A stretch of DNA of 64,000 bases from Mustelus asterias. Taxonomy: Eukaryota. Numbering within the stretch: the first letter of the stretch is position 1; each line of letters begins with the position of its first letter. The stretch spans positions 20,956,001 through 21,020,000 of the forward strand of contig NC_135804.1 in assembly GCF_964213995.1 (NCBI RefSeq). The letters are read 5' to 3'. The notes beneath the pieces were generated by a model. It did no database searches and was not told the origin of the DNA. It saw only the letters and a list, made by a program, of their open reading frames with translations. Positions 1 to 64,000 of this stretch are shown piece after piece. The translations under genes and the position numbers were made by a program.

Positions 1-183
1 ACCATGCCCGAACGTTGTCAAAGTCTTGCTCAAGGCAGCTATGGGGTACTTCTTACAACATTTTTTCATTATGACCTACACTGCTCATGAAATGAGAAGT
101 GCAAGTTATTTTATACCATAGGATAAACACACGCATAAAATATGCATATATTCATATTACTATACGTGAAAAGTAAACTGTAC

Positions 184-413
184 CTTCTTCAACTTCAAGC
201 TGAATCCACAATGGATCTCCATAGAGAACTGTGCAGTTATTAACGTCCTCCGATTGATTAACATTGCAACACTTGATGATTCCAAAACCACTGATTGGCT
301 GTTGGATGGATACAGTTTCCTGGGCTGTCACATGCCATTCGCTAGTTGTACATTCAATATTGATGGTGAAGAGGCCCGGGGTCATGTATCTGTGTGTCAC
401 ATTGCCAGAAGGC
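184..413 (-). CDS. PKD1L2: PKD1L2 coding exon 6: PKD-like fold, part 2; the gene continues beyond the left edge
   Basis: PSGNVTHRYMTPGLFTINIECTTSEWHVTAQETVSIQ...WIQLEVEE; ECTTSEWHVTAQ is characteristic of PKD1L2. aag| acceptor at phase 2 joins exon 5; donor G|gtacag. Confidence 0.88.
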
Positions 414-520
414 CTTTGGAAAACAGTGAAAGTTATCCAGTTGAATTCAGGAGAATCACATTCTTATCATAAACTCTGTGCTGGTCAAGTCAAGGCAATA
501 CCTTTGTTACATTTCCTTTG

Positions 521-885
521 GGGAATGCGCTGGTGTAGTGGTATTGTCCGTGGTTTCGTAATCCAGAGATCCAGGGTAGTGCTCTGGGGACCCAGGTTTA
601 AATCCCACCACAGCAGATGGTGAATTTTGAATTCAATAGAATTCTGGAATTAAAAGTCTAATGATGACCACAAAACCATTGTTGTAAAAACCCATCTGGT
701 TCATTAACGTCCTTTAGGGAAGCAAAGCTGCCGTCCTTACCCAGTCAGGCCAACGTGTGACTCCAGAGCCACAGCAAAGTGGTTAACTCTTAACTGCCTC
801 TCTGAAATGACCAGGCAAACCTCTCAGTTCAAGGGCTAGGAATGGATGATAAATGCTGGCCCAGCCCTTGAATGAATAAAAAAAA
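521..885 (+). mobile_element. tRNA-derived SINE, family 2
   Basis: Pol III A/B-box-like head (tggtgtagtggt...ggtttaaatccc), body homologous to the copies at 11099, 42660, 53625 and 60125, tail aaatgctggcc...gaatgaataaaaaa. Confidence 0.8.
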
Positions 886-1604
886 TGTGTATTTGGAATA
901 TATTGCTGCCAAAGTAGGATCTTTTATAATATATCCAGGTTTATCACAAAGCTTCATATCTGGTCATTCTATTAGTTTGCAGATTTTTAAATTTGAAAAA
1001 AAAAGAATGTTGCAAAAGAATTTCATTCTAGTCTGAAAGGAGCCGGAGGACCTTTTATGAGATATATTTCAAACTCATCCCAAAGTACAATCTCAGTCAA
1101 TCCAGAAAAAAAAACTTCTGCTTTTAATATTTAATAATGTCACGTTACTGGTATTGTTGACAGTGATTCATTTTTCCATGATTGTATTCTGAAGTGTTTG
1201 CAAACCAGAATAACTGGATGAGTCAACCATTTATTGTTATTTAACATGTCAATAAAATCAGAGAAAATGAAGTCAATCAGATAGGTCAGTGGATGGTACA
1301 CTGATAGCATGGTATAAATAGGGTGCGGTTTTCTGCTTAGGTTACACTTCAGCTACAGAGACCTCCAGCTGAAAATAGAATGAAATTTTCACAGTAACTG
1401 CATTGCAGTGTTCATGTAAGCCTACTTGTGACACTAATAAAACTTAAATAAAATGATATGGGTTGAATCCTCCACCTCTCAATGGCATTTTCAATGTTCT
1501 TTGCCATCAGTGATGCAAATAGCAAGAGTTCTTTGACAAAAGAAGTTAAAGACAAGACAGGACAATGTGGTACATGTGATATGGGTGGACCTTCAAGAGG
1601 CCAT

Positions 1605-2052
1605 AAGATCATGAGATATAGAAGCAAAATTAGGCCTTTTGGCCCGTCGAGTCTGCTCCACCATTCAATCATGGCTGATAAGTTTCTCTACCCCATTCTC
1701 CCGCTTTTTCCCTGTAACCCTTGATCCCTCTACCAATCAAGAACCTATCTATCTCTATAGATAAAGGCAAAATACTGCGGATGCTGGAATCTGAAACAAA
1801 AACAAAAAAATGCAGGAAAATCTCAGTAGGTCTGACAGCATCTGTGGAGAGAGAATAGAGCCAATGTTTTCGAGTCTAGATGACCCTGGATGGACCCTGG
1901 ATGGCTCTATTCTCTCTCCACAGATGCTGTCAGACCTATCTATCTCTGTCTTAAATGCACTCAATGATCTGGCCTCCACAGCCTTCTGTGACAATGAATT
2001 CTACAGATTCACCACCCTCTGGCTGAAGAAATTCCTCCTCATCTCAGTTCTT
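1605..2052 (-). mobile_element. CR1-type LINE 3' end, interrupted by a Penelope-like fragment
   Basis: Colinear with the uninterrupted copy at about 7450-7705 on both sides of the insertion. Confidence 0.8.
1757..1933. mobile_element. Short Penelope-like pLTR fragment with an inverted partial copy
   Basis: 1827-1864 is inverted at 1902-1938. Flanked by duplicated acctatctatctct (1743-1756, 1934-1947). Homologous to the hammerhead-bearing repeats at 21160, 24570 and 25086. Confidence 0.7.
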
Positions 2053-2079
2053 TGGTAATGGTTAATTGTTAACAGTAAT

Positions 2080-3110
2080 GGTTTGACAATGTGCCCCATA
2101 AAAGACTCACAGTGAAGGTCAGGAGCATGTTGGAATCAAATTGGATTGAGAAAGGGTTTCAAAACCACAAAAAAAGGGTGGTAGTTAGGGACTGCCAGCA
2201 AGTGAGGAGTGCAGTCCTACAGGGATCAATGCTGGCACTACTGCTGTTCATCATATTCATGAATTAAATGGACTCAGAATGGAAAGTATGCAGTTGAAAC
2301 CTGAAGGTACTGAATTGGGGTGTGCAGCAAATAATGTGGAGGACTGAACCAAACCACACAAAGATATCAATAAACTGGCTCGCAGTGTGGGTGGATAAAT
2401 GGCAAATAAAATTCAATGCAGTGAAGTGTGAGGTTGTTAGGTGGAGTAAGGAGGCTATTTATTCCTGGGAGGGAAACAATTAAATGCAATACAGAAGTAA
2501 AGAGATCTGGGAATATAGATATATAAATCACTCAAAGTACAGCTCAAGTAGGCCATACGGGTAAGGATTAGAGGGATATGGGCCAAACATGAACAATTTG
2601 GTCTAGCTGGGAGGGCACCATGGTCAGCATGGACCAGTTGGGCTGAAGGGCCTGCTTTCATGCTGTATTTCTCTTTGACTCTCTCTCTTTCTCTCTCTAT
2701 AATAAATGCAAAAAAGAAAAATTATGTAGAATGTTGGTCAGATCACATGCTGTGACACTCCGGTCTCCATTTTACTGAAACATAGAAGCATTAGGGCAAG
2801 TGCAGAAAAGATCTACAAAGATGTTACCAGAATTGAGGGGATAGAACTTAAACATTGAAAATAAGAGCACGGGTCGGCCAAGGAAAATTGAAGAGGCTTG
2901 GTTCTTTTCTTGGGAAAAGAGAAGGTTAAGAAAAGACTTGATGGAGATCTTTAAGATTAGGAAGTGGTTCATAATAGGGACAAGGAGGAATAAATCAGAT
3001 GTCGATTAAAGAGGAATTGCTCTTCACAGAGAGTGGTAAGAATGTGGAAATCGATGTCACGTGGAGTTATTGAAGCAGATGGCATTGATGCATTTACGGA
3101 TGCATACATG
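2080..3110 (+). mobile_element. Decayed CR1 LINE RT/C-terminal remnant
   Basis: Recognisable degenerate CR1 motifs (cagggatcaatgctgg; tggcaaataaaattcaatgcagtgaagtgtgagg; ttcacagagagtggtaagaatgtgg). Confidence 0.65.
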
Positions 3111-3952
3111 AGGGAGGACGTCTTGGGGCACAGTGGGTAGTTGGCTGGATGGCTAGTGTGGATCAGATTGGTGCCAACAGCATAGGGTTTGGTCCCCGTT
3201 CCGGCTGGGCGGAGTTGTGGCCTGCCCCTTTGCCCTATCTGTGGTGGTGATTGCGCTGCTGCGGGTTGGACCTGTCTCGGGTGGAGAATTCAAGAAGATG
3301 TGAGGGGGAGGAGAACAGAAGGAAAGGGCAGAGAGGAAAGAGGCAATTAGAATGAGAGGAGTCTTGTGTGGGCTATAAACTGCAGCATACATCAGTTGGA
3401 CCAAATGGCCTGTTGCTACATTGTAGATTCTATGTCATTCCAGGCTGGCAACTCATTCTTAGGTATGCTTAGTGCTAGTCCTGGTATGCACCCCTACACC
3501 TTACTGAACCAGTGTTGGCGATAATTGGGTGAGGGATATGCTGGACCATGAGGTTACAGGTTGTGCTGCTGACCCACAGCACCTCACAAATGCTATTTGT
3601 TAACTGCTAGATCCATTCTGAATCTTTCCCAGTCAGCCTGGTGATAGACCACACAACACAATGCAGATTTTTCTGATTGTAAAGATGGAACTTTATTTCC
3701 ACAAGGACTGTGTGGTGGCCACTGCTACCAATACTCTCTTGGTCACATACATTGGCCACAGGTAGATTAGTGAGTTTAGGATGAAATTGTTTATCCCCTT
3801 TGTGACTTCTCTGACCACCTGCTGTAGACCTAGCCTAGCAGGTACACACCTCAGGACTCAGCAAGCTTAGATAGTCGTGGCGCTACTGACCTACTCTTTG
3901 TGATGGACAATGTCCTCCACCCAAATTATATTTTGCACCATTGCTCCACGTA

Positions 3953-4945
3953 GGGCCTGATTTTACCATTTTCATTCTAAGTGCTGAATCTGGGCGCAAT
4001 TCAGATCCAACTTGGAAATCTGCTTTCAGGCGCCCCCAATCGCACTTTGCCTGAAAAAAAATCATGGGTCTGAATCATGCTGTGGGCGGGGCGTAGCACG
4101 CCAGAAACGATCGGAGCTTTGAACTGCATGTGCGCAGTTAGAAACAAATTTGAAAAAGCGCGCCCCTGTCAGATCGTTCCCGGGTCACAGAAAGCGGAGA
4201 AAGCGGCCCAGGAGCGAAAAGCGGCAGTGATGGCCCCCACAGACATAACTTATCCACCCACCCCCACCCCACTACCCAGATCGATCGTGACCCCCTGCCC
4301 CTTCCCCCCCGCCGATCGCCCGCAGAGTGGCAGCGGACCCCCCCTGCCCCCCCGCCCCCTCACCAGAGATCCATCTGGCCTCCCCACCGCCCCCCCCCGA
4401 CCAGTGAGTGATCGGGCCTCCTCCCCCCGCCAACCAGAGATATATCTTACCCACCTCCCTCCTCCTCCACAACCAGAGAATGATCTGGCCTCACTCCCCT
4501 CCCTGCTCCCGCCAGAGGTACATCTGACCAGCCTCCTCCTCCCCCCCCAACCAGAGAATGATCTGATCCGCCTCCCCCTCTCCCCCCACCTTCGACCTGA
4601 GTCAGAGAGCCATTGGAAGCTCTGAACCCGCCTCTTCAGTAGCTGGAGCACCCGAAACAGTCTTTTATTCAGCATGTCCATTTTGACGCGATTCCGGATT
4701 GGCGAACGCGGTGGTGAAGGGGGAAATGCTGATAAAGTTGGGCGGGCAGTTCATTAATTCAATTGAAATGCATGCAAATACATTTAAATCGCCGTTGCGC
4801 CTGTTTCGGGCGCAAATCGGATCACAGCCATTCCTGGGCCTCGGTAAAGTGGCCATCTGCGCGGACGTGGGTGCAGATCGCGTTAATGGCCTCACACCCG
4901 ACTTTACCACGTTTTCGCGGCCGATGCAATGGTAAAATCGGGCCC
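3953..4945 (+). mobile_element. Non-autonomous PIF/Harbinger-type element (MITE), copy 1
   Basis: TIRs gggcctgattttaccatt / aatggtaaaatcgggccc; 3-bp flanks gta/ata. Interrupts a decayed LINE fragment. High similarity to 14158-15517. Confidence 0.85.
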
Positions 4946-5140
4946 ATAGTGCTTCTTTCAAGTGCTGTTCATTTTGATTCCCTTGCGTTACTTAAATAAA
5001 ATTAAACAAGCTTGTATCAATAGACATAGAGTTAACTGGCATTTGCTGAAAAAAAGAACATACCGGCATTGATTTCGAGAAATCCTATCAAGAGCAGAAC
5101 ATTTACATCTTGTGCCTCACTCCAGAATTTAGGCAGGAGA

Positions 5141-5545
5141 GATGATGGCACAGTGGGTATCACTACTGTCTCACAGCGCCAGGGAGCCGGGTTCAATTCT
5201 GGCCTCAGGCCACTGTCTGTGTGGAGTTTGCACGTTCTTCTCGGGTCTGCATGGGTTTCCTCTGGGTGCTCCGGTTTCCTCCCACACTCCAACGATGTGC
5301 AGGTTAGGTTGATTGGCAATGTTAAATTGCCCGATAGTGTCAGGGGGTCTAGCAGGGTAAATATCTGGGATTATGGGGATAGTATCTGGGCGGGATTGTG
5401 GTTGGGGCAGGCTCGATGGGCCGAATTGCTTTCTTCAGTACATATGCATGGTTACGGGAATAGGGTCTGGGTGGGATTGTGGTCAGTGCAGGCTCGATGA
5501 ACCAAATGGCCTCCTTCTGCTCTGTCGGGATGCTATGGTTCTAGA
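5141..5545 (+). mobile_element. HE1/V-type shark SINE with a duplicated 3' segment
   Basis: tRNA-like head, V-domain core gggtttcctc.gggtgctccggtttcctccca, CR1-type tail. The segment atggggatag...gcaggctcgatg occurs twice. Confidence 0.85.
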
Positions 5546-5689
5546 TGTTCAAAATTAAGGATAAAATAGATACATGGACAGTTCTAGTTGTTGGAGCTAT
5601 TTTGGAGTAAATCAAAAGATTTACCAAAATCCAGCCTACTAATATATACATCCATTCTTTCTGCCAATCTGATTTTCAGCAATACTCAC

Positions 5690-5837
5690 AGTAGTGGATT
5701 ATAAGGATCAATCGTAAAGCCATCGCCAGTGTTAAGTGTGCAGGTGAGGTTTCCAGTATATGGGTGTAGCAACCACTTTGAAGAAATGGTGACATTTTCT
5801 AAGATTGAGTATACATCATCAACCAGCAAACGGAGAC
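5690..5837 (-). CDS. PKD1L2: PKD1L2 coding exon 5: PKD-like Ig fold, part 1
   Basis: GLRLLVDDVYSILENVTISSKWLLHPYTGNLTCTLNTGDGFTIDPYNPL, close to the PKD1L2 segment NVTIS..WLL.PY.GNL.C...TGDG...DPYNP. tag| acceptor, CT|gtgagt donor, phase 1/2. Confidence 0.9.
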
Positions 5838-6204
5838 CTAAGCAAAATATCACACAAACGTTAAGCCTCATGAATGATTTATCATTCAGAACAACTTTAT
5901 TACAGACTGAGGAGAGGATTGTGTAGCATTTCACTTCCAAACTGCAAAATGTGTGCACAGAAAAATATTGCACGACCTCAGAAATCAGCGTGCTGTTGGT
6001 TCTACAAAATATTAGCTTTGTGGAAATGAGAACAGAATGACATTTTTGATCAACATCTCTGGGTGTTGGTCAAAATTAACATTGTTAAGTTAAATCCTTC
6101 AGGATGCACAGTTGCACACCCATGGTTTTTTTTAAAGCATACTAATAAGCTTAGAATTATTAAATGGGAGAATATAGTACTGAATCACTGCATCCTATAC
6201 CATC

Positions 6205-6660
6205 TTAAAATGGGCAGGATCCCAAGGCTCCTGCTCTGACCAAGGCCGCAAGAAACTACAAAGGGTTGTAAACGTAACCCAAGCCTCCAATCCATTGACT
6301 CCATCTACACTTCCCACTGCCTCAGAAAAGCAGCCAGCATAATCAAGGAACCCACGCACTCTGGACATACTCTCTTCCACCTTCTTCCATTGGGAAAAAG
6401 ATACAAAAGTCTGAGGTCACGTACCAACTGACTCAAGAGCAGTTTCATCCCTGCTGCCATCAGACTTTTAAATGGACCCACCATATATTAAGTTGATCTT
6501 TCTCTATACCCTAGCTCTGACTGTAATACTACATTCTGCACTCTCTCCTTTCCTTCTCCCCTATGTACTCTATGAATGGTATTCTCTGTCTGTGTAGTGT
6601 GCAAGAAACAATACTTTTCACTGTATACCAATACATGTGACAATAATAAATCAAATCAAA
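6205..6660 (+). mobile_element. Rex/Babar-type LINE 3' end
   Basis: Shares its 3' UTR and caataataaatcaaatcaaa tail with the RT-bearing copy at 49275-49920. Confidence 0.7.
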
Positions 6661-7449
6661 TTCCTGATAACATAAAGTTCAAGAACCCAAAGAGGCATCA
6701 ATCAATAATGTCATTATCATTCACTGGGACCACAGGGTTCACTGGGACCACAGGGAAGCAAGAACAGGGAGTGATGGAAAACAAAATCCTAAAATAGTTG
6801 AAGGCCACATGCAGCAGTTCACAAGCCACACCTTACAGGGATGAAGGGCACATTCAGGGCATTGCAGTTCACCAGTAAGCAGACTGTAAATTTAGGCGTT
6901 GAACTTCACAATGGAGTCAGTGCTTCTTTGTGCTTTTCAAGTGCTGGGAGATCACATTGAACATTGCAGGCAGATCCAACAAACTGTAGGAGTGGCAGAG
7001 CCAATAGCTAGTTCACCTCAATCCAGCTGAGGGCAGTCTCGAGGATCTTCTACCGATGTTTAGCACACAACTAACTTACTCATTTCAGTAACTGGAATAG
7101 TAGGTAAAAGATGGATCAAACTAAGTTCAAGGATGCACCAAGGACACAGCAATAAAGCCACACACACACAAAACATTTACATATAGTAATTAACTCCAGG
7201 AAAGACTATTCTCACTATTGTTTTGGGTAATGATTATCTGGAGAAATAAAAATAGAGTGCAGTGTTTGTCACTGTTGGGTCTGCGGAGTTGACCACTGTA
7301 AGGAGAGATGACTATTCATACAATGCAGACTATGAAATTGATGGTTTCTTCTTTGAGAACCTGACTAACATCCTTGACATTATTTACAGTTTCTTGCATG
7401 GTCATTTTGTCCATGTTCTCCCACTGAAGGGGGTACTTTCCTGATTACT

Positions 7450-8005
7450 ATAAGATCATAAGATATAGGTCTTCGAATTAGGCTTGGCCCATCTTGTCTG
7501 CTACACCATTCAATCGTAGCTGATAAGTTTCTCAACCCCATTCTCCCCCTTTTCTCCATAACCTTTGATCCCTTTACCAATCAAGAACCTATCTATGTCT
7601 ATCTTAAATGCACTCAATGACTTGACCTCCACAGACTTCTGTGGCAATTAATTCCATAGATTCACCACTCTCTGGCTGAAGAAATTCCTCCTCATCTCAG
7701 TTCTAAATGGCTGTCCCTTCACTCTGAGGCTGTGCCCTTTGGTCTTAGTCTCTACTACTAATGGAAACATCTTCTCCACGTCCACTCTATCCAGGCTTTT
7801 GAGTGTTCTGTAAGTCTCAATGAGATCCCTCCTCATCCTTCTAAACTCCATCGAGTACAGACCCAGAGTCCTCACACATTCCTCACACCTCAAGCTTTTC
7901 ATTCCCAGAATCATTCTTGTGAATCTCCTCTGGACCCTCTCCAAGACCAGCACTTCCTTCCTGAGATACGGGGCCGTAAATTGCTCACAAATATTCCAAA
8001 TGTTG
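7450..8005 (-). mobile_element. CR1 LINE 3' fragment
   Basis: ORF 7648-7953 LERVQRRFTRMI...RRDLIETY...RRNFFSQRVVNLWN is the CR1 ORF2 C-terminus. Confidence 0.85.
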
Positions 8006-8169
8006 TCTCAGTGGGTTTTGATCTGCCAGCAATGTCCAAATTTCTCTATTAAATCCGAACAAGAATTTCATGCAAACAACTAAATAGACTAGCTTTAAAC
8101 AATGTGAGTTAATGCTATTAATAGTTTGGAGAATGTTGGCATTATACATTTTGCCATTGCATGTCTCAC

Positions 8170-8280
8170 CTTCTTTGCAGTGATAGTCTATGACAAGGTA
8201 ATTGCCCAATCTTGGACAAAGATCTCCAAAAATTGTTTTATCAGCTGTAGCTTGGCAAGCCTGTAGCCCATGGCACTGAC
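8170..8280 (-). CDS. PKD1L2: PKD1L2 coding exon 4: SUEL lectin domain, part 2
   Basis: [37 protein letters not shown], matching the SUEL FGDxCP...YL.V.Y.C pattern. aag| acceptor, G|gtgaga donor, 111 nt. Confidence 0.9.
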
Positions 8281-8380
8281 CTTAAAGATAAAATTCTGCA
8301 TTATATTTTCATCTTAAATAAATGTGGAATTCTCCAGTTCGCCAATATGGACATTCGAGCAATCAACCCATGTGGTTGTA

Positions 8381-8704
8381 GAATCATAGAATCCCTACAG
8401 TGCAGAAAGAGGCCATTTGACCCATCAAACCTGCACTGATAACAATCCCACTGAGGCCCTATCCCTGTAACCCCACGTATTTATCCTGCTAGTCCCCCTG
8501 ACTAAGGGGCAATTTAGCACGGCCAATCAACCTAACCCGCACATATTTGGGCTGTGGGAGGAAACTGGAGCACCCAGAGGAAACCCACACAGACATGGGG
8601 GGAACGTGCATACTCCACACAGGCAGTGACTCAAGGCTGGAATTGAACTGAGGTCCCTGGCGCTGTGAGGCAGCAGTGCTAAGCACTGTGCCACCGTGCC
8701 GCCC
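8381..8704 (-). mobile_element. HE1/V-type SINE, full length
   Basis: Reverse complement runs from gggcggcacggtggcacagtg to gattctatgattc. Confidence 0.9.
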
Positions 8705-9166
8705 CTATTTTTATGTTATATCAAGTATTTGATATTTTGAGGTGGAAGATCACTAATTATCTTTGCTCCACACACAATAATATACCAGATTTAACCATGA
8801 ATTTCCTGAAGCTGTAAACAAAAGAATAAATTAATCCATGTCTCTCTTGTGCACCACTTAGTGACGGGTACAAGAGTGGCACTGACACAGACCTCAGGGC
8901 TGGTCACTTGACTGTGGTCTCAAATGGGGAATAGCTTTTCAAATAGAAGATCAGGAAGAATAAAGGCAAAATCACTTGAGAATGTGAAATATGAAAGGAG
9001 TTACATTCCAGGGATTTCAGAACAGGCAAGTACAAACATTCAAAGTTTCCAAATATAATCCTCAACAAACAGAAATGGCAGGGAATAGAAATGTCAGAAT
9101 AGGAAATTCTGAGCAGTTCCACACCTGGTAATTAATCTCTGGAGAGTTATCACAAAAAAATATTAC

Positions 9167-9349
9167 CTGCCACTTTCTCTCTCACATCAATCCAGCTGCA
9201 TTCTTGTGACTCAGTTGGAGCTACATTCTCCAAGGAACAGTAGGAGGGAGATTTACGACCGTAAAAACTGCCATTGATTTCAATCACTTTCCCAGACTGA
9301 CACTGGAGTGTGGCATTAAAGTGATCACAGGCAAACGCTTGCTCGGACT
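9167..9349 (-). CDS. PKD1L2: PKD1L2 coding exon 3: SUEL (galactose/rhamnose-binding) lectin domain, part 1
   Basis: Hand translation, not in the ORF track: ESEQAFACDHFNATLQCQSGKVIEINGSFYGRKSPSYC...ECSWIDVREKVA with the SUEL YGR motif. tag| acceptor, G|gtaata donor, 183 nt, phase 1/1. Confidence 0.9.
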
Positions 9350-10329
9350 CTAATACAAAGATAATACAACACAGGATAAATAAGATTGTTGTATCCCTTC
9401 AAAAACCGAAATGTTGTGTTATTAGTTGTCAGCTCCTACCAGCCTGTCATGCTGCCTTCCCACCTATCTCGCCAGATGGCACAAGAAGTAAAATCTTGAA
9501 CATAACAAAAATTATAATTCTGAAGTTTACCCACCCCGTCTTCCAATGCCTCTAATAACTGGCTTAACGGAGCTCATTTGACAAGGAGCTTCCAATTCCA
9601 GCCCATCCCCACCCCTCCGAGTGTCTAGACACCCAAGTTTTCTGCAGCTCTCTCTCATCTTTTCAATATACTGAATTGCTATTGAATTCTAAGAGATACT
9701 CGCTGGATAATCATACTCTCTCTTTGATTGTTCACCTACGCTTTCCAAACTCAGGACAAGTCCTCCCTTGAGGAATCTGTCATTCATGCACAGACACCTC
9801 ATCTTCATGCACCAGGTGTGGGCAGAGATCGCTGGTTCCTACACAGATTCCTTTACCAAAATGGTGGATGGTGAACAACCAGCTCAGAATGTGTGCACAC
9901 AGATTGGAGGCTGAGGTGCCCATTTTATGCCTGATAAACTGTGTGGCATCAACAAATTTCTAGTCCTATGGACCTTAAGTAAAAGTGAAAAACTGCGAGT
10001 CCAACAGTAAGAGGAGACAGAAATGAAGAGGTTCTGGAAGACATCCAGAAGACATGGGAGACCAAAGAGATATAAGTAGAAATGTGGAAAGTGAGAAAAA
10101 TGCACCATACGAACTGAAAAACAAATACCACAAGAAAACTCAGCATGCGGAGAAATGTTAGAAAATTAACGGACAGATGGAGAGAAATAAACTAAGATGC
10201 AGCTACAGAGGGAGATTATTTTGTCTGAATGAAGCACTGTTGCAGTAAACCAGTAATATTATACCACACTAGATTATAATTCCAGGATCTATATCATCAC
10301 TGAAGAATTGGGAAATATATCTTGCTTAC

Positions 10330-10494
10330 CAAACTCGCAAATGAAGTAAAATTCTTGTTCGCAGTTGTTTGCGCTCATCCAGTGGTACCCAGAGTTCTGG
10401 AGAATGTGAGAACAAGTCACTGATGGAGAAGACAGATGTTTAGGGGACCAGTTATCGTATGTGATATTGGTACCATCCAACCAGGCCAGGGCTG
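10330..10494 (-). CDS. PKD1L2: PKD1L2 coding exon 2: C-terminal half of the C-type lectin domain
   Basis: AALAWLDGTNITYDNW...TCSHILQNSGYHWMSANNCEQEFYFICEF. Tandem cag/cag acceptor (start 10494 or 10491), donor G|gtaagc, phase 1/1. Confidence 0.9.
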
Positions 10495-11098
10495 CTGTGC
10501 AGGAGACATTTATAGACACAATTAGCACAAGTTTAAAGTGTAAATCGAACTTTTAGATTTGTACAGATGTCAAAATATTATGATACGCTTGAGAATTTAC
10601 TGCAAATTTGCTAGTATTGATCCACAGGTAGAAGTGATATAATAGACCGAGTAATGAATTATAATTTTTCATTTACTCTCATGTTCCTGTCCCTTTCTTC
10701 ACTGTTCCACTTAATGAAAGTGTTTCACATTTTTTTATGAACAAACAGTTAACCAAGGACTTCTGGCTTTAATTTCCATGTCCAGTGAGAGAAAGCTAAA
10801 GCTTAGGGCTTGTAATTGGGCAGCACAATGGTAAAGGCTGAAGGGAAAGGGACCCATCAGAGGAAAAATGTCCCTGCCAGCATTGCATTAGCAAACATTC
10901 AGCATTAGTAGGAGCAGAAAGGGAAGCAGAGAAAGCACTCACACACTTAGCACTGCAACATAATGGGAAAGAATCCCACCATGCTCTTACGTAGCTATGG
11001 AGCTGTTTCTCCATGAAATAAGAGCTGAGATCTCCTTTCTGGCACAGTATGTAACCTCCTCAAAGCAACAATTCAAGCAAAATGACAGAAAGGATTAA

Positions 11099-11757
11099 GG
11101 CAGTGGCGTAGTGGTATTATCATTGGACTAGTAACCCAGAGACCCAGGGTAATGCTTTTCTTTATTTATTAGTGTCACAAGTAGGTTTATATTAACACGG
11201 CAATGAAGTTATTGTGAAAATTCCCTAGTTGCCACACTCCAGCACTTGTTTGGGTACACTGAGGGAGAATTTAGCATGGCCAATGCACCTAACCAGCACG
11301 TCTTTCAGACTGTGGGAGGAAACTGGAGCATCTGGAGGAAACCCATGCAAACACAGGGAGAACGTGCAGACTCTGCACAGACAGTGACCCAAGTCGGGAA
11401 TCGAACTCGGGTCCCTGGCCCGGTGAGGCAGCCCTGCTAGCCATCCTCTGGGGATCTGGGTTCGAATCCCACCATGGCAGATGGTGAAATTTGAGTTCAA
11501 TAAAAATCTGCAATTAGAAGTCTAATGATGATAGTGAAACAACTGTCGATTGTCGGAAAAACCCATCTGGTTCACGAATGCCCTTTAGGGAAGAAATCTG
11601 CCGTCCTTACCCGGTCTGGTCCACATGTGAGCGAGATCCACAGCAATGTGGTTGACTCTTACATGCCTCTGAAATTCAGTTCAAGGGCAATTAGCGATGG
11701 ACAATTAATGCTGGCCAAGCCAGCGACCACCACATCCCATGAATGAATAAAAAATAA
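11099..11757 (+). mobile_element. Family-2 SINE interrupted by an antisense HE1-head SINE (about 11160-11440) carrying the alternative tail
   Basis: The family-2 head stops at gtaatgct and resumes at ctctggggatctgggttcgaatccc; the intervening sequence is a minus-strand V-SINE. Confidence 0.8.
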
Positions 11758-12517
11758 TTCAGCCTTGTAGCAGACCAGGAAGACATTTGACAGCTGATGG
11801 GTCTTTTTGTTGACTTCAATATGATTTTTACACAACTTCCAAAAGTCAAAATTGCCTTCACTGTCTGCTGAGGGCTTTGAAATTGATTAATGGGAGATTG
11901 TCCACCAACTAACATTGGTGAAAATCCTTTTTTCAAAATTTTGATATATTGGCAAATAAGTTAATTGATGTTCAGAAATCATGAAAATGAATCCTGCAGC
12001 AGTGTGACTATTTTCCAAAAGACTATGCAAATAATTCAGCTGTGAATGGGTTAACCAGTCTGTGGCTCTGTTGCTGGAAGGTCTATCACAAAGATCCTGC
12101 CAAAATATTCAAACTGTAGTCTATTTATGCAGTGATTATTTGACTCAGCGACTCCCACAGACAAATATTGCGTAAATCGTAGTGGAAGGCAATGTAGGTA
12201 AAAGTTCTGCTTATTCATTCCTGGCTCACCCAGGAAGCACATGTTGGGGGGATGTGCAGGGAAGGGGTGGGGAGGGCAAAAGTGGACAGTAAGTGCAGGG
12301 ACTGCGATGCACAACTAACCCATGTCCAATCCTTCCAGTGCAGTTAGTGCACAAGCTTTCTGTTCATTACCATGATCAAAGTGTGTAGGTAGCACTAACT
12401 ATGCTGTGTGCCTCAGCGTGGGTTCTGTGTCTGTGTGAGACTCGCACCAATTAAAGTTAGCCTGCACTAAATTAAAGCCAACTTGCACTTAAAGGGAAGG
12501 TTCATTAAAGTTATCAC

Positions 12518-12830
12518 AGAATAATAGAATTCCTACAGTGCAGAAGGAGGCCATTTGGCTCATCGAGCCTGCACTGACAACAATCCCACCCATCTCCCAG
12601 CCCCTACACCCGTAACCCCACATATTTACCTTGCTAATCCCCCTAACCCACACATCTTGGGACACTAAGGGGCAATTTAGCATGGCAGGAAACCGGAGCA
12701 CCCGGAGGAAACCCACGCAGACACGGAGAGAATGTGCAAACTCCACACAGATAGTCACCTGAGGCCGGAATTGAACCCGGGTCTCTGGTGCTGTGAGCAG
12801 CTGTGCTAACCGCTGTGCCACCATGCCTCC
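12518..12830 (-). mobile_element. HE1/V-type SINE with internal deletion
   Basis: Same head, core and tail as the other copies. Confidence 0.85.
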
Positions 12831-12893
12831 TCAGTTACAGCAGGTACTGGAAGTAACTGGGGAAGATTATCTGAGCAGAAAGCACTCTGAATG

Positions 12894-13112
12894 ATGGCAC
12901 AACGTGGCAGAGAGCGAACTTCAAGCTTCTTCAATGCAGTTCTGGAGACCTTTGTCCAGGTGTTGGAGATGAGGGGAGAGGTTTCCCCATCCACAGGAGA
13001 TGAGGTACACCTCTAGACAAACTCTGTGAAGGCAGATTGTCATCATGGTCAACACCAGCAGTGTAGTCCAACTAAATGAAGTTCAATCAATGACGTCAAA
13101 CAAGTGATCAGA
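12894..13112 (+). pseudogene. Decayed Myb/SANT-like (Harbinger ORF2-type) coding remnant
   Basis: MAQRGRERTSSFFNAVLETFVQVLEMRGEV resembles the R..RF....LE.LV..V..R..VL start of Myb_DNA-bind_5/MSANTD domains and parallels 28287-28350. Frame is broken downstream. Confidence 0.55.
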
Positions 13113-13432
13113 GCCAATGAATTCATCTCCAAATGCTATTTCCTTACAACTGAGCAACTCGCCTCAACCACTGCTCAATTCACCATCCCTACTTCACTCA
13201 GCCACCAACAATCTCTATCACTCATACCTCATACTTCACATTCATAGTCTTGCCTCATGCTCACATATAACATTGCTACAAGCCTCTCACACAGTTTGCA
13301 CACATTGTCAGCTATTCAATCATGCGAAGCACATCACCCAGACACATTGCACCACACTCACTGACACAATCCCCTTTCTATTGAATGACAAGATGGAGAC
13401 AGCAGCATGGAGAAAGCAGCATGGTAGCACAG

Positions 13433-13777
13433 GGGGCGGCATGGTAGCACAGTGGTTAGCACTGCTGCTTCACAGCTCCAGGGACATGGGTTCGATTCCC
13501 GGCTCGGGTCACTGTCTGTGTGGAGTTTGCACATTCTCCTCGTGTCTACGTGGGTTTCCTCTGGGTGCTCCGGTTTCCTCCCACAGTCCAAAGATGTGCG
13601 GGTTAGGTTGATTGGCCATGCTAAAAAATTGCCCCTGAGTGTCCTGAGATGTGTAGGTTAGAGGGATTAGTGGGTAAATATGTAGGGATATGAGGGTAGG
13701 GCCTGGGTGGGATTGTGGTCGGTGCAGACTCGATGGGCCAAATGGCCTCTCTCTGCACTGTAGGGTTTCTATGATTC
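13433..13777 (+). mobile_element. HE1/V-type SINE, full length
   Basis: gggcggcatggtagcacagtggttagcactgctg through gtttctatgattc. Confidence 0.9.
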
Positions 13778-14157
13778 AAATAATAGGCATGGCTGCACGC
13801 TCACACATCCATGGGGGATGAGACAGCACTCACAGTGCAGCAACAACTGAGGGGAACTGAAACCATCGAAGATGATGGTATGCTCATCCCTAATTCTTCT
13901 CCTCAGTTTCCACTTCCTCTTCATCCCACAATCCCTTCTGATTCTCAAACTGCATATCGTGCAAGCATTCACCTCTTCTTCTTCCCCTCACCAAAACCCC
14001 ACCCTTCTGCCTTCCTCCTTCCAGGTAACCAAGAACTGCAACCTGGTCAGGCAGTGGTGCAGGAGCAGGAAGAGAGAGAGGAAAAAGAGATTAATGATGA
14101 AGCAAGACTGTCACCCATTCCCACACTCACAACCACCAGTTTAGTTACAGACACGGT

Positions 14158-15517
14158 GGGCCTGATTTTACCATTTTCATTCTAAGTGCTGAATCTGGGC
14201 GCAATTCAGATCCGACGTGGAAATCTGCTTTCAGGCGCCCCCATACGCACTCAGCCTGAAAAAAAATCGCGGGTCTGAAACGTGCTGTGGGCGGGGCTTA
14301 TCGCACCCGAAACGATCGGAGCTCTGAACCGCGCATGCGCAGTTCGAAAAAAAATGTAAAAATCGCTCCCGTGTCAGATCGCTCCCGAGCCGCAGAAAGC
14401 GGAGAAAGCGGCCCAGGAGCGAAAAGCGGGAGCAAAAGCCCCTACAGACATCACTATCCCCCTTATCCACCCACCCTCCCCCCCCATTTCCCCCCCCCCT
14501 CCCCCCCCCCTCACTATCCAGACTGATCGCGGCCTGCTGCCCTCTTCCCCCCCACCGGTTGCCCGCAGAGTGGCAGCGGACCCCTCCCACCAGAGATACA
14601 TCTGCCCCCACCATTGAGCGAGCGAGCCTCCATCCCCCACCAGATATGCATCTTACCGGCCTCCCTCCTTTCCCCCTCCTCCCCCCTCCCAAAGAATGAT
14701 CTGGCCTCACTACCCCCCCCCCCAATAATGATCTGGCCTCAACCCCCCCCCCCCCCCCCCCCACCGCCTCACTTCCCCCCTCCTCCAGAGAATGATCTGG
14801 CCTCACTCCCCGCCCCCCCCTCCACCCCCCCCCCCCCACGAGAGAACGCTCTTGCCTCACCCCCCCACAGAGAATGATCTGACCTCACTAACCTCCCCTC
14901 CCCCCCAGTGGAACACCTGACCCGCCTCCTCCTCCCTCCCCACCCCCTCACCAAAGAATGATCTGGCTCACCTCCCTCCCCCCCAACCAGACAACGATCG
15001 GCCCTCCCCCCCACCAGACAATGATCAGCCCTACCCCCCCCCCACAACCAGATGACGATCGGTCCTCCCTCCCCCCCATCCCCACCAGAGATACATCTGA
15101 CCCACCTCCTCCTCCCCCCACCCCCCCAACCATAGAATGATCCCTCCGCGCCCCCCCACCGCTGATCAGAGTCAGAGAGCCGTTGGAAGCTCTGAACTCG
15201 CCTCTTCAGCAGCTGGAGCGCCCGATTCAGACTTTTATTCAGCATGTTCATTTCAGCATCGGTGAACCTGGTGGTAAAGGGGGAAATGCTGATAAAGTTG
15301 GGTGGGCAGTTCATTAATTCAATTTAAATGCATGCAAATGCATTTAAATCGCCGTTGCGCCCGTTTCGGGCGTGAATTGGATCACGGCCATTCCCGGGCG
15401 TCAGTAAAGTGGCAATCTGCACGGACGTGGGCGCGGATCGCGTTAATGGCCTCACACCCGACTTTACCACATTTCCGTGCCCGAAAACGGGCGTGACGCA
15501 ATGGTAAAATAGGGCCT
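14158..15517 (+). mobile_element. Non-autonomous PIF/Harbinger-type element (MITE), copy 2, with expanded internal array
   Basis: TIRs gggcctgattttaccatt / aatggtaaaatagggcct; perfect 3-bp TSD ggt (14155-14157, 15518-15520). Confidence 0.88.
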
Positions 15518-15892
15518 GGTGTGTACATTAAAGCATGGCATTTTGATGAGGCAGCAGGCATAAGTGGCCTGTAACCAGGGCAAGGGACAAAGGTAGCACA
15601 GATGCCAGCTCAACAGAGGGCAAGATCACTCATGATTTATGCTGCAGAGGACTTAGAGGAGAACTTAATTGCTTAAATGGTTGTGGGGGGGGCGGGGTGT
15701 GGTGCACATGTACAGGAAAATGCTGATAGGTTAATAAGTATACGCACAGAAATGTTTGCTGCATTATCAGACCTGCCGGAAAGCTTGTGGTCCCTGTCAA
15801 GAAACATAGAGGAGTCTGGCACCAACCTTGTATCTTGCCTTATGCAGAGTTTGCCACCCATTGCTTCCAGCATGGATGTGGTAACCAACTTT

Positions 15893-17190
15893 AGGCGGCA
15901 TAGTGGCACGGTGGTTAGCACTGTTGCCTCACAGTGCCAGGGACCCGGGTTCGATTCCTGGCTTGGGTCACTGTCCGCATGGAGCTTTCACATTCTCTTT
16001 GTGTCTGTGTGGGTTTCCTCCGGGTGCTCCAGTTCCCTCCCACAGTCCAAAGATGTGCGGATTAGGTGGATTGGCCATGCTAAATTTGTGATTTTTATTA
16101 ATGACTTAGAGGAGGGGGCTGAAGGGTGGATCAGTAAATTTGCTGATGACACCAAGATTGGTGGAGTAGTGGATGAGGTGGAGGGCTGTTGTAGGCTGCA
16201 AAGAGACATAGATAGGATGCAAAGCTGGGCTGAAAAATGGCAAATGGAGTTTAACCCTGATAAATGTGAGGTGATTCATTTTGGTAGGACTAATTTAAAT
16301 GTGGATTACAGGGTCAAAGGTAGATTTCTGAAGACTGTGGAGGAACAGAGAGATCTTGGGGTCCATATCCACAGATCTCTAAAGGTTGCCACTCAAGTGG
16401 ATAGAGCTGTGAAGAAGGCCTATGGTGTGTTGGCTTTTATTAACAGGGGGTTGGAGTTTAAGAGCCGTGGGGTTATGCTGCAATTGTACAGGACCTTGGT
16501 GAGACCACATTTGGAATATTGTGTGCAGTTCTGGTCACCTCACTATAAGAAGGATGTGGAAGTGCTGGAAAGAGTGCAGAGGAGATTTACCAGGATGCCG
16601 CCTGGTTTGGATTGTAGGTCTTATGAGGAAAGGTTGAGGGAGCTAGGGCTGTTCTCTCTGGAGCGGAGGAGGCTGAGGGGAGACTTAATAGAGGTTTATA
16701 AAATGATGAAGGGGATAGATAGAGTGAACGTTCAAAGACTATTTCCTCGGGTGGATGGAGCTATTACAAGGCGGCATAACTATAGGGTTCGTGGTGGGAG
16801 ATACAGGAAGGATATCAGAGGTAGGTTCTTTACGCAGAGAGTGGTTGGGGTGTGGAATGGACTGGCTGCAGTGATAGTGGAGTCAGACACTTTAGGAACA
16901 TTTAAGCGGTTATTGGATAGGCACATGGAGCACACCAGGATGATAGGGAGTGGGATAGCTTGATCTTGGTTTCAAATAAAGCTCGGCACAACATCGTGGG
17001 CCAAAGGGCCTGTTCTGTGCTGTACTGTTCTATGTTCTATGTTCTAAATTGTCCCTTAGTGTCAGGGGGACTTGCTAGGGTAAATGCATGGAGTTATGGG
17101 GATAGGGCCTGGGTGGGATTGAGTTTGGTGCAGACTCAATGGGCCAAATGGCCTCCTTCTGCACTGTAGGGATTCTACGATTCTATGATT
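15893..17190 (+). mobile_element. HE1/V-type SINE split by a young CR1 LINE
   Basis: SINE runs to ...ggccatgctaaatt (16086) and resumes at ctaaattgtcccttagtgtc (17044). Confidence 0.88.
16087..17043 (+). mobile_element. Young 5'-truncated CR1 (HER1-like) LINE with an open RT C-terminus
   Basis: FINDL...ISKFADDTK (RT catalytic FADD) is open to the stop at 16963; (ttctatg)n tail; 7-bp TSD ctaaatt (16080-16086, 17044-17050). Confidence 0.93.
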
Positions 17191-17594
17191 CCATTACCAC
17201 ACTGATGGACCGACCATGATATGGCTTCCATTTCAGCAAAGGCAGAAGCTCCCCAACATCTGGTGCTACAGAAGCTCAGACTGCTGCTTTGATCACATCA
17301 GCGGTGCTACCTGGATGCCACTTTGGACCCAACACAGCACCCATAACATCAATAACAGGGGCACCATGCACCCAAAGTTTGAGGCTAAGATGAAATTTTG
17401 TGACCTCAATCGCATGACATCAAAATGATTTTCACCTTCCAAGCTGAAGGGACCAAAGCTCGCAGGGGTTGCACATTGCCATTTCACCACATACAGAAGG
17501 CACCTGTCAAGAATATTTGCTCCAGTCAGCACAAATATTAAGAAAATCTGCATTTTCAACTGTTTCACATCAAGAAATAAGTATTTGGAAGGTT

Positions 17595-18170
17595 ACACAA
17601 GAACACTCAAGAAATCGGAGCAGGCGTGGAGCACATGGCCTGTCGGGCTTGCTGTACCATTCAGTACAGCCATGGCTGACTTTAGGCTTTAACTCCACCT
17701 TCCTGCATGTTTTCCATAGGTTTTAATTTTCTGAGAGATCACAAATCTGTCTATCACAGCCTTTAATGTATTCAATGATGCAGCATCTACAACCCTCTGG
17801 GGAAGACAATTCAAAAGATAACCTTTGAGTGAAATAATTGCTCTTCACCTTCGTTCTAAATGATCGATCCTCTATCATCCTCACCACTTGCCTTCCCACC
17901 TATTTTTGTGTCATCTGTAAACTTGGCAATAGTACATTCACTTCTCTCATCCAAGTCATTAATATATATTGTAAATAGTTGCGGCCCCAGCACCGATCCC
18001 TATGGCATTCCACCAGTTACAGTGGAGTGAAAATGGTCCAACTCTCTGTCCTCTTTAGTTAGTCAATCCTTTATCCATGTTAATATATAACCCCCCCCCC
18101 CCCCCCCCAACATCATGAGTTCTGGGTTCTTATCTTATCAAGTAGTCTTTTGTGTGGTGCCTTATCAAAC
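17595..18170 (-). mobile_element. Decayed CR1 LINE fragments
   Basis: CR1 3' UTR plus tgtgtcatctgtaaactt (KFTDDT on the minus strand). Confidence 0.65.
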
Positions 18171-18734
18171 GCATGTTGCATTCTTGAGAGCTCAAATTTG
18201 CACTTTCAATAGATGCATAACCCAGATAAGGATATGGTCTACTTTTGGAGTTTTCTTCAGGCCCGGAGAGAGGAAAGATGCATGCACCCTCTTCTTCTCT
18301 GACACAACACACTCCGATCTCTCTAAATATTAGAGGACACCACACTGAGAGATGCTAAAGTCCAGGCCCAAAAAGGTCACAATAATCTTGGACAAATAAA
18401 GAGAAATAAAGAGACTTTAACTATATTAAATATCGCATGGGTTCAACAAAGGAAAATACAAAATATACATTATGAGTAAAAGATAGTCTGATACTCAGAA
18501 TACCGAAATTCTTGTGTACTGTTTGGGAACTATTCGTAGATATAAAATTAGCTTAATTTAGCCCAGCTGTTATCTTTGTCTATAATCAGCTTTGGCCTAA
18601 GTACAGAGCACACGCAGTGGTATACTGGTATACTGAGGAGCGAGTTGCTCTGAGACCTCAACATTGACTTCAGGCTCCATGAAATTACATGGCATCAGGT
18701 CAAACATACTGACCCCAACCCCTTAGCGAATGAA

Positions 18735-20200
18735 TTAGTACTCCTCCATGTTGAACACCAATTCGAAGAAACATTAAAGGCAGCAATTGCAGAAAATGTA
18801 CTCTGGGTGAAGAACTTCAATGTCCATCAGCTAGAGTGACTCAGTAAAGTACCACTACAGATCGAGCCGGCCGATTCCTAAAAGATATAGCTGCTAGACT
18901 GGGTCTTCGGCTGATGATGAGGGATCCAACTACAGGATCAACTTGATTTTGTCCTCACCAATCTACCTGTTACAGATGCATCTGTCCATGACAGGTTTGG
19001 TAGGAATGACCACCGCACAGTCCTTGTGGAGATGAATCCCGCCTTCACATTGAGGATGCTCTCCATCATGTTGTGTGACATTACCACTGTGCTAAATTGG
19101 ACAGATCTCAAACAGATCGAGCAACTTAAAACTGGACATCCGTGAGGAACTTTGGGCTATCAGCAGCAGCAGAATTGTATTCAACCACGATCTGTAACTT
19201 CATGAGCTGGTATATTCCCACTCTACATCAAGCCTGGGGATCAATGCTGGTTAAATGAAGGAGGACATACCAGGAGCAAAACCAGGCATACTGAGAAATG
19301 AGGTGTCAGCCTGGTGAAGTTATAACACAGGACTACTTGCATGCCAAACAGCAAAAACAGCAGCATGCGATAGACAGAATTAAGTGATCCCACAACCAAA
19401 GGATCTAATCTAAGCTCTGTAGTCCTGTCGTATGAATGGTGGACAATTAAACAGGAGGAAAAGGTATCGCAAATATCCCCATCCTCAATGATGGGAGAGC
19501 CCAACACATTAGTGCAAAAGACAAGGCTGAAGCATTTACAACCTTCTTCAGCCAGAAGAGCTGAGTGGATGATTCATCTCGGCCTCCTCCTCAGGTCCCC
19601 AGCATCACAGACATCAGTCTTTAGTCAATTTGATTCATTCCACGTGATATCAAGAAATGGCTGAATCACTGAAATTCTCCACTATCAACACCCTGGGGTT
19701 AACATTGACCAGAAACTGAACGGGACCAGGTTGTCTCTCTCTCTGCCTGCACAGCTGTCTCTCTCTCTCTGCTTGCATGGCTGTCAATCTTGTAGATGGT
19801 ACACGCAGCTGTTATTGTTTGTCGGTGGTGGATGGAGTGAATGTTTAAGGCGATGGATTGGGTACCAAGAGGGAACAACTCACCATGGCTCCTTCGACAA
19901 CACCTTTCAAACCCAAATCCACCTAAAAGGACAAGGGCAACATGTATATGGGAACGTCGTCACCTGTAAGTTCTCCTCCAAGCCACACACAATCCTGGAT
20001 TGGAACAAAATCACCATCCCTTCATTAATGTTGAGTCAAATTTCTGGAACTCCCCCTCTAACACCACTGCGGGTGCACCTACACAATATGGACTTCAAAC
20101 ATTTAAGAGCAACTTTAAGAGCAACTTAAGAGCATGGATGGGCAATAAGTGTTGGCCTAACTGGTAATACTCAAGTCCTGTGAACAAATAAATAATAAAA
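18735..20200 (+). mobile_element. Decayed CR1-clade LINE (family-2 partner type), internally deleted
   Basis: Endonuclease/RT remnants and a tail homologous to 31905-33370 and 52325-52900. Confidence 0.7.
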
Positions 20201-20517
20201 GATAGATTGTTTCCAGCTCTTGAAGGAAGGACCATTGCTAAGTGAAGGCAGCACCAGTGAAGTGCACATCTCCACCATGCTGTGTTCTTTCTTGAGCGTT
20301 TTCCCTGCCTTACTGATGCTCGGCAACAACAAAGCCAAAAAAAATCATTAAGAACCTCCATTTGACTGACGGCTACAGGCCAATCCATATCCAACAACCT
20401 GCTCTGAAAACTCTGTTCACATTTTGACAGCTGTGACAAATTGCAGCACAGCAGCTGGGACCATCCACAATATTTTAAAATGATCAACAATATTCTAAAT
20501 AAAACAACCCACAACAT

Positions 20518-20875
20518 TCGGCACGGTGGCACAGTGGTTGTGCCAGGGACCCAACTGTGTTATACTTTTATGTAGTTCAATTCTGGCCTTTGGTGACTGT
20601 GTGGAGTTTGCACATTCTCTTTGTGTCTGCGTGGGTTTGATCCGGGTGCTCCAGTTTCCTCCCACAGTCAGAAAGTGTGCAGGTGAGGCATATTGGCCAT
20701 GCTAAATTGCCCCTTAGTGCCCAAGATGCGTGGATTGGCCATGGGCAATGCACAGGGTTACGGAGTTAGGGTGGAGGGGAGGGCCTGGGTGGAATGCCCT
20801 TTTGAAGAGTTGGTGCAGACTCGATGGGCTGAATGGCCTCCTTCTGCACTGTGTGGATTCTATGGTTCTATGGTT
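20518..20875 (+). mobile_element. HE1/V-type SINE, diverged
   Basis: V core and CR1-type tail. Confidence 0.8.
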
Positions 20876-21159
20876 TCCCTAACTCCCAACGTTTATAGAT
20901 CGGTTGTAAATTCCAGGATCTGGATCCGTATGTTCACCAAAAACTAATCGGTTCTTCCTTGGGCCATACCTTTCTGTGTACGTTTAGCTGAAATCTCTTC
21001 ACCAGACAGATAAACAGACTAATGTGGGGACATTTTCCCATGCCACTAATGAATGAGATTCAGACCTGAGAAAGGAAGAAACATTTATACACAGAAGGCT
21101 AGGAGGTTGTGGATTACACCATCAATTGGTGATTGAAGCAGAGACCATGAGGCAATACC

Positions 21160-21290
21160 AAAGCAAAATACTGTGGATGTTGAAATCTGAAATAAAAACA
21201 AGAAAATGCCAGAAAGACTCAACAGGTCGGGCAGCATTTGTGGAGGGAGAGAAATGGAGTTAATGTTTCAGGTCAGTGACCTTTGATCAG
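21160..21290 (-). mobile_element. Penelope-like pLTR fragment with degenerate hammerhead core
   Basis: Minus strand ctgatca-aaggtcactgacct-gaaa-cattaac; homologous to 1761-1887. Confidence 0.55.
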
Positions 21291-22174
21291 GTCATGGGGT
21301 AATGTTTAATTTCACCACTTGGGTTGTAAGCTGGCATCTGGAAATGAAATTCTGGGTGGTTCAACAGTGGACAAGTGATCCATCTGATAGATCACTGTCT
21401 AAACAATGAAGGTGAAAACTCCTGCCCCCTGTAATGTTTCAGAATAGGTGAGATCGATGGTTAAAGGGGAAGGAAATAAATGGATATGTGAGCAACAGGC
21501 ACATTGGATTAGAGCCATTGCTTGTGTAAAGGATAACCACCTGGACAGCAGCTTTGGGTTATAATTTTAATTTAATTTTAATTCTATGAGATTAAGTTAT
21601 GGCCTATTACAGTAATGGGAATAAAATACAGTGTTTATGTTTTGCATGCATTCCAACGAAAGTACTCATTTAACTTAAAAAGCTCAAACTTGCAAGTTGC
21701 CGAATGACTATCTGGTGACTATTGGGTGGGGGAATGCAGCAATGTGGATCAGATATCCTACATGCCAATGAAAGCTGTGAACTGAGTAAAGGTGCGTGGC
21801 GGACTCAGTTATCTGTTACCTGAACCAGTCAGGACATTGTTACTAACTGGCCAGCCAGTCAGATTCAATAATGAAACCCAGAGCTGTAACTGTCAGGGAG
21901 GTTTAGATTCTTCCCGTTCATCTCCAAGTAAACTTAAAAGTCAATGCTTTAATGAGCAGCGTAAACCTAATATTCAAAGAAATCTTTTTGGAAAGCCAAA
22001 CTGCAACAGCAGGTGGCAGTGTAGAGTGAGCAGTTGACTGTGAATGAAGGAAAGCTATCTAATGAATTCCAAAATATTCCAAAAACCCCTCAAAAGCAAA
22101 ATGAAATAAGACTGCTGGGCAATGTTTGCATCAAAGCTGAATTGGTAGCTTTGAAACACAAGATTCATAAAGTA

Positions 22175-22482
22175 TGCTATAATCCCTTAAAATACACTAG
22201 ATAAAGACTGGTGGGAGGTGGTGTAGTATAAGGATCTGGCACATATAGATTTAATGTGGGATTGAGTACAGTACCGCACACACAGTACTCATGTAAGAGA
22301 ACACAGGATTAATCTAGTGTTGGACAGAGCTGTGTGTCCAGCAAGCATGGAGGCAGCTACTGGTTTGTAACCTTTACTGTATATTTGTAAATAGCCCCAG
22401 AAGTCAATAAAGGCTTACAGTTACCCGATGTAAGACTACAAAGACCTCTTTAGATCTACTGAACTATGACCAAAACTCTACA
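22175..22482 (+). mobile_element. Possible solo LTR
   Basis: Starts TG, ends CA, internal aataaa at about 22406, about 300 bp. No TSD could be confirmed. Confidence 0.3.
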
Positions 22483-23079
22483 ATAACAATGAACTGTTAG
22501 CATACTATTCTGTATTGGAACTGTACTGCTGGAATACCTACAGGCTGATCTGAATTCAAAATGACCCTAATTGTGCAAATCCGGATTGCTTCAAATCAGT
22601 ACTTTCGATCTGAGAGTTCTCCCTTGTAGCAACGGTCTAGCTAAGCCATGCAGCGATGCAGTTAAGCAGTCGCCTGAAAAGTACCACATAGGCCTTCTTC
22701 TGTGAGAAATAATAAATGTGCGAGGGCCACACAAAAAAGTTTAAAGCAATCGTGGCTGCAAAAAACAGGCCGTGCTCAATAACAAAATTTAAAGGTAACA
22801 CTGCTTGTAACATGTAATCATTCAGACCTATAAAAATAGACATCCAAAAGTCATTTGGTTTCAGCTTGAAAGGTGATATACATTTCTATTATTTAGGCAT
22901 CAGACGGAACAAAGGCAATCTCAATTAAACTAAATTGAGTCCAATATGCATCTTTAGAAAAAGGTTATAAAACAAATGTGATATTGTTACCGTGCAGCAT
23001 CATGGTGAAGGAAGAGAAAGAGTGATTATCCCAGATCTTTACCTTTTTCTCATTCAAATTCTCATGCACTCTCACCTAC

Positions 23080-23386
23080 CATCTGTGGCCAGTTCATCCT
23101 GGGTCAGGTTCTGTTTCCATGGGGCTAGGCCAATCCACATGTCTTTGTCCGCCTCCAGGTGCCTCTGTATAAACTCTTGAGTCTTCTCATTCAGGATGAA
23201 AGCGAGATGTCCCCCGCCCCGCTCACACCATCTCTGAGCACCCTGGAAACTACGCTGCATCTGAACGACTTCATAGCAACTCTTTTGAAAGGCCAGCTGT
23301 TGCTCCAAGCAGGGGCTCGCAGCTGCTCGTGGGCTTAAAGTAAAGGTGAAAGTTAAAGAAAGGAGAAATTTCAAATCCAGCCTCAT
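23080..23386 (-). CDS. PKD1L2: PKD1L2 (polycystin-1-like 2) coding exon 1: signal peptide plus N-terminal half of the C-type lectin domain
   Basis: ATG at 23386 with A at -3. Encodes MRLDLKFLLSLTFTFTLSPRAAASPCLEQQLAFQKSCYEVVQMQRSFQGAQRWCERGGGHLAFI...WIGL, a hydrophobic leader followed by CTLD motifs resembling vertebrate PKD1L2. Phase-1 donor G|gtaggt. Confidence 0.88.
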
Positions 23387-24569
23387 CCTTGACTCATTCA
23401 CTAAGCTTTGAGTAGAGGAGAGCTTCTTGTGTTACAGCACTCCAAACTGACTTCAAGCTGCAATTGGGTCTGCTAAAAATCTGAATTGTACACAAACTGA
23501 GGATAATTGAATTGTCTGTGTTGTTAAGCATACACTGATGAATTATCTGCTCCATAAAACAGACAAAATGTTAAAAGACACAATCCTATTAATTATCATT
23601 TAAAGCTTTGTATAGATTTTCCACAATTGACATTGGCCATCCACTAAATTATCGTCTTGCCTCCATGTCCAGTGAATGTCAAAGATAACACACACAGATG
23701 TTATTCCTTCTTTATTGGGACATGTGCAGGATTGAGATAATAGCCTCACAGTCAAAAAGAAAAGCTAGCACAGCAAGGCTTGTTTACACGATAAGCGAGG
23801 ACATAATTATAATAGGCACTGCCAAAAGATCAGATACAATCTCATTGTCATTGGAGCTACTGACCTCATTCTGTTCCAGGAGCTAGCACCATTCAACTTT
23901 ATCCTGTGTCAGTGCTCCATGACATTTCTGTTTTAGCTCTCCTCCTGTCGCTTTATTTGAATGCAACATTTATTTCACCACTCTCTTCCACAGATAGTTC
24001 CCCAGCCCCGTCAGACAATAAGGTGACCCTGTGGACTCTATTTCAGGGGTAGAACTCGGAAAGTCAGGAGATTTCCTGAGTTAATGCCTGTGACGTCACT
24101 GTCCCCCCTTTTACCCTGAGAATCTTGTGCCCTTTCAAGGGAGCCAATCCAGCTCTGCTCTCATTCCTCCATTCAAAAATGTCCCCATCCTAATAATTCT
24201 CTAACCTTTGTTTTGAAGGATTGATGGTCAATTTCTACACTGGGGATTTTGTTCCATGTTCTTACTCGAGTGGTTGTTTTTATTCATAAAACATGAAACT
24301 TTTCTATATATGTTAAATTCCTACAGAGTGGGAAGCAGCCATTCCAAACTCGCAAACGATATTGAAATCCAGTCAAATTCATGCCAATTGGCTTCGCGCC
24401 CTTTCTGGGCACTAAGTGGTTAACGCCATTCGAAAGGGACCGGGAAGATAGCAAACCATTACGTGCTGGGCGCAAATTGGATTGCTTTGCCTTGCATGCT
24501 ACTTTCCCAGCTCGCCTCGCTAATCGATGGGTGCAGTGAGGTGGTAAAATCGTGCCCGACATTTCAGGA

Positions 24570-24657
24570 TGATGAAATAAAAACAGAAATTGCTAGGAAA
24601 TTCAGCGGGGAGAAACAGAGTTAACGTTTCGAGCCCATATGACTATTCCTCAGAGCA
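24570..24657 (-). mobile_element. Penelope-like pLTR fragment with hammerhead-like core
   Basis: Minus strand ctgagga-atagtcatatgggctc-gaaa-cgttaac: CUGANGA and GAAA intact, palindromic AACGUU stem III, stem I degraded. Confidence 0.55.
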
Positions 24658-25085
24658 ACAACTTTGCTTTTATTTCAAGCCGATGACATCTTTCAAAATC
24701 ACATTTGTAAATGAAGCTTGTTTTCAGTTATTGTTCAGTGTTGGATAAGTATGTAGCAAACAAAATACAAGGATCGCACACTCTTGTGTCTGTCCAGAGA
24801 AAGCAATCAGGACTGGATGAAGGAGTCAGAGAGACAGTGGGATGGAGGGGAAGAGGGAGAATGGAGTTGAATTTATCCTCTATCTCCTCTTTTTAGTGAT
24901 TAGGCATTGGTTCTCTTTACACAATACACCTTTAGGGCTCAAGTGAGATGTGTCATTGTTGTAAATCAGTTCATGAAGCTTTAAATTATCAATCTTTATT
25001 GTTTCAACCTTTGCCCTGCTCAATGTCAGGAGATCTGCAAAATTAGCATACCTCACCTTTCCGTGAAAGATAAAAGCAGAATTGC

Positions 25086-25187
25086 TCTGAGAAAGGGTCA
25101 TCCTGACCCGAAACATTGGTTGGATTCTCTCTCCACAGATACTGTCAGACCTGCTCAGATTTTCCAGCATCTTCTGTTTTTATTTCA
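25086..25187 (+). mobile_element. Penelope-like pLTR fragment with degenerate hammerhead core
   Basis: ctgagaa-agggtcatcctgaccc-gaaa-cattgg followed by sequence homologous to 1761-1887. Confidence 0.6.
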
Positions 25188-25674
25188 CTTGGCACTTGTT
25201 GAGTGGCTGATAGCTAGAGATAAGCCAAGATTACTCTTCCAAAAACATACTTAATTGACTGGTAAACAATTTCAGATGTCCTGAAGTCATGGAAGATATT
25301 ATGTTATATAATATATAAGCTTTGACATGTAATTTTGTCAGCAATGCTCAAGTTCTGTACTGCCAGATGACCATTAATATTATATCATATTAATTATATT
25401 TTTTATATTTGCTTTACAGAAGAAGTGACAAGAAAAATTGGCCAGAGTAGGGCAGTGGATGTTGTATTCATGACTTTAGGAAAACCTTCGATAAGGTTCC
25501 TCATGGCAGGCTGATACAGAAGGTGAAGCCATCTGGGATCCGAGGTGAGCTGGTAAGATGGATACAAAAGTGGCTTGGGCATAGAAGTGAAGATGCCGGC
25601 GTTGGACTGGGGTAAACACAATAAGAAGTATCACAACACCAGGTTAAAGTCCAACAGGTTTATTTGGTAACAAA

Positions 25675-25716
25675 AGCCACTAGCTTTCGGAGCGCTGCCC
25701 CTTCATCAGGTGAGTG
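25675..25716 (-). ncRNA. Minimal type-I hammerhead ribozyme motif, PLE-associated, core intact
   Basis: Minus strand CUCAC-CUGAUGA-A-GGGGC-AGC-GCUCC-GAA-AGCU-A-GUGG: conserved boxes, stem II, palindromic AGCU stem III, CUA cleavage triplet, UCAC/GUGG stem I. Confidence 0.7.
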
Positions 25717-26624
25717 GGAGTTCTGTTCACAAACAGGGCATATAAAGACACAAACTCAATTTACAAAATAATGGTTGGAATGCGAGTCTTTACAGGTAAT
25801 CAAGTCTTAAAGGTACAGACAATGTGAGTGGAGAGAGTGTTAAGCACAGGTTAAAGAGATGTGTATTGTCTCCAGACAGGACAGTTAGTGAGATTTTGCA
25901 AGCCCAGGCAAGTCATGGGGGTTACAGATAGTGTGACATGAACCCAAGATCCTGGTTGAGGCCATCCTCATGTGTGCAGAACTTAGCTATCAGTCTCTGC
26001 TCAGCGACTCTGCGTTGTTGTGTGTCGTGAAGGCCGCCTTGAAGAATGCTTACCCGAAGATCAGAGGCCAAATGCCCGTGACCGCTGAAGTATTCCCCAA
26101 CAGGAAGAGAACACTCTTGCCTGGTGATTGTCGAGCGGTGTTCATTCATCCGTTGTCGTAGCGTCTACGACAGACGTTACGCTACGCTATGCAGACGCTA
26201 CGACAACGGATGAATGAACACCACTCGATAATCACCAGGCAAGAGTGTTCTCTTCCTGTTGGGGAGCACTTCAGTGTTCACGGGCATTTGGCCTCTGATC
26301 TTCGGGTCAGCGTTCTCCAAGGCGGCCTTCACGACACACAATGCAGAGTCACTGAGCAGAAACTGATAGCCAAGTTCCACGCACATGAGGACGGCCTCAA
26401 CCGGGATCTTGGGTTCATGTCACACTATCTTGCCTGGGCTTGCAAAATCTCACTAACTGTCCTGTCTGGAGACAATACACATCTCTTTAACCTGTGCTTA
26501 ACCCTCTCTCCACTCACATTGTCTGTACCTTTAAGACTTGATTACCTGTAAAGACTCGCATTCCAACCATTATTTTGTAAATTGAGTTTGTGTCTTTATA
26601 TGCCCTGTTTGTGAATAGAAATTC

Positions 26625-26665
26625 CACTCACCTGATGAAGGAGCAGCGCTCCCAAAGCTTGTGGC
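26625..26665 (+). ncRNA. Hammerhead motif in the other arm, catalytic box mutated
   Basis: ctcac-ctgatga-aggagcagcgctcc-CAAA-gcttgtgg: GAAA has become CAAA (loss of G12). Confidence 0.55.
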
Positions 26666-28249
26666 TTTGGCTACCAAATAAACCTGTTGGACTTTAACCT
26701 GGTGTTGTGAGACTTCTTATTGGGCATAGAAAGCAGAGAGTAGCAGTGGAAGGTACTTTTTTAACTGGAGATCTGTGATAAGCGGTGTTCCACAAGGATC
26801 AGTGCTGGGGCCTCTATTGTTTGTAATATATATATAAATGATTTGGAGGAAAATGTAAGTGACCTGATTAGTAAATTCGCAGATGATCAAAAATTGGGGC
26901 AGTGGCGGATAGTGAGGAGGATTGTCAGAGCATACAGCAGGATATAAATCAGCTGGAGACCTGGGTCGAAAGATGGCAGATGGAATTTAACCCAGATAAA
27001 TGTGAGGCGATGTTATTTGGAAGGTCTACTACAGAAGGAAAGTATACAGTAAATGGTAGGGACCTTAGAAATATTAGCACAGAAAGGGATCTAGGTGTGC
27101 AGTTCCAGATGTGCAGATAAAGGTGGCAACTCAGGTGACAAGGTAGTCAAGAAGGTATACGGCATGCTGGCCTTCTTTGGTTGGGGCATTGAGTATAGGA
27201 ATTGAAAAATCATGTTGCAGTTGTATAAGACTTTGGTTAGACTGCATTTGGAGTATTGTGTACAATTATGGTCGCCACACTACCAGAAGGTTGTTTTTTG
27301 CATTGGAAAGAGTGCAGAAGAGATTTATCAGGATGTTGCCTGATTTGGAGGATATGGACTATGAAGAAAGGTTGAACAAACTTGGATTGTTTTCATTGGA
27401 GCGTTGGAGGATGAAGGGGACCTGATAGAGGTTTGCACGATTATGACAGTCTTGGGTAGAGTAGATAGTCAAAATCTTTTTCCCAGGGTCGAAGGGTCAA
27501 TTACTAGGGGGCATATGGTGAAAGTGAGAGAGGGAAAGTTTGAAAGAAATGTAAGGGGCAAGTTTTCACACAGAGGGTGGTGAATGCCTGGAACGCGCTG
27601 CTGGAGGAGGTGGAGGAAGCAGATTCTATAATAACGTTCAAGAGGCATCTGAATAGATACATGAATAGGCAGGGAATAGAGAAACATGGACCACGTAGAG
27701 GTATCTGTGTCGGCCCAGACTTGGTGGACTGAAGGGCCTGTTCCTGTGCTGTACTGTTCTTTGTTCTTTATACATAAGTTCTTCTTTCTTCCTGTTTGAC
27801 AATAAAATTGCAAATTGCAGCCACTTGCTGTTTGATTATTCCCTTTATACCCTTGACCAGAAAGGACAAATAGAAAGCAAAAGAGCCAAAGATGGATGTA
27901 ATTGCAGGACATTGAAAACTAATGATCTGATGAAAGGTTCTGCTATAATTTTGTGACAGATTTATGTGAAATTGGATTAAATAACCTCAGGCTGAAACAT
28001 TGTTTGGCATCCACTTTCAGCAATGGCTTGTGACTTGCCCTGTTGAGGGAGGCAGTTTGCAAACTTCATGCTGCCTCCTCGTTTGTCTAGTTGTAGTTAA
28101 TTGCAGGGTTCGACCCACACGATCAACTAGCTGCATGCTCAGCAGGGAACCCAACAGCGTGTGAGGCTTGGGGTTGTTCCAGGCAACCTGCCCCTTTAAA
28201 AGCAGCGCTACATTGACTGAAAGGAAGCTGCTGCTGACAGCTGATACTG

Positions 28250-28500
28250 CGATAGGAAACAAAGTGGCAGCGAGGGAGTGTAAAGGTTCACAGATGAAGT
28301 GCTGGAGGTCTTTGCCATGGAGTTGGACAGGAGGATGGAGGCCATGTTTCCATGGTGGTTGGGGAGCAGGATGCTATTAAGGATCACCCTTCCAATTGAA
28401 TGGTATAATGTTAGGGTTTGGTGGCCAGGGAAATCAATAAAAGGAGTTTGGTGTCAGTAGAGCTGAAATAAGTTCAATTACCAAATGCAGGTGATCAGCT
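28250..28500 (+). pseudogene. Harbinger Myb/SANT-like ORF remnant
   Basis: FTDEVLEVFAMELDRRMEAMF, then a later KFN, fit the Myb_DNA-bind_5 pattern. Confidence 0.55.
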
Positions 28501-28699
28501 CAGTGAATACATTTTTAAAAGGGTAGGAGAAACTCAGCTTATGTTTTTGGACAATTGGTCCTGTGTGAAGGATCCAGGCTACATCTACCCTTCTTCCTCC
28601 TCCTCCTCCTCCTCCTTTTCCTTGTCCTCACAAGGTGGCCCCTGTTCCTTGCCATGGCTGCCCCTCCATGATGTGGTGTTGGGGATGTTGCAGAGGACA

Positions 28700-29110
28700 C
28701 CATGAATTTTGAGTCACATTCTGGGGCACTTGTAGGTTCCCCCAAGTGATCCAGCTTTCTGAAACATTACTTTAGCACATCAATGGTCTGCTCTATGGGA
28801 TTTCTGGTGGCTGCATGGTTTTCGTTGTTTGCCTGTTGTCCTCACGTGGCCTGTGTGGTGAGGGTATGGTCAAGCATGGACATACTACATGTACCCATCA
28901 GGGAGTATCTCCGAGCTGCCACCCTCTGGTTCTGCTTGGAGACAACTGGAACAGCTGACTGCCTCAGAATGATGGCATCATGGCTACTTCTCGGATAGCA
29001 CTCATTACCCATATGACGTACTGTGCATGGTTGCACATCAACCGAACATCCATGGAATGGTTGTCTTTTCAGTCCCTATACTTTTCATGGAGGGGCTGTA
29101 GAGTCATGTG
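28700..29110 (-). pseudogene. Harbinger (HARBI1/DDE_Tnp_4-type) transposase remnant
   Basis: Minus strand YRD*KDNHSMDVRLMCNH (cf. NRKGFHSLNVQLVCDH) and YPRSSHDAIILRQS (cf. WPGSVHDAxIL); stops and frameshifts present. Confidence 0.7.
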
Positions 29111-29316
29111 TGTGTGGGTTGCTGGGCAAGCCAAGCAGGCCTCGGTGGGGTGGGATGGGGAGTTGCTGTGGGCAAGTGGGGGTCAGCTATTTCCTCCAAG
29201 AAGCCCCTCGGTGAGCCAAAGAATGGCCAAACATGATTGTCCCGCCCAGCTGCTATGAGACCACTAGGGTTTATTTGATGGGCTGCCCGCAAAGTGGCAG
29301 ACACCCCACCACCAGG

Positions 29317-29640
29317 TCAGCATGATGGCACAGTGGTTAGCACTGCTGCCTCACAGTGCCAGGGACCCGGGTTCGATTCCCGACTTGGGTCACTGTCTAT
29401 GCGGAAGCTACACATTCTCTCCCCGTGTTTGCATGGGTTTCCTCCGGGTGCTCCAGTTTCCTCTCACAGTCTGAAAGATGTGCTGGTTAGATGCATTAGC
29501 CATGCTAAATTCTCCCTCAGTGTACTCGAACAAGCACTGGAGTGTGACAACTCAGGGATTTTCACAGTAACTTCATTGCAGTGTAAGTAATGTGTAAGTG
29601 TAAAGTAAGCCTACCTGTGGCACTCATAAATAAAATTAAA
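29317..29640 (+). mobile_element. V-type SINE with alternative tail
   Basis: HE1-type head and core followed by ttctccctcagtgta...ttcacagtaacttcattgcagtg...aaataaa. Confidence 0.85.
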
Positions 29641-30979
29641 CTAATATAATGCCAATGGAATTAAGAAGAGGCCCATGATTGGTTATTTAGCGACTCCATT
29701 GGGCTCCAAGCAGGTAGGCCTTCTGTTACTTGTCCTGGCATTGGCAAAATAGCATGGTGGCAGGGAGACAACTGACATGCCACCTGATGCACTCTGGCCT
29801 CATCCTCAGAGGGATCACAAAATTCCAGCAAAATGTAATTGCCTCTCTCCATGTATATGGCCTTTGTCATGTGTATTATGATCCTTGATCCTCGACCAGA
29901 TCCCCAGGATTTTGGTAAGATTAGGTTAGGGACTAACAACATTTTGACTAAAGTAGACAAGTTTTGAGATTCAAGATACTTGGTCAGAGAATAAAGTCAC
30001 ATGATTTCATGGGTTTTGAACAAACAAAAGCAAACTCTACTTTGCAAGGTCAGAAAGATAAAACAATTTCCTATATCTTAGTCCAACATTCCCAGTTAAG
30101 ATGCGATACATGTGAATTAACTGGCAAATTGTGGTCGAACACACCACATTGCGCAATAAATTGCAGGCGTAACTAAGACAGAATCCATGGATTTTTCAAC
30201 AACCCACCCAGACGTCAGTCTACACTGTGAGTCAACAAATCTCACTGAAATTCTGTCTCTCTAATGAGGGATTCCAGTCTTCATCTTCAAAGATCTCATT
30301 TTTGAAATCGCTTCAAAAGATTCTGAGACTCGAACGGCTTTAGATGGTCCATTTTGTGGGGTTTCAGTCTCATCTTCTGAGATTGCATTCCATTGGATTC
30401 CTGAATATGTACTCAAGCACCAACGCATGGACACAACTTCAGCCCTTTGGCTGCGCCAGGCACAATATAACTGCTCCCTAGGGGTACCTCCACCCCAGCA
30501 GCCACCAGGAGTCACCAAATTTCTGTTGCCTTCTTGCATCTTCAGGGCTTCTTCTGAGCCCTCTTCACTAAAGTTCTGGTACCCATAGCTGTTTTCCTGT
30601 TTGGAGCTTGTCTATCTGCTCTTTGTTTTCTTAATTGGGACCTGTCTCTGTCCCCTCGCCTGGGACTCTTCCTCTGGGGCCACATTCTGTCCTCTCTCCC
30701 TTTTGGGAGCTCTCCCTGTCTCCCACCCTTTCTGCTGCTTGTGACACTTCATTTCAATGGCATCCTCCTGGTCACCTGACCCGGGTCTTCGCACTATTTT
30801 TCTTCATGCGTAGGTAGAAGATTCCCTCTTCTCATTCATCTATTCTTCATTTGATCACTTTCTAGAGTTGGACTGAGATGCTTAGACCTATTCGTGCAAC
30901 ATCCAAAATGATTCATTTGTTTGGCATGGGCCAAGAATGAAAAAAATGCAGAACTGTGGCTCCCAGTCTGCACATGTGA

Positions 30980-31235
30980 AAAACTCCAATCGTGACTTGA
31001 TCTGCATTCTCAGTTTTAATATAAGTCTGGCGCTCATAACAGGCATTAAATGCAGCAATGGCCTGAACGCTGGGGAGACGTTTCGTATGTCGTGCACTTC
31101 TGCCTGGAATAGTCCGATCATGTAGAAATTTAATGAGATAATGGCCTTTATAGGCATTGACAACGCTGTTCTCATCCTAGCGTGGGGCTACAGGGCATGC
31201 TGAAGGAGATGGTACAGTTCATTAAATCCCTCCTT
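30980..31235 (-). pseudogene. Second Harbinger transposase N-terminal remnant
   Basis: Minus strand FNELYHLLQHAL*PHARMRTALSMPIKAIISLNFYMIGLFQAEVHDIRNVS, resembling HARBI1-family AL....K...AL.FY..GSFQ...GD...IS. Confidence 0.6.
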
Positions 31236-31904
31236 GAATCGGAGTCACCTCAGCGGCTGCTCCTGGGTGAGGTGGAGGTGAGGGAGGTGTTCCTTGCGAG
31301 CCAGTGGTGTGTTGGGCCGTCTGTACAGAGGCTTCCTCCTTCTCCCTCATTGCAAAGCTTCCCCTTACTGCAGCTTCTGCGCCATTTCTTGCTCATGTTG
31401 CAGAGTCAGAGGCAGTGTAGCTACAGCCCCCTTTGTACCTCTTGTCAACTTTTGATGCATACAGCTAACTAAATCTTCTGCTTCCCCTGAATGGATGTAC
31501 ACACTCACCAACAGAGCTCCAATCACAAGCCAGAATACTGCAACAAATGTTTGGCACATCTAAGTCAAAAGCATCTTGCCTACAAGTTAGGTTGTTGTCC
31601 CTTCTTGGACCATGATCAGCCATGATCATATTGAATGGCGAATGGCTTTGAGGGGCTGAATGGCCTATTTTTGCTTCTACTTCATAGGGTTGCATGTTTG
31701 TATTGAGTGGGGTCCTTCGTGCAGAGTAGTAGTTGACATCACAATCAGACATCTCCTATTGTTTCCAGCACTAGCGGAGCAGACTTACGTTCTGCCCTTC
31801 ACAGAATGGGGCCCTTCGCCGCAAGTGGCTGAGAGTTAAATGTGCTGCCTTTTTCACATCGGGACTTCTGTACCACTGGCACCGTTGGCCACAAGACTTC
31901 ATGG

Positions 31905-33370
31905 GATTCTTTCTTTTTATTCATTCGTGGGACATGGACGTCGCTGGCTTACCTGCATTTATTGCCCATCCCTAGTTGCCCTTGAGAAGGTGGTGGTGAG
32001 CTGCCTTCTTGAAACGCTGCAGTCCATGTTCTGTGGGTTGACCCACAATGCCGTTAGGGAGGGAATTCCAGGATTTTGACCCAGGGACTGTGAAGGAACA
32101 GTGATATATTTCCAAGTCAGGATGGTGAGTGGCTTGGAGGGGAACTTGCAGGTGGTGGTGTTCCCATGTGTCTACTACCCTTGTCCTTCAAGATGGAAGT
32201 GGTTGTGGGTTTGGAATGTGCTGTCTAAGGATTTTTGGTGGATTGCTGCACTGCATCTTGTAGATAGTACACACTGCTGCTACTGAGTGTCGGTGGTGGA
32301 GAGAGTGGATGTTTGTAGATGTGGTGCCAATTAAGCAGGCTATTTTCTCCTGGATGGTGTCAAGCTTTTTGAGTGTTGTTGGCGCTGCACCCATCAAGGC
32401 AAGTGGGGAATATTCCATCACACTCCTGACCTGTGCCTTGTAGATGGTGGATAGGCTTTGGGGAGTCAGGAGGTGAGTTACTCGCCGCAGTATTCCTAGC
32501 CTCTGACCTGCTCTTGTAGCCACTGTGTTTATGTGGTGAGTCCAGTTGAGTTTCTGGTCAATGGTAACCCCAAGGATGTTGACAGTGGGGGATTCAGTGA
32601 TGGTTACACCATTGAATGTCAAGGGACAGTGGTTAGTGTGTCCCTTATTGGTGATGGTTATTGCCAGGCATTTGTGTGGCGCAAATGTTACTTGCCACTT
32701 GTTAGCCCAAGCCTGGATATTGTCCAGATCTTGTTGCATTTGAATGTGGACTGCTTCAGTATCTGAGGAGTTGCGAATGGTGCTGAACATTGTGCAATCA
32801 TCAACGAACGTTCCCATTTCTAACCTTATGATGGAGGAAAGGTCATTGATGAAGCAGCTGAAGATTGTTGGGCCTAGGCCACTAACCCTGAGGGACTCCT
32901 GCAGGGATGTCCTGGAGCTGAGATGACTGAGCCTCCACAACCACAACCATTTTTCTATGTACCAGGTATGATTTCAACCAGCAGAGTGTTAGCCCCTGAT
33001 ACCCATTGATTCCAGTTTTGCTAGGGCTCCTTGATGCCACACTCGGTCAAATGCGGCCTTGATGTCAAGGACCGTCACTCTCATGTTGCCTCTGGAATTC
33101 AGTTCTTTCGTCCATCTTTGAACCAAGGCTGTAATGAAGTCAGGAGCTGAGTGAGTCTGGCGAAGCCCAAACTGGGCATCACTGAGCAGGTTGTGGTGAG
33201 CAGGTGCTGCTTGATAGCATTGTCGATGACCCCTTCCATCACTTTACTGATGTTCGAAAGTAGACTGATTGGGTAGTAATTGGTCGGGTTGGATTTGTCC
33301 TGCTTTTTGTGTACAGGACATACCTGGGCAATTTTCCATATTGTTGAGTAGATGCCAGTGTTGTAACTGT
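31905..33370 (-). mobile_element. CR1-clade LINE (family-2 partner), 5'-truncated
   Basis: ORF 32188-32946 LGPTIFSCFINDL...FVDDCT...WQVTFAPHKC...YKAQVRSVMEYS; tail shared with family-2 SINEs. Confidence 0.9.
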
Positions 33371-34269
33371 TCTGGAAAATCTTGAAGGGATCTGCCGTAA
33401 ATAGTGAGGACCACCAGAGCCACCCACCCGGGCTGCAATCTCTCGTCGGCTTGTCTTGTCAGTGAGGCAGGACCCCCCCCGAGGGATGGCGTTGGAGGAG
33501 TGTGGCCTAACTTCCTTGCTGAATTTTAAACAATGCCCGCGTTCTGCCTGTGAATGCAATTACATATTTTGAGCAGGAGCTTTCTGTGGCAGACTGCAAG
33601 GAACAGGAGCTTGGTACATTTCTGGATTGTTTTGATTCATAAATCACAAGGGGAATAAATATCACTAATGAATACAAGTGTCTATGTGAACTAGGGGAAT
33701 AAATTAGGCATGAGTTAGGCATTTCCACAAAGGAAATGAATGGCTTTGGGAAAACAATAGAGGCTTTCTTTTTATTTAATAGTAATTAAATCCAAATATG
33801 AAAGGATTCTCTTTCTTTGTCACTTGGAAGGGAGCGTCATTACTGCTGGTTTGCTATCCTGTAACAGATGCCTGCAAAACGCAGATAAAAGATTCAATGG
33901 TTGAGGTAGCTGGTCGGTTTACAATGTTCCATATTGTCAGCTGGGTTTTATATTCAGAAAGGTTGAATAACCACGCTGCAGCCTGAATTATCCAAACTGA
34001 GAGAGCTAGACAGTAATATGCCAGAGATTACACCATAATTACAAAGCAGGCAGTAATTTCATTCACATGCTCTGTCGCATGGAAGTTCTAAATGTACTTT
34101 TCCTCAATAGGATTAATGCAGCATAAAGAAATTAGGCTAAATACTTCAGCAGGAAAATAACAAAATTCATTTTGCTGTTGATTTTTTCTGCTAAGCTTGG
34201 AACAAGAGATGCCTCCGATGTTAAATCTTCTTTTGGTCTGGGCCTGTTCTGTAACATGGAGCACACACA

Positions 34270-34572
34270 ATATGGTTAGACAATGGTTAGCACTGCTGCC
34301 TCACAGTGCCAGGGACCCGGGTTCGATTCCCGACTTGGGTCACTGTCTGTGTGGAGTCTGCACATTCTCCCCATGTCTACGTGGGTTTCCTCCGGATGCT
34401 CCGGTTTCCTCCCACAGTCCAAAAGACGTGCTGGTTAGGTGCATTGACCATGCTAAATTCTCCCACAGTGGACCCAAACAGGTGTCGGAATGTGGCGACT
34501 AGGGAGTTTCACAGTAACTTCATTGCAGTGTTAATGTAAGCCTACTTGAGACTAGTAAATAAAGTTAAACTT
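34270..34572 (+). mobile_element. V-type SINE with alternative tail
   Basis: Same structure as 29317-29640. Confidence 0.85.
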
Positions 34573-34904
34573 ATATACAATTATTGTCTAAGTCTTTTAC
34601 AGTCCATAGTCCTACTTGCCCAATGAGAAAGTGATAATATCATATTAGCTGCTCATTTTTCAATGTAAAGAAAATCAGGCAGTGGGTAAAACCGATGGTC
34701 CATCTGATTGTGTCAGTTTTGCACTGGGTGACTAAAATTAAAACCATTCCCTTAAATTCAAAATCAAATCTACATTTATAATTGTTTATTTGTAGCATGC
34801 AGTTGAACAGAGTGAAAGGGGGATAAGAACTTGCAACGGTTTTAGTGTTATCTTATGATTAAATTTAGCACCTCTGTGAAAAGTATTAAAACAAAGTGTC
34901 CCAC

Positions 34905-35030
34905 CAACATTGGGCAGGAGAGTTCCCCTGTTGTCCTGACCGGTATTTACTAACCTCACTAAGACAGATCATTTATCATTTCTCTTCTTTGCGGAATTTT
35001 GCTGTGTGCAAATTGGTTCCTGAGTTTCCG
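34905..35030 (+). mobile_element. Possible Deu-domain SINE fragment (SacSINE1/AmnSINE-like)
   Basis: gcaggagagttcccctgttgtcctg...ttgctgtgtgcaaattgg...gtttcc resembles the DeuSINE 3' region as I recall it; not aligned. Confidence 0.4.
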
Positions 35031-35925
35031 CTTGTCTGGTTCCTCAGGGCTCAGTACAAAGTCCCCTGCTTTATGTGGTATATATTAACAATTTGGATGT
35101 AAACTTAGGGGAAATGATCAGGTTTGCAGATGCACAAAAATTGACTGCATATGAGGAGGACAGGAGTAGACTCCCGGAAGATATCAATGGACAATTTGAC
35201 CTCCCCAAATCCTCCCCAAATCCTCTCTGGATTGAATTCCATTTGCTCATTTTCTGCCAAGCTGATCAGTCATAGATGTCATAGATCATCATGACATCTA
35301 TGACTGGTCAGCTTGGCAGAAAATGAGCAAATGGAATTCAATCCAGAGAGGATTTGGGGAGGTCAAACAAAGCAAAGGAATACACAATCATACTGACAGG
35401 GGTATAGGAAGTCAGGGACCTTGGAACAAATGTTCCCTGAAGGGAACAGGACTGATCTATCAGGTGGTTAAGAAGGAAAATGGGATCCTTTCCTTTATTA
35501 GCCAAGGCATAGAATTTAAGAGCAGGGAGGTTATGCTGGAACTATATAAAAATTAGTTAGGCCACACCGTGAGCACTGTGTGCAGCTCTGGTCACCTCAT
35601 TACAGAAAAGATGTAATTGCATTAGAGAGCGTATGGAGGAGATGTTATGAAGATGTTTCCAGAACCCAAACATTGCAGCTATGAAAGATTGGATAAGCTG
35701 ATGTTCCCCTTGGAACAGACGAGGCTGAGGGGAGATTTTATTGAGATGTACAAAGCTTTAAGGGCCTGGATATAGTTGATGGGAAGGGCCTAATTACTAT
35801 AGTGTAGAGGTCAGTGGGAAGGGGGCATATATTTAAAGTTATTGGTAAAAGGATTAGAGTGGACATGAAGAAAAATGTTTTCACCCAGAGCATAGTAAGA
35901 GTCTGGAACTCACTGCCTGGAAGGA
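35030..35925 (+). mobile_element. Decayed CR1 LINE containing a fold-back duplication
   Basis: INNLDV...FADA...NGILSFISQGIEFKSREVMLELYK motifs. Confidence 0.75.
35195..35367. repeat. Near-perfect inverted repeat, arms about 75 bp
   Basis: tttgacctccccaaatcctctctggattgaattcc...catagatgtcat is the reverse complement of atgacatctatg...ggaattcaatccagagaggatttggggaggtcaaa; the left arm has an extra 11-bp tandem copy. Confidence 0.92.
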
Positions 35926-36496
35926 TAGTTTACTTATGAAACACCTTACTTACGATTACGTTCACTGTAATGTTGTGTTGTAAAATTGTGTTTCCGATCG
36001 AATTTCCATCATGTTCATCTGCTGCTGTGTCATTGACACTGCCTTGTCTTTTGGACAGGGCACAGTCACACTCCACAATTACACAAGTGTGAAATTCAAA
36101 TGTGCTGACAGTCACAAAATCAGAGGCATTTACTTTTGGCATAATGTTCTATCTATATTTGAGTGAAATATTACAGTTAGATTAGGATTAGGGTAATGAA
36201 TGAAATGTGTCAGTTAAAACCTCTTACGCCATGACCTTACTAAGGAGCTAACAGTTCTAATTAAATGTGCACAAGAATTGGAATCAGATTACAAGAATCT
36301 GCCGATACATGCAGCATCAACCTCATCAAAATGGTGCCTTTAAAATAGAAAAATGCTCCAGGATGCTTTTTAGAAAAGGGTTATAAAATCAGAAGTAGCA
36401 CTGAGCCAAAGGAGGAAATATTGAGACAGGTAATGAAAAGCTTGGTCAAAGGGTTAATGTTTTGCAGCAAGAGCTAAAGATGGAGAGGGGAAGATT

Positions 36497-36970
36497 TAGA
36501 ATCAGAGAATCCTACAGTGGACAAGGAGGCCATTCGGCCCATCGAGTCTGCACCAACCATAATTCCACCCAGACCCTATCCCCATAACCCCATGCATTTA
36601 CCCTAGCTAGTCCCCCTGACACTAAGGAGCAATTTCATAGAATCATAGAAACCCTACAGCGCAGAAGGAGGTCATTCGGCCCATCGAGTCTGCACTGACA
36701 CCCCCAGGCCCTCTCCCCATAACCCCATACATTTACTCCATTAATCCCTCTAACCTACACATTCCAGGACACTAAGGGGCAATTTAGCATGGCCAATCCA
36801 CATAACCAACATATCTTTGGACTGTGGGAGGAAACTGGAGCACCTGGAGGAAACCCACGCAGACACGGGGAGAACATGCAAGCTCCACACAGACAGTGAC
36901 CCAAGCCGGGAATCAAACCAGGGTCCTTGGAGCTGTGAGGCAGCAGTTCTAACCAGTGTGCCACAGTGTT
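36497..36970 (-). mobile_element. Compound HE1-type SINE (full copy plus an extra tail)
   Basis: Two successive tails (36497-36635, and from 36636) followed by one core and head. Confidence 0.8.
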
Positions 36971-37068
36971 GCTCCAGTGAGAATGTACCTTCTTTAATTC
37001 AAACTAAGAACTGGATATTCTTATCTGCTGTTTAAAATGTTTGGTATCTTTATTGTTTTTCAGCCTTA

Positions 37069-37792
37069 GGGCCTGATTTTACCATTGCGTTGTGCCCATT
37101 TTCAGGCGCAAAAACTTGGTAAAGTTGGACATGAGGTCAGTAACACGACTCCCGCCCACCTCTGCGCTGCTTCCCCCTTTACCAAAGCCCGAAAATGGCC
37201 GCAATCTGGACTGCACCTGAAAAGGGCGTGACAGCCATTTAAATGCATTTGCATGTGATCGCCCATCCGAAATCGGCGCGAAACAGACATATTCCATATA
37301 AGTCCGACTCGGACGCTCCATCTGTAAGGGTTAGTGAGGAAGTAAGTGCCAAGCATCCGATAGCTTTCTGCTTGAGATCGGTGGGGGGAAAGGGAAAGGG
37401 GCAGGATGGATCACATTGCCTGAGATCAGTAGGAGGGGGAGGGAGGTCCGCTGCCGCTCTGCTCTGCCTGAGCTAGCGGGGGGTGGGTGGGGGGTCCGCG
37501 ATCAGTCTGGGTGGCGGAGGGGGAGGGGGGCATTATCCAGCCTGGGAAGGTTGTGGCAGTGGAGCGCATTCTATCATTTATTTCTGCGCATTTGCAGTTG
37601 GAGGCACTGATTGGAGTTGCAGGGTTTAGGGGCGCGTTAAGCCCCTAAACCCTGCGTGACTCGGAATCGCTAATATTTTTGCAGGCAGAGTGCGTATGAG
37701 GGCGCCTCAGAATGGATCTAAAAGTCGGATCTGAAACACTCCCAGTTTCAAGTCCACCCAGAACTTAGAATGAAAATGGTAAAATAAGGCAG
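37069..37792 (-). mobile_element. PIF/Harbinger-type MITE, copy 3 (opposite orientation, diverged subfamily)
   Basis: Starts gggcctgattttaccattgcg (reverse complement of the right end of copies 1 and 2), ends cttagaatgaaaatggtaaaataaggcag; canonical TTA TSD (37066-37068, 37793-37795). Confidence 0.85.
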
Positions 37793-39296
37793 TTAGTTTG
37801 ATGTTGGTTGTTTTTCCTTTTAAATTCATATTGTCTTGAAATCTGCTAACTCAGTACCTACCACATATTACTTAGCGTACTTATTCCAGGCAGTAATGTT
37901 TAAGGTCATGATTCCTAACCACATTTGCCAGGATTTTTAGGGTACTTAATGATCTACAAAACTTTAAAAGTTAATGGTGCAAAGTTGTCCAATTTCTATC
38001 CGTCTGTCAAAAAATATAAAAATAAGAATGTGTTATTAATCAGCATTAATTCTGAGTGAGCAAAACCTGGATTTTTTTTTACAATAAAGGTCATTAGTTG
38101 GATAAACACAACACGAAGAATAATGATTGCATTTTGACCTCCTGAATGTGCTAATTAGGTCATTGGTGTTAGTGTTCTTCGATTCCCTGCCTCTGATTTC
38201 TGACAGTAATTCACTTCTGTTGCTCCAAACTAGGAAATCCTTCAAATGTTAATTTTCATTTGATTAGACCCCAAGTAGACACCATTGGACATAGAGACAG
38301 TTTTATTCTTGAAGATAGGAGCAGGAGGAGGCCATTTGGCCCTTTGAGCCTGCTCCGCCATTTATTATGATCATGGCTGATCATCCAACTCAATAGCCTA
38401 ATCTTGCTTTCTCGCCATAACCTTTGATCCCATTCACCCCAAGCGCAATATCTAGCCGCCTCTTGAATACATTCAATGAATTTATGAACCTGACTCCTCA
38501 GAGCGGCTATAAGCTAGAACTTGTTTCTCCATTGTTGAAGGCTATATGGCCGTGGGGTAGGTAGCTCACCATTCTCTCGCAGTGGGTTTTTGCAGAGAAA
38601 TTAGCGTAAGGTAATAAGGGGGACAAAGACAACAGTTATAAATAAATGATTCGGTACTTTATTTCTCATTTGCTTCATAAAGTCACTAAAGCCTCAATGT
38701 ATTCTACACAGTAAATGAAATGTGTCAAATGGTTTATTCGCCGTATAGGCTACTTGTACACTTTTATGGTTTATATGCTAGTTATAGTCAATTGTTAATC
38801 CACCCACATAATTCACGCTCTCTGAACAGAGTCATCAAATGGTAACAAAGTCAGAAAAAATGATTTGGCTGAGGCAGCATCAGGACATCACCAGGAGGAG
38901 AGTATTTAAGTTTCTATTCCTCAGGTTGCATTGCACATACATATTTCTTGTCACATAGAGGTTGTAGATTTCTCAACATTGCCCGTGATACAATACACAG
39001 CACACCAAACATTGTTTATTCTTCACTATGTCATTGTGTACTGTAACTGAATTAACCCAAATAGCTCCACCTATGTTTCCGTGTTCCAAATGTACTTTCT
39101 ATACAATTATGTATCTGGTTATTATTATGTTCCTCTTGATTTGGTCAGTTTGGCACATGAAATAAGTTATGGCTTTGAACATATCTCTAGTATAATAAGA
39201 GCTCTCCTTACCGATGTTCTTAGCACCTCTTGTATACATGTTAACACAATATTGAGTAGTGGTAAGAGTTTTGTCATTTGTTTCTGGAAATTAACG

Positions 39297-39616
39297 ATCA
39301 TAGAATCACTACAATGCAGAAAGAGGCCATTCGGTCCATTAAGCCTGCACTAACAACAATCCCACCCAGGCCCTATCCCTGTAACCCCACGTATTTACCT
39401 TGCTAATCCTCTTGACGCTAAGGGGCAATTGAGCATGGCCAATCAACCTAATCCGCACATCTTTGGACTGTGGGAGGAAATGGGAGCACCCGGAGGAAAC
39501 CCACGCAGATACGGGGAGAACATGCAAACTCCATACAGTCACCCAAGGCTGGAATCAAACCTGGGTCCTGGGCGCTGTGAGACAACAGTGCTAGCCATCG
39601 TGCCACTGTGCCACCG
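39297..39616 (-). mobile_element. HE1/V-type SINE
   Basis: Full head, core and tail. Confidence 0.88.
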
Positions 39617-41255
39617 ATTATTCAGGTGCCAGAGAAGCGTGACACTAAGTCAATAATGTAACATTGAAAAGAAAGTTCTTTCCTCCACTTCCTTTGTTGT
39701 ACACTTTCTATCACATGTATCTTCTTTTCCCATAGTTTTTCTTGCTTTTATCAAAAGCAATTTGCTGTATTTTATCCTGTAATGCTACTTTTTTTCTATC
39801 TTCCCTTCTACTTTGTAGGTTTTATTAAATTTTAGCTATCTTTAAATTGTTGCAGCCTCACACTCATATCCAGATTAACCTGTCCAGGTTAGTTCAACTC
39901 AACAACATGTACAATCCCAATCATGGATTACTTCTGGAAGGATTGATTAATAATATTTATTCTAGTAATGGCAAGAAAGAATCACATGCTCTTGTCCCTA
40001 AGAGTTTAAAATGTCATAATACCACTTTGATAAAAGATAAACCATCAAGTTCACTCCTCCCAGAGTGTCCAAGAGCTGGATTTTCCAGCAGGCACCAGGA
40101 CCCCAACATTTCATCCATATGGTGCGATGGGCGCACAGCCATGTCCCTAGTGTGCCCATCGACCCAACCTCCTAGGAGGTGGCCTCACAGCTGTCCACCT
40201 TCACATTTACCGTCCTTAATGGTGGGCTCCCAAGGGTGAAAGCTCAATCAGAGGACCTGCAGCAGTGTCAGGCCCTAGGTCTTCTGGGAGAGATGGCCAT
40301 GGCTGAAGCAGGCAGGCCAGCACAAGGGTGCCTCAGCACAGAGATACCCTTGGTTGCCAACAGAGCAGTAACAAAATAAACGGGCTTGGTATGGGGAAAA
40401 CGTTTACCATGACTTGTCTATTGATGGTTGTGATTGCAGCATTTCATCCCCCTGGCCTCATCATTGGAGCATGGGACCTCCATCTTTGAGGGCCACCTGA
40501 CCAGTTACTGGAGGCCATCTCAATTGTGCTGGTGGCCTACACACTGGTGGGGTGTGTGGAATGGGGGGTTAGGAGAGGGACCTCTCTGATATCAGTAACA
40601 TACAGCTGTCGTCACAAATGTGGGGCCTTATTTGCACTAATCAGATGCTCGTCTCAATAGAGTGGGCAGCCAACCCAGATCCCACTTCCTCCCTAGAAAA
40701 CACTCCGAGAGGTGGGAATGCGTTAAGGAGCCAACCTGATGCAGCGCCCCACTATCTTGCCAGCCTTCCCAACTCTAACCCTGAATCCACAGGGCCTGAA
40801 ACATTCAGTCCCATCATTCTAACAACTTCTTATTTAAGCCTATTCTTATACCTTACCTAAAAACACCAACAATATTTTAATATCTCAAAACCTCTAGTCA
40901 TTGTCCTTCATAAGCATCAACCCAGCTCCATTTTGATGTCACAATTGACATTCAATCTAGTCCACGTCTCCATGATGATGTAAGTTGCTTTTGATCTTTG
41001 ATCTATCACAAGGCTTTGCACTTTGATCACAGAATGAAGATTAGTTAAATCAGGCACTTTGCTTGATTGTTACAGGACGCAGATTAAAATTTGCACTGAG
41101 ATTTAAACCTAGAAATGCACAGTAAAGATAATATCAGCACGTTGCGATGACCACAGATTTCTTCCCCTTAGTTTCTGTCAAAGTAGCAACCTTTTTTTTT
41201 AAACTTGAAAGACAGTTGTAAACAGCTGCTGCTCCCCTTCAAAGTCCATATATTT

Positions 41256-41425
41256 TTATTGTTTTGTACTGAGCTCCTCTTCAGGGATGAACATGCCATG
41301 CAGGTCAAGATGCAAATCAGCACTAATTGAAGCACGGCCAAGTTCTTTAAAAGTCTTTGCATCAAGTACAAGTAAAAAGGAAGATTTCTTGGCATCAGTA
41401 GAAATGACGGAAGAAAGTAGAACAC
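41256..41425 (-). CDS. BCO1: BCO1 last coding exon (exon 11 equivalent) with stop codon
   Basis: GVLLSSVISTDAKKSSFLLVLDAKTFKELGRASISADLHLDLHGMFIPEEELSTKQ*; LHG is the fourth His ligand. Polypyrimidine tract plus cag| acceptor. Confidence 0.95.
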
Positions 41426-41528
41426 CTGAAAAAAAAATTCCAAATGTAACCTTCAACGTATTGCACATTTGGTGATCTTGCTAAAATATTTATTTTACAA
41501 AATGCTTTCAGCTGCAAATCGACACCGC

Positions 41529-41655
41529 GGACGGGATTTTACAGCCGTGCTCGCCCCAAGGCTGGAAAATCGCATCCGAGGTCAACGGACCTTTGCATGG
41601 TCCGTGTCCCGCCTGCTACGATTCCCGTGGCGGGCGGGACAGGAAAATTCCACCC
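41529..41655. mobile_element. Short MITE (about 127 bp) with related GG...GGATTTT termini
   Basis: ggacgggatttt ... aaaattccaccc imperfect TIRs; CpG-rich. Confidence 0.55.
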
Positions 41656-41979
41656 CATGTCTGTACAGTGCGTAATTAAAATGGAACATTCTGAAAATAC
41701 TGAGAAAAAACTGCAAATTCTGAAAAAACTCAGCAGGTCCTGCAGCATCTGAGGAGATAGAAACCGATTTAACGAGTGAAATCTAATAGTGCATTGCTCA
41801 TTCCTAGTAGCCCCTTTGGGATTAAGATCCAATTAGACAGCCTGCTGTCGGGATTCCTGGGTCCGACAGGGGGAATTTTCCAACGGACTTCCTGAAGCCA
41901 GACAGAAAATGAGCACACATCTATGTCACTACGCCGTTAAAAACTAGCATTTTTAAAAAATGCACAAAGGTTTCCACAA

Positions 41980-42304
41980 TTAGAATCATAGAATCTTACA
42001 GTGCAGAAGGAGGCCATTCGGCCCATCAAGTTTGTGTCGACCACAATCCCAACCAGGCCCTATCCCCATAACCTCGTGCATGTACGCTGTTAGTTCTCCT
42101 GACACTAAGGGGCAATTTAGCATAGCCAAACCACCTAACCTGCACATCTTTGGACTGTGGGAGGAAACCGGAGCACCCAGAGGAAATCCACGCAGACATG
42201 GGGAGAACGTGAAAATTCCACACAGTGACCCAAGCCGGGAATCGAACCCGGGTCCCTGGTGCTGGGAGGCAGCAGTGCTAACCACTGTGCCACCATGCCG
42301 CCCC
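41980..42304 (-). mobile_element. HE1/V-type SINE
   Basis: Full head, core and tail. Confidence 0.9.
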
Positions 42305-42659
42305 TAAAGCCTGTCGTGAGCTTGGCAAGGTCTCAGACCATTGGCAAGCTTTAAATGTAAATTTGAATATAAATCACCGTGGTGGGATTTGAACCTGAGA
42401 AATATGCTGGTTCTCTGGATTACTAGTTCAGCCACAATATCACGACACTACCACCTTTGAGGGGAGAAATCAGGGCTGTTTAAATCAATACACCTCGTGG
42501 CCATAAAGGATCCGATATCCCATCTCCAAGTTCTATGGGCTAATGTTATGGCCATTACCAGGGACTGGATCATTGCTGGAGCAATGGTGAATGAGCAGGA
42601 TCGCTGGGACCAGTCAGGGAGGTCACAGGGATGATAAAAGGAGAAGGCTTTGTTGGCAA

Positions 42660-42998
42660 GGATCTCTCTTTTCTCAATCGTTCATGGGTTGTAGGCATCG
42701 CTGGCTGGGCCAGTACTCATTGCCCATCCCTGAGGGCATTTAAGAGACAACCACATTACTGCAGATCTGGAGTCACATGTAGGCCAGACCAGGTAAGGAA
42801 GGTAGATTCCCTTCCCTAAAAGGACATTTGTGAACCAGATGGGTTTTTATAACAATTGACTTTTAATTCCAGAGTTTTTTAAAATTGAATTCAAATTTCA
42901 CCATCTGCCATGGTGGGATTTGAACCTGGATATCCAGAGCATTACCCTGGGTCTTTAGGCTACGAGTTGAGGGACAATACCACTACGCCACTGCCTTC
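42660..42998 (-). mobile_element. Family-2 tRNA SINE
   Basis: Reverse complement of the 11099/53625 type. Confidence 0.82.
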
Positions 42999-43256
42999 CC
43001 TTTCTCAAGGGTGTCTCAATTTCACCCAACGTGTCCCTCCATTGGGCACAGAATACGCGAGGAGGACCCTCCCTTTCCACCCCCACCAGGTGGTTTACCA
43101 CATGGCATGACCCTTGCCAGCCACTCATTGAATACCGGAATTGGTGTAATGAGGCCCGTAACTGAACCTTCAGTGGCCTATGTGAGTGAGCCCCAATGTA
43201 AATCCATACCCTAAAACCATTGACAATACTTTAATGTCTCCAGGCTCCAATCTAGT

Positions 43257-43556
43257 AGGGGTGGCACAGTGGTTAGCACTGCTGCCTCAAAGTGCCAAGG
43301 ACCTGGGTTCAGTTCTGGGTTGTGCCACTGTCTATGTGGAGTTTGCGCATTCTTCCCGTATCGGTGTGGTTTTCCTCCCAGTGTTCCAGTTTCCTCCCAC
43401 AGTCCAAAAGACGTGCGGGTAAGGTGTATTGGCGATTGCTAAATTATCCCTCAGTGTACCCGAACAGGTGCCGGATGTGGTGACTAGGGGATTTTCACAG
43501 TAACTTCATCGCAGTGTTAATGTAAGCCTACTTGTGACACTGATAAATAAGCTTTG
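43257..43556 (+). mobile_element. V-type SINE with alternative tail
   Basis: Same structure as 29317-29640. Confidence 0.82.
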
Positions 43557-43949
43557 AACATAAAAAATAATAATTTTTGCCCTTCACATATATAAATCCA
43601 GCTCCATTTCCAATGTACCAATCGATCTCAAATCTATTCTACATGTATGTCATTGTATAAAATCATTCTTTATCTTTAATCTATCTCACTGCTTTGTACT
43701 TTGATCACAAAATTAGTTAATTAAGGATTAGGTCAATCTTATATTTTTCTTGATTACTTTATTGTGTAAGTTTAAATTTGCATTGAACTTGGACTTCATT
43801 TGGGGGGAGGTGGGGGCAGGAACTGGGAAGGCGATGCGTTCATCACTCGACACTTTCCTGCCCCATTAGATGCCATCCACCTCCCAGTCTGTTCAGCTGT
43901 GGCATTAAATTCCACCCAATGTTTTCGATTGATGGCCTTTCATCAGAAC

Positions 43950-45540
43950 CAGGAGCAGAAGTAGGCCATCTGGCCCCTCGAGCCTGCTCCGCCATTCAAT
44001 AAGATCATGGCTGATCTTTTCGTGGAATCAGCTCAACTTATCCACCTGCTCACCATAACCCTTAATTCCTTTACCGTTCAAAAATCTATCTTTGCCTTAA
44101 AAACATTCAATGTGGTAGCCTCAACTGCTTCATTGGGCAGGGAATTCCACAACCTTTTGGGTGGAGAAGTTCCTCCTCAACTCAGTCCAAATCTGCTCCT
44201 CCTTATTTTGAGGCTATGCCCCCGAGTTCTAGTTTCACCTGCCAGTGGAAATAACCTCCCTGCTTTCAATCTATTCCCTTCATAATTTTATATATTTCGA
44301 TAAGATCCCCCCTTATTCCTCTGAATTCCAATGAGTATAGTCCCAGTCTACTCAGTCTCTCTTCATAAGCCAACACTCTCAACTCCGGAATCAACCTAGT
44401 GAATCTCCTCTGCACCCCCTCCAGTGCCAGTATATCCTTTCTCAAGTAAGGACCAAGACTGTACACAGTACTCCAGGTGTGGCCTCACCAGCATCTTATA
44501 CAGCTGCACCATAACCTCCCCTTTTTTAAACTCCATCCATCTAGCAATGAAGGACAGAATTCCATTTGCCTTCTTAATTCCCTGCTGCACCTGCAAACCA
44601 ACTTTTTGCAATTCATGCACAAGGACACCCATGCACAGCAGCATGCGGCAATATTTTACCATTTTAATAATAGTCCATTTTGCCGTTATTCCTACCAAAA
44701 TGGATGACCTCACATTTACCAACATTGTACTCCATCTGCCAGACCCTTGCCCACTCACTAAGCCTATCTATGTCCCTTTGTAGACTTTGTGTCCTCTGCA
44801 CACTTTGCTCTGCCACTCATCTTAGTGTCATCTGCAAATTATGACACGCTACACTTGGTCCTCAACTCTAAATCATCTATGTAAAGCGTAAACAATTGCA
44901 GTCCCAACACTGACCTCTGAGGCACAGCACTAGTCACTGATCGCCACCCAGAAAAACACCCATTTACCCCCACTCTTTGCTTTCTGTTAGTTAATCATTA
45001 AAATGAGGGCCAAAACATTACCCATAACACCGTGCACCTTTATATTATGCATCATCCTTTTGTAAGGCACCTTGTCAAATGCCTTCTGGAAATCCAGATA
45101 CACCACATCCACTGGTTCCCCATTGTCCACCGCGCTCGTAATGTCCTCAAAGAATTCCAGTAAATTCATTAAACATTACCAACCTTTCATGAACTTGTGC
45201 TGCGTCTTCCCAATGGAACAATTACTATCCAGGTATCTCGCTATTTCTTCTTTGATGATAGATTCAAGCATTTTCCCCATTAAAGAAGTTAAGCTAACCG
45301 GCCTATAGTTACCCACCTTTTGTCTATCTCTATTTTTAAACAGTGGCGTCACATTTGCTGTTTTCCAATCTGCCGGCACAGCCCCAGAGTCCAGCGAATT
45401 TTGGTAAATTACCACTAGTGCATTTGCTATTTCCCCCGCCATCTCTTATAATACTCTGGGATGCATTCCATCAGGGCCAGGAGACTTGTCTACTTTTAGC
45501 CCCGTTAGCTTGCCCAACACTACTTCTTTAGTGATAATGA
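43950..45540 (-). mobile_element. CR1 LINE (RT region to 3' UTR), frameshifted
   Basis: DWKTANVTPLFK...GNYRPVSLTS; VDVVYLDFQKAFDKVP; VRPHLEYCVQ; LEGVQRRFTRLIP. Confidence 0.92.
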
Positions 45541-45719
45541 GAACTGGTAAAAAAAATTAGAAATGCAACAGATTTTAAACAAATACAAGGCAGGCAAAGT
45601 GGGTGAGGGATATTAAATTCAAACTGATTCCTAGTTGCAAGAGAATCTGATGCCAGACTCATGTTGCAGCCATATCAGAATTGCAGCAAAAGTGAAGTTA
45701 GTCACTTTAAGCCAGACCA

Positions 45720-46050
45720 CTAGAATCGTAGAGAGAATCTTGCAATCCCTACAGAGTAGAAAGAGACCATTCGACCCATCGAGCCTGCACTGACAACAAT
45801 CCCACCCAGGTCCTATCCCCGTAACCCCACATGTTTGCTCTGCTAATCCCCCTGTCACTAAGGGGCAATTGAGCATGGCCAATCAACCTAACCCGCACTC
45901 TTTGGACTGTAGGAGGAAACCGATGCACCAGGAGGAAACCCCCACAGACACGGGGTGAAAATGCAAACACCACAACCCGAGGTGGAAATGAACCTGGAAC
46001 GCTGACGCTGTAAGGCAGCAGTTCTAACCACTCTGCCACCGTGCCGCACC
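45720..46050 (-). mobile_element. HE1/V-type SINE
   Basis: Head, core and tail. Confidence 0.82.
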
Positions 46051-46152
46051 GTAATCCCAATACACTCCTCATCTCAAATAATATTACTATTTAATTCTTG
46101 AAGTGGGTGGGTGTGTATATATGCGTGTCTGTGAACGGGGGAGGAGTTGTAT

Positions 46153-47060
46153 TAGAACATAGAACAGTACAGCACAGAACAGGCCCTTCGGCCCACGATG
46201 TTGTGCCGAGCTTTATCTGAAACCAAGATCAAGCTATCCCACTCCCTATCATCCTGGTGTGCTCCATGTGCCTATCCAATAACCGCTTAAATGTTCCTAA
46301 AGTGTCTGACTCCACTATCACTGCAGGCAGTCCATTCCACACCCCAACCACTCTCTGCGTAAAGAACCTACCTCTGATATCCTTCCTATATCTCCCACCA
46401 TGAACCCTATAGTTATGCCCCCTTGTAATAGCTCCATCCACCCGAGGAAATAGTCTTTGAACGTTCACTCTATTTATCCCCTGCATCATTTCATAAACCT
46501 CTATTAAGTCTCCCCTCAGCCTCCTCCGCTCCAGACAGAACAGCCCTAGCTCCCTCAACCTTTCCTCATAAGACCTACCCTCCAAACCAGGCAGCATCCT
46601 GGTAAATCTCCTCTGCACTCTCTCCAATGCTTCCACATCCTTCTTATAGTGAGGTGACCAGAATTGCACACAATATTCCAAATGTGGTCTCACCAAGGTC
46701 TTGTACAGTTGCAGCATAACCCCACGGCTCTTAAACTCCAACCCCCTGTTAATAAAAGCTAACACACTATAGGCCTTCTTCACAGCTCTGTCCACTTGAG
46801 TGGCAACCTTTAGAGATCTGTGGATATGGACCCCAAGATCTCTCTGTTCCTCCACAGTCTTCAGAACCGTACCTTTGACCCTGTAATCCACATTTAAATT
46901 AGACCTACCAAAATGAATCACCTCACATTTATCAGGGTTAAACTCCATTTGCCATTTTTCAGCCCAGCTTTGCGTCCTATCTATGTCTTTTTGCAGCCTA
47001 CAACAGCCCTCCACCTCATCCACTACTCCACCAATCTTGGTGTTATCAGCAAATTTACTG
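46153..47060 (-). mobile_element. Young 5'-truncated CR1 LINE, same subfamily as 16087-17043
   Basis: Open 264-aa frame nearly identical to the C-terminal part of ORF 15677-16963; same 3' UTR. Confidence 0.93.
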
Positions 47061-47634
47061 TGCAGTGGGATGGCTAGAGGGCACGAGTAATAGGCCCCTC
47101 AAAGATATTTTCAAAATACTCCAAAACCTACCTTTCGGGAATGCAAGCCTTCCAGCAGTGTTTACATTAAATACACCTCTGAATGCCCAAGAAACTGGAT
47201 TTGCCATGCCTTCTACTTGCACATTGATATGAGGGTAGCACAGTGGCACCGTTAGCACTGCTGCTGCCTCAGTGCCAGGGACCCGAGTTCAATTCCGGCC
47301 TTGGGTGACTGTGTAGAGTTTGCACATTCTCCCTGTGTCTGCATTTGACACACATCCCTCTAAATCTTTCCTATCCATGTACCTGTCAAAATATCTTTTA
47401 AATGTTGTAATTGTACCCGCCTCTATCACCTCCTCTGGAAGCTCCTTCCGTGTGCACACCATCCTCTGTGCCCCTCAGGTCCCTGTTGTTTTGAGATGAA
47501 TGATCTAACTGGCTGACGGAGTAGGCTTGATGGGCTGAATTGCCTACTTGTGTTCCCTTGTTCCTAGAACCTTCTCCTAATGCTTGTATTAACTGCTGCC
47601 ATTGTGGAGATGCTTTGGGTTAAGGAAAACTTAC

Positions 47635-47746
47635 CGTCATCTTCATCTTTAGCTTCTGGAGCTTTGACAAACACTGGCTCTGCTGGCCAGCAATTTTCTT
47701 CTCTCCACTCAAGGCAGCTTCTGGTCTGAACATCACATTTCAATAT
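47635..47746 (-). CDS. BCO1: BCO1 coding exon (exon 10 equivalent)
   Basis: Hand translation: ILKCDVQTRSCLEWREENCWPAEPVFVKAPEAKDEDD(G), the carotenoid-oxygenase EPVFV...EDDG motif. cag|...G|gtaagt, 112 nt. Confidence 0.95.
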
Positions 47747-48480
47747 CTGGAAGAAGATACTTTATTTACAACAGCATGCAGAGGAAATGTAGCCCTAATA
47801 AGACATTTTCCATATCAAATTAATAAATCTTACTGCAAAAAACCCCAGCAAAATAGGAAAGAATATTCAGACTGCCCAACTCCAGAAATAGAGAGTAAAT
47901 GGACTGAATCAATTCTGTACAGAAACATATATACCAGTCAGCTTGTTAATACCTGATCCATGGACACACAGAATGAACGCTGCAGCTTAAAGCTTTAGCT
48001 TCACCCCTCTGTAACACTACATTCTGCACTCCCTCATTTCCTTCTCTATGAACGGTATGCTTTGTCTGTACAGCGCGCAAGAAACAATACTTTTCATTGT
48101 ATGTTAATACATGTGACAATAATAAATCAAATCAAAAAAGACCATCCTTAAAATGTAACAGTTAAAAGAAAACAATACAAGTTTTTGAAATCGAAGGAAC
48201 ATTCCTCTAATCATTCAGCATTTTAAGTAATTAAAGTGTTGTCTCAGAAAAAGATCACAGATTAATTTTAGTTGCATTTTTGGGTCTATAGGTTTTGCAT
48301 GGATGGGGAGGGGATAATGAGAGGCGACTGGAGTGAATTTAACTCTTAGGCTTTGTGAATTTAACTCTTAAGCTTTGTGTTACAGGCCGATTACTTGTTT
48401 CAGGAAGAAGGTGGACTGGAGGTGGCTGCCAACCCCTGAAAGGTGAGGTGATCCTTGGGCTGTCAGTATGAAGAGTCCCT

Positions 48481-48800
48481 GGTGGCATGGTGGCTAAGTG
48501 GTTAGCACTGATGCCTCACAGAGCCAGGGACCCGGGTTCGATTCCTGGCTTGCGTCACTGTCTGCGTGGAGTTTGCACATTCTCCCCGTGTCTGTGTGGG
48601 TTTCCTCCAGGTGCTCTGGTTTCCTCCCACAATCCAAAGATGTGAGGGTTAGGCGGATCGGCCATGCTAAATTGCCCCTTAGTGTCAGGGGGACTAGCTA
48701 GGGTAAATGCATGGGGTTATGGGGATAGGGCCTGGATGGGATTCAAGGGTTCAAGGGCCGAACGACCTCCTTCTGCACTGTAGGATTCTATGATTCTATA
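48481..48800 (+). mobile_element. HE1/V-type SINE
   Basis: Head, core and tail. Confidence 0.88.
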
Positions 48801-49274
48801 AAGATAGGTATGCTGTACTGGGAGGGTCTTGTGGAGAGAAGGTGGAAATCTGGCGCATGGAAGAACATGACTCTCCTCTTGGCATCTGGAGGAATGAAAG
48901 GGTCAGACTCTCCAACTCAACCTTTCTTCACATTTGGCTTGCATATAATTTCTGTCTCCTACCAGCACTGAACCAACACCGAGAATTGTAAACAGTTCGG
49001 CAAATAAGGTTAGACACAAAAATCTGCATTACCATTTGTAATTCTGGTGGATCTTGAAGCAGTGCAAATGAGAATAAACTCTGTTTTACATTCAAGGACA
49101 GAAATCATCTTCTGTAACCTTCCTTATGGTGGGCAGGCCAAATGATAGATTGTATAATTAAGTGGCAAAAACATTGTGCTCTTTGGGATTATGCTTTGAA
49201 GTACCAAAACTCAGATAATTATGAAGCTTATTAAAAATACAGGTAATCCTAGAAGTATCCTTATATGGACTGCC

Positions 49275-49920
49275 AAAGATTTTCAAGTTTGCTGATAACA
49301 CCACTGTAGTAGGTTGGATCTCAAACAATGATGAGACAGTGTTCAGGAATGACTTAGAGAATCTGGTGAACTGATGCAATGACAATAATCTCTTCCTCAA
49401 TGTCAACAAAATGAAAGAGATTGTCATCAACTTCAGGAAGCACAGTGGAGAACATGCCCCTGTCTACATCAATGGGGACGAAGTAGAAATGATCGCCAAC
49501 AACCTGTCCTGGTCCTCCCATGCCGACACTATAGATAAGAAAGCCCACCAACGCCTCTTCTTCCTCAGAAGACGAAGGAAATTTGGCATGTCAGCTACAA
49601 CTCTCATCAACTTTTACAGATGCACCATAGAAAGCATTCTCTTCCACTTTCTTTCATCGGGAAAAAGATACAAAAGTCTGAGGTCACGTACCACCTGACT
49701 CAAGAACAGCTTCTTTCCTGCTGCTGTCAGACTTTTGAATGGACCTGCATCTCATTAAGTTGATCTTTCTCTACACCCTAGCTACAACCGTAACACTACA
49801 TTCTGCACTCTCTCCTTTCCTTCTCTATGAACGGTATGCTTTGTCTGTATAGCATGCAAGAAACAATATTTTTCACTGTATACAAATACTTGTGACAATA
49901 ATAAATCAAATCAAAATCAA
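49275..49920 (+). mobile_element. Rex/Babar-type LINE, truncated and internally deleted
   Basis: KFADNTTVVG..S...; KEIVINFRK...KKAHQRLFFLRR..KFGMS...FYRCTIESIL is the Rex1-type RT C-terminal region; (aatca)n tail. Confidence 0.8.
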
Positions 49921-50328
49921 AGCAAGGGAAAATGTACTCGTGCAGTGAATAAATGGAAACTCGTCCATCACCTCAACGTTAACATTCACACAGGATGGAC
50001 AATCAACTTTAGAGCAAACGCACATCCCTCCCTTAAAGACAAATCAATCCTTCCCAATTAGATCTCCTGAGAAACCAAGTCCACATGTAGTGACCGTGGA
50101 CCCTGCTGAGACAGGTAAGTAAAGGGCAAAACTTTGCTGGAGTGTTTGCAGTTGCAGATGGCGGACAACTCTCAACATATATCATTCAAGGCACAGATCA
50201 ACTCAAAATCATCCCATTTGTAAAAATCAAAAATTGTAGCCAGTTGTGAAGAAACTACAAGTAACTCAATGCTCAGCGCATTCTCCAATTCACGTTTGCC
50301 CACCTCATGGAGAGATTTAATATTCTAC

Positions 50329-50423
50329 CTTTGTCGGAATTGGTTTCCAATGAACTCCAGATGCATAGATATATCTGTACTTGAGACCATTGTAATCATA
50401 ATTTATTCGAGGTAGTTCCACAG
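50329..50423 (-). CDS. BCO1: BCO1 coding exon (exon 9 equivalent)
   Basis: Hand translation: AVELPRINYDYNGLKYRYIYASGVHWKPIPTK (ELPRINY motif). cag|...AAG|gtagaa, 95 nt, phase 1/0. Confidence 0.93.
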
Positions 50424-50794
50424 CTGGAAAACAAACAAATATGTTGTGAAATTTATTATGGTCAAGTTATTCAGCAAATAAATATTTAATAATAATAATT
50501 GAATCTTAGAATGTACAGACGAACTGCCAAGTATCAATTTCATGTTATTTTGTTTATCTATGTATCTTTGTGCTTGGGGAAAGTCAATTTGTACCCTCAA
50601 AGCTACTCCATAACTACCTGATTGTGAACATGTTGGCCCGGATTTTCACTCCCAAGTTGGGTAGAGTGAGCCGGGAAATTTCCCAACTTGCTGCAGCCAC
50701 CGCGAGAGAAATTCTCCAGGATGGCGGGATCTTTGTAGGGTGTGGGACGAAGCCAGTTCGGCTTCCCTCAGATGCTGGTCGGGCCACATAGGAT

Positions 50795-51515
50795 CATCAT
50801 AGAATCCCTACAGTGCAGAAGGAAGCCATTTGGCCCATCGAGTCTGCACCAACAACAATCCCACCCAGGCCCTATCCCCGTAACCCCACGTTATTTATCC
50901 CGCTAGTCGCCCTAACACTAAGGGCAGTTTTGCATGGCCAATCAACCTAACCGTCTGGAGTACTGTGTACCTTATTGGTCTTCTTATTTAAGAAAGGATA
51001 TCAATGTGTTGGAAGCAATTCAAAGAAGGTTTACTAGACTAAAAACTGGAATTAGCAGGTTGTATTATGAGGAAAAGTTGCACAAACTAAGCTTGCATCC
51101 ACTGGAATTTAGAAGAGCAAGAGGTGACTCGATTGAAACGTACAAGATCCTGAGGGGTTTTGACAGGATGGATGTGGAAAGGATGCTTCCTCATGTGGGA
51201 GAATCGAGAAACTTGGGTCACTGTTTAAAAACAAGGGGTCACCCATTTTAGACAGAAATTAGGAGAATGTTTTACTCTCAGAGGGGCAAGAGTCTCTGGA
51301 ATTCTCTCCCTTAAAAATCAGCAGAAGCAGAGTCTTTGAATATTTTTAAGACAGAGGTAGATAGATTCTGGATGAGCAAGGGGTTGATGGGTTATTGGGG
51401 GTGAGCAGAAATGTGGAGTTGAAGTTACTTTCAGATCAGCCATGACTTTATTGAATGGTGAAGCAGGCTTGGGGCAGGCTGACTGGCCTACTCCTGCTCC
51501 TAATTCATATGTTCG
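50795..51515. mobile_element. Minus-strand SINE tail (50795-50952) joined to a plus-strand CR1 3' fragment (50955-51515)
   Basis: LEYCVPYWS.YLRKDI..LEAIQRRFTRL CR1 motif directly follows the SINE segment. Confidence 0.75.
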
Positions 51516-52324
51516 AAATGCTCTGAGCAGAGAAGAAAGAATGTGCATTTATACAATATACTATCACAGCTCCAATATTTTCAAGCACTCAACAAATACC
51601 TCAGAGAATCAGTCACTACTATCCTGTCAGCCATTTTGCCCAATCTGCACTAGTTAATTCATTTATTGCGATGACGGCTGGAAAAAGTGTTAACCAGGAC
51701 ATTAGAAGGATCGAATTACACTTCTTTGAATAATGCCACCTGGATGAATAGAGCCAGGGCAGCAGCTCTGACCAACAGCCATAAAATATCAGTCTAGGTT
51801 TTGTGCTGAAGTCATGAAAAACCTGAAACCTTCTCACTTTGATTAACTCCATGATATTGGTTGCACTCCGCCATCTTCTGTCAGGGTAAGACTGTGAAGG
51901 GAACTCACGTTTGCTCTGAAGTTCAGATAATACTGTGTTCAGACTGTGGATTCTTTTGGGTGCCTTAGGGAGGGATACCAGTTGGGGGAAAAGCAGCGAG
52001 TGAATGATCGGAATTCCACCTGCAGGAAACCAGTTTGCAACTGAGCCAGCCCAAGCAAGAAGCCTTGGTGTCGAAATAGTGGTAAATCTTCCCTGGAGTT
52101 TTGTGTCTGTGAGGATATTGCTGGGGTAAAAGGAACATTTTTCTGGTGTTTGTATTAATATATTTCCAACCTTTTTGACTAGTGTAATACAATTATTTTT
52201 TTCTTGTTTAATAAACGTTTAATGCTTTGTATTAAAAGTATGCTGGCAGACTCTTATGAATGTGTCCAGTAACTGACCTCCGTGTTTTTTTTAAAAAGCA
52301 AACAAAGTTAGGATCTATCAAGTT

Positions 52325-52900
52325 GCGGCAAGTAACTCACCTGACTCCCCAAAGCCTTTCTACCATCTACAAGGCACAAGTCAGGAGTGTGATGGAATAC
52401 TCCCCACTTGCCTGGATGGGTGCAGCTCCAACAACACTCAAGAAGCTTGACACCATCCAGGATAAAGCAGCCCACTTGATTGGCACCACATCCACAAACA
52501 TTCAATCCCTCCACCACCGACGCTCAGTAGCAGCAGTGTGTACTATCTACAAGATGCACTGCAGCAATTCACCAAAGATCCTTAGACAGCACCTTCCAAA
52601 CACACGATCACTTCCATCTAGAAGGACAATGGCAGCAAATACATGGGAACACCACCACCTGCAAGTTCCCCTCCAAGCCACTCACCATCCTGACTTGGAA
52701 ATATATCGTCGTTCCTCCGTAGTCGCTGGGTCAAAATCCTGGAATTCCCTCCCTAACGGCATTGTGGGTCAACCCACAGAACATGGACTGCAGCGATTCA
52801 AGAAGGCAGCTCACCACCACCTTCTCAAGGGCAACTAGGGATGGGCAATAAAAGTTGGCCAGTCAGTGACGCCCATATCCCACGAATGAATAAAAAAAAG
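52325..52900 (+). mobile_element. CR1-clade LINE (family-2 partner) 3' end
   Basis: VTHLTPQSLSTIYKAQVRSVMEYSPLAWM; tail caagggcaactagggatgggcaataaa...gaatgaataaaaaa. Confidence 0.9.
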
Positions 52901-52990
52901 CCAGATTTTACTTTGGGGTCTGAATTGTCCAATATTATCGGCTGGGACTGGAACAAAATATACCATATAAATGCAAGTTATTGCTATTAC

Positions 52991-53096
52991 CTTCAAATAA
53001 CACTTCCGGCTTGCAGTACACATATTCATCTTTTTCTTTCAGTGCATATGCCGTTGTGTCTTGAAGTTTGACCATATTCACGCCCATGTCTGTGTT
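52991..53096 (-). CDS. BCO1: BCO1 coding exon (exon 8 equivalent)
   Basis: NTDMGVNMVKLQDTTAYALKEKDEYVYCKPEVLFE. cag|...G|gtaata, 106 nt, phase 0/1. Confidence 0.93.
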
Positions 53097-53624
53097 CTGT
53101 AAAGATAATGAACACTTAGAATGGAGTTTTCCTTGCATTTTCTCCCTTTCAGCCCAATTCCAAAGGCAAGTAGCTCATTCCAGCATTTCCTATTTTTATT
53201 TCAAATTTCCAGCATTTCCAGTCATTTGCTTTTGTGTTGCTTTTGAAATAATTTTCTTATCAAATCCTGTGCTAAGCATTAGAATCACATGGGTGATTCC
53301 ACCATGAAGCTTGGTCAATCCAGCACACACACTTTTCACAGTTTCCTTTCCGATAAATTTAATGCACAAAACAAATTAAGAATGTAGAAGCAGAGATTTA
53401 CAAAACCATTGCAGTGGCATTAGTATCCTTATTGCAACAGTATTTCTTTAAATCCCATGCACCACTCCATCCTTCCTGTGCTATGTCCATCCAATTCCTT
53501 CCGCTTGTCTCGCATCATCCCTATCCCGTTCTTTCTCTACATCTACTCAAATATAGACCAGTGTATAATAATTACTTGCAGGATGCAGGAATGCACCAAA
53601 TAAGATCCTTCCCATCATTTACAG

Positions 53625-54040
53625 GGAGGTGATTGCCTTGTGATATTATTGCAAGACTATTAATCCATAAACTCAGCTAATGTTCTGGGGACCCGGGCTC
53701 GAATCCCACCATGGCAGGTGGTGGAATTTGAATTCAATAAATAATATCTGGAATTAAGAACCTACTGATGACTATGAAACCATTTCGAAGAAGCCCACCT
53801 GGTTCACTAAAGTCCTTTAGGGAAGGAGATCTGGCGTTCTTACCTGGTTTGGCCTACATGTGACTCCAGAGCCACAGCAATGTGGTTGACTCTCAACTGC
53901 ATCCTGAAATGACCTAACAAACTGCTCGCTTGTTAAAGAAGGCCACTCACCACCACCTTCTCAAGGGCAACTAGGGATGGGCAATAAATGCTGGCCAGCC
54001 AGCAATGCTCATGTGCCACGAATGAATATGAAAAAAATAT
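53625..54040 (+). mobile_element. Family-2 tRNA SINE
   Basis: Head plus body; tail caccaccaccttctcaagggcaactagggatgggcaataaa identical to the LINE at 52325-52900. Confidence 0.85.
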
Positions 54041-55260
54041 GCCTGATCCTTATGTGTTCCTGACCCAGGTCAATTTATTAGTGGGAGGGTCTGCACTCAA
54101 TTTGTGCAGGTATTGACCCACTGCCAAATTGATGGGATCCTTCTTAGATGTCCCAGGTAGATGCCTTAATTAGGCAACAGTCCCTTCAAGTATATAAATT
54201 AGAGGCACCGTGCTTATTAAAGTATCCTATTGAGAAATTAATCAGCAATGATTGACACAGGCAATTGGGGCCCAGCTCAGTCATATTATTCAATGGCTAC
54301 CTCAGACCTCAGGGTCAATATTAATATTTTATTTTGAGGTAACACTTCCCTGTGGAAGAAGAAGGATTAGAAATGCTCCCATGATCCAATCTCCACCTCT
54401 CAATCCTTACAGATGGCCACTGCTGGCAAGGTCGGTCACCCTCTCGGGCACACGGCCTGCACGATTACTCCATCGAGGCCTGACGACTAATATCTGCCAA
54501 TTCACTGGAATTCTTCTGCAGCAATGAGAACAGGCCCAGGTGGATTTTTACCCCACTGACTTTTAATTTTTACCTCACTGACAAGAGTGCTCAGTAGCAG
54601 ATGGAACCCAAGCACAAGCTTGCTTAATAACCTCTTGAACACTTGGTATGCCTGGTGGAAATTATAGCCAGAAATTAGGCAGGCTTTTTGTTGCTGCGTG
54701 ATTTGAGTAGGAAATTTGTGAGTCAACTTTAAATGAGAACAGGGAGTATGTTTCGCAATCATTCTGCCCCCTGCTGGCTTGACCCCTGCTCCAGGTTATA
54801 GTCAACACGGAATTATCCGACCTTGCCTGTGGCCGGGATTATCCATTCCCGCTGCAATGGATGGAGATTTGGCTGAGCACCAATGGAGAATTCTGGTCAG
54901 TGTTGCCTTTCTGAGCTATGAAATCCCTCACCTTAATAAGCACAAACAGACCCACTCCCCCAAAAAGATAGCCTCAACAAATTCAATCCCCAGGAGAGAT
55001 TTTGAAAGGTTTTGCAACTTGGAGAGGTTCTGCACGAGATAGCTTCAATGTAATCATGTCAGAGTTGCTTTTACATTGTTTTTTTTTAAAGCTTATAACA
55101 TAGAGAAACAGAATCCCACTTTGTTGGACTGGAACCCAGTGTGGTTACTGAGAATAAGCAACACATGTTTTCTGAGAACCGTTTGATTGATTTGCCAGTT
55201 CTACCACTGAGTTCTCTGTGCAATCCTAATTTATTGGAGGGAAATGGCTGAATTTTTTAC

Positions 55261-55527
55261 CTTGTCATATTCCACGGGGATTGCAAATCTCTTGCAGGAC
55301 GGAAGACTGAAGCCTTTGCCTTGTGCTTCAAATTCACGGTCAGACAAAGTTATGTTCTTTAAATAGAATAGTTGGTACAAACTGTTGTCTTCATATGCAA
55401 TTATATCAAAGACAATGTGATTGTCTTCCTCATATGCGTTGACATGATGGTAAACGACCAATGCATCCGTGTAGAACTTTGTGGGTAAAAGTTTCTTTGT
55501 TTTTTTGTCTATGATGTGAATGTAAGT
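55261..55527 (-). CDS. BCO1: BCO1 coding exon (exon 7 equivalent)
   Basis: TYIHIIDKKTKKLLPTKFYTDALVVYHHVNAYEEDNHIVFDIIAYEDNSLYQLFYL...KRFAIPVEYDK; HHVNAYE His ligand. Phase 0/0. Confidence 0.95.
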
Positions 55528-57119
55528 CTGAAAAACATAGAATTGATATCATCGTTAATTCAAGAAAAATCAATTGAAATGCTTTCTGCTGTTTTTCCGT
55601 GGACAGCACTCATGCCTCGGAACAAGTTTTGGATTTAACTGTACGTGGAATTTGAACTAACAATCTAAGGCAGTATAATACTAAAGGACTGCTAGGTTGT
55701 CATAAAGTATGGATGATGCATTAAATTGAGGTCATTTCTTCCTGTGTCGCTGAATGGTAAAGATCCTATCATAAAATTTCATGTATTTTTTGACTTTGAG
55801 TTTAGGTTGATTGGCCATGCTAAATTGCCCCTTTGTGTCAGGGGGATTAGCAAGGTAAATACATGGGATTACAGGAATAGGGCCTGGGTGGGATTGCTGT
55901 TGGTGCAGGCTCGGTCTGCCAAGTGACCTCTTTCTGCACTGTAGAAATTCTATGGATACTATGGATGCAATGCCACATACCAGGTGAAACCCAGTTTACC
56001 AGTCAACCGAAGGGCAGAGCAGAGCTCACTTGAGAGTCTAGATCATGCCCGGGAACCCTGGAGCAGAAATGTACTTAGTCTTATCCATCTTCTCCTTCCA
56101 TGCCTACAACCCCACCACCCCCCATACAAATTCCCCTTATAAAGTTTGTGGTCACTGCTCTCTCAGCCTCTCCACTTGCATCGTGTACATAGCTGCTCCC
56201 CCAGCAGCACTGGCACTTACCATTGTTATGCAATGAAGGGAATTTCAAGGGAGTAGCAATGGCACCTACCCACCAAAAGTCCTGGAATTTTAAAAGGTGT
56301 TGGATAAAGTACCACATAATAGATTTGTTTGTACAATTGAAGCACATGGGATTAAAGGGGCAGTTCCTGTGTGGGTGTGAGATCAGCTGAGAGAAAGCAG
56401 AGAGGAGTGGTGAATGATTTTTTTCTTTCGATTCAAGGACAGTGAGCGATGGTCTCCCCATTGTGAAGACAATGCAAGTTAAATATAAATTAACTGTGAA
56501 TTAAATTAAATTTTATGCGGTCTGTAGTTTGAGAGAGACCTGGAGGTGTGTACTTACCATTTACAACATATAGGGTCATTGTCATACAGTGCAGGAAAGG
56601 CCCTTCAGCCCACCGAGTCTAAACTGACAATAACTACCACTATAGGCATGCTAATCCCATTTTGCTGCACTTGACCCATATCCTTTAATGTTATGATATT
56701 TCAAGTGCTCATTCAAATATCTTTTAAAGGTTGTAAGGTTAACAGCCTCCACTACCTATCCAGGCAGTGCATTCCAGATTCTCACCACCCTCCAAATGAA
56801 AAAGGTTTTTCTCAAATCCCCTCTGAATTTCCTGCCCCTTACCCTAAAACTCGTGATTGACCCCTCAACCAAGGGGAACAGCTGTTCCCTACTCACCCTG
56901 TCCATACCCCTCATTTAGACAGAACCTTATCAGCCTGAGGCAGGTTTGGAGGCAAGAGTGTGGAGAAAGTCAGAAATTTCAATGTCAGGTTCTCGAGCTG
57001 GCAAATTCCTACCTCCAAGCAATCTTGCTAGACCTTGCACTGGCACTGACTGGCATGGGCTATCCCTCTTGCAGGACAAGTGACTAATTAAAATAATTGA
57101 AGTGTCCATGGGAACAAAT

Positions 57120-57340
57120 TAATTTGATTTATTATTGTCACGTTATATTAGTATAGAGTGAAAAGCATTGTTTCTTGCGCACTATATGCGCAAAGCATAC
57201 CGTACATAGGGAAGGAAAGGAGAGAGTGCAGAATGTAGTGTTACAGTCATAGCTAGGGTGTAGAGAAAGATCAACTTAATATGAGGTAGATCCATTCAAA
57301 AGTCTGATGGCAGCAGGGAAGAAGCTGTTCTTGAATTGGT
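57120..57340 (-). mobile_element. Rex/Babar-type LINE 3' UTR fragment
   Basis: Reverse complement of 49700-49915. Confidence 0.7.
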
Positions 57341-57894
57341 GGCACTGTGGCGACTCCTTACTGTAGCCAAAGTCCCAAAGATGCCCAGAGATGGCCTGCT
57401 AGCAGAGTCCTGATGGACCTCCTTTAACTCTCCCCTTTCCCAGAGCCTTGGGTGCCTGAGGGTCTCAGTTGCAGGCCATCCTGTGGAGGAGTCTGTGGCC
57501 TCCCACCTGCATCGGCATGTCTACCTCTCTGTTGGGGCTGCCAATTCTCCACAGCTTCGAGCGGCCACTTTGCCTGCCTGCTGAGTGCACCTGCCATTCC
57601 CAATTGTATGGCACTGCTGGAGGTGGGTGAGACATAATGGACACCATCGGGGTTGGGTCCCCCGGTATGGTCCCGACGCCCAAGAATCTTCTGACTTTGA
57701 GAAGCTTCTGCCCATGATTCAAAATCAGACTATAAATTTCAAAATGGAATGGGTAACAACCCAAGAGTCCTAGTACTTAAAATCTGCTCCCTTAAATAGA
57801 AGTAAGTGACTGCATCTTTGTGGTTATCAAGAGTGTGTTGGGTCCATAAAACATCCATGTACTTTATCTGGAGTACAATGAAAAATAAGATTAC

Positions 57895-58121
57895 CTTGTT
57901 GTTTGGTTGCCATGTCAGACAGCTGGCCCAGTTCACTCCTTTGAAGTAGGCTGTAGCCATTTTAAGTATATCCAGTTTAAGCGGCTGTTCGATGAAGATA
58001 ATGTAGTTTTCAGTCATACCAAAACTGTGGTAGTAACTAGGATTGAGGAGCGAGTGACAAGGGATGGAACATAATATTTCACAATTTTTAAAGCACGTGT
58101 CCTTTTTGTCATCTGTTTGTT
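57895..58121 (-). CDS. BCO1: BCO1 coding exon (exon 6 equivalent)
   Basis: ...CSIPCHSLLNPSYYHSFGMTENYIIFIEQPLKLDILKMATAYFKGVNWASCL...; YYHSF His ligand. cag|...AAG|gtaatc. Confidence 0.95.
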
Positions 58122-58344
58122 CTGAAATAAAGGAGTAGTTACCAAATTGCAGCGAATCACAACTTTCAAAGCTAATATGCTACTTCATAATCTGCAAAGT
58201 AATGGGAGAAAAATCCCCAGAGAAGAAGGTGGCAATGGCGTGGTACAGCTCCATCAGGGAGGCCAAGCTGCTCTGGCAACAAGCACTATTTACATGCAAC
58301 CTCTAGTGTGGAGCTATGGATAGCAGTGATGGTAGAGGCCAATT

Positions 58345-58640
58345 TCATAGAATCCTGCAGTGCAGAAGGAGGCCATTCAGCCCATCGAGTCTGCACCAAC
58401 CACAAACCCACCCACGCCCTATTCCCATAGCCCCATGCATTTACCCTAGCGAGTCCCCCTGACACTAAGGGGTAATTTAGTATGGTCAATCCACCTAACC
58501 CGCACATCTCTGGACTGTGGGAAACCCACGCAGACACGGGGAGAACGTGCAGACGCCACACAGTGACCCAAGCCGGGAATCGAACCTGGGTCCCTGGCGC
58601 TGTGAGGCAGCAGTGCTAACCACTGTGCCACCGTACTGCC
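58345..58640 (-). mobile_element. HE1/V-type SINE
   Basis: Head, core and tail with a small internal deletion. Confidence 0.87.
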
Positions 58641-58945
58641 ATCACGAGGCTGATCAGGAAACTCTCACCACCTACCAATGACGTGCACTGGAAGGATTTG
58701 GAGATTGATACTCCAAATTGTTTGGAAGAGGAAGTTACTGCTTCAAAATCTTAGTCGAATCTCTCTGACTGAAGTTTTACAATTCTGAAAACTGCGGAGC
58801 AGTTATTTTTATAAAATTGCCAGAGTGGAATTTCTTGATGGCTAGTCTAATGATTCAATGGCTTTAGTTAGTGAATTACTGCATCACGGATACCTGGAAG
58901 GTCCCAGGTTTGGTTTTTGGTATGTGCTCAGCTAATCCTGCATTT

Positions 58946-59444
58946 GGGGCAGGGTTTTCTTTTGGGCTCCATTGAGGTCAAGAACAGAGGCAGATAGTGC
59001 CCAAAAATACCAGCAGAGGTCAGTGAGTATCCAACCCCATTCCCAATGTCCGCCATTTTTGTCAAGGCGAGTTCAGGACTGGTTGCCAGCCCTATTCACT
59101 CATTTAAGGGCTTTGCTAAAGGTAATACAGGCTGGCAGGGCTTTTTCCAATTGGCCTCCAGTTGCCCCACATTCTAGGAGTCAAATGCAACTCCTGGAAT
59201 GTGGGGAAACTGGAGGCCAACTGGAAAAAGCCCTGCTGCCCTGTATTACCTTTAGCAGGGCCTATAATGAGTGAATTGGCTGTCAGCCTCATAGGGCCGA
59301 GCAGTCCAACCAGTCCTGAACTCGCCTTGACAAAAATGGCGGACATTGGGAATAGGGTTGGATACTCCCTGACCTTTGCTGGGATTTTTGGGCACTATCT
59401 GCCTCTGTTCCTGACCTCAATGGAGCCCAAAAAAAACCTGCTCC
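58946..59444. repeat. About 500-bp imperfect palindrome (fold-back)
   Basis: 58946-59181 is the reverse complement of 59190-59444 (e.g. gggctccattgaggtca/tgacctcaatggagccc; attcccaatgtccgccatttttgtcaaggcgagttcaggactggtt/aaccagtcctgaactcgccttgacaaaaatggcggacattgggaat); loop about 8 nt. Confidence 0.93.
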
Positions 59445-60124
59445 AGTGGGTGCCAGCACTCCAGGACAGTCTCTTGGCTCTCCCTGTTTACCTGGGTTAG
59501 GGTGCAGCCAAATTCACCCCTATAGAATGTCTCCCAATCCACAGTGATGGTCTGACCTGGCTGCTTTTTGATTTTTTAAATTAGGTTTCTAAGAAAGTGC
59601 CTTGGAGCGGTCTCCATTTACCATTTATTGCAGCCAGGCTCTCCTCTGAAGCTGGAAGGCCTTTGAAGTCAAGAGCTAAGCCTCAGCCCACGATCGGACT
59701 GGGAACCTGGCTCCATGCCGATTGAGGGGGTATGTCTGGGAAAATCCCAAAGAGTGACTGTTTCTCTCTGGGGAGGGATTCGGGAACTGGAAACCGTCAC
59801 CGTTCCTGATTCGCAACCCCAAATTCATGGTCTTAATTTCCTTGATTTAGGGAGGTTGATCAGGCTTCCTTAACCTTTTCATTATCCAGCCATGTATGAC
59901 AGCTACCAAAACTAATCACAAAGGCTCATATGTCAGAGACAGAAGTTATACCCAAGTGAGGACTCAGCACCTTCAGGAGGAAAAATTGGCCTCCGTGCGG
60001 GTTGTGTGTGAGCTACAATTAAGGATAAAAGAAGGCAGCAAAATGTAGCAGAGAAATATGAGCATGACCTTAAAATTTTATAACCTATTTATTATTTCCT
60101 TGGGGAGATATTTTTGGTGGGTTT

Positions 60125-60655
60125 TTTAAATTCATTCCATGAGATGTGGGCGTCGCTGGCTGGGCCAGCATTTATTGCCCATCCCTAACTTCCTCCTCCA
60201 TTTCACAGGGCATTTAAGAGTCAACCAAATTGCTGGAGATCTGGAGTCACATGGAGGCCAGATCAGGTAAGGATGGCAGATTTCCTTCGTTTAAGGGCAT
60301 AAGTGATTTTAAAACAACTGACAATGGTTTCACGGTCTTCATTAGACTTTTAATTTCAGAATGTTCAGTCCAAAGATGTGCGGGTTAGATTGATTGACCA
60401 TGATGAATTGTCCCTCAGTGTCAGGGGGATTAGGAGGGTAATATGTGGGGTTACGGGGATAGGACCTGGGTGGGATTGTTGTCGGTGCAGACTCGATGGA
60501 CCAAATAGCCTCCTTCTGCACTGTTGATTCTATGATTTTTATTGAATTCAAATTTCACATGGTGGGATTTGAACCCGGGTCCCCAGATCTGGGTAATCCA
60601 GCTCTGGGTCTCTAGATTACTAGTCCAATGACAAGACCTCTTCGCCACTACCTCC
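60125..60655 (-). mobile_element. Family-2 SINE interrupted by a plus-strand HE1 3' half (about 60367-60535)
   Basis: The family-2 body breaks at ttaatttcaga and resumes at tttttattgaattcaaatttcac. Confidence 0.8.
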
Positions 60656-61609
60656 TGTATTGGCTGTGGATGTCTGTTTTGAAGCTCCTTGATGATTGAG
60701 GGGTGGGGGGGGGGGGGGGACGGGGGACGGGAGGGGGGGTTGGTTGGGTTCAAGCAAAAGGAAAACACAGGGCCACATGTTCAGGCCTACTGGGGCCTGT
60801 GTCCAGAGCCTTCAGCCAAACATGGGGCCTGGGAGTTTAGTTACCTTGCTGTGATTATGTCTGTTCCTTGCATCCTGCACCTGATCCTGAAGATCCTGGC
60901 TGGTCAGTGAGCTGAAGAATTCTACCATTTCCCATTGCTGCCTCTCCACTGATCCCCAGACAACCACCTAGCTGTCCTAGGGATTGTGAATGATGCCCTC
61001 AGGTCACTAATAATATCCTGATGGGGCCATCAGCCTCATTAGATAAATGCAGCTTGTGATACACCAGGATCACACTGCAATGCGAGTGCAGCACAATTTT
61101 TGAACCTCAGTGTAGCTATCTGAAGAGGAGCAATGAGACAACTTGGTTAATGCGCTTCCTTCAATGGACACTATTCATTCAGATAGAACAAAGAAAATTA
61201 CAGCACAGGAACAGGTCCTTCGGCCCTCCAAGCCTGCACCGACCATGCTGCCTGTCTGAATTAAAACCCCCTACCCTTCCGGGGACCATATCCCTCTATT
61301 CCCATCCTATCCATGTATTTGTCGAGATGCTCCTTAAAAGTCACGATCATATCTGCAAGATAATGTAGCCTTTGCTGGCAAAGGCAGCATTTATTACTCA
61401 AAGCTAATTATTCTTGAGAAGGTAATGGGTGAGCCTGCAAAACAACAATAACTGAGCTGCAAATATAATCCATTGACTGTATAGCACTCAGGGACAGCCT
61501 AAGGATATTACAATGTGCTAGCTGAATGCAAGTAGATTCTTTATTTATATTTCATGGAGTTCTTTTTAGCCAAAGTAACTTTTTCTTCTCAATTAGTCCT
61601 CAATTTTTC

Positions 61610-61912
61610 TTTAAGTTTTATTATTGTCACAAGTGGGCTTCCATTAACACTGCAACGAAGTTACTGTGAAAAATCCCTAAATAGCCACACTCCGGTGCCT
61701 ATTCGGGTACATTGAGGGAGAATTTAGCACAGCCAATGCACCTAACCAGCACGTCTTTCGGACTGTGGGAGGAAACTGGAGCTCCCGGAGGGAACCCACG
61801 CAGACACGGGGAGAACGTGCAGACTCTGCACAGACAGTGACCCAAGCCAGGAATCGAACCCGGGTCCCTGGCGTTGTGAAGCAGCTGTGCTACCCACTGT
61901 GCTACCATGCTG
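61610..61912 (-). mobile_element. V-type SINE with alternative tail
   Basis: Reverse complement of the 29317 type. Confidence 0.85.
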
Positions 61913-62299
61913 TCCTGATATAAAGAGATAATTAGAATTTCAAGTAGTGATATTTTGTTAAAATGGAATATTTCATAGCATTTTGAACATGGAATAATTG
62001 TTCAGTCAGCATGTGAACCATAACTGAGTTATAAAGTACTTTGATTCAGACTCCAGCTTCTACAGCTGCAACACAGTGAGGGGCACTACATTGGTTCCCC
62101 TGTCCCAGACAACTGGTGGGGAGTGGGAGAGAGAGATGAGACAAGCCCGAGAGCCCAGATATTCTCAATAAACCTTGTCCTGTCAGAGGCTATTTCTTCA
62201 AGAAATAATTTATTTTAAGAAACTGATAAAACACTTTGCTGAATGGAATTATCAATATCCCACTAAACAAAACACGCAAACTAAAACCAAACCAATCTT

Positions 62300-62985
62300 T
62301 CAGACTTCCCCAAATACCAATATCGTGGGGGTTAACATTGACCAGAAACTGAACTGGACAAGTTGTATAAATACTGTGGCTACAAAAACAGGTCAGAGGC
62401 TGGGAATCCTGCAACGTCTAACTTAATTCCTGACTCTCCAAATCCTGTTCACCATCCACAAGGCACAAATCAGGAGTGTGATGGAATACTCCTCACTTGC
62501 TTGAATGAGTGCAGCTCCAAAAACATAAGGTGCTCTACACCATCCAGGACAAAGAGGCCACTTGATTGGCATCCCATCCGCCACCTTAAACATTCACTCC
62601 CTCCACCACCGACACATGGTGGCAGCAGTATGTACCATCCAAAAGATGGACCGCTGCAATTCACCAAAGGCTCTTTCCACAGTACCTTCCAACCCATGAT
62701 CTCCACTGCCTTGAAGGAAAGGCATGGGAACACCAACATCTTCAAGTTCCCCTATAAGTCACACTCCATCCTGACTTGGAACTATATCACTGTGCCTTCA
62801 CTGTCTCTGGGTCATAATCCTGGAACTCCCTCACTAACAGCATTTTGGGTGTATCTACACCACATGGACTGCAGCAGTTCAAGCAGGCAACTCACCACCA
62901 CCTTCTCAAGGGCAATTAGGTATGAGCAATAAATGATGGCCTAGCCAGAGACACCCACATCCCATGAATGAATGTTAAAACAACA
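62300..62985 (+). mobile_element. Decayed CR1-clade LINE (family-2 partner) 3' end
   Basis: NIVGVNIDQKLNWT..INTVATK.GQRLGILQR plus the shared tail. Confidence 0.8.
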
Positions 62986-62999
62986 GACAAATCTTGATC

Positions 63000-63468
63000 A
63001 GAAAAGATTCATGGGAATAGTTCCTGGGATGAGGAACTTTACTTATGAAGAGATGTTGGAGACATTGGAAATATTTTCCTTAGAGAAAAGAAGGCGGAGA
63101 GTAGATTTAACAGAGGTATTCAAAATCATGAGGTTCTGGAGAGAGAGTAGATAGGGAGAAACTGTTCCACGTGTGAAAGGATCAATGAGAAGGCACAGGT
63201 TTAAAGTAATTTATAAAAGAAGCAAAAGCCATACAAGGAAAAACTTTTTCACGCAGCGAGCGATTAGGGTCTCAAATGTAATGCCTGAGATTGTGGTGGG
63301 GTTAGGTTCAATTGAAGCATTTAAGGACAATTTTCCAAAAAGAAAAAATGTGCACGGTTAGGGAGAGAAGTCGGAGGACTGGCACTGGATGAGTTTCTCG
63401 TTCTGAGAGCTGGTGCAGACATGATGGGCCAAATGGCCTCCCTCCGTGCTGTTACAATTTTGTGATCC
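63000..63468 (+). mobile_element. Decayed CR1 LINE 3' end
   Basis: QKRF....PGM..FTYEE.L..L..FSLEKRR...DL.EVFKIM; RKNFFTQR. Confidence 0.78.
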
Positions 63469-63473
63469 ATTAC

Positions 63474-63621
63474 CTGGCTTGATATTTGGTATCTTCACAA
63501 ACAGGTACTTTGTTTTGCCTTTCTCAGCTATAGAGGTGCCCATATTGTAAGTGTTTCCATTCCTATCATAATGTGGATGAGATGTCGCCAGGTTCAGAGG
63601 AAGATATTTTCTGTAGTCAAC
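63474..63621 (-). CDS. BCO1: BCO1 coding exon (equivalent to human exon 5); upstream exons lie beyond the right edge
   Basis: VDYRKYLPLNLATSHPHYDRNGNTYNMGTSIAEKGKTKYLFVKIPNIKP, containing the first Fe-ligand His (SHPH). tag|...G|gtaatg, 148 nt. Confidence 0.95.
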
Positions 63622-64000
63622 CTATATAAATAGGCCAAAGGTAAATTAAACCAATCTTCACCTCTGAAGATGCACTGTCATTTACTGTTTTATAACACAC
63701 ACCTCTTCATTATTGTGCACTTGAAACATTGTTTTAGTATAAGTTCAATTGGAGGTTATTAGAACGCATCGAGAAATGAAAAATTAAAGCTATTTATGAA
63801 GATTCTGACAACAAAAATGATGGCACATGGTGCTAAGTACAATCCCATGAAACCAAAGGGACACAGAGACATAAAACTGAGTAGTGGTGAAATTTGCAGC
63901 CTTCCTGAAGGATTCCAATTGTTTTCCTACTTCTGTGCTATACTTCAAGCTTCTAATATGTCTGTACCATATTATAACACCTGTAAAAGTGAAGTATAGG

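Follow-up and report, generated by a model that had tools for sequence, protein, structure and literature searches.

In the window (the whole stretch of 64,000 nucleotides of Mustelus asterias analysed here), positions 25587-26719 hold a 5'-truncated, non-coding insertion of a Penelope-like element (PLE), of Neptune type by its motifs, composed of two arms, one tail and a 12-bp target-site duplication (TSD). The insertion is very probably a stub that decays neutrally and has no local function, and its two arms would have arisen by priming on both strands of the target. The locus is a clean example of an already published layout.

Structure of the insertion

The element is bracketed by two identical 12-bp repeats (25575-25586 and 26720-26731) and lies in a decayed CR1 LINE, whose reverse transcriptase frame resumes past the TSD (...LG[I/H]... 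before the element, KQRVAVEG after it) and gives weak RVT_1 matches on either side (E 0.0016 and 0.0008). Repeats of at least 11 nt were found in only 3 of 300 random pairs of places. One TSD thus surrounds both arms inside a CR1 that reads on across it, in agreement with the single insertion event put forward in the first-pass annotation of this DNA. Two younger CR1-like reverse transcriptase fragments with long open frames are also present in the window (15677-16963, plus strand; 46229-47098, minus strand).

The arms are arranged head-to-head, at 25587-26166 on the minus strand and 26189-26719 on the plus strand, and are identical at 502 of 530 aligned bases (94.7%), with 20 transitions and 8 transversions between them. 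Relative to the minus arm, the plus arm lacks 3 bp after 26337 and 15 bp after 26428; the second gap removes the stop codon, as annotated earlier, and the frame is then open to 26551. The minus arm contains the 3' end of the element (end of the GIY-YIG ORF, pLTR, hammerhead and tail), the last 80 codons and the stop of the endonuclease being located at 25922-26164 (minus strand) and colinear with the longer copies L009, L014 and L021. The earlier description of the arms as GIY-YIG/pLTR sequences is correct for the end of the endonuclease ORF, but each arm keeps only its last 80 amino acids, downstream of the GIY and YIG words. The plus arm does have a shorter 3' end, which had been listed among its defects; this is not damage, the difference being the family's normal 35-nt tail, carried by the minus arm only (25587-25621, minus strand) and mostly 28-39 nt long in the family.

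The arms begin at most 4 nt apart, are near-symmetric and are joined by a filler at 26167-26188. The proposal that this filler was patched from fragments of the arm ends stands, since 20 of its nucleotides fall in words of at least five letters drawn from these ends (mean of 7.4 in shuffled sequences, 20 being attained by 14 of 5000 shuffles); its length is corrected to 22 nt, the last four letters quoted earlier being element sequence. At the left junction, a 57-nt read contig spans the boundary at the depth of the unique flank (two runs from one sample, possibly the assembly's own), and no empty-site joint was listed in the reads at the left flank and junction, such contigs showing presence and not absence.

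Family identity

A search of the same genome with the 3' part of the element returned 1,746 candidates, and the 40 that were scored were 96-98% identical to it. Longer copies continue 5' into a GIY-YIG endonuclease and then into a reverse transcriptase, matched by RVT_1 in copy L014 (E=1.7e-8), so that the copies colinear with the window arm contain one ORF with the reverse transcriptase followed by a C-terminal GIY-YIG endonuclease. By inspection, the translations of L009 and L014 show VYLIRC-G/R-KGC-PEAW-YIGET, then NEH/NEC and EHF (CCHH), and a CX4CxxC linker, PCHSNLCKTC, was recognized by eye between the two domains in L009, L014 and L020. A CCHH motif with two cysteines between GIY and YIG is the criterion for endonuclease-bearing (EN+) PLEs, and the combination of CCHH with a CX2-5CxxC linker marks Neptune, which is paraphyletic in the same study, the linker being absent in Penelope and Poseidon (PMC8557442). 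The C-terminal GIY-YIG domain with both features, as described for the Neptune clade, is likewise found in the longer shark copies. Protein relatives, with 66-92% identity, are annotated in several sharks.

The profile check suggested earlier for GIY-YIG and PLE domains gave a divided answer. The Pfam scan contained no GIY-YIG match on the window fragment, L009 or L014, and a PDB sequence search with the endonuclease gave one chance match (E=0.49), whereas the RVT_1 match on L014 and the Atlas look-alikes of the C-terminal part of L009 (0.96-0.97; PF01541 on 31-34% of the members in 2 of the 3 clusters shown) point to the expected domains. Taken together with the CCHH motif, the linker and the layout of the longer copies and of the window, these data uphold the Penelope-like family call. 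The element is a 5'-truncated Penelope-like stub, by sequence-based membership of the family; the Neptune type is a putative assignment by motifs alone, with which Nematis or another CxxC-bearing clade is also compatible.

Two other classes of element were considered. A MITE or another DNA transposon is ruled out because the arms are the 3' ends of a retroelement, still contain pieces of its ORF and are truncated at varying 5' positions. Animal non-LTR retrozymes (bioRxiv 10.64898/2026.07.22.740005) are also PLE-derived, hammerhead-bearing and non-autonomous, and have been found in a chondrichthyan too, but they are tandem direct repeats, whereas the locus consists of a single inverted pair, which has a TSD and retains parts of an ORF, and the only two family matches in the window are on opposite strands; the retrozyme assignment was therefore rejected.

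In copies L009, L014, L020 and L029, a second frame over the reverse transcriptase region is open for 100-145 codons and is Ser/Thr-rich in several copies; it is probably a by-product of codon use.

Hammerhead motifs

The first-pass annotation had described minimal type-I hammerheads on the two arms, one intact and one broken, and every feature that it listed was found. The minus-arm motif (25677-25713, minus strand) comprises CUGAUGA at 25709-25703, GAAA from 25688, a palindromic AGCU and a CUA triplet, with a stem I of 4 bp, a bulged A and a stem II of 5 bp, and its cut is predicted after 25681. In the plus-arm motif (26628-26664, plus strand), the change of GAAA to CAAA corresponds to G12>C at 26653, and position 17 is also modified (A>U at 26660). 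Over the core (C3-A9, G12-A15.1, U16.1 and H17), the minus arm has every required base and the plus arm departs from it at G12. The bulged base after A9, the pair G10.1-C11.1 and the palindromic 15.2-16.2 are present, and the minus-arm motif is the only strict minimal hammerhead in the 64 kb, none being found in 50 shuffles. The minimal hammerheads of metazoan PLE pLTRs have the same core (CUGANGA/GAAA/UH), extra base between 9 and 10.1, G10.1-C11.1 pair, palindromic 15.2-16.2, short stem I and lack of a real stem III, with a stem II of 7-8 bp against 5 bp in the shark motif (PMC4209133). As judged by eye, the stems covary across families, the sister subfamily having the same core with a different stem II that still pairs; a second hammerhead family of the genome has a GRGUC/GACUC stem and a palindromic ACGU. 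The hammerhead model search that had been recommended, performed as an Rfam scan, returned no hammerhead family among its 7 matches at E<=10, presumably because the motif has no stem III.

The minimum free energy structure predicted for the monomer is not a hammerhead (-13.6 kcal/mol, versus -8.9 kcal/mol for the form with stems I and II), and two copies of the motif are predicted to pair through the palindrome region. The self-cutting motif is thus real in sequence and likely inactive at this locus. We propose that G12 of the plus-arm hammerhead would have been replaced through a CpG point mutation, that the minus-arm hammerhead may still be intact by chance, and that, in a read-through RNA, the ribozyme would be buried in the fold-back duplex, without a dimer partner, and would not cut.

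Abundance and divergence of the family

The exact 34-mer of the intact hammerhead is present in 8,045 copies in the genome, or one per 457 kb, the reversed control giving none, and this one variant alone approaches the about 9,000 reported for Xenopus (PMC4209133). A further 1,013 family motifs differ at G12 only, like the plus arm; among the first 100 listed, 98 are G>A at a CpG, so that the loss of G12 is mostly what neutral decay predicts. The minus and plus arms of the window diverge from the family majority by 2.8% (15 of 545 sites) and 3.8% (20 of 527 sites), respectively; both values are near the sample median (3.4%, interquartile range 2.7-4.6) and neither arm stands out.

The frequency of the layout was estimated in two samples. 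The first comprises 30 loci and is biased, since these were taken for their similarity to the window; apart from the window's own locus, 29 remain, and 13 of these show the head-to-head layout, with one tailed arm and a duplication of 10-15 bp. The second sample, which has biases of its own, consists of the first 60 loci with an exact intact hammerhead, all in the first 26.5 Mb of contig C1, where 29 of the 60 anchors sit in tight head-to-head pairs; with bystanders counted, 34 loci contain 37 such pairs. A TSD of 11-19 bp was found in 32 of the 37 pairs (against 3 of 300 in the control), and exactly one tail was found in 35 of them, one pair having none and one having two (p=5e-9 versus an independent choice). 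Among the partners of the 29 anchors, the hammerhead is intact in 10, core-broken in 8, mismatched in a stem in 5 and truncated in 6. The form seen at the locus, an inverted copy with one tailed arm and a TSD, is the commonest of the family in this genome. By rough extrapolation from these 26.5 Mb of one contig, about 1,070 loci would combine an exact and a core-broken motif. The duplex of the window (530 nt) is longer than those of all 37 sampled pairs (maximum of 493 nt).

Several variants were encountered beside these counts. A 24-mer gave 52,624 matches, the majority of which come from the sister subfamily (CUGAAGA core, CUU triplet, different pairing stem II) and often lie in head-to-head pairs (loci L091-L120), and the genome likely contains many tens of thousands of hammerhead-bearing PLE ends. 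Among the first 100 matches with a mutated G12, three head-to-head pairs (C1:166651337-166651521, C2:26422167-26422253 and C2:100683754-100685008) have an identical G12>A on the two arms, which hints either at insertion of RNAs whose hammerhead was already dead or at homogenisation between arms. A U16.1>G change in the core is common to the partner arms of L041, L050 and L075; they may belong to a subfamily that has spread with a defective ribozyme.

Origin of the paired arms

The general scheme of PLE insertions includes an inverted 5'-truncated copy with a tail of 30-40 bp at one end (PMC8557442, fig. 2 legend), and the one-sided tail with a TSD is described for the rotifer elements Pen2a_Av and Pen2_Av (PMC3846280). 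These EN+ insertions resemble the locus in their head-to-head arms, tail on one arm, short TSD, 5' truncation and choice of another retroelement as target. In the shark there is no full ORF between the repeats, the TSD is longer in the family (11-19 bp versus 8-10 bp in the rotifer) and, at the locus, the arms are nearly symmetric and separated by the 22-nt filler. Pairs of minimal hammerheads 100-700 bp apart on opposite strands have also been described (PMC4209133).

Minority alleles are common to paired arms at 13.6 per kb, against 3.7 (maximum of 7.9) when partners are shuffled (n=50 pairs), which indicates that paired arms come mostly from one source. The arms of the window agree at 18 of 22 family-diagnostic sites, and 3 of the 4 disagreements are common family alleles; one template for both arms is likely, two templates being compatible with the 4 disagreements. 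In the 35 pairs with one tail, the longer arm is the one without tail in 14 cases and the one with tail in 9, while in 12 the two are symmetric within 10 nt.

We propose the following sequence of events. The element's endonuclease would have nicked the two strands of the CR1 at positions staggered by about 12 bp, and both nicked strands would have served as primers for reverse transcription of a single source RNA, with an outer start (with tail) for one strand and an inner start (without tail) for the other. Both cDNAs would then have halted near the same point and been united by end-joining with templated filler. In vitro, with the Poseidon element PAc of Anolis, both target strands are cut and extended, two reverse transcription starts bound the tail and uncut RNA is the main template (PMC11167929). 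PAc belongs to a different clade and its start does not differ between strands, whereas exactly one tail is the rule in the shark pairs; the lack of strand preference reported there does not by itself explain this rule. The one-tail rule and the sharing of rare alleles suggest that priming from the two sides of the cut is coupled. For the family as a whole, we put forward, as a proposal with even chances of being right, that head-to-head PLE insertions result from coupled priming of both nicked strands on one RNA, the strands being forced to different starts; the presence of exactly one tail, the rare alleles common to both arms and the finding that the longer arm may be of either kind would all follow from it. 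In the literature, which was incompletely covered, neither a statement of this coupled model nor a description of the shark family was found.

Fold-back self-priming of a single cDNA, or of an antisense template, would yield the inverted arm without a second priming. This mechanism, proposed in PMC3846280, agrees with the near-symmetric starts of the window arms and of the 12 symmetric pairs, and the allele sharing fits it as well. In contrast, a fold-back copy of the tailed strand cannot exceed its template in length, and the tail-less arm reaches further 5' in 14 of the 35 one-tail pairs (the reverse in 9); the filler fits end-joining. We consider this origin unlikely, and two-strand priming followed by end-joining is preferred since either arm can be the longer.

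The 5' ends of the family copies do not accumulate strongly at the ribozyme cut. Among the short arms of the 60 loci, 4 of 19 (3 insertions) start at the cut site or one base before it. The refined genome count of candidate 5' ends at the cut site is 672; of 30 inspected, 5 were true truncations by script and 6 by eye, which corresponds to about 110-135 in the genome, against controls of 74 at 4 nt upstream and 262 at 4 nt downstream, the latter confounded by variants.

Possible effects of the locus

A transcript of the whole element is predicted to form 515-518 arm-to-arm pairs, with longest perfect runs of 112 and 74 bp, in line with the long hairpin foreseen in the first-pass annotation. 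On read-through, this hairpin could be a passive source of dsRNA and siRNA, or a substrate for A-to-I editing, and silence the family together with many sister loci; in D. melanogaster flies that had been transformed, Penelope siRNAs matched inverted regions (PMC3681739). The site, however, is intergenic by the exons mapped, and this copy would add little to thousands of sister hairpins, many of them likely intronic. Such a role is improbable here; it is compatible with a neutral stub and does not exclude it, and no feature singles out this copy.

An action on the neighbouring genes was also suggested earlier. The first coding exon of the downstream gene, on the minus strand, has its ATG at 23386, 2201 bp from the element, and encodes a signal-like stretch and a C-type lectin, followed by SUEL-lectin exons (73 of the 103 minus-strand frames were scanned); this architecture is consistent with PKD1L2, and the element does lie 2.2 kb upstream of this gene. 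A gene of the RPE65/BCO family is located on the minus strand too; its coding sequence ends in the exon at 41283-41426, which is separated from the element by 14.6 kb. The intact ribozyme is indeed on the same strand as both genes. The two genes are in tandem on the minus strand, from 23386 to 58104 of the window and beyond; human BCO1 and PKD1L2 are neighbours but divergent. Between the element and the PKD1L2-like ATG lies an older head-to-head element of another hammerhead-bearing family (24573-25187, decayed motifs at 24653 on the minus and 25087 on the plus strand), and a third relic is found at 21290 (minus strand) in the first intron. The genome contains 2,076 exact intact motifs of that other family.

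According to that suggestion, the intact hammerhead would cut BCO read-through or PKD1L2 upstream transcripts. Its intact core, its strand and its distance of 2.2 kb from the ATG are in agreement with such a role, and assisted cleavage in vivo is conceivable given that the Anolis PLE hammerhead cleaved only with the element's protein (PMC11167929). Several observations oppose it: (i) the genome contains 8,045 exact copies of the motif, and about 50 genes (20,000 being assumed) are expected by chance to have a same-strand copy within 2.3 kb; (ii) the last coding exon of the BCO-family gene lies 14.6 kb upstream of the site; (iii) no second same-strand family copy is present in the 64-kb window to act as partner, and minimal PLE hammerheads show no cleavage as monomers and weak cleavage as dimers in vitro (PMC4209133); (iv) the predicted duplex covers the intact ribozyme, sequestered by the other arm; and (v) the arm shows no extra conservation relative to the family. 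Moreover, the cleavage and dsRNA proposals conflict with each other, since, in a transcript of the minus strand, the complementary arm is synthesized before the ribozyme, all of which is predicted to be base-paired in the duplex. The pairing of an intact with a broken motif is itself common (8 of 60 anchors), and the special role attributed to the locus is not borne out. Cleavage acting on the neighbours is very improbable, and there is likely no special link to a neighbouring gene.

Lastly, long inverted repeats can be created by assembly, and 4 of the 22 diagnostic sites differ between the arms, but a fold-back chimera produced by the assembly, or a pair of independent insertions, is a reading already refuted, with next to no probability left, by the single TSD around both arms and the recurrence of the layout across the genome, together with arms 5.3% apart with indels and a read contig at flank depth across the left junction.

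Significance

By itself, the locus matters little: hammerheads near shark genes are expected by chance when one variant alone occurs every 457 kb and the sister subfamily is several times commoner. The presence of one tail per pair and the sharing of rare alleles between arms bear on the mechanism of PLE insertion, which is only partly worked out. If true, coupled priming would explain the signature of inverted pLTRs plus tail, and it could be tested with purified PLE protein.
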